Below, in pieces: positions 1 through 63,905 of a stretch of 63,905 nt of DNA (position 1 is its first letter; every line of letters begins with the position of its first letter). The notes beneath the pieces are model-generated. The model searched no databases. It saw only the letters and a list, made by a program, of their open reading frames with translations, and was not told the origin of the DNA. Source of the stretch: Rhina ancylostomus (Eukaryota). The stretch lies in the NCBI GenBank assembly GCA_030265395.1, contig JARFYF010000061.1, forward strand, positions 18,950,002 through 19,013,906, read 5' to 3'. The position numbers were made by a program, and so were the translations under genes.

Positions 1-1146
1 CCCAGTCATCCTCCTGTTCTTCACATATGAGTAGAAAGCCTTGGGGTTTTCATTAATCCTACTTGCCAAGGCCTCACCCGATGATCTTTTTCCTGCCTCT
101 ATGGGACAAACCAATCCAGAAACCCATGCGTGATCTCTAAACAATATCCACATTTCCATTGTGCATTTCCCTGAATATATCTGCTCCCAATTTACACTCT
201 CAAATTCCTGCCTAATAGCATCATAATTCCCCTTCCTCCAATTAAATGCGTTCCCATACCATCTGTTCCTATCCCTCTCCAAGACAAGAGTAAAGGTCAG
301 GCAGTTGTGGTCACTGTCTCTGAAATGCTTATCCACCAAGAGATCTGATACCTGGCCAGGTTTATTGTCTAGCACCAGATCCAGAATGGCTTCTCTTCTA
401 GTCGGCCTGTCTACATACTGTGTCAGGGATCCTTCCTGGACACACCTAACAAATTCTGCCCCATCCAAAGCTTTTGCACTAAGGAGGTAATATTAATCAA
501 TATCAGAGAAATTGAAATCACCCATGACAATAACCCTGTTATTTTTGTATCTCTCCAGTATCTGCCTCCTGATCTGTTCCTCAGTGTCCCTGTTGCTCCC
601 TTCCTGTTTCTGACCTCCACCCACACTGACTCAGTAGACAATCCCTCCAGGACGTCTTCTCTTTCTGCAGCTGTAATACTAATCCTGATTAGCAATGCCA
701 CTCCCCCACCTCTTTTATCTCCCTCCATGTCCTTTTTCAAACATCTAAACCCTGGAACATCCAGCAGCCATTCCTGCCCTTGTGACAGCCAAGCCTCTGT
801 AATGGCCACAACATCGCAGTTCCATGCACTGACCCATGCTTTAAGTTCATCACCCTTGTTCCTGATACTTCTTGCATTAAAATAGACACACTTCAATCCA
901 TCCAACTGACTGCAATATTGCCCAGTTAAATGCTTATCCTTCCTCACAGTCTCTCTACACACTGCATCAACCTGTATACTAACTGCTCCATCCTCTGACC
1001 TGTCACTTGGGTTCCCATCCCCCGCCAAACTAATTTAAACCCTCCGCAACAGTTCTAGCAAACCTGCCTGCAAGGATTTTGGTTCCCCTCCAGCTCAGGT
1101 GTAACCTGTCCCTTTTGTACAGGTCATACCTTCCCCAAAAGAGATC
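1..1146 (-). mobile_element. CR1-clade LINE fragment: ORF1 C-terminus (SGNH esterase-like), ORF1 stop, ORF2 APE endonuclease (disrupted)
   Basis: ORF 423..1028(-) reads LKCVYFNARSIRNKGDELKAW...DVVAITEAWL...GGGVALLIR...TESVWVEVRNRKG, typical of the CR1 APE. 1030-1146(-) reads DLFWGRYDLYKRDRLHLSWRGTKILAGRFARTVAEGLN*, typical of the CR1 ORF1 end. Frameshifted downstream; runs off the window start. Confidence 0.93.
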
Positions 1147-1780
1147 ATTGGCAATGTTTAACAAAGTTGTTATTGCATCCTCAATTTGGTAAGGAAGTGA
1201 ACATTAAGGAAAAGAGTGCAATGAGTAAGATTAAACTTTTAAAAACACTTATTTATTAAATGTATTTATTGACTTTGTTGATATGGATAAATATTTTGTA
1301 AAAAGTATCCTCCTTCATAAAGTTTGTTGTCTCCTTGATGAACTTCTCCTGGATATGGCAAACATTTATAAAGCTTTGCTGCATGATGCAACTCCTCTTT
1401 CTCCAAGAACTTTATGTATTCTCAATTATTCTGTAGTTTTTCACTATCACTGACACTGTCATTATGGATGCATTAAGTTGGGTTCAAAACCATGGAGACA
1501 ATATCTCTATCTCTCATCTGGAAGACCACGGGTCCGTCAACACTGCAGTTCAACCAAATCATGATGTCATTGACAATTTGGCCCTTGGTCACTGCATTAT
1601 TCACACCCTGTTACACTTCTCCTGTTTCTCACCTCTCACCTGAAATTTTAAAACCTTTGACATTGTCAAACGCAATATAGCCATAAGTTATGCAGGGCAT
1701 ATTATAATGTTGTTTGTGTCACTGACTCCCACGTTCACATGGGAGTCAGTAACACAATATTGATTTGAAGACCCATTGCA

Positions 1781-1880
1781 AGTTCTGATGAAGGTGGGTC
1801 GTCAACCTGAAACATTAACTCTGTTTCTCTTTCCACAGATGCTGCCTGACCTGCTGAGTGTTTCCAGCATTTTCCAATTT
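1781..1880 (+). mobile_element. Penelope-like terminal repeat fragment with minimal hammerhead ribozyme motif
   Basis: agtt-CTGATGA-aggt..acct-GAAAC-att-aact followed by the family signature ccacagatgctgcctgacctgctgagtgtttccagc, repeated many times in the window. Confidence 0.75.
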
Positions 1881-3459
1881 TATTATGTGGGAGTACTGTT
1901 TTGTCAACTGAGGCAGAACAATTGAGTAGGGGTGGGGTGGGAAAAGAGTGGCATAAGGTTTTATTCCTTCTGATAAAAATATGCATATGCCTCAATGTTA
2001 ACATATGAATATGTGTACATATTGAACTGCCATTTAATCAGGTAAATCAAACATCAGCAATTTTTAAAGGTTATATGAACCTTCCTAGTGTAGGCCTTGT
2101 CTACTTTGATTGAGGAGGCTTTAATGAAGACAATTATTCCATTCTCACCTTCAAGATTGGCCAGATATGTTAGATAAGAAGGGATGCTAATTTTCAAGCC
2201 ATATTAACTAAAGGGAATTAAGCATTTCCTCATTTTGGATTCTGCATGAATTAGGCCAAAATTTGGAATTAACACATCAGGGGAATTATGTGTTAATTTT
2301 TTTATCTGATTAAATGTAAGCCAGAGGCACTAATTAAACAATGATACACATCCACTTGCATCCTGGTTTAAAGTGAGTCGAGGTAACATGCTGATATTAC
2401 TAACCATGTACAAACAATGTTCCAACCTAACTCATTAATGAAGAAGCATGATTAATTAAGTGAGAATATGGGACTCAAGTTATTAAGAATAGAGGGAGAT
2501 TTCAGGTCAAAGAGACGTCGGTCCAAAAAAGTAGGACCATAAAATTGTATTTGATGGAGAGGAATTAAGGTGCTTAGTTCAGCCTAGAGGGTCAGTGGAA
2601 ATTGTGGGAGGATGTAATAAGAATGTCTTCTTCAGATAGGGATAAATCACAGGATTATAAAATAAATTCACGATGAACACCATATGGAGGAAATATAAAT
2701 ATTAAATGTTGGGGAGTATTAAGCAACTGAATTTGGTTAGCTTTAGACAAAGTAATACATTAACAGCACAAGAAATAAATGATAGTTTCCTGGTTAAATG
2801 CGCATTTGGAGTATTGCTGAGTAATGTATGATGATTGGTTCAGTTTCCTCAATCCTATTTCCTGTCAGTTGCCCAGCTACTGAACTATTACCCTAACATG
2901 TACTTCACTGGCTTGATTCATGATTGAAAAATTGCCAGAAGTCATACGCAGAATAGGATTTGAACAACTGTATCCAGCCTGTGTACACTCCTGTACCGTG
3001 CCCATACCAGGTGGTGTGTTGACAAGACAATTAGGTGATTAATTTCCTGCTGAGTACAATTTTTAAATCGATTATACTTGTTTAATCAGTGCAATGCTAA
3101 TCTCAATAAAATTGTTCAGAGGATGCATTTGTTAAGATCTACCCAGCAGGGTGATAACATTTATAATGTATCAGCTCCATTAACACCTTGAGTGACTTTA
3201 ATTTGGTTTTCACAACTATATGTACATTATATTTAAAAAGGTGGACATGCATAGAATCCTTTTGTATTCCTAATGTAAAATAGTATCAAAGTTTTAATAT
3301 GTTCACTGTGTAATCCATCACTGATTTAAGCTAATCAATCCTGTAATGCCTCCTGTTGTGGAAAAGGTTAAATGGTGAATTTTGAAGGGTTAATTTTACA
3401 GCCTGCCACTAGAATCAGTGATACTGCTCATAAAGAAGAAGTTCAGTGTGCCCCACACC

Positions 3460-3665
3460 TAAAACAGTTTATCTGGTCACTTATTGCTGTTTGGGGACAT
3501 TGGTTGCGAAGTGATGTGTGCTATCCTCAGATTGTGAATGNNNNNNNNNNNNNNNNNNNNNNNNNNNNNNNNNNNNNNNNNNNNNNNNNNNNNNNNNNNN
3601 NNNNNNNNNNNNNNNNNNNNNNNNNNNNNNNNNNNNNNNNAATGGCACTATATAAGTACAAATCA
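3460..3665 (+). mobile_element. Deu-domain SINE 3' part (SacSINE1-like), spans a gap
   Basis: aaaacagtttatctggtcacttattgctgtttggggac...ggcactatataagtacaa resembles the DeuSINE 3' region and the copy at 7590-7870. Confidence 0.55.
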
Positions 3666-4770
3666 TCTACACACACATATCTTGCTGAGCAATGATTCTA
3701 TGAGGAAGTGGTAAAACTGCAGTGCAGATATTGGTTCTTGACTGATTTTTCTAAATGTGCATTTGGATGATGAATCTGAACTGAAGTCTGCTCCTGAAAT
3801 TCAGGTCCATGTGTGACTGAGAATGAATTTCTATTTGCTGTGCTTCAGCCCAGGCAGGATGATAGCGCCTGGGGGACTCTAATTGCTATCAATAGCAAGT
3901 ATCAATGTCGACTTATCTACCACTTCTCTACATTTGTACTAAAATACCCTTCCCAAAGTAAGCTAATATCTCAAATCATGTTGAATTTTTGAGTATTTTA
4001 GAACAGCAATTGACTAAAATTTGCAACAATTTGAATATAAAATACCCTGTGGTGCATCTTTCTGGGGATGGTCGAACAGGAGGATTCATGATGGATGGAT
4101 AACTATAAAGGGCGTATGTGGGAACAGCAAATAATTATGGAGCCTATGCCCATAATATTTATGAGGAGATGGTTGTGGAGCAGAACATCATTGGCAGGGA
4201 TACCTCAAACACCAGGAAGTCCTGGCTTCTGAATTTAATGACAGAATATAAATGGATTTCATGACCTTTCTGTCCAGCAGCTGGTCAAAATTCAAAGCAA
4301 AACTGACTTTTAGGTGGGAAAGTCTGTGGCCGAAAATAGCAGGTGGGAACCCAAGCTGAGAAGGGTTTCACGTATTATGCTTGGTGGAGAGGAAGTGAGA
4401 GGTGGTGCTTGAACCAAGGTGGAGAAAAGGTTGAGTGAGGTTGTAGGAAAAGGAAGATATTGACTACTGGGGACAGAGCAGTTCAGGGGTTGGAGATCAC
4501 AGAAGGGGGTAAGGGAGACAGAACGATAGATATAATTGGTTTGTGCTGTGAATTGAGGTCAAATTTCACATCTTTCCCAATCCAAACCTACCCTTCCCAA
4601 GCCTTTCTTACTCATTGTAAGTGGAGATGGGATGATTCCCCAACTCTGCTTCCAAATTTATGCCTATTGTGTATCAATTGATGAAAATAATTAATTAATA
4701 ATTAATCATTTTTGCTGTAACATTTAAACACCAGGATAATAAAAGGCAAACTACAATGATCTAACATTTG

Positions 4771-5127
4771 ATCATAGAGTTATACAGATATAGAGCATGG
4801 AAACTAGTTTTTGGACCCGTTGAGTCCACACCAACATCAACCACCTATTCTCACTACTCCTATGTTAATCCTATTTTTTTATTCTGTCCACATACTCATG
4901 AACTCAAATTTTACCATTTACCTATATACCAGAGACAATTTACAGCAGCCAATTAACCTATCAACCCACACATCTTCGGGACGTGGGAAGAAATCCGAGC
5001 ACCCGGAGGAAACCCACGTGATCACAGTGAGAATGCGTAAATTCCACATGGGCAGCACCAAATGTCAGGATTGAACCCCAGTCTTTGGTGCTGTGAGGCA
5101 ATGACTCTACCAGCTGCAACACTGCCT
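4771..5127 (-). mobile_element. tRNA-derived V-SINE (HE1-like), near full length
   Basis: Minus strand has an A-box-like head (ggcagtgttgcagctggtagag), B box GGTTCAATCC, V domain gtgggtttcctccgggtgctcggatttcttcccac and a CR1-like 3' tail. Confidence 0.88.
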
Positions 5128-6109
5128 TATCCCTTTTGATCTTCCACCTTTTGCAAAGAGATTTATGTTCATGGTCAAGGAGATAGATTTTGGGAAGGTT
5201 CTTATGTTATCATTAGGAAAGTGAAACAGTATTTACCCGGAGGTGTTGAGCAAAAATTTGTTTGAAAACATTCCCACTGCAAGTTTATGAGAACTTAATT
5301 ATTTCCCTATTAACTCTGGCCTTTAACCAACAAAGATAAAGTTAGGCAAGAATTAGATAAAGCTTGTAGATACATCAGTTTCTTTTTCTTTGATTTTTGA
5401 AAAAAATTGTTCATAAATTTCCCAAAGTAGTTCTCAGTATGAAAATTATTCTTTGGAATTATTTTGTGTTTTATAGTCTTTAAAAAGACATACAGGGCTG
5501 GTCAAATACTGGTAAAAATGGCTTATCAAAACATCAGGCACAACCCCTTCAAGGATTCAAGGGACAGAGGGTAAATGCCAGTGGCTTATATCCATATCAC
5601 CAGGAGTGTACCTTCTTTTTCAGTGCAATTAAGGCTGGGTGTTAAATGCCAACTTTCCTGGTAACATCTGCAAACTGACATTGAATAAACAGAAACACAG
5701 TTCTAATTGGGATGAGAAGAACTTTGGACCTTACAAAACCATAAGTAATTCTGGCATAAGACCAGGGCTCTGACATATTTAGTATTGACTTCCATGGTTT
5801 ATTGTTGTATTCCCAATGAAAGAGATCATAAGGATTCTATATTAATTCACATACTGCACTATGTTTGGAAAAGAGGTGTGAGTCTATTATTAATATTCAA
5901 TAATAATAATAAAATTATTATTAATATTGTGAAAATATGAACATAAACCATGATCTAATATTATAATTATATTGAAAGGGAATGATTCATTAAATTTAGC
6001 TCTGCTGATATTTTCATATCTGCACAAATAGGCAGAACATTTTATAACCAATGTATAATCTTGTACATCCATTTCCACAGTGAAGAAGTACACACTCCAT
6101 GGATTGCTT

Positions 6110-6655
6110 TACCAGAAAATGCTGGAGGTGTTCCTCAGTTCAGGTAGCATCATGGAGATAGAAACAGAGTTAATGTTTCAGGTCAATGACCTTTCAGTTG
6201 AACTGGAAGAATAAGGAAGGAAACAAGTTCTGAGTTGCAGAGAAGGAGGAGGCGTGGAGAGAATGGAAGTGGGTGGAGATCAAAATCTAGATGCACGAAA
6301 GGTGTTGGCTTTGTCTGAAAGAGGGTGGTGAAAATGAGTTAATCACAGCTAATCTGTCTGGTGGGGATCCAAATAAAGGGCATTGAGTGAGGCAGCAGGA
6401 GAAAAAAAATAGACAAACAATGCAAATTGTAACAGGTGATGGAAGTCTGAAATCAAAGGGAATATTGGAAATAGTCAACAGGTCAGGTAGCATTTGCAGA
6501 GAGAGATAAACTGAGATCATGTGACAGTTTGGTGACCAGCTCTGACAGAATCAGGAAAAGCTGGACATCAGGAATCATTGAATTCACTATTGAATCCCAA
6601 AGGTTGCAACTCATTTTCTGTTTTTATTTCAGATTTACAACATTTGCAGGTATTT
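6110..6655. mobile_element. Decayed Penelope-like element with inverted terminal repeat arms
   Basis: Minus-orientation arms at about 6110-6210 and 6440-6520, a purine-rich spacer, and a plus-orientation end ttttctgtttttatttcagatttacaacatttgcag at about 6613-6650. Confidence 0.6.
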
Positions 6656-7589
6656 TTTTTTTGGCTTTTGATAATCATGTTTCTGCCATCTATTTTATGA
6701 TTCTCTCACCTTTTCATTCTGCTTTCTGGCCATTACATTCTAATTCCAAACCATTGGACCATCACTTCAATTACATCAATGAACTCGACAGTTGTATGTC
6801 TCTATCAGTTTAAATTCTTGTTTTACTCTTGCTTCTCTTGTGATACAGAAGACCCCAGTCATGACTAATACTAACTTCTTTTACTTCTTGTGATATTTTA
6901 TCACATTCTTATTTTTCACCTAGAAATAACTTAACAACTTAAGACTGAAGGTAAAGAGAAGTTACAAATGTTTTGCAGATACCCACACACTACCCTCACC
7001 ACACCAGACCCCAACCACTTTTGAAAGCAAGTTGGGCATTCATGGAAATATAGAGTGAGATCATCTCCAACCAGAGATCACATCCATCTTCTCTGCAAAA
7101 CCAGGTGAGGTCCTCACTCCAGAAGTCAATTACAGCTTTAGGCTCACTGAAAGTGAAAAGTTATATACTTGACTGCTAAAGTCTTAGTACAGGAAAAAAA
7201 ATCAGCCTTGTATTATAAACATGTCAATTAGATTAGTTTAATAGCAGCTGAGTTTGAGTATAACTGCCTTGCACAACATATTATTCTAAATGTGTGCAAT
7301 CATTTCCATAACCATTCTTAAATTGATCATGTGCACTTACTTACTCTAGTTCACTCCATGATATTTTTCCCTGGGTATCCCTCATTCTCCCCTGATTGTC
7401 TTGTCTTCCATTTGGAAACCTTTCCTTCAGTATTTAACATTGGTTATTAGAATAAGGAAAAAAGAATGAGGCATCTCATCCCTTCCATGTTAAACTGTAA
7501 ATACATGTAATCATTTTACATATTATAGCAAGGGTACAACATATTTAAGTCTTTCTTTCTTATAACTTTAAAAAAAATACAAAGAAAAT

Positions 7590-7870
7590 ACTTCATCAGC
7601 AATAAGTACTTCTGAAGTCTAGTAATGTAGGAAAAGTAATAGTCAATTTGTACAGAGCAAGGCCCTATGAACAGCAATGCAATGATGATTTGGTAATCTG
7701 CTTTTGAAACAATGTTAGTTGAGGGAAATATCAAAGTGGAGAATTCTGCTGTTCTTTGAATAATGACATAGGATCTTTAACATCTACCTGAGAGAGATGA
7801 CAGGTTCTTGGTGTAACATCTGCTCCTAAAGTCCACCCTCCCCCCGACAGTGCAGCGCTCTCTCAGTACC
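7590..7870 (-). mobile_element. Deu-domain SINE (SacSINE1/AmnSINE1-related)
   Basis: Plus-strand ggatctttaacatctacctgagagag...ccgacagtgcagcgctctctcagtac and aagtacttctgaagt...aatgtaggaaa...caatttgtacagagcaagg are the reverse complement of the Deu domain and its 3' region. Confidence 0.75.
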
Positions 7871-8279
7871 ATATATACTGTCTATTGATTTTTGGATTTC
7901 TCACTCCTGCTGGCTTTTTGGCTGCCAATCTCCCTGTCACTAAAGCTTTTAAATTACATAATATGGAAAAACAGTAGACATTAAACAGTTAGTGTTATAA
8001 TTTATCCTAAGAGGGTAACAGAGAGTCTTTTGTACGTGTGGTATTGAAGGCAGCATGGATGGACTGAATGCACCCAAACACTTTTCAATCACGCTCCTAG
8101 GAGAGGACAATAAATAAGCTTGAAGATGATCAATCCAAACTAATGTTATACATTTGCAGGTATAAATGACACTTGATCAACATGGCTTGATTTGGCAAAG
8201 CAGATAGAGATTCCAGAATGTATGAATTGGTGGAACCTCCAAATTACTGGAAATAAGTGTAGAGACAATCATATGGAAT

Positions 8280-8405
8280 TGAGAAAGAGAAAGGGCATGG
8301 ATAATTTGAAAGGCGTTCAGTGAATAAGTTGCAAAGAAAAAGAAAGAAAGAGTGGAAGGGAAGAAGAAAGGGAGAGAAATAAAGAAAAATGGAAAGAAAA
8401 AGTAA
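8280..8405 (+). repeat. Purine-rich low-complexity tract
   Basis: Almost pure A/G run (aagaaaaagaaagaaagagtggaagggaagaagaaagggagag...). Confidence 0.7.
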
Positions 8406-8879
8406 ATGAAGTATAATGCAGTCAAGTTAAACAATTGTTACTTGTTTTAACATCATTCCTTATACATATTCTTGAAAGTTTAAAAGGGTACATAGACACA
8501 GTGGTTAGAATTAGGATTAAAGGAACACAATGTGGCAGCTTGTCAAACTTCATGTAAATTCATGTTTAAAGCTAATTTTCCTGAAGCGAGCTCAATCAGG
8601 ATTCTGTGTCAGCTTAGCATTATAAGGTATCATCATTTCAAATGAAGGATCATTGGAGACATATTTATCACGAAGTGGGCTGCTTAGCAATTCACCAGAC
8701 ATAGCAAATGGCCCCCACCGTCTGTACCCTTTGTGGGTTCTCAGTCAGTACTATGCAGACAGTGGGATGTAATACACAGGAAACCCAGAGCACTCTGAAC
8801 GGTTATTTGAGATTCTTTTTGACTTCCGTTACTGTATCATTGCTGCTTGCATTGACCTTGTTGGTGCTGCATCCATTTC

Positions 8880-9700
8880 AGGACTGTTAAAGGAGATTTC
8901 TTTGTTCTCTTCATTTATGTTTCATGTCAAATCTTCATCAACCAAAGTAAGGCACACTTCTGGAGGACTCTTAAACAATGTCTTCCTCAGTACTTTCTTG
9001 ATTATCTCGCAATGAGATGAAGTGATCATATGAACTTTTCTAAATCTCTCACCAACTTTCATGAACTAACGCTTGGAAATGTATATCTCCACAACTTCTC
9101 CAACATGCTAAGTTCTCATCCCTAAACTGCCTGGTGCTCTCTGCATGTGAATCTTATTATGTAATCTGAATTTTCTAAAGTTGGAGCATTTGTCATGATA
9201 ATTGGGCCATTTCAACTGCCTTGCTTCCATATTCCCTTCCACATGGGGTCATGCTGTTGGTGACTGTGATCAACAGTTTTGGAATACTGTGGACTTGCTG
9301 GTTAGCTCTTCCAGATGCTTGTCTATATCAGGCAGATACCATTTCTCTCTTGCCTTCAATTTTGGTTGTATTGTTTATCCTGATAAAGGGCTCTCACACT
9401 TTATAACAGGATGCAAGGTTACTGAAAGAGTTATTTTTACAGTCTGCTGACTTCTTCAGCAGCCCTGCTTTAACAATTGAGCATCCTGACTTGACAATCC
9501 TAGACACAAGCCTTTACTTCTTCCATGCTTAAGTCTGCACTTGAGTCCTATGGCTTCCGATCTTCACCTTGAAATTACTTAGACTCACCCATCAAATGTG
9601 AGTGTGTAGCCCCTCGATGCTTTCAATGACTTCACAACTTCAGGAAACTTTCTTTCTGATCCTTGCTGTCTGTCTGATGGCTATAAACTTTATTGAGTCT
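8880..9700 (-). mobile_element. Decayed Gypsy/Ty3 LTR retrotransposon pol (integrase N-terminal region)
   Basis: About 9371-9273(-) translates IQPKLKAREKWYLPDIDKHLEELTSKSTVFQNC*, resembling the integrase zinc-binding segment K.RAR..xWWPGID..IEE.V..C..CQ. Many stops; boundaries uncertain. Confidence 0.5.
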
Positions 9701-12700
9701 TATTACAGTAAGGTGAATAATGTACGGAGTATCATGAAGGAAACATAATGGTCTATTTAAGGTTGTTCTTAGGCCGCATACTTAGACAAATGACGTACAA
9801 CATGATCAAATATGTTGCAAATGACATTGCACTTATCGAATATATAACTCATAATAACAGGAACCTAAGGGCGTCACAAATCTCTTTGGAACTTGGCCAT
9901 AAGAAACCATCAAGAGTAATAAAATGTTACCCCAAAAAAAAATAACCTCGCGATGGAAGGAAGTTAAACGTTTTATTATGACTTCCATGGAGCTACTCCA
10001 TAGATATAATGAGTGCGTTTGTTTCCACAAGATCTAAGTAAGTAAGGGATCCAGATCTGTTTCACGTTGCAATATTGATTTGCCACAGTGGTAAACAATC
10101 CTAACCAATGTGTTATCTCAAAAGAAAAAGCTGCTCATCACTCTAAACGTAGCTGGGACCTCTTGCAAATGAACATCTGACATCCCCATGTCCCAAATCA
10201 CTGAGTTTCTTCCACCCACCTAAACTGGGTTTCCTGTTCTCTCTGTGATACTCAAGTCCTGAACTCCAGTTCCCCCACCCCTTGAACTTTATCCCTTGAC
10301 CTCTCCTAAGCCCTGACTGAAGCTTCTGTTGACATCCAGTTACCCCCATTCCTCACAATTGTCCCCATCTACTTACCTGCATACTTTCATTCTACAGTGG
10401 TGTCTTTATTATGATAAGGTCCAAACTTGGTGTCATTTGTCATGCTGATCCCAAAACTAAGTCCAAAGGGACTTAACAGCTCAAATGCGGTAACCCACCC
10501 AATGCTAAATTTCTGCAATGGGTGCAAACCATGTTGCCCAGAAGCAGAAGTCTCTGTCTGAATGAGAACAAGGGATTTAGACCACCAAAGCTGCAGAGTG
10601 GATTCTCCACACAAGAGTCACAGGATAGGCACTAGCTTGGAGTGGCAGCCGTGAAGAATTTTAAGAAAAGCCAAGACATGAAAGGGCACATGAACTGTTA
10701 GTTTTAATGGATGGCTATTTTTAAGGATGTAGCTCAGTATTAGGATTTAATGAAATTAATCCTGAAAACTTTATTCTCTATTAAAGTTATTTTCTATTGG
10801 AAATGTATGCATTATTATAGTGGAGTAAGTCAATGTGAAGAAGAAAGAAGATATCTTAACATCAAAAGCATTGTCCATCCATATACAGGGACAAGATAGT
10901 TAATCAGTTGAAGATAGAGGGGGAGAATTCTNNNNNNNNNNNNNNNNNNNNNNNNNNNNNNNNNNNNNNNNNNNNNNNNNNNNNNNNNNNNNNNNNNNNN
11001 NNNNNNNNNNNNNNNNNNNNNNNNNNNNNNNNNNNNNNNNNNNNNNNNNNNNNNNNNNNNNNNNNNNNNNNNNNNNNNNNNNNNNNNNNNNNNNNNNNNN
11101 NNNNNNNNNNNNNNNNNNNNNNNNNNNNNNNNNNNNNNNNNNNNNNNNNNNNNNNNNNNNNNNNNNNNNNNNNNNNNNNNNNNNNNNNNNNNNNNNNNNN
11201 NNNNNNNNNNNNNNNNNNNNNNNNNNNNNNNNNNNNNNNNNNNNNNNNNNNNNNNNNNNNNNNNNNNNNNNNNNNNNNNNNNNNNNNNNNNNNNNNNNNN
11301 NNNNNNNNNNNNNNNNNNNNNNNNNNNNNNNNNNNNNNNNNNNNNNNNNNNNNNNNNNNNNNNNNNNNNNNNNNNNNNNNNNNNNNNNNNNNNNNNNNNN
11401 NNNNNNNNNNNNNNNNNNNNNNNNNNNNNNNNNNNNNNNNNNNNNNNNNNNNNNNNNNNNNNNNNNNNNNNNNNNNNNNNTGGCCAGTCAAACAACTCAG
11501 CATTAACGTTTGCCACTCTTTACATTGACTAGTGGCTAGATGAGGTGGCACACAGAAGACAAAGCACCACAAAAATTGGCCAATGTCTTATTGTATATGA
11601 AGACATATGTGACAGAAAACAATCCACGATTTATTAAATGACTTTCTGATGCAATGTATTAATTCTTAGTGGTCTTTTTGGATGTCTAGTAGATGGGCAA
11701 TGACCAAAGAAGCTTGATCAGAAAAATCACTGTAAGAAGGTGGTAGAACTTACACTTAAGAAAGATCACTTGTTCACCTAATGGATCAGGCTCAGGGAAG
11801 TCCAAAGTGTATAGTTGTGCCAGAATTTCAGGATGGGCAATAACGGACAAATACAACAAATAACATGGATGAGGGGACATAATAATTAATAATATCCTTA
11901 TATCATGTGAGATACAGGGAATAATGTGAATACAGCACAGAGTAGAGCAGGTTTTCCAAAGGGCAAAATTCAGAAGATATCAATTTAACACTGTGGAAGA
12001 TCATAGGATCATTCTACATGTCCTAGTTTCTGATTGAATCATTAAGCTTAACTTAATGATTTCTCTCTGTACATTCGCCAAGTGAATTTTCAAGTACCTA
12101 ATACCTTATATGAAGGAAAAGTACGGAAGGTTCTACATCTGGAATAGAAGATCCTTAATGCCTCAGTGACTATTTACTGTGGTGATTGTTGCTGAGATAA
12201 TAAGCCTCTCATATGTGCAGTTTACAAGACCTTAAAAGCTTCAGTGAAATTCACTCTTTGTTATGCACGGACCTTATCATTGTGACGTTTGAATAGTCTG
12301 TTGATTGTCACAGCGCAGCTGCCTTCTGCATTTTCTGTACCATCAAGATTGTATTGGCTCAAAAGTCACCGATTTCACGATGAAAACTGCATGAGTCCCG
12401 GCATGAATTTGGACCAGAAGACAGTCAGGAATGATATCATTCTGCACAGAAAAAGAAACACTTCTATCGAGAAGTTGACTATTACTTAGCCCTTGTCACA
12501 GATGAATGATGATAAATTTTGAAGAAAGGCTTAACAGTAAAAGCAAAAAAATTGTCATTGTTAAGTACCCAAGAACCTATTCCTTGGTCATAGCATTGAT
12601 AGTGGAGGAACACAAACCTGAGGAGGTGAAAATTAGTGTAATTTTTCAAAATTCTCACATTATGAGTTGAGCTTGTTCTGTTGGCTAATAGAAAATTTAT

Positions 12701-24576: not shown

Positions 24577-27500
24577 GTTAATTTACAAGCATATAATGGG
24601 AATAAGACCCAGAGGGATGACAGCCTGATCTCCACTATGGCTACAGTGCCATCTACCCAGCACCTAGAAAACTGCAGCATCGGCTCCCTGCAGCCAACTC
24701 TGAAGCTTTCGCATTTGAAGGATATATTAAAAAAATGTGAGGTCGGTTACCAATTTAGGTCATTTTAGTATAATACTGGCAGCTGGTGCTATCACATTTT
24801 TAACCACATATTTCAATGACAATAGAAACAAAGTTTTAAGTTGCACAACAATCAGTTCAGTGCTGTACATGTGGGATAATAGATAGCTGGCAGTGACTAA
24901 CAAGGTTGTAATTCAATCCAGTAGCTGTGACATCATAAACCATGAGAGGGAAAGTTCTGCTGTTCCTGGACATTCAAAACACTCCAGTTTGAATTATAAC
25001 CTTTGAACTGACTGTCCACTGAACTGTTCTTTTTAAAGAAATCTACTTTGCTTTTGCTGGAGACACGTGCAAGATAAGAAGTAGCGTGAAATAGGTGAAA
25101 GGGTAATGACGCAGGCAGTGATTAGGGCCTGAAGGAATTGACTGCTGTTCGTCAGGCATTGCAGTATTACTATGGATCACTGCTAACCAAACTTTTTTTT
25201 CGGAGATATCCATAGAATAAAAGTCTCTGCTGGCTTTATTTTCATTCTTATTTGCAAAGGACTATGAAATAAAAATCCTAAAGCAGTAACAGTTTATGAA
25301 TTGATTGTGAGCAATTGATTACTTAAGTGTATGTTTTTATCCATGCCTGATTTTATGTTCTCCACTGGAAGGATTTTGTACTGAAATTACATAATACAGG
25401 TTTATCTCAAACTGCAGTATTTTGAATTAATCCTCTTCAAAAGCTCAGTAACGATGGTGCATTATTTTGAAACATATTTGAAGCCTTTTCTCTGTCCATA
25501 AATATACAATAACTGAAAATCCATGCCGCATGATCAGAGGTAGAAGTTATTACTATTTTTCTAAAACATAGAAATAGTGGACCCTATTCAGAACACTGCC
25601 CTTGGATTCCATGGATTAAAAATATTATGGGGATTGTTTAATATATATTTGTTCTGAAGGCTGTAACCCACAATAAAAGATTGTGGTATAATAAAGAGCC
25701 ATCTTAGTACATCTATTATTGTTAAATATTATTTTCATACTCTGGAGAAACTTAAGATTAATTTTGTTTTTATTAATATTGTACAATTTTTGCAAGGCAG
25801 ACTTCTTCCTGAATTTCTGATACAGGTTTCCACGTGCTAATGCCATTTTTGTTAATGCTGTGGGAACAGTAAAGCCGTATCAAACATTTACTTTTGATCT
25901 ACTACATTGTATGTTAAAGGTAGATGAGGTATAACTAAAAGAAGGAAGAAATAGTTTTAAGGAGATCCTGTCAGCTTTACCTACCTGGTACAAGGCAAAT
26001 GAAATCAAATCAATTTTACCTCTGCAGACTTCAGAAATCTGAGATTGCCAATAGAATTAAGGAGCTATTGTTCCATTCTGCCAAAAACCATAAAACAGAT
26101 AGATGTTGACGGGAGGTCAAAGCTTTTTTTCTCATATGTTTGGCTGTACGCAGACACAGAACAGTGAGTGTTGGTGGATCAGTTTTAAGAAAAGAATTGT
26201 TAACATAACCTTTCCAAATTTCCTTTTTCTGAGAGATACAGAGTGAAGAAAATTCACATCTCATTTTTTTTTCCTTTCTTTGCGTTGTAGCAGATTTTAA
26301 CAACCACTTCTATAGTTTTTCAGATAAGTTAATACCTTTTGTGAGGAGCAGCTTCATACTGAAGAATATGTTTACCATTTATAAATTGTAATGGGGAAGA
26401 AATTATGCCAGAACAAATATTCGTTCTGCATGAAAATACCAATTCGCAGTTCTGATTATCACATACTTTGTTTATGAGTATTTATATTTATGTGTTTAAC
26501 AGGCTGGCGTCTTCTTTAAATTTATTATGAATCCTATTGATTAAGTAATTCTATTTCTTCTTAATATTGGTAGTATTATCTGAATAATAAAAATTCTGCA
26601 TCAAGCATACTGTTTTCATGATATAATTACAACCCCAGCTCTGAGTATCTGTGAGATATACCATTCTACCATCATTCAGTTGTAGCCATATTAATTTCTT
26701 GTTCTTTCTGCAATAGTCCTACAGTGGAATTCAAAGGCACTAAAGCGTAAAGTGAGAGCAGAAGGATATTCACATAAACTTAGTCCAACTGCATAAGTTT
26801 ATTAAACACCTGAGGGTCTGTGGCAGACTTAATTAGTGCTAATGTGTAACCTATTCACAGTAACATTTAACAAACTTTTCAGAAATGTATACTCAGAAGT
26901 GATTAAGCATAAGTACTTGTGATATTTCATTAGGTTTAACTAGGTAACACTTACCTGTGACTTACTACAGTTGTTTTCAGCTGTCAGTTTCATTTTAGCA
27001 AGCTAATTTGATAACCTGACGTATAAAGGAGAACTAAAATGTCTTCACAATCTCACCTTCAGGAAAAATTAAACACAATGGATAAAAATAAGGCTTCTGT
27101 GGGAAGTTCAAATATAGAAATAAAACAGACATTCTACATCACTGGCTATTTTTCTAAAGATTTTCGTGCAAATGTTATTTAGAATAATTATTTATTTTAT
27201 TTCTCTCATTGGGTTAAATATCACTTCTTGTTGTATTTGAAATGGACCATTGCAAGTAATTGAAAGCCCTCTTCAACACATGGATCCTTCCTTTAGAGAT
27301 TCTTAACTGCTCACTCTTGGTTAATGTAGAGAAGTGAATTTAGCCAGGCAGTAAGGATTAGAATACTCAATATTCATTTAAACAATTTAATTTAAAGACC
27401 ACAATTAAATATCCCCACCTCCCCGCACTTCCTAGAGAAATATATTGTGCTCTAAACTGCCAAGTGGTTCAGTTAACAAAGAGTTCAAATCACCTTCCTC

Positions 27501-30218
27501 CTCCTGTCCCTTTGTGGCCTCTACAAAATAAAGTCCGCCCACATGGGAAGGACTGCTAAGTTGTAATTTCGTATCATTAAGAATGTGGCACCAGTGGGCC
27601 TGCTGTGTGCGATCACACTGCAGACGAGTGAGTGCTTTAGATCCCTTCGATGGAGAAGGGAGGCTGGGCTGTCAAACCAACTCTCCTGTGAAAGTGTTCC
27701 ACTGAGAGCACAGTCAGTAATAGAAAGAGCTTTGAATGTTAAAGTGGCAGCACATTCTGAAAGATTTGTGGTTGTTATTATGTTCAAACATTTACATCTG
27801 CACAGTATCGTCAGCATTCGTTGAGTCTCTCTGCCTTCAAGGAAATTCAATTGGCTTTGTTATAAAAAAATGAGTTGGCTGTTTGAAAGAAGTTTGAGTA
27901 GAAAAAATGGTGTCCCCTTCACCCTAACTTGCTTCTTGCCGCAGAAGCTGCGCCTGGTAAACGGGTAGCAGCTTGTTAAACAGAAGGCTGAGGATTTTTT
28001 GTGTTTTATGCTACTGACATTCAATGCAGCATAAAATGTGAGAAGATAGCATGAGATAGAAAGCAGTGCTGGAGAGAAAGAACACCCGTGCACTTCCAGG
28101 GAATAATTAAGAAGAAGAAAATAAAGAACCTAAACCAGTGACCCTTATCGGCAATGAAAAGCTGAAGATTATAAAGTGTTTCATGCTAATTTCCATGGAG
28201 ATTTCTTTAATTTATTGAAAATTACTTTCTTCTGCTTTGATTTGTCCAAATGGCTGCCCCTCGCAGGTTTGATCGGGGTGGTCTTGCCCGTCACACCACG
28301 CCAACTGCAATCCCACTCTGCCCCCTCACTGGGCCAAGGCGTCATGAGATTACTCAAGCAGCTCTGACATCTTTATCAGCTGCACCACCACTGTGGCCCT
28401 TCTTTCTTCTTTGGTGGAATAATACATGGACTTTTGTCACATGACACCTTCATCAGGGGAAAGGGGTGGTGTTCGGAATGGTGGTGTGTGGAGGGGGGTT
28501 GGGTGATGGCGAGTCTGAGCCTAAGCACTTCACCGTTCACTCTGATCCCTTCTGCCTGGTTCACACCGCTATCTGCTGCATCAAAGGAGATCTGAGGGTC
28601 AGCGAGCTACAGTCACCTAATATAAAGTCGTCAGCTTATGCTAAAACAGGTTGCCCATGAAAAATCAATTCTGTATTGATCTAGGTATCCATATCTTTGT
28701 TATCCTATAAGACAGAATTGATAATTTTTCCATTAATGAACTGGACCAAAAAAAAGGTTATTTGGGGACCTGTTTCATCTTCTCATAATATTGTCAACTT
28801 TCACTGTATCACTGTTCTGTTGATAAATTCCTGGACATCCAGTGAATGAGCTATTAAAATATAGTGCACCTCCTCCTTAATGGTATCAGCTTCAGTGATC
28901 TGCAGCTGAAGTTTATTGTTTAATTATATTCTGCATTAAAGTAAATCTTATTCTGAGTAGATAGAGCTACTTGTCCCTCTCTGTCAGTATATGGCAAGGT
29001 ACTTATATGATGTTGGAAAAAAATAATCACCAAATCAAAATAGAATTTGTGAGCATTTTTTCACTGTGGTTTACAAATGTGTTAATCCAACAACGTAATG
29101 CTGGACAGTTCCAGCCACAGTGATTGGTTTTCTGATAATTTCATCAACTGTATTAGAAAATGCAATTTTGCTGCAAACATTTGCACCATGGGTGTTTGGT
29201 CCTGCGTTGTAAAACCCCCTGCAGAATTCACACATAGCTCATTATTCAGTCATACAAAGGGGAGTGACGTTTAAATTGGCACAATTGAAAGATTTTGTTT
29301 TAACCAGATAGTTGTGGGGGAGAATTTTCTCTTTAAGACTTAGACATAAGGTACTGTATGAATGGAACAGTGGCAAATTGGGCTGATGATGCAGCTGGCC
29401 TGATTTTTATCTGTTCATTAAATGGACAGAAAATCAGGCAGGCAACATTACTGAACTGCGACCCTTACCTTCTGATTTTCCTCTATGCACACAACCCGTG
29501 CTATGCTTCAAATCTCTGTACAAAAGAGACCAATCTGCTCTTGTATTTGTAACTATAAATGTACCAAACTAATTCTGTTCTGCTGTCATTGGGAGTGAAA
29601 TAAAAAAAAATTCTGTGGCAGACACTGAATATGAGCATGCTAATGGAATGGGATGGGTCAGTGGGATCACTCCACTCAGCTCTGAATCAGCGTGCAGGGA
29701 CACCTTTGATACGGGAGGGATGATTAAAGAAGGGTGCTCAAAAGCAAACATCACGTTATGTAGTTTCTGTTGGGAGCAGGTTAGGCAGCTGCCTTCCTGA
29801 CTGTAGTGTGTCAAACCCAAGTGCATAAATTACATGTGGCAAAATTCAATTAAAATAAAAGAAGTTGCAACTTTTTTTTGAAAAAGTAATTAAACAAGAG
29901 GCATGGCTAGTTCAAGAGCAAATGGAGTCCAGGAGATAATTGGCTTTTGCTAACTAGTATTAAACAGGTGGAAGAGTATCGGTCACTAATTGTCCTTGCC
30001 TGCATATTTGGTTTTATTGAATGTGTAGAGGTGAGCATGGCCAAGGGATATGTTCCATCCCTTTACCTGCAGCAACCTCAGGTGGATTCAACCATCATTT
30101 AATTTAAAAGAAAGCTTGCTAAAATTATGTTCAGGTTGCAAAGACCAGCATTGAAATTCTGATGTGTAGCTTAAAACACAGCATGGTGGTTAACCTATGT
30201 AATGTGGAATTTCCAGGC

Positions 30219-30221
<3 letters not shown>

Positions 30222-30283
<62 letters not shown>
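30222..30283 (+). repeat. (GT)31 microsatellite
   Basis: Perfect dinucleotide run. Confidence 0.98.
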
Positions 30284-30286
<3 letters not shown>

Positions 30287-31814
30287 GCTATTAATCAGAT
30301 CTGGCCTTGTTCAGTACCACATGGGCTCACCCAGCCCCAATCCTCAGACTACCCAGGTAGCGCTGCAGTTGTTGTATAACATCACAATTTCTTAAAAGCC
30401 ATGGTAGCAATAACAAGAAAGACAGAATGTAGTAAAAATTGGATCTACTCGGAAAAGTATCAGTGCCTATCTTCGTTTTATTTCTCCATATATTTAATTG
30501 AACTTTACCCAGGTTTTGAGTCTGATTTAAGCAAGTGCTGGATGCATTTTTAAAACAGGGACAATGGATTCATCAAGTATTTTTTAACAGCACATTATAT
30601 AAATATTTGCTTAGTATGTGTGATTATGAAATTATTTTTGACATTGGATATATGACATATATAAATCTGGTCAAATTCTGCTTTAAAGAATTATGGTTGA
30701 GCACAATAAACGATTACCATAAAAGTATTTATGAGAGCTTCACAGCCCTTTAAAGCAAAACTAATGTTTACAAAGAAACTGTTTCTAACACTCAAATGTG
30801 TGTCCATAAATGTGGTAATTTGTATAAAATAAAAAACTCAAAATTTTAAAGGTGTTACAGGCAAAATCGACTTATTAGGAATTTTACAATAATGTTTCCA
30901 CAGCAATGCATTCTGTAATATTATCAGCGATAATATAGTAGTTGTCTTAAAACATCTTATTTTCAGTGTATTATATGTTACTCTTATTCATCCTGCATAA
31001 ATGATAAATCATGCAACTTCTTATGTTTGGATTGTACTGCAGCCTTTCACATGAATTATTGCTCACAGAATGTTTATATAAAGTGAGGGGGTATTGCCAC
31101 TAAACCAGTGTGGGCCACTGTGGACAAATATTACACTTCTGTTTTATTGCAAAACACCTACTATTTTTTTCCCAGAGAAAAACTTAATCCTGTAGGACCA
31201 AACTGAACCTACACTCAGATGTAATTAGAATGCAATATTAATTTAATTGTACTTTGATGTCAGTAAACATCAGATAATCAAATAATGTCTTAAGTTAACC
31301 ATTTGTGGACTTTGATCAAATTATTGCATCAAAGGCAATGAAGAATAACAGAAATAAAATTATCTTATTTTACCCGTGTTATTAATCGATAATATTTTTA
31401 TGTTTGAAGTTCATTAAACATTTTAAAGCAATTGTAGTGAGTGAAAGACCTAATATGAAGGTGAATATTATACTTAAATGTTTGAAATATCATTGAAAAA
31501 TGATTTAATAAACTCCAAGCAAAGCTACAACATCTTATTATGGTAAAGATATAATTAATTTCTAACTAGTTACAGAACATTTACAAAACTATTTGGCTGT
31601 TATGACACTGCATTTTATTTGATTGGTTAATTGAATAGTTCTCCACTGGTCTATATTCTGAAAGGGGACACTAAGGTATATGGACACAATATGAACAAAG
31701 ACAAAGAAGCATAATGGGTTTCCAATTGCCAATTTAAGTCATTTGGTCTCATTCTATCAGAGATATTTCCTTTGTTCTAGCCATATCTTCCTCACATTCT
31801 GTTCAAAAGAAACT

Positions 31815-31935
31815 TGTTTTCTCTCTTTCCCTGTCTGATGAAGGGTCCCTGACTTGAAACTTTAACTGGTTCTCTTCCCACAGATGCTGACTGACCTATT
31901 GAGTGTTTCCAGCATTTACTGTTTTTATTTCAGAA
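31815..31935 (+). mobile_element. Penelope-like terminal repeat with hammerhead core
   Basis: CTGATGA 31835-31841, GAAAC 31856-31860, then cccacagatgctgactgacctattgagtgtttccagcatttactgtttttatttcaga. Confidence 0.75.
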
Positions 31936-32030
31936 ATATGGAGTTAAACCCAAAGATCGGATCAGCCATGATCTCAGTGAATGGCAAAGAAGACTCAAAG
32001 GAGTTCATGCTTATTATCCCTCCAATGTCT
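31936..32030 (+). mobile_element. CR1 3' tail remnant
   Basis: gatcagccatgatctcagtgaatggcaaagaagactcaaagg resembles the CR1 tail also seen near 14360-14410. Confidence 0.55.
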
Positions 32031-34279
32031 AAAGTGGTTAGATATTACAGGGATTGGCTTTAGTGGTTAAAATATCTGATGGTTTGGAGCAACACAATGA
32101 TTTCATTGTTCCATACAAAGAAAAATGTGCTCAATATGTTTTCCATTTTAAGTTAGCTGTCTGCAATTATCATTGACATTGTCAGAACCATTTGTTTTCA
32201 TGGGTGGAATACCAGTAATCAGATTCCCAGGCACGATGAGGATCTTTAGCAATAAATTCCTGTACTATTGTCAGCCATCTCATTTCATATAGTGTGTAGC
32301 CTCAGCTCCAAATGCTTCTTTCAAAATGTGACATAAAAGTTTGAGTGCAATGTTTAAAACAGGTGCAAAAGCAAGTGTGATCACATGGAGATGGTGTCTA
32401 TTATGTCAAGTATATAGAAGCTGCAATAATCTTTACTAATACATATGGTATGACAGAAAGATGTACATGTTTGAATTGAGATACCCTGTGTCTAATGCAA
32501 TATTGCAAATAACATTATACAGAGTTAGTTCCAGTTGAATGGAATATTGTTACTGATGGAATTTGAATTACACAAATAGTCAGTTCTGTTTTCTCCGCTT
32601 AGTCAAACAGTTGCATTCAAATAGTTCTCTTCACCTGGAAGATCAAAGGTAAATTAATTGTCCCTAAAAAAGGGGGCAAGATTTGCTTTGTGTAGTGATT
32701 GCACTCCACAGCCATTGTAAACTATGCTTTGATTGGCTGGACACCTTATTAAGAGTCCAATATTGAGAATGACTAGCATCTGTTAAAGCTAGCTTGCAGT
32801 GCCAATAATAACCCTGCATTCCTTAGAGGGTGCATATATTGTGATTGTAGTAGGTGCCAACTACCATTCCACATCTGAATTTTAATTGGGAAATGGTGAA
32901 TAATGACACAACAGCACAAAAAGTTAGGTCCAAAGTTCTTAGATTCTCCAATGGACGTATAGTGAAGAAGGTACACATAGGGAGGGTGTTTTGTATTTGT
33001 AGGGAGTCAGAAGGCTGCTCAGGCACATACACTGGATGCACTGGGAGCAAGCACTTCTGGAACCCAGAATACTTGAGTGCCTTCCTGTGAGATTTTCCAT
33101 TATCTCATACAAGTCAGCAAAGGATTGTGAAAGTACCTTCAAATGCCACTCTTGCACCACCAACCACAGATGCTTCTCAATGCAATGTAGTCCCAACACA
33201 TATCTACCAACAATCTCCATCTGTCAGGTACCAGGCACATTCTCCAGCACAACCTGACACCCTTACAACAGTGGCAAGCCCTACACCTCACTGCCTCTTG
33301 CTCACAAACACTGCTGGTTATTCAACTAAGGCAGCTGCATCTTCCAAATGATGCAGGACAAGATGATGTTCAACCAGACATAGCAGATGCTAATCGAACA
33401 AGGACGTGCATGCGATAGCTTCCATGCAGAAGGCTCTGTTGTTTGCCATCACTGTGGAATAGAGATGGGACAGAAGCCAGCAAAGGTGACCATCCTTGCA
33501 GCTAACCCTCCTTCTAACACCCCAGTTCCTCCTTAACTAACATCTTCCCCTAATTGACTGAATGGAAATGACATAAACATCCACTTCTTAATTTCCACCT
33601 CCCCTACCCATGCCCCACCCCCCTTTTTGCCATTTGCCATTCTCTAGTTAGGTGTCCAAGATCTGCAAGCTGGCCAGGAAGTTTGTTTGGGGATTATAGA
33701 CAGTGATGACAAAGATGCACAAACACAATTCAGGCTCCAGCCGCCAGTTCATTTACTGACACCACGTAATTGCAGGGGAAAGACGGAAAGACTAAAGGTG
33801 GAATCCGCCTGTGATGAGACATGGATCATGTGTGATCTGTTGCCACAGGCGACATGCCCTTACTTTCATCAGTTGGAACATCTTGCTTCTGAAGTGATGT
33901 GCTTCTGCTGTGTGATTCCTGCAGCAAAGTTTCCAACAGACTCACATTTTACCTTCAGTCACATTCACATGACCCAGTCTTGAAGCTGGAGATCACTCCT
34001 GTTTTTCTTGCTATTCATTTACCATGCTTCTGCTAATACCATTCTAGCTGAAATTCCTTTCATTTTTAATGGCCATTCCCATAGTCACAGTTCTTCTGCA
34101 CACCATTTGAGTAGTAGATCTACTAATAAAGATCTTATCTTAATACCTTCAATAACTTGGACTAGATCCGCTTATCAGTTAGTCTACAAATATCTTATCT
34201 TGTGCCATGTGATCCAAGGATGTGCTGAAGTTGCAATGCCACAACAGATCTTTCGGAGCAACTACATCATCATTAATAG

Positions 34280-34900
34280 TCATCACTACCTCAAATGAAG
34301 GTGCACAATGGCCTACTGTTGAATGCAAGGATCATGATTACTGCTAGAACATTAGATGGTGACCTTTTTGATTCACTGCCCATGGACACCTGTTAGCTGT
34401 ATGCTGCAGAAGCACATTTTATTAAAACGCTAGTGTGGCCTAGAGTTGATAGCAGCCAGTGGTGCTCTCTGGCATGGAAAATCTGCCTGAATTGCAAGGC
34501 CATGTACTTACCTTGATCAGATAGTTTCAGGCAAGTGAGAATTAGATGACTTTGGCTGTCTTTGAACAGAGAGCTTTAGTGACATAACAATAAAAAACAA
34601 GCTGTGATATATTGCAAATATCCATAGACCCAGATTGAAAGAAGCTAGCTATGTAAAAAGAAGCTGTCATAGTCACCATGATAGCCACTGGCAATGCAAT
34701 TCTTGCCCTGCTCTGACATAACAGTTGTGGCTGCAGCAAATGGAAAACATCAGGGTTGATGACCTCATTGAGTTGAGACATTATAAATGCTGTTCCTTGC
34801 TAAAGTTCATGAAAAAGAATTGCTTCCTGAACACTGTTAAAATGACATGACCTTCTTCTTTCTCCCACTTCCAGCTCATCTTCATTCATCTCATCTACTG
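34280..34900 (-). pseudogene. PIF/Harbinger transposase fossil (N-terminal HTH region to HD motif)
   Basis: ORF 34542..34781(-) HLLQPQLLCQSRARIALPVAIMVT..SFYIASFFQSGSMDICNISQ resembles the HARBI1-type ALPV.VKVT.ALNFYA.GSFQ...D...ISQ; SSNHDPCI further downstream (GS.HD motif). Confidence 0.75.
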
Positions 34901-36747
34901 TACTCCATATAGAGTGCTAAATAATGTAACTGTGTTTGAGACTAATGCAACTGCCTCACAGTCAGCAAAACTCATAGGATTTAACCCTCCTGTGATCCGG
35001 AAATACTCCTACACTTATGGAACCACCAGTGGAAATAAATCAGCATCTAACCAGTATCATGTCTAAAGAGCAGTGCTGATATGCTGGTTTAGAGCTTTCT
35101 GCTGTTGTTTGTTGATCAGTTGTATAATGCTGAGAAGGCATTGCTGAACTGAGCAGCTCCAAAATGACAACACTGGCATCAATCAGAGTTGTGTATTATG
35201 ATCCATCTGTCCTGCATACCTTTGGCAGAATTTTAATGTACATACATTTGCTGTCTCTGGGTTGTGTCAGCAGCCTTCTGAATACGCACATGTGCCAAGG
35301 TTGCCATTTTGGAGTTCTCAGGCTTCTTGTGACAGCTTCTCAAGCCCAGTTACTCACTAGCAATGTTTGAAATTGAAATGAGCTAGATCGCAGTATGACT
35401 CAAACAGGATTTGGGATATGTTACTGTCAATCTATGTGGATTTCAAATCCACAGCAGAAGTTTGGCAAATCTGCCTTTGGTAAATGTAATCCTTCAGTGG
35501 GATATGATACTAATGGAGATCTGTTTATCTCTAATTGTGCAATAATCTTTGCCCATCCTTAGGTATAATGTACAAAAGTCAACTTTAACTATTTTTTGCA
35601 CTTCTTGTATTTTGCATTTATTTACAGGATGGGTCATTGTACCCTATCAATGCAGTCCATAACATGAGTGATATTCTTCCACCAAACAGCAGTAAGTTGT
35701 GGGAAGGAGTCACTGCACTTATACTTCAGGCAGGGATGCACTAAACACAATTGGCAGTTTCAGGATGGTCAAGTGTCTTCTAGATGCCAAGTTTCATTGG
35801 CACCTGTATGAATGCTGATCTTGCCAGAATCTATAAAGATGCACACACCATCTGGAAATGTGCTGTGTTTCAGATCTGTGATATTATGTTAGAACCAGAT
35901 CCAGATGAGGTATAACTATACCTTAACATCATTGACATTACATAATATTGCTTTAATGTAATTTAATACTGCTTGCTCTTTTTTAAACTGAACCTAAAGA
36001 CAATCTGCAAAGTACTTTTTTCCACTTTGACAGTTAAAAGTTTTGGATTTTGTACTTTTTTTTCTCTAAAAGGATAGTATTATCATTGGTCGCTATGAAT
36101 GTTTCAGATACTTTGAATTTCAGATGTGTTGTAAATCCTTCTGTTTGCTCTTTTGGCATGAAATCTGTTTGCAAAATAGGTCAGTGATCAAGACTGGTTG
36201 CACTACCATTACTACTACTGCCATGCCACAACCAAACCTACAAGTGCCACAAATATATTTTCACTTAATTTAAACATCCTCGCAAATGTTAATAACAATT
36301 CATTCATATTAATAAGCTAAATAAAGCAGTTCTTTTGCCTACAAAGTGTGGAGCCTAAAAGCTTTGACACTCTGTACATGTAGGCTATAAGTAGCATAAT
36401 AATAGTGGGGATATATATTGAGATGTTTCCCATAAGCTATTTCAAATTGATAAATATTTTAAGAGAAGACAGCAGGGTAATTGCAATAGTTCTGGACTGT
36501 TCTAATGAAGAACCAGCACAGATATGATGGATTCCTTATGTGCTATAAATTCATTTACTTGTTAGTTTATGTTTATATCTACAATTCTGATAGAAAACAA
36601 TCAGTTTGTTTTGGTCCCTTTGTTCACCATGTTCAACCTATCCTGAAGAATTAGTTCTTTTTGTAATATCTTCCAGAATTTTAGGATGAAGTATTTTAGT
36701 ATTGTAGGCTTTGCAACAACAGGGCAAAAAGTGCCAATCAAGTTGGA

Positions 36748-36854
36748 GACACAAGAGATTCTGCAGATGCTGGAATCTGGAGCAACACACACAAAATGCC
36801 AGAGGAACTCAGCAGATCAGGCAGCATCTATGGAGGGAAATAAACAGTCCAACG
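36748..36854 (-). mobile_element. Penelope-like terminal repeat arm, truncated by gap
   Basis: Close to the reverse complement of 20461-20559 (caagagattctgcagatgctggaatctggagcaacacacacaaaatgc...ggagggaaataaacagtc). Confidence 0.85.
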
Positions 36855-37689
36855 NNNNNNNNNNNNNNNNNNNNNNNNNNNNNNNNNNNNNNNNNNNNNN
36901 NNNNNNNNNNNNNNNNNNNNNNNNNNNNNNNNNNNNNNNNNNNNNNNNNNNNNNNNNNNNNNNNNNNNNNNNNNNNNNNNNNNNNNNNNNNNNNNNNNNN
37001 NNNNNNNNNNNNNNNNNNNNNNNNNNNNNNNNNNNNNNNNNNNNNNNNNNNNNNNNNNNNNNNNNNNNNNNNNNNNNNNNNNNNNNNNNNNNNNNNNNNN
37101 NNNNNNNNNNNNNNNNNNNNNNNNNNNNNNNNNNNNNNNNNNNNNNNNNNNNNNNNNNNNNNNNNNNNNNNNNNNNNNNNNNNNNNNNNNNNNNNNNNNN
37201 NNNNNNNNNNNNNNNNNNNNNNNNNNNNNNNNNNNNNNNNNNNNNNNNNNNNNNNNNNNNNNNNNNNNNNNNNNNNNNNNNNNNNNNNNNNNNNNNNNNN
37301 NNNNNNNNNNNNNNNNNNNNNNNNNNNNNNNNNNNNNNNNNNNNNNNNNNNNNNNNNNNNNNNNNNNNNNNNNNNNNNNNNNNNNNNNNNNNNNNNNNNN
37401 NNNNNNNNNNNNNNNNNNNNNNNNNNNNNNNNNNNNNNNNNNNNNNNNNNNNNNNNNNNNNNNNNNNNNNNNNNNNNNNNNNNNNNNNNNNNNNNNNNNN
37501 NNNNNNNNNNNNNNNNNNNNNNNNNNNNNNNNNNNNNNNNNNNNNNNNNNNNNNNNNNNNNNNNNNNNNNNNNNNNNNNNNNNNNNNNNNNNNNNNNNNN
37601 NNNNNNNNNNNNNNNNNNNNNNNNNNNNNNNNNNNNNNNNNNNNNNNNNNNNNNNNNNNNNNNNNNNNNNNNNNNNNNNNNNNNNNNNN

Positions 37690-38420
37690 GGCCCTTATCC
37701 CTCTAAACCTTTCCTGTCTATGTACCTGTCTAAATGTCTATTAAATGTTGTAATTGTGCCTGCCTCAACCACATCCTCTGTCAGCTCGTTCCATATATAC
37801 CCCACCCTCTGTGCGCAATAGTTGTCCCTAAAGGTCCCCTTTAACTCCTTCTCCTATCATCTTGAACCTATGCTCTATAGTTTTACACTCCACTATCCTG
37901 GGAAAAAAAGATTGTGACCACTCACCTTATCTATGTCCCTCATGATTTTATATACCTCTATAAGTTCATCCCTCAGCCTCCTATGCTCCAGACAAAAAAA
38001 GCCCCAGCCTTTCCAATAGCTGCTCATAACTCAAACCCTCCAGTCCCAATACCATCCTTGTGAATCTTTGCTACACCCTTTACAGCTTAATGATATCCTT
38101 CCCACAACTGGATGACCAGAAATTCACACAATACACCAAGGATTTGTACAGCTGTAACATGATGTGCCATGTAACAAGTGCGTCAAATGCCTTCTTCACC
38201 ACCCTGTCTACCTGTGCCAACACTTTCAAGGATCTGTGTACTTGTACCACTGGGTTGTACACCACTCTCCAGGGCTCTGCCATTTATTGTATAAGTTCTG
38301 CCCTGGTTTAATTTCCCAAAATGCAACATTTTGCACTTGTTCATAATAAATTCCATCTGCCATTCCTTGGCTCATTTTCTCAGTTGATCTCAATCCTGTT
38401 GTAATCTTAGATAAGCTGGG
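37690..38420 (-). mobile_element. CR1 LINE RT C-terminal fragment
   Basis: ORF 38080(-) VQVHRSLKVLAQVDRVVKKAF...MLQLYKSLV.CVNFWS...KDIIKL; homologous to 19684-20835 and 45670-46465. Confidence 0.92.
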
Positions 38421-39304
38421 TATCAGCCATTCTACCACATTTCCCAAAGCTGCAGCTCCATCTTGAAATTTTATTACATGAGGAATGTATCCTGTCACAA
38501 CAACTCCTTTAATTCTTTCCTCTGTCGGGTTCTAGAACTCTATCCCGCACAACTAATTCCATACCAGTGCATTGTAAATGCCATGGAATCCAATGACTTT
38601 CCACTAGGTACTTCCCATCCCTCTGATTGATAGTCTCCAAACTGTATGATGACAGAAACAATCAGCTGAACACATATCAGAGAGTACTGACAAATCACAT
38701 GCAAGAACTGAGCCTTTAATTGAGGTTGGCCAATCCAGTTAAAGCACAACGCTGATAGTTTTAAATGAGAAAAGATAAGAGAAGACTTGAATGATGCATA
38801 TATACTAACATGGATATTTAAAGTAAAATGCCCTCTTCCTGTTCTATTTATCTTACGTGATCCAAAATTAATAGATCCTTGCCATGTCCTGTTGCAGCGC
38901 TTCCTTCTTTTTTAATCTCTGAGTGTAGAAATTTAGAGGTGGTTGGTCAAGTCTGAGGGGAAGTTAAATCCAAATGAAAAGGCTCGTTCCCCAGCTGCCA
39001 GCTTCGTTGATCACCATGAATGATCACAGGTAGCTTGCAGTCAGTTAAGCATGTCTGACTTCAATCTGGAAGTTGCCACCGAGAAGCTGGATGACTCCCA
39101 ACCAATCTGTTCATGCCCATTAAATCCTTCTCCCAATTCATTGCAAATTTGCTCATTGTGATTACACAATCATTGCATGTGCTATATCAACTTAGGTATA
39201 GTGAGTAATGGTTCATTGATGTAATTCCCAAAATAGATGACTAACATGGTAGGCCAAAGTTTAAGTTTGTCTTTTATTTGTTCAAAGCCAACATTTATCT
39301 TATA

Positions 39305-39625
39305 ATGAGATAAGAGGCCATATGGGCAATTATGTCCATGCTAGCTCCAAGGAAAGGAATCCCATAAGTCTTGTTTCCTCCTTCCTTATTACCCTGTACC
39401 TCTGCTACTACTTCTCTCACACACATACTCATGAACACTCCCTTGGTCCTCTCTGCCATTAACACACACTAATGGGCAATTTACAGTCGCCAATCAACGC
39501 AGAAGGAAGCTGGAGGACCTGAAGTAGAGAACATGCAAACTTTGCACAGTTGTTATCCAAGATCAGGGTGGAATCTGGGTTGCTGACAGCGTGATATGGC
39601 AACACTAACTGCATGCCATTGCGTA
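39305..39625 (-). mobile_element. Decayed V-SINE (HE1-like)
   Basis: gggcaatttacagtcgccaatcaac...gagaacatgcaaactttgcacag...ggcaacactaactgc parallels the 4771-5127 copy. Confidence 0.7.
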
Positions 39626-39689
39626 GCCCAAATTTAATTGCTCCTTGAAGTAAATAGCTTGGTACATAATTTCAGAGATCATTAAAGAA

Positions 39690-40085
39690 CCAATTGCATT
39701 GAGTCTGGAATCACATATAGACCAGACACTGCAAGAACAATAGTGAACCAAAGGGGTATTTATGACAGCACAATAGCATTGAAGTCATCTTCAAAACATT
39801 ACAAACAGCAGCAGGAATAGACAATTCTTCCCATCACACCTGTTCTACCATTCAATAAGATCATGCCTGGGTTTTTACTTCAGTGGCATTTTTTTGTTCT
39901 AATTCCAGGTCACACGATTCTCTTAATATCCAAAAATTTATCTCTGGAAGTTTTAGAGTCATAGAGTTATAGTCATACTAACTTTTTATTTGGAATATTC
40001 CCCAGCTGATGTAGTGAGATTCAAATTCATGTCTTTGGAATGATATTCAAGGCCCCTTAATGTTGGTCCAGGAACTTATGCTGTC
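39690..40085 (-). mobile_element. Decayed SINE interrupted by CR1-tail remnants
   Basis: ggaatcacatatagaccagac...tagtgaacca is similar in reverse complement to 44555-44630; CR1-tail-like cctgttctaccattcaataagatcatg and agagtcatagagttata lie inside. Confidence 0.5.
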
Positions 40086-40224
40086 ATACCTAAAGAAATT
40101 CACTTCTCAGAATGTTGGTTCTCTAAATTGCAGGACACCTGGTCAACACAATAGATGTATACGTGTTAACATTTGCTACTCAGGGGGAAATCATCAAGAA
40201 ATTACACAGCTGGATTCTTCATCG

Positions 40225-40450
40225 AAAGTGAGGATTGCACTGGAGAGGATTTAGAGGAGATTTGTCAGAATGTTGCCTGAGATGGAATGATTCAATTATG
40301 AGGACAAAATGGAAAGGCTGAATTTGTTTTCCTTGCAGCTGGAGGAGGCTGAGAGGTGACCTGATAGAGATATTCAAAATCATGAAGTTCATGGTGGTCC
40401 GCACGGCTTATTTGTGTGCTCTATAACTATATGGCTCTATGACTCCATAA
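40225..40450 (+). mobile_element. CR1 3' fragment with internal deletion
   Basis: IALERI*RRFVRMLPE...ggaggctgagaggtgacctgatagag (RLRGDLIE), then directly the tail ctatatggctctatgactccata. Confidence 0.85.
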
Positions 40451-42114
40451 AGATTAATTTTAGTTATCTCAGCATGTTGGAGCATGGCTGCATAAAGTGC
40501 TGTCACAAGTTATCAAAAAACAGATTCCTTTAAACCCAAAAAGCCTAGCAATGGGATGACCATGTTGTTTGATTGGGAACAAAATTTGCTATAAACACTC
40601 ACAGTTGTGGAATCTCCTACTGGTTAGGACTTAGGTTAAACACTTTACCTTTATGTTTTTGCTGACTACCACACCCAAGGCTCCAATCATGTGCTGTTCT
40701 CCTNNNNNNNNNNNNNNNNNNNNNNNNNNNNNNNNNNNNNNNNNNNNNNNNNNNNNNNNNNNNNNNNNNNNNNNNNNNNNNNNNNNNNNNNNNNNNNNNN
40801 NNNTATTCAAACTCTCTTAGGAATACTATCAGGAATATGCTGTAGTTTTATTCTTACATTTCTGTTTCCTTATGCATTTCTACATAAATCTCATTGCATT
40901 GCTTGGTACACAACTTACTATACTATACTTTAATCATTGTGGATAATTTCTAGAACCTACATTTTGCCAAAAATCTCTGTACCTCTAGTACCAATTAGCT
41001 TATCAATAACTGACAAAAGTCTAAAACCCATGGCAATTTAATAACTCTTTACGTCGTGATGCAATACTTTTCCAAAAGTGATGTGGAACAATAGTATTTG
41101 TAGCCATACAAACTATTATTCATTGCACACAACTAGAAAACTGTGAAAGTTGATTAAAATAAATCTCTTGATTATTTGCTCCATACAGGGGTTATAAGGG
41201 AGAAATCTGACCTTGTGTGCCAGTGCAAAACAATGTCCATCAGTTGAAGATTATACTCTCTGCAATGTAGTCGGTAAAATTAACTTTCAGTGAAACCAAA
41301 CATGCAGAAGTTCATCACACACTGGTAGCTGATAATCATGCATATATTTAGTGCCAAAGATGAATTTCTTCCTTATAATTACATTTCAGTGTTACTCAAT
41401 TTGAACACCTAAAAAATATACTGTGTGATATTGTGCAATGCTTAGTACATTCATATGAAATTATTTTGTTCACAACTTTAACTGAGCTGTTAACAGATAT
41501 TGTTGTTAAAATAGTAGTTAATGTAGATATGTTGTGTTTATAGGGCAATATTGCACAGTATAAATCCTAGGCTATCAGTATTAATTGAGAATGGTCCATT
41601 ATATATTATGTGAATTTGTGAAGTTTTAACCTGTTAACATTTAACTTGACTAATTTATTGAGACAAATGATGCAATTAAACATAGTAAAACATTGAAAAA
41701 CGGTCCTGGTAAAAGGCTTCCATCAAATGCTCATACAGTCTTTTAAAAATACCTTTCAATATATTTTCAGTAGACTGACAGGATTGATGTATTGAATGCT
41801 GTGATTGTGATGTGTGACAGGTGTCCACCAATAGCAAATGCAAACAAATTTTAGGGTAAATTACCTATGATAAAATCAGGTTGTGGTTATTGTGAAATGT
41901 GTAATTTAGTTGCAACACTAGGCTTTGCAGATTTTATGGATTAGTGACTTAACAATCAATTAATTGCCATGAAACTCAATGGCTTACAAAAAGTAGTCAA
42001 CTAGATAGAACGTACATCAAATGTGACAGCACATTTGCAGATCTGCTGATTTGCAGTCTCAGAACTCTATCAGAAATGCAAACTCCACTTTAGATTCTTA
42101 ACCTAGGCTATCAT

Positions 42115-42365
42115 TCCATTGCAGAGCTGAGGTTGTGCTGGACTGTTTCAGTGGCTGGCTTTCCAGATGACATTCTAAATCCAGGACCTATCTGCCTGTT
42201 TAAGGTGGATTTAAAATAAGCCATTGGAACTAATGAACAAGGAGTTCTCTTAGTACCCACTAGGAATCTATAAATACATAGACAAGAGGTGTTGAGAACT
42301 CCAAGCACCACAACAACTGGTTTCAGCAGCAAAGTGATCAACTGATGATATAATTTCCATCCTCA
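42115..42365 (+). mobile_element. Deu-domain SINE, decayed
   Basis: ctttccagatgacattctaaatccaggacctatctgcctgtttaaggtggatttaaaataagcc...gaacaaggagttctc resembles the Deu domain. Confidence 0.6.
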
Positions 42366-44479
42366 CCTCATGCCATTCCCTCACCCAACCCGTGTTTGTG
42401 ACCAGAAGCATGGTTAAGCTCAAGTTCAAGTTTATTATTGTCATAGGCATACACACATAGGGTATAAATGCCATGAAAATTGACATGGGGACAGGTAGGT
42501 GATGTTCAGGCCTTCTGTTTTCATGTCCTACTGATGCCTCTTTGCCAAATGAAAGGAATAGCCCCAAAAGCAAAGAAAGCACAGCAGCAGAAGGACAGGC
42601 CTTGCACAGAGCAAAGCTACCTGGATTTATTAGATGAACAATCACCAGCAATGAGAAGGTGCTACGAAGATCCAGAGCGGGATGAACACCCACACCACAG
42701 GGAATATACAGTGACCCACCGGCATAGGATTTCAAAAGTATAACTGATAACTTTTATATAACAGCTGATTGAATGGAAGTGTAAATTCAAAGACCAAGCA
42801 TGAATGGCATTGTCAACTGGGACATCATGGAAAGATGAATCAGCCAATTCTGACTGTGTGGTGTATCTTTTAATGGAAATCACTGAACATAACAGCAACC
42901 TCATTTGGTGTCCCATGCATATTTGACACCATTGTGGCAACATTGCAGCACGCCTGGAAAGAAGTGAGGGCCTCTGCCAGGAAGACAGGTCTCCATGAAA
43001 GGGTCAAGGCAGCTCAAGCATTACTTAAATGAACAATCCTCAATTGAGCCATGGTTGGGTAGCCTGCAATGGAAGCTGAAGCAATATTCTTGTTTGAGGG
43101 AGCAGATTTGTCCCCAGTTCAGAAGTAAGGCCTTCTACTTTCTTTAATTTCTCTTAATTTGAATCCTATTGGTTGTTACCCACATCTAAAAAGCAAGGTC
43201 AGAATGACAATTGCATTTCCCAGCACGTTGTGACAAGAGTATTCAGTGTTTTTGTTCAATTGTCCATAATTTTTACTTATAATCAGTTAGTTATATATAA
43301 CCTATAACTATAGAAAATATAATTATGTTTTAAAATTATTTATGTCACTTACTGACACAAAGATTGGTTGAAATGTATTATGCATATTATGGTGCAGTAT
43401 ATTCCTATGCACAGAGAGTGATGCATTAAACATTACAGCAAAAAAATTGTAAACTGAAGAACTTTACCCCCAAAGAGTTAATGGCATTGTAATGAAAGCT
43501 AGTAAAGTGAGGAATTACTGTACTTAATATAAGACTTAAGCCTTATGTAAATATTACTTTTATTCTTAATATAAGATGTTTTATATTTTTAGGAATATTT
43601 AAAAATACACTAAATGAGAAGTCAATTAACATCAGTGGCATCAACTGAGTGGAGATGAATATAGCTGGGACTGATTTTTTTGTACATGTTCAGCAGAGAT
43701 AACTAAAGTCACGTTTCCATCATATTATCTTTAGAGTGTAAAACTCCTCACACTTAGCAGGATTTTTCATGAGCGGGTGCAGATATCAGCAACCTTTGCA
43801 GGAAGAGGTGTGAAATCTCAGCTTCGGACTTTTAACAAACAATATGTACGACTCTCTCTGTTCTCACGTGTGCTATTGACAATGATGATCTTGGGCTATT
43901 TTGCAAGTTGTTAAGGGTTCTATACAAGTGAAAGCTGGTGTAGCAGTAGCAGCCTGAGGCATACAGAGTCACAAGTTCATCTAAATGCAGAAGTTCCAAG
44001 GGGAAATATTGGATCTTGCTTCTCCTCCACAGGCTTTGGCATACCTTGGCCTTNNNNNNNNNNACCTCGATCCCTCCAGTATTCACAGTGAGCATTTCTC
44101 TTGTGTCCATGAGCTGAAAATGCTGAAATACTTCTTTCAATGTCTTTCGCTGTGCTTTATGCTGGAATGCAGCCAAAATTTCTTCAAGATCTTAATACCA
44201 CGTTTCTCTGAAACATCATTATCATGATATGTGCTGGAAGGCAAGAATGAAAAAATTTATGCACTCTTCATTAATTGCTGTTCAACGAGCCTTAATAAGT
44301 CAAACTTATACTAAAGTAGGGTCTGTATGTTAACATATGTTGATTTGGATTACTCCAGAAGGAATTTTAGGAACATACACACAATTGAGGCTCACTTCAA
44401 TCTATACAAATTCATGGTACACTGTCCCATGTACTCCCAAGCCAGAAGTTCAGGGATGTGAGTTCATATCATCTTCTGG

Positions 44480-44858
44480 TCAGTTGTTGAATGGAGTTCC
44501 TTAAGTTTGATCATTCATCTTTGGGCAGGAAAATAAATGTGAGATCTGTAATTTGTTGTAAAAACCTAACTAATTCATACATGTCCCTCAGAGAAGAGAA
44601 CCTACCAACTTGCTTGGTCTGGCCTACAAGGGAAACTGGTCCTAAATTATTTAAATTTAATTTTTAAAAAATTTTATTTACAGCGTGGTAACAGGCCCTT
44701 CCAGCCCAACGGGTCCACACTGCCAAATTAGACCCCAAATTAACCTACCCGTACGTCTTTAGAATGTGAGAGGAAACCGGAGCACCCGGAGGAAACCCAT
44801 GCATTATGAGGTCAACTCTTAACACACTTGGGGCAAACAGGGATATGTGATAAATAAT
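44480..44858 (+). mobile_element. SINE with LINE-like tail, interrupted by a V-SINE
   Basis: ttgtaaaaacctaactaattc...tggtctggcctaca [insert] gtcaactcttaac...gggcaaacagggatatgtgataaat; the tail resembles 21290-21310. Confidence 0.5.
44655..44803 (-). mobile_element. Young 5'-truncated V-SINE
   Basis: gaggaaaccggagcacccggaggaaacccatgca (V domain, CpGs retained) plus tail cagcgtggtaacaggcccttccagcccaac. Confidence 0.85.
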
Positions 44859-44869
44859 CTGTAGGCAAT

Positions 44870-44995
44870 AAACTGCAGGTGTTGAAAATATGAAATAAAA
44901 ACAGAAAATGCTAGAAATACTCAACAGGCTAGGTAGTATCTGTGGAGAAAGAGAGACAGAGTTAATGTTTCACGTCAATGAACTTTTATCAGTTG
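44870..44995 (-). mobile_element. Penelope-like terminal repeat, decayed hammerhead core
   Basis: Reverse complement reads CTGATAA-aagttcattgacgt-GAAAC-att-aact...ccacagatactacc. Confidence 0.72.
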
Positions 44996-45499
44996 AATTT
45001 CAATCACTACAGGAAAGTGGAATATTTGTGGAATAAATAAATTTGGACATGTATTACCTATTATTGTATAATAATGTATTCAACAATAAAGATATGACTT
45101 TGGGTAGGAATATTAAATCTGGCCTATAGCTTCTCAATTTTTCCTACATTTCACAAAAAAGTAAAATACAATGAAATTAGTGATTATGTAAAAGGAAACC
45201 TCATGATGGTTCTCTCAAATATGGAAAATACATGAGGAAGAATTTCAAGGTCCAACAGTTGCTTCTTTCATTGGCTTGACCGATGGAAAAATGCACCTGG
45301 GCAACTTATTCATTGGTTGCAAAACACAAAGATCTTCCAAATGCATACACTTTGCAATTAAATGAAGACATAGGAAAATAAGTACAGACAGGTTTATAGT
45401 TGTGATTGAGGGGAATTATCTAAACATTGCTAGTGTACAGGCCGGCAAGAATATGTTTTGCTCGTTGGTAGAATAGTGAATGCTGTAGTTTTGGCTGTT

Positions 45500-45628
45500 T
45501 AAAGAGATCAAGGGATATGGGGAGAAAGTAGGAACACGGTACCAAAATTGAATGAACAGTTATGATTGTATTGTATTGAATAACAGAGCAAGGCAAATGG
45601 CCTATTTTTGTTCCTACTTTCTATGTTG
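45500..45628 (+). mobile_element. CR1 3' tail remnant
   Basis: gatcaagggatatggggagaaagtagg...aatggcctatttttgttcctactttctatgtt. Confidence 0.65.
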
Positions 45629-45669
45629 CTGTTTCTGGGCAAACTCACTTGATCAGGTTCAGATCTCCA

Positions 45670-46465
45670 ATTACATAGAATATCAAACAGTACAAAACGG
45701 AAACAGGCCCTTCGCTCCACGGTTTTGTGCTGAACTAATTAAACTGGTAATTAAATGCCTAACTAAACTAATCCCTTCTGCCTGCGCATTGTCCATATCC
45801 CTGAATTCTCTGCACATTCATGTGGCTATCTAAGAACCTTTAAATGCCTCTATCGTATCTGCCTCCACTACNNNNNNNNNNNNNNNNNNNNNNNNNNNNN
45901 NNNNNNNNTAAAAAAAAACCTCCCCTGCACATCCCCTTTGAAACTGCCCCACCTTAAATGCATGCCCTTTAGTACTAGATATTTCAACCCTGGGAAAAAG
46001 ATACTGGCTGCTACTCTATCTATACCTCTCATAATCTTATAAACTTCTATCAGGTCTTCCCTCAGCCTTCGCCACTCCAGAGAAAACAACCCAAGTTTGT
46101 CTAACGTCTCCTCATAGCACATGGACTCAAATCTAGGCAGCATCCTGGTAAACCTCTTCTGCACCCTCTCCAAAGCCTCTACATCCTTCCTATAATGGGC
46201 TGACCAGAACTGAATGCAATGCTCCAGATGCAGCCTAACTAGAGGTTTATAAAGCTGTAACATAACTTCCCAACTCTTGAACTCAATACCTCCACTAATA
46301 AAGGCAAGCATACCATATGCCTTCTTTACCACTCTCTCAACCTGTGCAGCCACTTTCAGTGAGCTATGGACTTAGACCCCAAGATCCCTCCGTAAATCAA
46401 CACTTGGCATTAACAGTGTACTGTTCCTTTATATTTGATCTTCCAAAGTGCAACCCCTCATATTT
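45670..46465 (-). mobile_element. 5'-truncated CR1 LINE (RT C-terminus plus tail), relatively young
   Basis: ORF 45868..46353(-) AAQVERVVKKAYGMLAFIS.GIEFKS.EVMLQLYKPLVRLHLEHCIQFWS.HYRKDVEALERVQKRFTRMLP...RRLREDLIEVYKIM. Confidence 0.95.
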
Positions 46466-47399
46466 GAGTTGAGTTTCCCTTTCACATAGTTTTTCAAGGC
46501 CTAAATTTTCAATCCTTTAACATTGATCAGACTAGGGTATCCAACTTATTTGGATAACTTATTGATTATTCAAGCATGGTCAACTTATAACAATATTTTA
46601 CAAGAAATTGAAAATTATACACATATTTACAGAATAAGATGAACAATAAGTATCTGGAGACTAATTTAACTTTCACTATTCTATTACTCAAGATAAAATT
46701 TGCCCGGTTTGCGTACAAATGCTTCAGTCCTTGAGTAGCATTTATTTTAAGATTTTGGTTTAGATTCTAATGNNNNNNNNNNCTGTAACAGTTAGGATTG
46801 TGGTACCAATGGATAGTGGTGCCATGTTATAAGTGATGGCTAATTGAGTTATTCCTGGATTCCTTAGATTATGAAGAAAGTTTTTGTTTGGTTAGTCATC
46901 CATACACAACAGTGATTATGGACATTTAATTCCATCTCTGCCAATGCACATTTTCTAAAGATGTACATTTGGTATGATCGCACTTGCGTGTGATAGGAAC
47001 CCTCTGTCTAGCTTAAGGATTCTTTTGACATGGGAATTCCTTGCCTAGCAGGCTGCACCTGTGATATGTTGGGCCACAAATTGCAAATTCTGGCTGCTTT
47101 TAAAGGACAACACTTCACCACAATAAGAAAAGTTCTGACATTGACTGAAAAGTAGTTATTGTTCTCTGTTGAGTCATATGGGCAGCAATTCTTCTTTTGA
47201 TTTTGGCCTGTAAGAGGCTGTGCTGTGGATAGTGTGCTGGGTATAGTAGGCAAGATTTAGAACTGATGAATGCCTTCCAGTCAAACCACTAGTGTGCCCT
47301 GTATAGAGCGAGTTAATAACTGAAAAAGTGCGGTCACTCAAATCAATAATAGCGGGATACAAATAGAGGAATGTTTACAGCTATCAGAAGAAAATGATA

Positions 47400-47852
47400 A
47401 AGAAGCCCCTCATTCATTGCAGATATTTCTTGTGAGCCCCATCATGTAAGACAATGTTCTTGCTGATAGATACATTGGTTGAGGAAGAACAAATTGATGC
47501 TCAGTCTTTTAACCTAAGGTGCTCCTCTTTCATTTGTGGGCTTCTAAGTGGGGTCAGCAACCAGAGACAGAAGGTAGACCTAGTCTTCTTCAAATCATGC
47601 AACCATTGTTTCCTCTCCCTCAATAAGTGCAGGCACCACAAACTGCTGCAGAAAGAAAGCACTGTAACTGCTTCTTCGATAATGGCTATTGATGTGTCTA
47701 ATGATGTTTCTGTGGTCAGCTCCGTCTTGAAATTAATTGAGTGCAAGCCCTTCCTATTCATTTAGGAAACAGCATTGATGTGAAGAGCCTTATGGCACAC
47801 AGGTGTCATTGTTTGCTTTCAAGGAAATGCTGGAGAAACTTCAGTTGACACT
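47400..47852 (-). pseudogene. PIF/Harbinger transposase fossil (catalytic region)
   Basis: ORF 47501..47761(-) begins NRKGLHSIN and ends WLLTPLRSPQMKEE, both hallmark DDE_Tnp_4 motifs; frameshifted in between. Confidence 0.8.
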
Positions 47853-47952
47853 NNNNNNNNNNNNNNNNNNNNNNNNNNNNNNNNNNNNNNNNNNNNNNNN
47901 NNNNNNNNNNNNNNNNNNNNNNNNNNNNNNNNNNNNNNNNNNNNNNNNNNNN

Positions 47953-48090
47953 CAGAAAGGAACTCAAGAAAGTGATTAGGAAAGCCAGGAAGGGCCATGA
48001 AAAGTCCTTGGCAAGGAGGATTAAAGAGAACCCCAAGGCAATCTATATATATACCAAGAGCAAAAGGATAACTCAAAAGAGGGTAGAGAC
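47953..48090 (+). mobile_element. CR1 ORF2 linker fragment
   Basis: Translates RKELKKVIRKARKGHEKSLARRIKENPKAIYIYTKSKRIT. Confidence 0.85.
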
Positions 48091-48699
48091 ATAGAGTTTA
48101 GATTTTAAAAAGTAGAACGATTATAGTAGACGTAATGAGTAGATCTGCAGAGAGCAGCATGCAACGAGTCACCACACTCCAGCACATCTTCGGCTGAGTC
48201 CCTCTAATTTAAAAGCCTACACTTCACACAGATCTTCCTCAGAGTCTCCAACCACTGGCACCAATTTCCCCAAACCTGATTCCAACCTCTATCAATCCCT
48301 CCCACCATCTGATTTTGAACACTGACATAATCTTCAAGTTCCCCAACCCAGTCCTGGAGGTACCACTCCTCGGCACCAACCCAGACTGAAGCACTGGGCT
48401 TCCTCTTCCTACTCCAGACCTTTCTCCCCCAATGAACCTCCCACTTTACACTCCTTGACCTGCAAACCAGACCCATGACACAAACTCATGTCCTCCCCAT
48501 TTTCATCTGCTTACAAATTATGTGGCTAAGACCCATTAACTGCACAGGATATTGTGGGCCTCACATACAATAGGATGTTGCAATGATGGCCTTCAAAACA
48601 AAGCACTTATTGGTCAGACATGTCTATCCATTTGAGGCTCCTTACCCAACACCACAATATTTCTTGGCCATATGGTTGCTATTTGCTGATAATCAGAAA

Positions 48700-48935
48700 G
48701 GATAGACTTAGGGTAATTGACCGAAGAATCAGAAATGACAACATGTGAGGATTTAGATGTATTACCTCATGGAATGATGGGAACCAAATTCAACAACAGT
48801 TTAAAAGATATCTTTGATGAATACTCAGAGATAAAACGAGTGTAGAAATAAGGGGAAGAATTGGAGGGAGTAGATGAACCAGAAATGTCCTTTGAAAGAG
48901 CCGACACAAACTTAATGTGCTGAATGGCTCCATGG
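48700..48935 (+). mobile_element. Old CR1 3' end remnant
   Basis: gaaagagccgacacaaacttaatgtgctgaatggctcc is a CR1-tail-like motif. Confidence 0.5.
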
Positions 48936-50009
48936 ATGTTTGGATGCTCTCAAATAATATTGCAGGTGCGTGCAAGAGCTTTCTCTGAACCAGATACAGT
49001 TTGTTTATCATCCTGCAGCAGACAATCGAACTTTGTGACTCCTGGGTCATGAGATGCAGAAGACAAATATCTGTTGCTTCTGGCTGCATCACATACAGTT
49101 GGTGAAGGTCTGTAAATGTAGGTTTCAGGGCAGTGATAGGCCCAGGAAAGAAAAGCAGGCGAAGGTGTTCCTGACATACATATTCAGGAATTGACACTGA
49201 TTCATCAACAAATAAGTCATGTCTCACAGTGGGATTTCCATTGGAGATGTAGTCTACAACATTTTGAAAACAAAGATTTTGACAGGAAAGGAAATGCTAA
49301 AATGCCAGTCAATTCCATAACTCTAACAACTGCAAACTTCAAATTCAAAACAAAAAAGAAACACCTCTCCCACAGCTCCTGGTTGCTTTCTTTAATCTTG
49401 TCCTATGGGTAGAACCAAATTTGATGTTAAAATATAAAACATAGAATCTGATCATGTGATATAAATGAGGCTTTCTCAAATCATGGCAGTCTCAATTGCT
49501 CTTGCCTTCAAAATGGCATGATGCAATCCCCATTGATTTTCTTCAGTCTTTATGCAGCCATCAGCATGAGTTGACCACTTGACCTTTTATCAACACATGT
49601 CCTTTATTGCCTTACTCATTAACTCCATGTTAGCATCACTGCATAACCCAATTGTAGCCAGCCTGTATCCAGCAATGATTTCTCTGACATATCATTACCT
49701 TAAGAAGTCCATCAAGAATCTATCATTGGCCATATGCTATACCCCATGTAATCCTTTTACCTTAGTAATATTAGAGGGCTGAGCTAATCACTGGGATTAC
49801 AACTCTGATGCTGCTCTTAATACTTCTATTACCTTTTAACTGGAAGAAAATGCGTAAATATTATTGCATTTTCTTGAATTAATGTTCCAAAACTACTTAA
49901 CGTGTTTAACATCTATTGGGAGTAAATTTGTATCATCAGGGTTAGATTGACTGAAATCTGGACATGTGATGTGATCAGAGAGAGGCAGCACATATTTGTG
50001 TCAATCAAA

Positions 50010-50155
50010 CAAAAACCATAGATGATGGAAATCTGAAATAAAAACAAACAGTTCTGATGAAGTGTCTTTGACCTGAGACATTGACTGTTTCTCTTTCCAC
50101 AGATGCTGCCTAACCTGCTGAGTTTTTCCAGAATTTTCTAGTTTTATTTTGGATT
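50010..50155 (+). mobile_element. Penelope-like terminal repeat with short inverted 5' arm and hammerhead fold
   Basis: gatgatggaaatctgaaataaaaac (inverted arm), then aaacagtt-CTGATGA...GAGAC-att-gactgttt and ccacagatgctgcctaacctgctgag. Confidence 0.78.
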
Positions 50156-51079
50156 TATGTAGGGTGGCTCAAGACTGACTTTTCTTTTTGGAGGAGTCAC
50201 TCATGTGGGCTAAGGGATTCATTGATGGATGATATCATTGTGAGGCATCTGATGAATCACAAGATGGGCTGAATGGCCTCTCACTGCATTGTTAAAAAGT
50301 ATAAAATAAGTTAAGACATTGAAATTGGATGGAATTGAGGTCAAGTTTGCACCTTGTCTAGGAAGCTGATTGCCCTGTCTGGCCACAATTAGACTGAAGT
50401 TTACTTACATCACACAGGACTCCTTATTTCTACTCTTAGCAAAGCTTCAAGTACATCTGCAATTACTATACTCTTGTATATCATTGTCACTTGTGGGTTT
50501 GACTATAAAATGATGTTCTAGGCATTCTACCATCTCCTACTACACTACAGAGCAGCTCACCCAAAGCACTGAGGTTCAGTATTCTGTCTTTCACTAAGTC
50601 ATGTCCACCCATCACCCATGCCTTTATACTGGATACCAATCCCCTAATGTCTGCATTCTGTGGATTACTAAATAAGTGAACTCATTATAATTAGGTAGGC
50701 AAATGCAACATATATATTTTGTATACAATAAACCCAGAAAAACACTAAATGGGAAGAAGAACCGGGTTTCCTGTTTTTTATTGAATTAAATTGAGAAATT
50801 TTTAGCTGAAACATTAGCTTCACAACTTTTTGTTATAACCTTTGTTATAATAATAGAGATGAAGATAGAGACATGTGCTTCTTATCTCTGTGCAGCCATC
50901 TTTTTTTTCTGCTCCTCAATCCCCTGCAGTTAACTGCTGGTAAGCCAGCGCCACAGTAACCAAAACAGATAAACACAACTAATTTTACAATATGCTACAT
51001 TATTAATTCTTTTCCAAATTGTGTCTTGGAATTTTTTACTAATGCAAGGACAAAGCAGCATACTTAATCACCAGAACTA

Positions 51080-51436
51080 CTTCTTAACCTTGTCACTGGC
51101 ATACCATAGCTACAATGTGCACCATCTACAAAATATGCAGGCACTTACCAAGATAGCACCTCCCAATCCGCAACTTCTACTACCAAAAAAGACAAGGGCA
51201 GCAGAGTCACGGAGTACAAGCAGCTAAAGGTTTCACTCCATGTTGCACACAATCCTGACTTGGAAACATCACTGGATTTATATCCTGAAGCTCCCACAAT
51301 ACTGATGGAGTACCTCCACCAAAAGAACTGCAATGGTTGCAAATAGGCAGCTGACCACAGCTTCTCAAGGGTAATTAAGTTTGGCTCAGTAAATATTGGC
51401 TTTGCTGCTGATGCCCACATCCCCTAAATGAATAAG
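51080..51436 (+). mobile_element. 3' fragment of the old CR1/L2-group LINE
   Basis: Parallels 20980-21350 (cacaatcctgacttggaa...actgcaatggttgcaa...cttctcaagggtaattaag...gatgcccacatcccctaaatgaataa). Confidence 0.75.
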
Positions 51437-53189
51437 ATACAAACCTAAACCAGCCGATATGGTTCACACCCAAAAGATGGCTCCCATGAGAGTCCAGAAT
51501 ACTGTCAGCATTGTACTGATTGTCTGCTTAGATTAGCCCTGAAGCTGAAACTTAAAATTAAATTGTAACAAGAATCTTAATGACATGAGTATTGGATTAA
51601 TGTACTCCTTATTCTATTGAGAAAGCCCTTGAAGTTTTATGGCAGATATTCTGTACTCATATTTCAGTGCAAATCTATGTATGAGACAATTTAAAGTCAG
51701 TTCTTGTGCAAGTGAAAACATTGAAATAATGAATTGATTTCTCATTCTTCTCTATAAACAGTGTGTTAGAAATACTTAGGAAATGGTTAATAGAAGCTAT
51801 TCTTCTCTCAAAATTCTGCAATTTAGCTGTAGCTATTAAAATACTCTATATAATTTTAAGGAATTTGAGAATTTTTTCCAGGAGGTAATGTTTCAGATTA
51901 CTCCTTGGTAAAAAGAAATGATCAGAAATAAATGTTCAAGCTGGATAAAGGCTGATCTCTTAATGGCTCAGTGGGTGAATTCACTATTGCTCTTGGTAAT
52001 GTATGATACTGAACAGGAACATTTCACCTTTGACTTCTGGCTTTAAAGATTTTGGTAGTGTAAATGCTAGACTCGTGCCTGCACTTCTGCATAGGAGTTA
52101 GTGAAAATCAGCCTGAACATTCCTGATTCCCAGGTGAAAGGTCTTAAGTCAGGAGAGATAGACTTGGAAAGCATTAATGGAAAATATTTTTGGACTGAAA
52201 ATATTTCCATTCAAAACGTTTTAAGGCAATTAGCATGATGCTTTGCTAAATATAAAACAAATATTAATAGGACTTTTTTGTATATGACTTGCATTTGATT
52301 TCAGAACTAGGTTTTTATAGATCTGTTTTGAGTTGGGTTCATATTTTCCATACTGTTAAAAAAACTAGTATTAGTTTTACAGATGGAAATGGAGCCACAA
52401 TGTCTAGATAAAGAGTGTAGAGGCTGATGATCTTCCTTAAGTGCAGCAATTGCAATTTTATAACTAGCATCCCAGGGGTCTTATACAGTACTGCAAACCT
52501 TCTAAATTGCCATTTTGAGTTAGGAATGTCACAGGAAGTCAAAATTAAGTGGTTTGATACCCTTGCATCTATGCTATGCATCACTGAAGACAGAAATATC
52601 GTCTAAAGCATCTATAGTAAAAAAACACAAAGTCAATAAAAGAAGGATCTATGAAATATTGATCAGAGTCACACTGGCTTCTTAGTGTTAGGAATTAAAA
52701 ACAAGGTGAAATCTAGATTTAATAGTGCTACCCTCCAAGGATTATATGTGGTGCTATACAGCATATTATTGTGCAGTACAAACAGCACCTTTTGATGTCC
52801 TATAAATAAGGAATCACCAGCACTTGTCAACAACTTCTATTGATTATTGGAGCAATTAACGGTACTTAGTATGTTAAGCATACACATTATAATGTTCTGG
52901 TTAATTGTACATCATTATCTCACATATTGTATTTTACTATATTGCTGATTGGAATGTAATTTGTTTACATTATATTTGTCTTTGAATAATATCGTGAACA
53001 ACATGAATATGTTTTAGAGCAGCTAGAATAATAGGAGTTCAATATAGGGCCAGGGATCAGGAGTAAATACACATTTGATTGCAAGGGGTTATAAATGCTT
53101 TCTTCTCAACAATGGGTTGACTGATTAATAGAATTTATATTGTACTCTACATGCAATCACAATACACCACTGTGGTTAACATAAAGAGG

Positions 53190-53360
53190 AGAAACACAGT
53201 CTGAGTCAACACTGCAGTGCAGCACAACGGGAGTGCTATACTGTCAACTGCACACATTTGGTCAGATTAAATGTAAACCATTTGCCCTCCCAGTTGGTTG
53301 TTGAAGATTGCCTGTCACGATTTGAAAAGAACAAAGATATTTTCCTGGTATCCAGGTCTT
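53190..53360 (+). mobile_element. Deu-domain SINE, decayed
   Basis: acactgcagtgcagcacaacgggagtgctatactgtc...ttgaagattgcctgtcacgatttgaaaagaaca. Confidence 0.55.
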
Positions 53361-54021
53361 CTTAGTACAGTAACACATTGTTTTCATCTTCCTAATGTCA
53401 AAGTATGTTGGTCCAACAGACACTGATGGTGCTTAGTGCAAAAGAACAGAATCTAAAACATTTCGTCCCAGAGTTTACCCTGATATGGTTCCCGCAAGCT
53501 ATATGAAAATTTTAAGTGCCAAGAGTGGCTGTATGTTCCTCACACATCAAAGATAATGTTTTATCAGATTTGTCTTCCTGGTCATTTTGAGTGCAGAAAT
53601 GATTTTTACTTTCACAAACAAAATACGTTGAAAAATTTCTTGTATAATATTTTGTGTGGTTTTCATCTTTTGGGACAACCACTTCCATGCTCAAGACAAA
53701 TAAAAATCACATCTGCAGCTGGCATAATCAAATATTGGAATCATAACCATAAACTACTTTTGACTTCATGCCAGCCAGATGTGACTCGCTAATTATTGTG
53801 GTCAAGATCTGCATGGAGAATGCTTTGGTCCAGCCTGTCTTGATTTAGCAAAAGCATTTGGCAAAACTGCATCAAGTCAGGGTATTAATGAGGGTCGGAT
53901 GGTAGAGTATCCTGGATATGGCGTCATTTTCCTCTTCCTGCAATCAAAAAGTGGATGTTTTGGGTTTAGTTGGTAAATTATCAGGGCAAGTATTGGAATT
54001 CAACATTAGTTGCATATAGAT

Positions 54022-54628
54022 TCAAGGCTAAAGAAATTTGGAATGTACCCTTTGACACTTACCAACTTTTATAGATGCACCATAAAAAACATCCTATCTG
54101 GATGCATCACGGTATGGTATGGCAACTGCTATGCTCGTGACTGCGAGAAACTGCAGAGAGCTGTGGACACAGCTCAGCGCATCACGGAAACCAGCCTCCT
54201 CATCGTAGACTCTGTCTATACTTCTCACTGCCTCGGTAAATTAGCCTGCATTATCAAAGACACCACCACCCTAGATATTCTCTCTTCTTCCCTCTCCCAT
54301 AGGGTAGAAGATACAAAAGCCTGAAAGCATGTACTACCAGGCTCAAGGACAGCTTCTATCCTGCTGTTACAAGACTAGTGAACAGTTCCCTAGTACAATA
54401 AAATGAACTCTTGACCTCGCAGTCTACCTCATTCTGACCTTGCATCTTATTGTCTACCTGCATAGCACTTCCTCTGTGGCTGTGTCACTTTACTCTGCAG
54501 TCTGTATTGTTTTACCTGGTACTACCTCAATGCATTGCGTAATGAATTGATCTATATGAACAGTATGCAAGACAAGTTTTTCACTGTACCTCAGTACAAG
54601 TGACAATAATAAACCAATTCCAGTTCCA
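54022..54628 (+). mobile_element. 5'-truncated Rex1/Babar-clade LINE (RT C-terminal DUF1891-type region plus 3' UTR)
   Basis: ORF 54010 RLKKFGM...LTNFYRCTIKNILSGCITVWYGNC...KLQRAVDTAQRIT; aggctcaaggacagcttctatcct (RLKDSFYP); tail gacaataataaaccaattccagttcca. Confidence 0.9.
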
Positions 54629-56129
54629 ACTTCAAAATTATACCAATAGCTTCAATTGAAAGGGAAAATAAATGCCATATGACGTCTGCTCTCTCCTGTC
54701 TTTTCCTGGTCAAAAGTTCACATTTCAACATAGTTACAATATTGAAAACATTGGTTTAACTCTATCTAATTAAATATATAACACATCTGCCATCCAGTAG
54801 TGTTCAGGATAAGGTTTAAGGGGCTGACTGGCCAACTCATTCCTGAATTCCATTTTCCCTTTGCTCCCTTTCCTTTGTCACAGAAGCAAACTTGTTTTCT
54901 ATACTCTGCTTTTAGTAAAGTCATTCTTAAAGGTGACTTTATTTTGTTCTATTTTAACCTTCAGCAATCTGAGAATTATACTCTGCACTTGTATGATGAA
55001 TATCTGTGGGTTAGATTTCAGAATTGACACTCAGACTATCAACACTTGAAGTCATTGTTGCTATGGGGGGGTTTGATCAACTCATTAAATGAATTCATCT
55101 CCATTTGCTATTTTAATGACATAGTCTTAGTCTGATGGTGTGCAAAGAAAAGCTATAGGGGAGTTTCTTTTATCTGAGCTCTGGCACAGTGCATGTTGGA
55201 AAACTGGATGCATTACAGACAGCAACCCAATTTTCCCCTATTTATATTAATTATGGAATATCAAATGGATTCCTTTACATGTCTCAGCTATCTGATTTTT
55301 TTCAGTAGGGGGAATATCTATTGGGTCAAGTTGCAAAAACCAGGAAAATCTCTCTTTATTTTTGTGCTTCAACAAATCTCCTGCATTTCTAGCACTTACT
55401 CTGTTTTTTTGATTTCAGAGTGTATTTGGTTCTTAACATTGGCTGCTGTTGAATGACATGCCTTCTGCTTGTCTGAGGATAGATGCTACAGAAGAATCCA
55501 ACTTTAGATATCTGCATGGGGGAACTCTTCATGCCCTTTAAGTTTATGGGTCATGTATGACTCAGTATTAATCTATAAGTCACTATGTAGAAACCTGTGA
55601 TGAAATGTTCCAAAGCATCTTCTTACATACCTCAGACTAAACAAAAGTTGTAAACTGTCTTTAATTTGCATGCAACTTTCATGTAAAATAGTCACAATGA
55701 ACTGCAATAACTGGTCATTGTAACGCTACCTCACAATCAGTTATAATGCCAATTCTGGAATCTAACCCACACATTTTCATCACATGGGTAGAGTGTTATT
55801 CTCAAATTGCTAAAAGTTAAAGTAAATCAAAATAAAGTTTGCATTTCAATCACTCCAGCCACAGAATGATGTCCACAACAAGTGGGGACACAAAGGAATA
55901 AATGCACAGGAGAAGATTTATTCATAGGCAGTTTGCAGTGAGTTAATTTTGCTCATAACACACATGCAGAAAAGCCTAAATTGGTTCACTTCAAGTCACA
56001 TATTTAGCCCATTGCTCATAATGTTTATTTTGTTATCATCATAGTGTCACAATGACTCTCCTGTGGAACAGGAACTGAATTACCAGATCAAATGTATGCA
56101 CAGTATGCACCATGCCCTCTCTGACTGGC

Positions 56130-56290
56130 TTTAATGATAAACCAGTTAATTGGTATTTAAATTGGTGTTGATTAAAGTTTACGATTCATTATAAATTTGA
56201 TTGATCAGTATCACCGTAAACTTTGCAGCATTTTACCAGCTGAATATTTTAAATGCTAATTAGACTATGCACACAGCACTTTCACTGGCA
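56130..56290. promoter_or_regulatory. Putative enhancer element (Pbx-Hox and posterior-Hox motifs)
   Basis: TTTACGA 56178-56184, TGATTGAT 56198-56205 and several TAATT cores in non-repetitive DNA. Confidence 0.4.
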
Positions 56291-58159
56291 TACAAAGGTA
56301 GGGTTCCACTTAGTACTTACTATCATTTTCCACTTTTATTTAAGTTCTAATAATGTTCAATAATTTTCTACTTACATCCCTTTACCCAACGTCCATGTGC
56401 ATAACCACTTTTGCCTGTTTTTTTTGTTAATCCACAATTTCATCCTCATCACTTCACTATAATTCTCGTGTTGCCCAGGTTCCTCCAGCTTAAACCATTT
56501 AAATGGTTCAGTCAGACAAGCAGAAGCTCACACTGCAGCTGGCTGGAGAAGGATTTTATTTTGATTTAATTGCAATACTCAATATATAAGCAAATCTAAA
56601 TCTCATTTTAGTGAACCCCACTACTTACACATATATCACATCCTTTCTGACTTGTAAATCAATTGCAAAGGCAACCAGAATCTGTTGTAAAGGTTCAGGG
56701 CACGGACAATTGCCAGCCAAAAATAGATAATTGTGAATTATTCATTTCCACCATCATACTGAACTATCCCTGTTGCTTTTTTGGACATGAGAGGAGTTAT
56801 TATTTATCTGTAGTTAGTAGTGTGATGAAAACCACCATTAACTCATTGACTATGAAAGAAGATGTGGTCAGAGAACTTCTCTGTAGGTTTGCGGTTGTCC
56901 TGTACAAGATGTCCTCCACCCCTTACAGTAAATGCCTTCTTTATTGATCATTCCCATAACTGCTCCCAGAAATGAATGCTGTTTAACTGACAACTAATAT
57001 TAGAACACTTAAATAGCATGATCTTATTCTAAGCAAAATGCACCGGCTATGAATCATTCCTAGCATTATAAATATTTCTATCACATCTGTGATAATTTCT
57101 AGGGCTAATTGGCAAGCCATTGATATTAAGGTATAAAACTACATCCCAGAGAGTACATGGGAGCAAGATGACTTGCATTCTCAGAGGCAAAATTATGTGC
57201 AAGTATAAAAGAACAGAAATTGTGTCATCACACTGAGGTGCACAAATCATCAGGTTTTTTTTGTTGCAAGTATATAATTTGGTTTTATTTACCCCTTCTA
57301 TCTAGATGAGATTTGTGATTAAAAGCAACCTGATGAATCATTTTGATTGAATCATGAACAGAAATGATATCCATTTAATGTTCCATCTGCTGTGAAGGAA
57401 AGACACTTCAAAACACTGAAATAATACCAAACCAACAACAATTAAAACTAAAATCTTGCAGAAACAAATCTGAAATTACTTTCTTATTCAGTCCAATGAT
57501 TTGAACCAGATACATAAATTAATAGTTACTATTCTAATGAAAGCTCAGTTTGAGTATCTAGAGATTACTCCACAGGCAAATCTCAAATACATCTCTTTAC
57601 AATGATCCTACTAAAGTCTATTATTTTTTTCAGACTGAGGGAGAATCATAAACTTGAGCCTCAGCCAAGTTTGGCTCAAAACTAATATTTTTTCTTCTCT
57701 TAAGCAAAAGTCCCTGGAATGTAATAAGCAGGTTGCTCTGAAAATAATATATTTTATTTTGCCAGAGATTGTGCTCATCAAGGTGAGTGATAAGAGGGAA
57801 TAGAGCACTTTTTAAAATGTTAAACGATGGAGGGAGAGTTTTATGAATTACATCCCCAGAAACATAAAACCTCTGTAATTTTCTTCCAGTTTGTTTCATT
57901 AGATCAAAAGTTATAGAGAGCACATCTGTGATCTCCCAATTTATTCTTTTGGTGAGCAAGATCGACGTGCAAATGTACATTAATTAAAGTAGTTCTTAAG
58001 TGTCAACATCAAGTACTTGCAAAAGAAGTACAATTGGAATCAAGTGCAGAGTAAAAAGGATATTCTTTGATCATCTTGGGTTTGATGCAGAATAAAGCTC
58101 AGTCCAAAGCACATGCATCAGCTCTAAGAGTGCATGTCTCTTACACTGGCCTGACATTT

Positions 58160-58370
58160 TATATTTCTCATCTCAGGCCTTCTGAGATTGCCAATTAATG
58201 TTGAAATAAGAGCACTTCTGTGTTGGAGGTTCATGTTCATCAGTAGCTGGGCAAGACTTCACCACTCGAGAGATGGAAAAGTCATAGGCTTCCATTAGTC
58301 TGAGCTGAATTAGACTCGGACTATCAAAAGTGAAAGTAGAGAGTTTTCAATGACAATCACTCTGTTCCTC
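58160..58370 (-). mobile_element. Ancient SINE remnant, LF-SINE-like
   Basis: Collinear blocks ctgagattgccaa / agctgggcaagacttcaccactc / gctgaattagactc...aagtgaaag resemble the reverse complement of LF-SINE as recalled; highly diverged. Confidence 0.35.
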
Positions 58371-58607
58371 CATGCAATTTTTTATATATAAGAGAAAAAA
58401 TACAAGATAAAATTGCTGTTTTAGGATCTATTCCATGGCTTCCCATCTTTCAGTATTTTTAAAGGANNNNNNNNNNNNNNNNNNNNNNNNNNNNNNNNNN
58501 NNNNNNNNNNNNNNNNNNNNNNNNNNNNNNNNNNNNNNNNNNNNNNNNNNNNNNNNNNNNNNNNNNTTTTTAAAGGAAAAATATTGACTATTTATGAGAA
58601 TTTTTTT

Positions 58608-58782
58608 TTAAACTGCAGATGTTGGAAATCTGAAACAAAACCAGGGAACGCTGGAAACACTCAGCAGATCAATCTATGCAGGTCTGACAAAGAGTCTTTG
58701 ACTTGAATTGTTAATTCTATTTCTCCTTGCATAGACGCTGCCTGACCTGCTGAGAGTTTCCAGAATTTTCTGGATTTTTACC
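58608..58782. mobile_element. Fold-back Penelope-like element
   Basis: ctggaaacactcagcagatc versus gacctgctgagagtttccag are inverted arms; decayed core ctgacaa...gaattgttaatt lies between them. Confidence 0.72.
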
Positions 58783-59194
58783 AGTATCTTTCTTCACTGA
58801 TGATGGCATTAAAGATGATGTTAAAGGCTGTTTTTGTTTGAGGTGAAATGATTCTTCCCAAACTGAATTACGAACCCTTTTCTAGGCTGATTTTCTGTTC
58901 ACCTTCATTAACTGGGTTCTCCTGTAGTGACATCCATCTCATTGTCTTATATAGTTTTGATGCTTAGATTACTAAACAATAAAAATAATTTTGACATTTT
59001 TATTCAGCATAAAATTAAATCAATGTGTTCCATAGTACACTCATCTCAGAGAACTCCTGAATTTTCACCAGTACCATGCAATAGAAAATTCCATAGGTTG
59101 AGATCACCTTGGAAGATAATTTGAGGAGATGTAGTAAAGTAGTGGGGTCATGATCACAATATTTTAATTGTTTTGAACCAACATCATAATTATG

Positions 59195-59520
59195 CAAGAA
59201 AGAAAAACTGGCATTTACACAGAGTCTTCCACATCCTCAGGATATCCAAGAGTACTTTATAGCATGGATGTCTCCTGAGTGGAATCACTATTGTAAGTTT
59301 GGAAAGATGGCAGTTAATTATTGTCAGGTCTAGATTCTAAAAATGATTTGANNNNNNNNNNGATATAGTAATCTGTTGTGAACACACAAGATGGTAGACA
59401 GGGCTTCTAAAAGATGTTACTTCAAGCAGAGCTGTATCTCTTAGTGCTCTGGTGGAATGCCAATCTGACCTTTGTGCTCATGTCTCCTTTGCTTTCAAAT
59501 CTACCCTGATAAAGCTGAGC
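59195..59520 (-). mobile_element. Deu-domain SINE, decayed, spans a small gap
   Basis: aagaaagaaaaactggcatttacacagag...cctcaggatatccaagagtacttta is the reverse complement of a DeuSINE-type tail. Confidence 0.5.
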
Positions 59521-61399
59521 CCAAAACCTGAACCAGCAACTTGTTCTTCTCATTAAGCTGTTAACTCAGCTCTGCCAACAGTCCAGACTCTCCTTGGGCT
59601 GTGCAGGATCTCCTGGGATGGAGCCACCAAGTGTAACAAAATGTATCATGAACTGTGGAGTCAACACCTTGCAGGAACAGAAGCTGGGCCATCCCACGAG
59701 CGAACACAGAAGGTGTGCGTCAATCCTCAGGAGTCACAACAAACAGAATGCCAAAGGTATTGAACAAATTAGACCTCCCACCTTCAACAGGGAACAAAAG
59801 ATGTAAAACCACTAAATAATGCATGCTTACTGTTACTCTCAGGGCCAGGGAGAAGAGGTTAGGAAGGGAAAATGTCCAGGGAATGAGGAAACAGGAGCAG
59901 GTTGCAAAAGGTATTTACTCTACTCCATCAAAAGCTTGCAAAACCTTCAGCCATTCATCAACAGATGACTGTTGTTTACTTTGCCAGTTTTTATATTGTT
60001 TGCTGTCCGGTGTATCCAGGTGGAATCTGGCTCAAATTGCCCCTGGGAATTTCTGAGGACAATATTGCACATGGATCAGATTTTACAGTATTATGCCTCT
60101 GATGAAAGTAGCCACTGAAGAAATTCTACTTCAAGCAAAACAAGAATCTTGGCATGGTCTAAGAATTTGAGTTAAAGAAAAAATTACAATAAAAGTATTC
60201 CCTATTGACAAAGAAAACAAACAAATGAGTGGGAAGTAAACATGTGCACCAATGAGGAAATTGACTGGTACTGTTAAATGTTATAGCATACATTGCTGTC
60301 TGATCTGAATGTGAATTTTTAACGTTAACTCACTATTTTTCCAGTAAATCAATTCCCTTTGTTTCAGGTGGACACGCAATAGGTCAGAGGAGAAGGTTGT
60401 TAAAAAGAGTCAGGGAATAAATCCAATAAGGTGACTGGTTCCCTTGTACTGCCCCAGAACAGACTGATGTCTGTATGGTGTATGGCCATTTTTCAACACG
60501 GAGCCTACCGCATTATTGAGGTTAATGGGGAGCTAAGGCTGCTGACCTGATTGAGAGACCATTACCTTGCCAAGAAAACCAGTTGAGGCAGTTGAAAATT
60601 GACTCATTGTGCAGGGAATAACCTAGTGATGTCAGATCTAAGTTTGTCTTTCACAAGTTAAAATTTCTACTTCCTGTATTGCACTGAGTAGTAATTTAAC
60701 TGTAACTTTTCATCTAATGTACCTCAATAAGCTCAATTTTTGGTCATTTCCTTCCACTAAAGAGCCCAAGTTTCTCCAATCTTTCCTCAGAACTGAGATT
60801 TTCACTATCTGTCAGTCATAAAGTATTCAATAATTTCTCTGGGGCCTGACGGTTTCTCTTGATGCTCAGAATCAAATACAGCTGGTGTATGGGTAAGCTT
60901 ATGTTATATCATTGGGCTATATAGTTTAACATGTCATTTGCCCAGTTCATGGTCGTCCAGTGGAGATTAGACATAATAAACAATTACCACCAAAATCCAC
61001 TTCAGTTTGGCCATTAACCATTTCTATACCAGTCATGTCATTAGTTGTTTACTTCTAATGCTCACGACATTATACTTGCCCAAATTACATTACAACTGGC
61101 ACTGATCCAGGTTTTGCTGTCAGCAGCAGAGAGGTAACACTCACTATTCATTAAACTTGCAATTGCACATGGACTTTCTGTGAGCTTTTGAGCTGCAATC
61201 CATGGTTCCATAGTTAATAGGGGGCCTATTAGTGTGGCATTTACTGCAGGGCATCTGGGGCTTGTGAGATCCAACCAATGATTTTCCACAAACAAATAAA
61301 ATGGTACTTGTGAGTCATGCTACAAGCAATTATATTTTTAAAGAACTTTGAATGTAATCTATACTTTGCAAAACATTGCACTGGACCATTATTAGACAA

Positions 61400-61505
61400 A
61401 AAAAAACATAAAATACTGGAAGCACTCAGCAAGTCAGGCAGCATCTGTAGAAAGAAAGACAAGATAATACTTCAGGTCCAAGATTCTTTATCAGAACTGG
61501 AAAAG
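61400..61505 (-). mobile_element. Penelope-like terminal repeat, decayed hammerhead core
   Basis: ctggaagcactcagcaagtcaggcagcatctgtag...ttatcagaactgg; reverse complement ccagtt-CTGATAA...acct-GAAG. Confidence 0.72.
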
Positions 61506-62783
61506 AAAGGTTTTTAGGAAAGGTGGCCATTAGTTCAGTCGGAGTGTTAGGCCTGAAGCTGGAAGTTAAAGGAGAAGACAGATGGAATCCTTGTTCAATC
61601 AAAACAGCGATGAGAAGGTCATGAACAAATCTTTTGATAACACTTTTTAAAAGATTGTTTGATAGAGCTCTCTTCAAAATGTTTACATAACACTTTAATA
61701 GCATCTGCTAAGCAACCTGAAAATGGTGTGATTAATGAGTCATCGAATGGCACTCTTAATAATACTAAACATAGACAGGATACTTTGCAAAGAGCCATTG
61801 GTAGGTCAGCACTTTAAATTTTGTTTCAAACTGTGATGTTAATTGGCATAATAATCAGCTAGTATCTTTAAAGCAGATACATGATAAGAAATGAGTCTGT
61901 TCATGTACAGGTTAAAGATGAGATTACCAAAATGTATTGTAATTGCAGAAATTATATTCCAATTATATTGGTGTGTTGTTGTCTCCTGGATGACTATCTT
62001 TAGATAGATTAACTTTGTCTCAGATGTATTGCAGATTTTAGTTGGGTGTACACATAATTGTCACAGATAATTAATATAAATTTAAGAGCCTATTCATTAA
62101 CATCAGCCTCTTCAGAGCAAGATTACCTTTTCACAAAAAATAGTTATTTACCATCCTTCCCACCACTCATACATTATATAAAAACATTTTGCCTTTATAA
62201 AGCATCCACCATATACAAAGAATCTCAAGGCATTTTTCATTCCGTGAAATCCGAGGCCAGGAAAAATATTGTGAAAAGTTGTTTTGATTTTCAAGGAAAG
62301 TTAAAGGCATAAAAAGACAGAAAGCTTTGAGAGGAAAATGCAGAGGACAGAGCTCAGGCAACTTAGCCCAGAAACTGGGTGAGTAGACAAACGACCAGGT
62401 AGGTCATGGGCCTGATCAACATCAGCTGCCAGGGAGGATCTGTGAGCAAGCCAGAGGAAAATCCCCCATCCCACCCTGTCACATATGAGGAATGAGCTTA
62501 CTGCTTTTTTCATGGCAGTACAACTCAGATAGTGTGGAGATCATGGGCACAAAGGCACACTGTATCTTTCAATAGCTGTAAGTGGTTTAGCTCCAACATG
62601 GTCCTGGCTGCAATCTGTGTGAAATTAGTTTTGATCACTTGCCATAGACTGCAAGGTCTCTGAATCCTAGCTCTTCTTTCAAGAGTGCCAGCAAGTGGAC
62701 TGGCATTCACCCTTGAGCACTCACCTTTGAACCAATGCCCAAAGTTCAGGATGATTCATCTAAATGACAGAGCTACATTACTC

Positions 62784-62906
62784 GTCTGCAAAGAAACCAA
62801 CTGCTGAAGGAACTCAGTGAGCCAAACAGCCACTGAGTTGACCCATTGAGTTCCTCCAGCAGTTTGTTTCTTTGCTCCAGATTCCTGTATCTGCAGTCCC
62901 TTGAGT
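62784..62906. mobile_element. 123-bp fold-back Penelope-like insertion with perfect 11-bp TSD
   Basis: ctacattactc at 62773-62783 and 62907-62917; arms gcaaagaaaccaactgctgaaggaactca and tgagttcctccagcagtttgtttctttgc. Confidence 0.85.
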
Positions 62907-62969
62907 CTACATTACTCTTTACATGCTTTNNNNNNNNNNATTGATTAAGGCATTGGGGAGGCCCACCAT

Positions 62970-63175
62970 GCTTTTAAGTGCCATATCATCTTTTACATGC
63001 AACTGAAAGGGCAAATGAAGCTTTGGTTAATCCCTTCATCTGAAAAGTAGTTCCTCAGACACTGCAGCATGCCTGATGCATTGCAGAGAAATGCCAGCCA
63101 AGATTTTTGTACTCAAGTCTCTGGGGGTGGGCTCACAGCCTCATAACCTATTGGCTGAGTGCAGACTCTGCTGTT
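62970..63175 (-). mobile_element. Deu-domain SINE, decayed
   Basis: gtgccatatcatcttttacatgcaactgaaagggca...tcatctgaaaag...gacactgcagca...tgtactcaagtctctggg. Confidence 0.6.
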
Positions 63176-63279
63176 ACCTGTGCACTTATGGTTAGGGTCA
63201 GTCAGCAGCTCCAACACCATGTGAGCATCAGGCACAAGAAACCTGTGGCATTTCAGAACAGCAAATGTTTTATGTACCA

Positions 63280-63545
63280 CATAGAAGGAGGCCATTGGCC
63301 CATCAATTCCTTGCTGGTTGTCAGAACAATCCCTTTAATCCCCTCTCGCCCTTACTTCCCTGTTAACTATTACATACCCATCAATTTCCCCTGATAGTCC
63401 TGCCACCCACCCACACTAGGGGCAATTTACTGTAACCAATTAACCTGCCACCATGTGTTTGGGATGTGGGAAGAAATGAGAGCTCCCGGGGAAACCCATG
63501 CCTATCAGAAGGTTGCAGTTCAGACTGGACCCTGTCTGGCAGGTA
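63280..63545 (-). mobile_element. V-SINE (HE1-like), decayed
   Basis: acactaggggcaatttactgtaaccaattaacct...gggatgtgggaagaaatgagagctcccggggaaacccatgc. Confidence 0.8.
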
Positions 63546-63905
63546 TTTCAGAAACTGACTGATGCTCCCTTGAAGGTTTTACAGTCTCCACTGGTCATGC
63601 ATACACATTTGTCACTAGCTGCAGATAAGTCAAAACTGTCAGGCTTACTGAAGGAATGCATCTCTCCTTCAGGATGCCTCCACAAAGTGCGTCCAAAGAG
63701 GGGAGAAGGGCCACATATGTCTTTCTGTGGTGTTTTTGCTGCAATCTTGCTGGAGTACTCCTCCCAAAGCCAATTCCTGAGGTTTATCACTGTGTTTCAC
63801 CCCTGCTTTGGATTGCAAAATGTAAGTTTGATCTGGTAAATAGTTAAAATGTTTGAAAGTACAAGAGATAGAAACGATGAGGGAGGAGGCCTGTATAACA
63901 CCTTC

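Follow-up and report, generated by a model that had tools for sequence, protein, structure and literature searches.

Minimal hammerhead ribozymes in the pseudo-LTRs (pLTRs) of Penelope-like elements (PLEs) have already been published (PMC4209133). These motifs combine the conserved core with an extra nucleotide before position 10.1, a 5-bp stem II and a 4–5-bp stem I, and a palindromic ACGU replaces helix III. Most are single and dispersed; some form opposite-strand pairs, which were ascribed in that report to truncated PLEs. They cleave weakly, and solely as dimers (PMC4209133). EN+ PLEs of the Neptune clade have a single ORF with an RT, a CX2-5CxxC linker and, at the C-terminus, a GIY-YIG domain; a pLTR, partial tandems, an inverted 5' copy, a 30–40-bp tail and heavy truncation characterize their insertions (PMC8557442). 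The Poseidon element PAc of Anolis carolinensis has two internal RT starts ~100–130 nt downstream of its hammerhead, which define the tail (PMC11167929). In vitro, uncleaved RNA serves as the template, and the hammerhead motif is protein-dependent and dispensable for insertion (PMC11167929). Animal non-LTR retrozymes are non-coding, carry a type I hammerhead and are kin to PLE pLTRs (PMC7229834; 10.64898/2026.07.22.740005). At their 5' ends, full-length L1 insertions bear an extra, cap-derived G, followed by a pyrimidine/purine initiator (PMC9341517). The comparison literature also included PMC6155905 and PMC6765202.

The family described here was studied in a window of 63,905 nt (the whole stretch of DNA that was analysed) and in a sample of the genome. 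It is almost certainly the hammerhead-bearing pLTR/leader of PLEs. Its short, dead stubs are likely to derive from autonomous Neptune-type elements whose leader-primed RT ran off the 5' end of the RNA. The architectural features listed above recur in this family, with the following differences. Relative to the published minimal hammerheads, U17 is found in type B (one of two main subfamilies) and in the parent element L111, and G-U or A-U occupies 10.1–11.1 in type B; neither cartilaginous fish nor fixed 5' ends are described in the accessible text of that report. Membership of the Neptune clade is probable from domain order and linker. The share of leader-only copies is very high for that clade. 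The ORF of PAc begins in stem II, but the ATG of L111 lies 167 nt past the core; PAc is a Poseidon element without the linker finger, and the accessible text on it does not discuss a start site or cap. Retrozymes consist of tandem hammerhead units that yield circRNA, whereas the present copies occur singly or head-to-head and lack private sequence. Finally, an L1 copy represents the entire mRNA with priming at the 3' end, whereas here it would represent the first 100–130 nt, primed internally.

Positions on the unit are numbered from the C of CUGA in the hammerhead core, which is 0. The focal copy contains the motif AGTT-CTGATGA-AGGTGGGTCGTCAACCT-GAAAC-ATT-AACT, whose letters at 1781–1820 are as read in the initial annotation. 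This 104-bp piece is 82.7% identical to the pLTR of L111 (925–1025; E 1.5e-21). Its conserved downstream block stops at the first of the two 3' end sites of the family, the base at −5 is A, and no TSD was found at the copy. The pairing first proposed for stem II, aggt/acct, is peculiar to this copy and owes its existence to a private 3-nt GGT insertion; the family register is GGGTC/GACCY, preceded by an extra A. The core is not intact: G16.2>A gives ACAU, which is not self-complementary, so the ACGU palindrome is lost and a dimer helix III is impossible. Judged from these letters, the focal copy would not be expected to cleave. A short hairpin with 9-bp perfect arms (1714–1757) lies ~25 bp upstream, outside the element.

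Table 1. Parts of the focal copy and further members of the repeat family in the window.
Feature	Position	Strand	Remarks
Focal stub, type B, from the pLTR/leader of a Neptune-type PLE	1781–1884	+	Spans A(−4) to ~+96; profile match 124.7 bits
Stem I, 5' strand, AGUU	1781–1784	+	Its A is the modal 5' end among short copies
Hammerhead core CUGAUGA	1785–1791	+	Intact
Extra A, private GGT insertion (1793–1795), then stem II	1792–1808	+	From alignment
Stem II, GGGTC/AACCT	1796–1800/1804–1808	+	G>A at a CpG in AACCT
GAAA-C-A-U-U, with G16.2>A and U17	1809–1816	+	Predicted cut after 1816
Stem I, 3' strand, AACU	1817–1820	+	
Pyrimidine tract with acceptor-like CAG (1836–1838), then conserved downstream block	1821–1884	+	
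Type-B copy, 58 nt of upstream pLTR	6113–6264	−	Core mutated
Type-B copy, downstream block and tail	6417–6506	−	Profile search
Head-to-head type-B pair	16924–17346		16924–17079 (−), with internal deletion; 17228–17346 (+)
Type-A copy with long upstream pLTR, head-to-head with a second copy	20205–20560		20213–20452 (−); 20454–20560 (+); inserted in LINE fragment
Type-B copy, 97 nt of upstream pLTR	31744–31937	+	Profile search
Type-A copy with tail	36743–36849	−	Adjoins N gap
Type-B copy with tail	44867–44992	−	Profile search
Type-B stub preceded by inverted tail piece	50021–50156	+	Stub 50049–50156
Head-to-head type-B pair	58598–58789		58598–58672 (−); 58679–58789 (+)
Type-B copy	61401–61510	−	Profile search
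Short fold-back of type-A downstream block	62788–62917	.	

A profile search recovered 15 family copies in the window, and a dozen copies besides the focal one were matched by blastn (E 5e-24 to 1e-4). All eight related sites named in the initial annotation are true members, although six further copies had been overlooked. Two starts are better placed at ~50049 and ~58679 than at 50046 and 58688, and the copy at 16995 (−) lacks stem II and GAAAC. An intact GAAACGUH occurs in none of the window copies inspected, in agreement with the view that they are inactivated. Searches of the window revealed nothing that is truly a coding remnant of a PLE (tblastn with RT and EN as queries, best E 0.087), no tandem array of the unit (Tandem Repeats Finder) and no tRNA.

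The loose hammerhead pattern matches the window three times, against a mean of 1.24 in shuffled sequence, and 12 of 100 shuffles reach three. By itself this pattern is no better than chance; the repeat family is far above chance. A genome sample of 870,447 non-N bases (100 round-number 10-kb stretches from large scaffolds) contains 227 copies, against none in reversed-sequence controls, and the claim that the family is abundant stands. The density is 261 copies per Mb, or 3.0% of the sampled bases, which extrapolates to roughly 5×10^5 copies in 2.2 Gb if the sampled density holds. Most copies are short (193/227 are ≤150 bp). Intact type-A motifs (AGUC/GACU) have 580 exact matches, against none in the control; the strict type-B pattern (AGUU/AACU) has 25.

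L111 and the consensuses of both subfamilies contain the minimal type I hammerhead that had been recognized in the window, with core CUGANGA/GAAA, ACGU palindrome and NUH site. The division into two main subfamilies, type A and type B, was also correctly perceived. The 2.1–1.1 pair is C-G in type A (30/53), U-A in type B (29/40) and U-G in L111. This association is significant when the subfamilies are pooled (Fisher p 2e-4) and absent within each (p = 1). Covariation confined to the difference between subfamilies reflects a single historical change and is weak evidence of selection; the co-varying stem I originally described is therefore a compensatory difference between type A and type B, with no counterpart within either. 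In an 18-row alignment of hand-picked rows, of which 10 come from outside the window (nine pattern-selected loci and L111), 92.5% of cells are paired and two of nine pairs show two-sided change. Intact cores are rare (4/113, all type A). At C15.2–G16.2 the type-B copies (n = 70) read CG in 7 cases, CA in 29 and TG in 21, so that the decay products prevail, and CpG decay is the main lesion, as had been supposed. N17 varies along with the 2.1–1.1 pair, and the six bases round the cut stay self-complementary (1813–1820 and consensuses), as GUCGAC, GUUGAC or GUUAAC. This co-change could have followed from CpG decay in the master, or it could reflect an alternative pairing.

Rfam hammerhead models expect a helix III. 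A scan with them found no hammerhead in the window (to E 5) or in three intact loci (to E 10). The intact motif of L111 folds as one long hairpin closing at −4 (−10.8 kcal/mol, z −1.0). No copy reached a significant z in single-strand folding, and dimers left free to fold favour extended duplexes over the active fold; neither result bears on activity. By analogy with the published motifs, the master hammerheads would cut only as dimers or with help from protein.

The Penelope origin proposed in the initial annotation is confirmed by the identity of the repeat with the pLTR of coding elements. An autonomous RT/GIY-YIG ORF bounded by the same repeat is present in L111, an element of the same genome, and degraded relatives occur as well. 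L111 is a 3210-bp cyclic unit on contig C2762 (G000:C2762:1–3287) with a 77-bp terminal overlap. Its one ORF, 917 aa by arithmetic, begins with an ATG at 1096, crosses the contig ends and reaches its stop after 636. The pLTR follows this stop, with the hammerhead core at 929, and so sits between the end of EN and the next ORF start. Pfam matches RVT_1 below its cut-off (E 4.5e-5) and GIY-YIG above it (E 9.4e-5), and the full-length relatives P0013 and P0024 clear both thresholds. Between RT and EN, the linker reads CKRRRCYTC (CX4CX2C). The GIY-YIG domain is C-terminal and has the CCHH arrangement of the EN, YCIRCSRCGLLYIG with downstream His residues. The element is an EN+ PLE, and its closest named protein relatives come from rays and sharks, which makes an elasmobranch host likely. 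A PDB sequence search with the RT part returned no match.

Linkage of the stubs to coding sequence is seen in both subfamilies. Upstream of intact type-A motifs come a pyrimidine-rich pLTR and, beyond it, degraded GIY-YIG and RT sequence; in older copies, type-B hammerheads lead in cis into ORF remnants, as in L271 (residues 1–610) and the EN–pLTR–ORF tandem L275. At least 150 RT matches were scored in the genome, and Pfam searches of the degraded coding pieces gave sub-threshold RVT_1 only. Because the whole unit lies in the pLTR/leader of coding PLEs, the repeat has no sequence of its own. L111 is intact and apparently young, and none of the 40 candidates scored was another copy above 79% identity. 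Its end-to-start join is present in three of four other public runs, and all four span the whole unit with few differences. In addition, six runs with six different organism codes share 84–85% of the L111 words sampled. The presence of L111 in runs from several organisms may mean that these are closely related, that the element was recently transferred horizontally or that the contig is foreign. The element is also covered in four possibly-RNA runs by contigs, which cannot reveal starts, strand or level.

The ends of the copies are informative. The 3' ends fall at +85 to +104 (74/227) and at +120 to +134 (99/227), and these two clusters, ~30 nt apart, are the PLE tail. A head-to-head partner lies within 60 bp of 62/227 copies, with junctions and arm lengths that vary by locus, and a same-strand neighbour, mostly a partial piece, lies within 300 bp of 22/227. 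Partial tandems, inverted 5' copies and the optional 30–40-bp tail are all present. TSDs of 9–17 bp flank seven of 35 solo copies, against two of 272 shuffled pairs. When the 21 copies beside N gaps are dropped, 206 with clean flanks remain. The 5' ends of 72 lie at −10 to +4 (0.041 per nt, against ~0.010 on either side), ragged over ~10 nt with a mode at −4/−3, and 14 lie near the cut site (+25 to +34). The flanks of 135 edge copies match no element sequence in 76 cases, an inverted one in 54 and a direct one in five; among the 76 unrelated flanks, a search for a shared head or first exon found one weak pair. Short −4 to +100 units directly follow unrelated element pieces at L272, L277, L279, L283 and L269. 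Copies that continue into the ORF also often start at −4/−5.

Edge copies collected genome-wide (n = 1438; purines at −11/−10, core from −2) retain AG at −4/−3 in 727 cases. In these AG-keeping copies with non-pLTR flanks the base at −5 is G in 176, A or T in 152 and C in 399 (C by subtraction). The share of G among non-C bases is 0.54, against 0.24 at −7 to −9 (58/238, hand-counted among the 100 rows listed; p 6e-30). Among the first 40 G copies, the flanks are unique in 20, and element-derived sequence adjoins 16 and lies near four; the inverted arm itself supplies the G in four of the 40. The G lies inside the TSD in two of the four G-type solo copies that have one. An internal control for the G excess (4 G, 5 A, 44 T; n = 53) is weak and dominated by a natural variant.

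The 5' pile-up at the hammerhead edge, together with the G before it, fits an RT start within the leader and run-off from a capped RNA. Both ingredients have precedents, in the internal priming of the PLE leader (PMC11167929) and in the cap-derived G at run-off ends (PMC9341517). The following mechanism is proposed. (i) As the behaviour of the anole Poseidon element in vitro suggests (PMC11167929), the GIY-YIG domain would nick the target and RT would prime at ~+95 or ~+125. (ii) The template would be uncleaved RNA; we infer its state from copies that span the cut site, with no pile-up there. (iii) Transcription would start near A(−4), within CCAGTYC, a sequence that we take to be initiator-like from its resemblance to the initiator consensus. 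(iv) The extra G at −5 would be copied from the cap. (v) The first cDNA would extend from −4 to +95 or +125, and would equal the stub. (vi) RT would then finish, leaving a solo stub, or fold back or switch strand, giving an inverted arm, or jump to other element sequence, producing longer copies. The cap run-off step itself is put forward tentatively, at slightly less than an even chance. On a broader and likewise speculative view, which we hold a little short of balanced against its competitors, ~3% of the genome would consist of 'strong-stop' PLE cDNAs, primed in the leader, copied through the uncut hammerhead and run off at a capped end at its first base; the pLTRs and the tandem and inverted structures of PLEs would then arise as in retroviruses, through an initial short cDNA and a subsequent template jump.

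Several observations count against run-off. The 5' ends are ragged, AG is retained in just 727/1438 copies, and the G falls within the TSD in two of four cases. An inverted arm accounts for some of the G copies (4/40), others abut element sequence (16/40), and the internal control is weak. The focal copy itself carries A at −5, and a search for its TSD found none. The same position also resembles a textbook splice acceptor. In Drosophila Penelope, the 5' edge of helix I coincides with the end of the intron (PMC4209133), and the transcription start lies 46 bp upstream of the same intron (PMC2377424); that element thus starts elsewhere than proposed here. In the literature covered, with most subscription papers, Repbase, Dfam and preprint supplements outside its scope, no paper was found that treats this elasmobranch family or describes cap run-off for PLEs.

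The stubs might instead be ordinary, extreme 5' truncations of a 3' pLTR. The pile-up would then come from RT stalling at the hairpin end or at the start of the pyrimidine tract, or from alignments that end where subfamilies diverge, and the G from microhomology or from non-templated addition unrelated to the cap. Truncated copies are normal for PLEs (PMC8557442), the hairpin of L111 closes at the very position of the edge, and the scatter of the 5' ends and the G inside two of four TSDs are as this account would have it. It appears rather unlikely all the same, since edge copies lack pLTR-like flanks, G is in twofold excess relative to the positions beside it, and ORF-reaching copies often share the start at −4/−5. 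Splicing is a further source of a fixed boundary: CAG|TYCTGA could serve a pLTR intron as its 3' splice site, and the stubs could come from spliced or splicing-arrested RNA. All three subfamily consensuses have a pyrimidine tract with YAG at −3, type B adds a CTAAY-like branch motif, and the Drosophila intron ends at the equivalent place relative to helix I (PMC4209133). Yet the 76 unrelated upstream flanks show no common first exon, TSDs abut the AG directly and leave no room for an exon, and the site is used by none of the 15 joints listed, out of 62; the reading is highly improbable.

Other readings concern the nature of the family. A self-propagating, non-autonomous retrozyme- or SINE-like family, transcribed from stubs and moved in trans by the Neptune protein, would suit the high share of copies ≤150 bp, their ~3% of the sampled DNA and their retention of both 3' end sites. 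According to a preprint, animal retrozymes descend from PLE pLTRs and occur in one chondrichthyan (10.64898/2026.07.22.740005), and one same-strand intact type-A pair, 170 bp apart, occurs among the 100 places listed. We nevertheless judge this improbable. No tandem unit was found, with the proviso that short-read gaps may hide arrays, and the few same-strand neighbours are mostly partial. The copies have neither a private head nor a shared composite junction. Moreover, the anole protein requires the initial 172 nt of the ORF region, which lie past the sites where RT starts (PMC11167929), and the stubs lack an equivalent. The separate retrozyme-like element postulated in the initial annotation is accordingly not supported, since all its parts lie in the pLTR/leader of coding Neptune elements and its junctions are variable. 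Head-to-head pairs (62/227 copies) might also suggest MITEs or the TIRs of a DNA transposon, but the pairs differ in arm length and junction, single copies predominate, and the unit passes without a break into RT–GIY-YIG ORFs; this linkage refutes the TIR reading, and the palindromic copies can be practically dismissed as MITEs.

As a ribozyme finding the family is ordinary, because minimal hammerheads in PLE pLTRs are known and the copies are dead. The repeat is real and mostly ordinary, with one testable mechanistic lead, the 5' edge and its G. The stubs are valuable as a fossil record of how PLEs copy themselves, a cycle of which little is understood so far. If the fixed edge and the G before it do mark a capped start, the step that first follows internal priming could be tested directly, with intact L111 as a natural substrate, and hundreds of thousands of stubs would chart the start site and both priming sites. 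For annotation, the evidence favours calling these abundant shark and ray repeats stubs of Neptune PLEs rather than retrozymes or MITEs.

Several minor observations complete the description. The same-strand type-A pair (G000:C7:74622931 and 74623101) is a candidate natural dimer or small retrozyme-like tandem. In L111 the block after the hammerhead (975–1050) folds into a long stem-loop with its 3' base close to the +125 end site (z −1.5, not significant). Two further acceptor-like sites, each a pyrimidine tract with AG, lie downstream of the hammerhead, at 1821–1841 in the window and at ~1080–1098 in L111. Some ray gene isoforms contain element protein sequence, which may be exonization or annotation error. 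The window also holds LINE fragments at 423–1034 (−), 19789–20838, 37703–38352 and 45868–46373; the first matches Exo_endo_phos over 423–1031 (E 1.9e-8), and the type-A pair at 20205–20560 interrupts another. A second short dispersed family (4928–5016, 44738–44802 and 63415–63501) presumably resembles the V-SINE/mermaid domain. An inverted pair of ~93 bp (54936–55029 and 55747–55838), its arms 720 bp apart, is unrelated to the hammerhead family.
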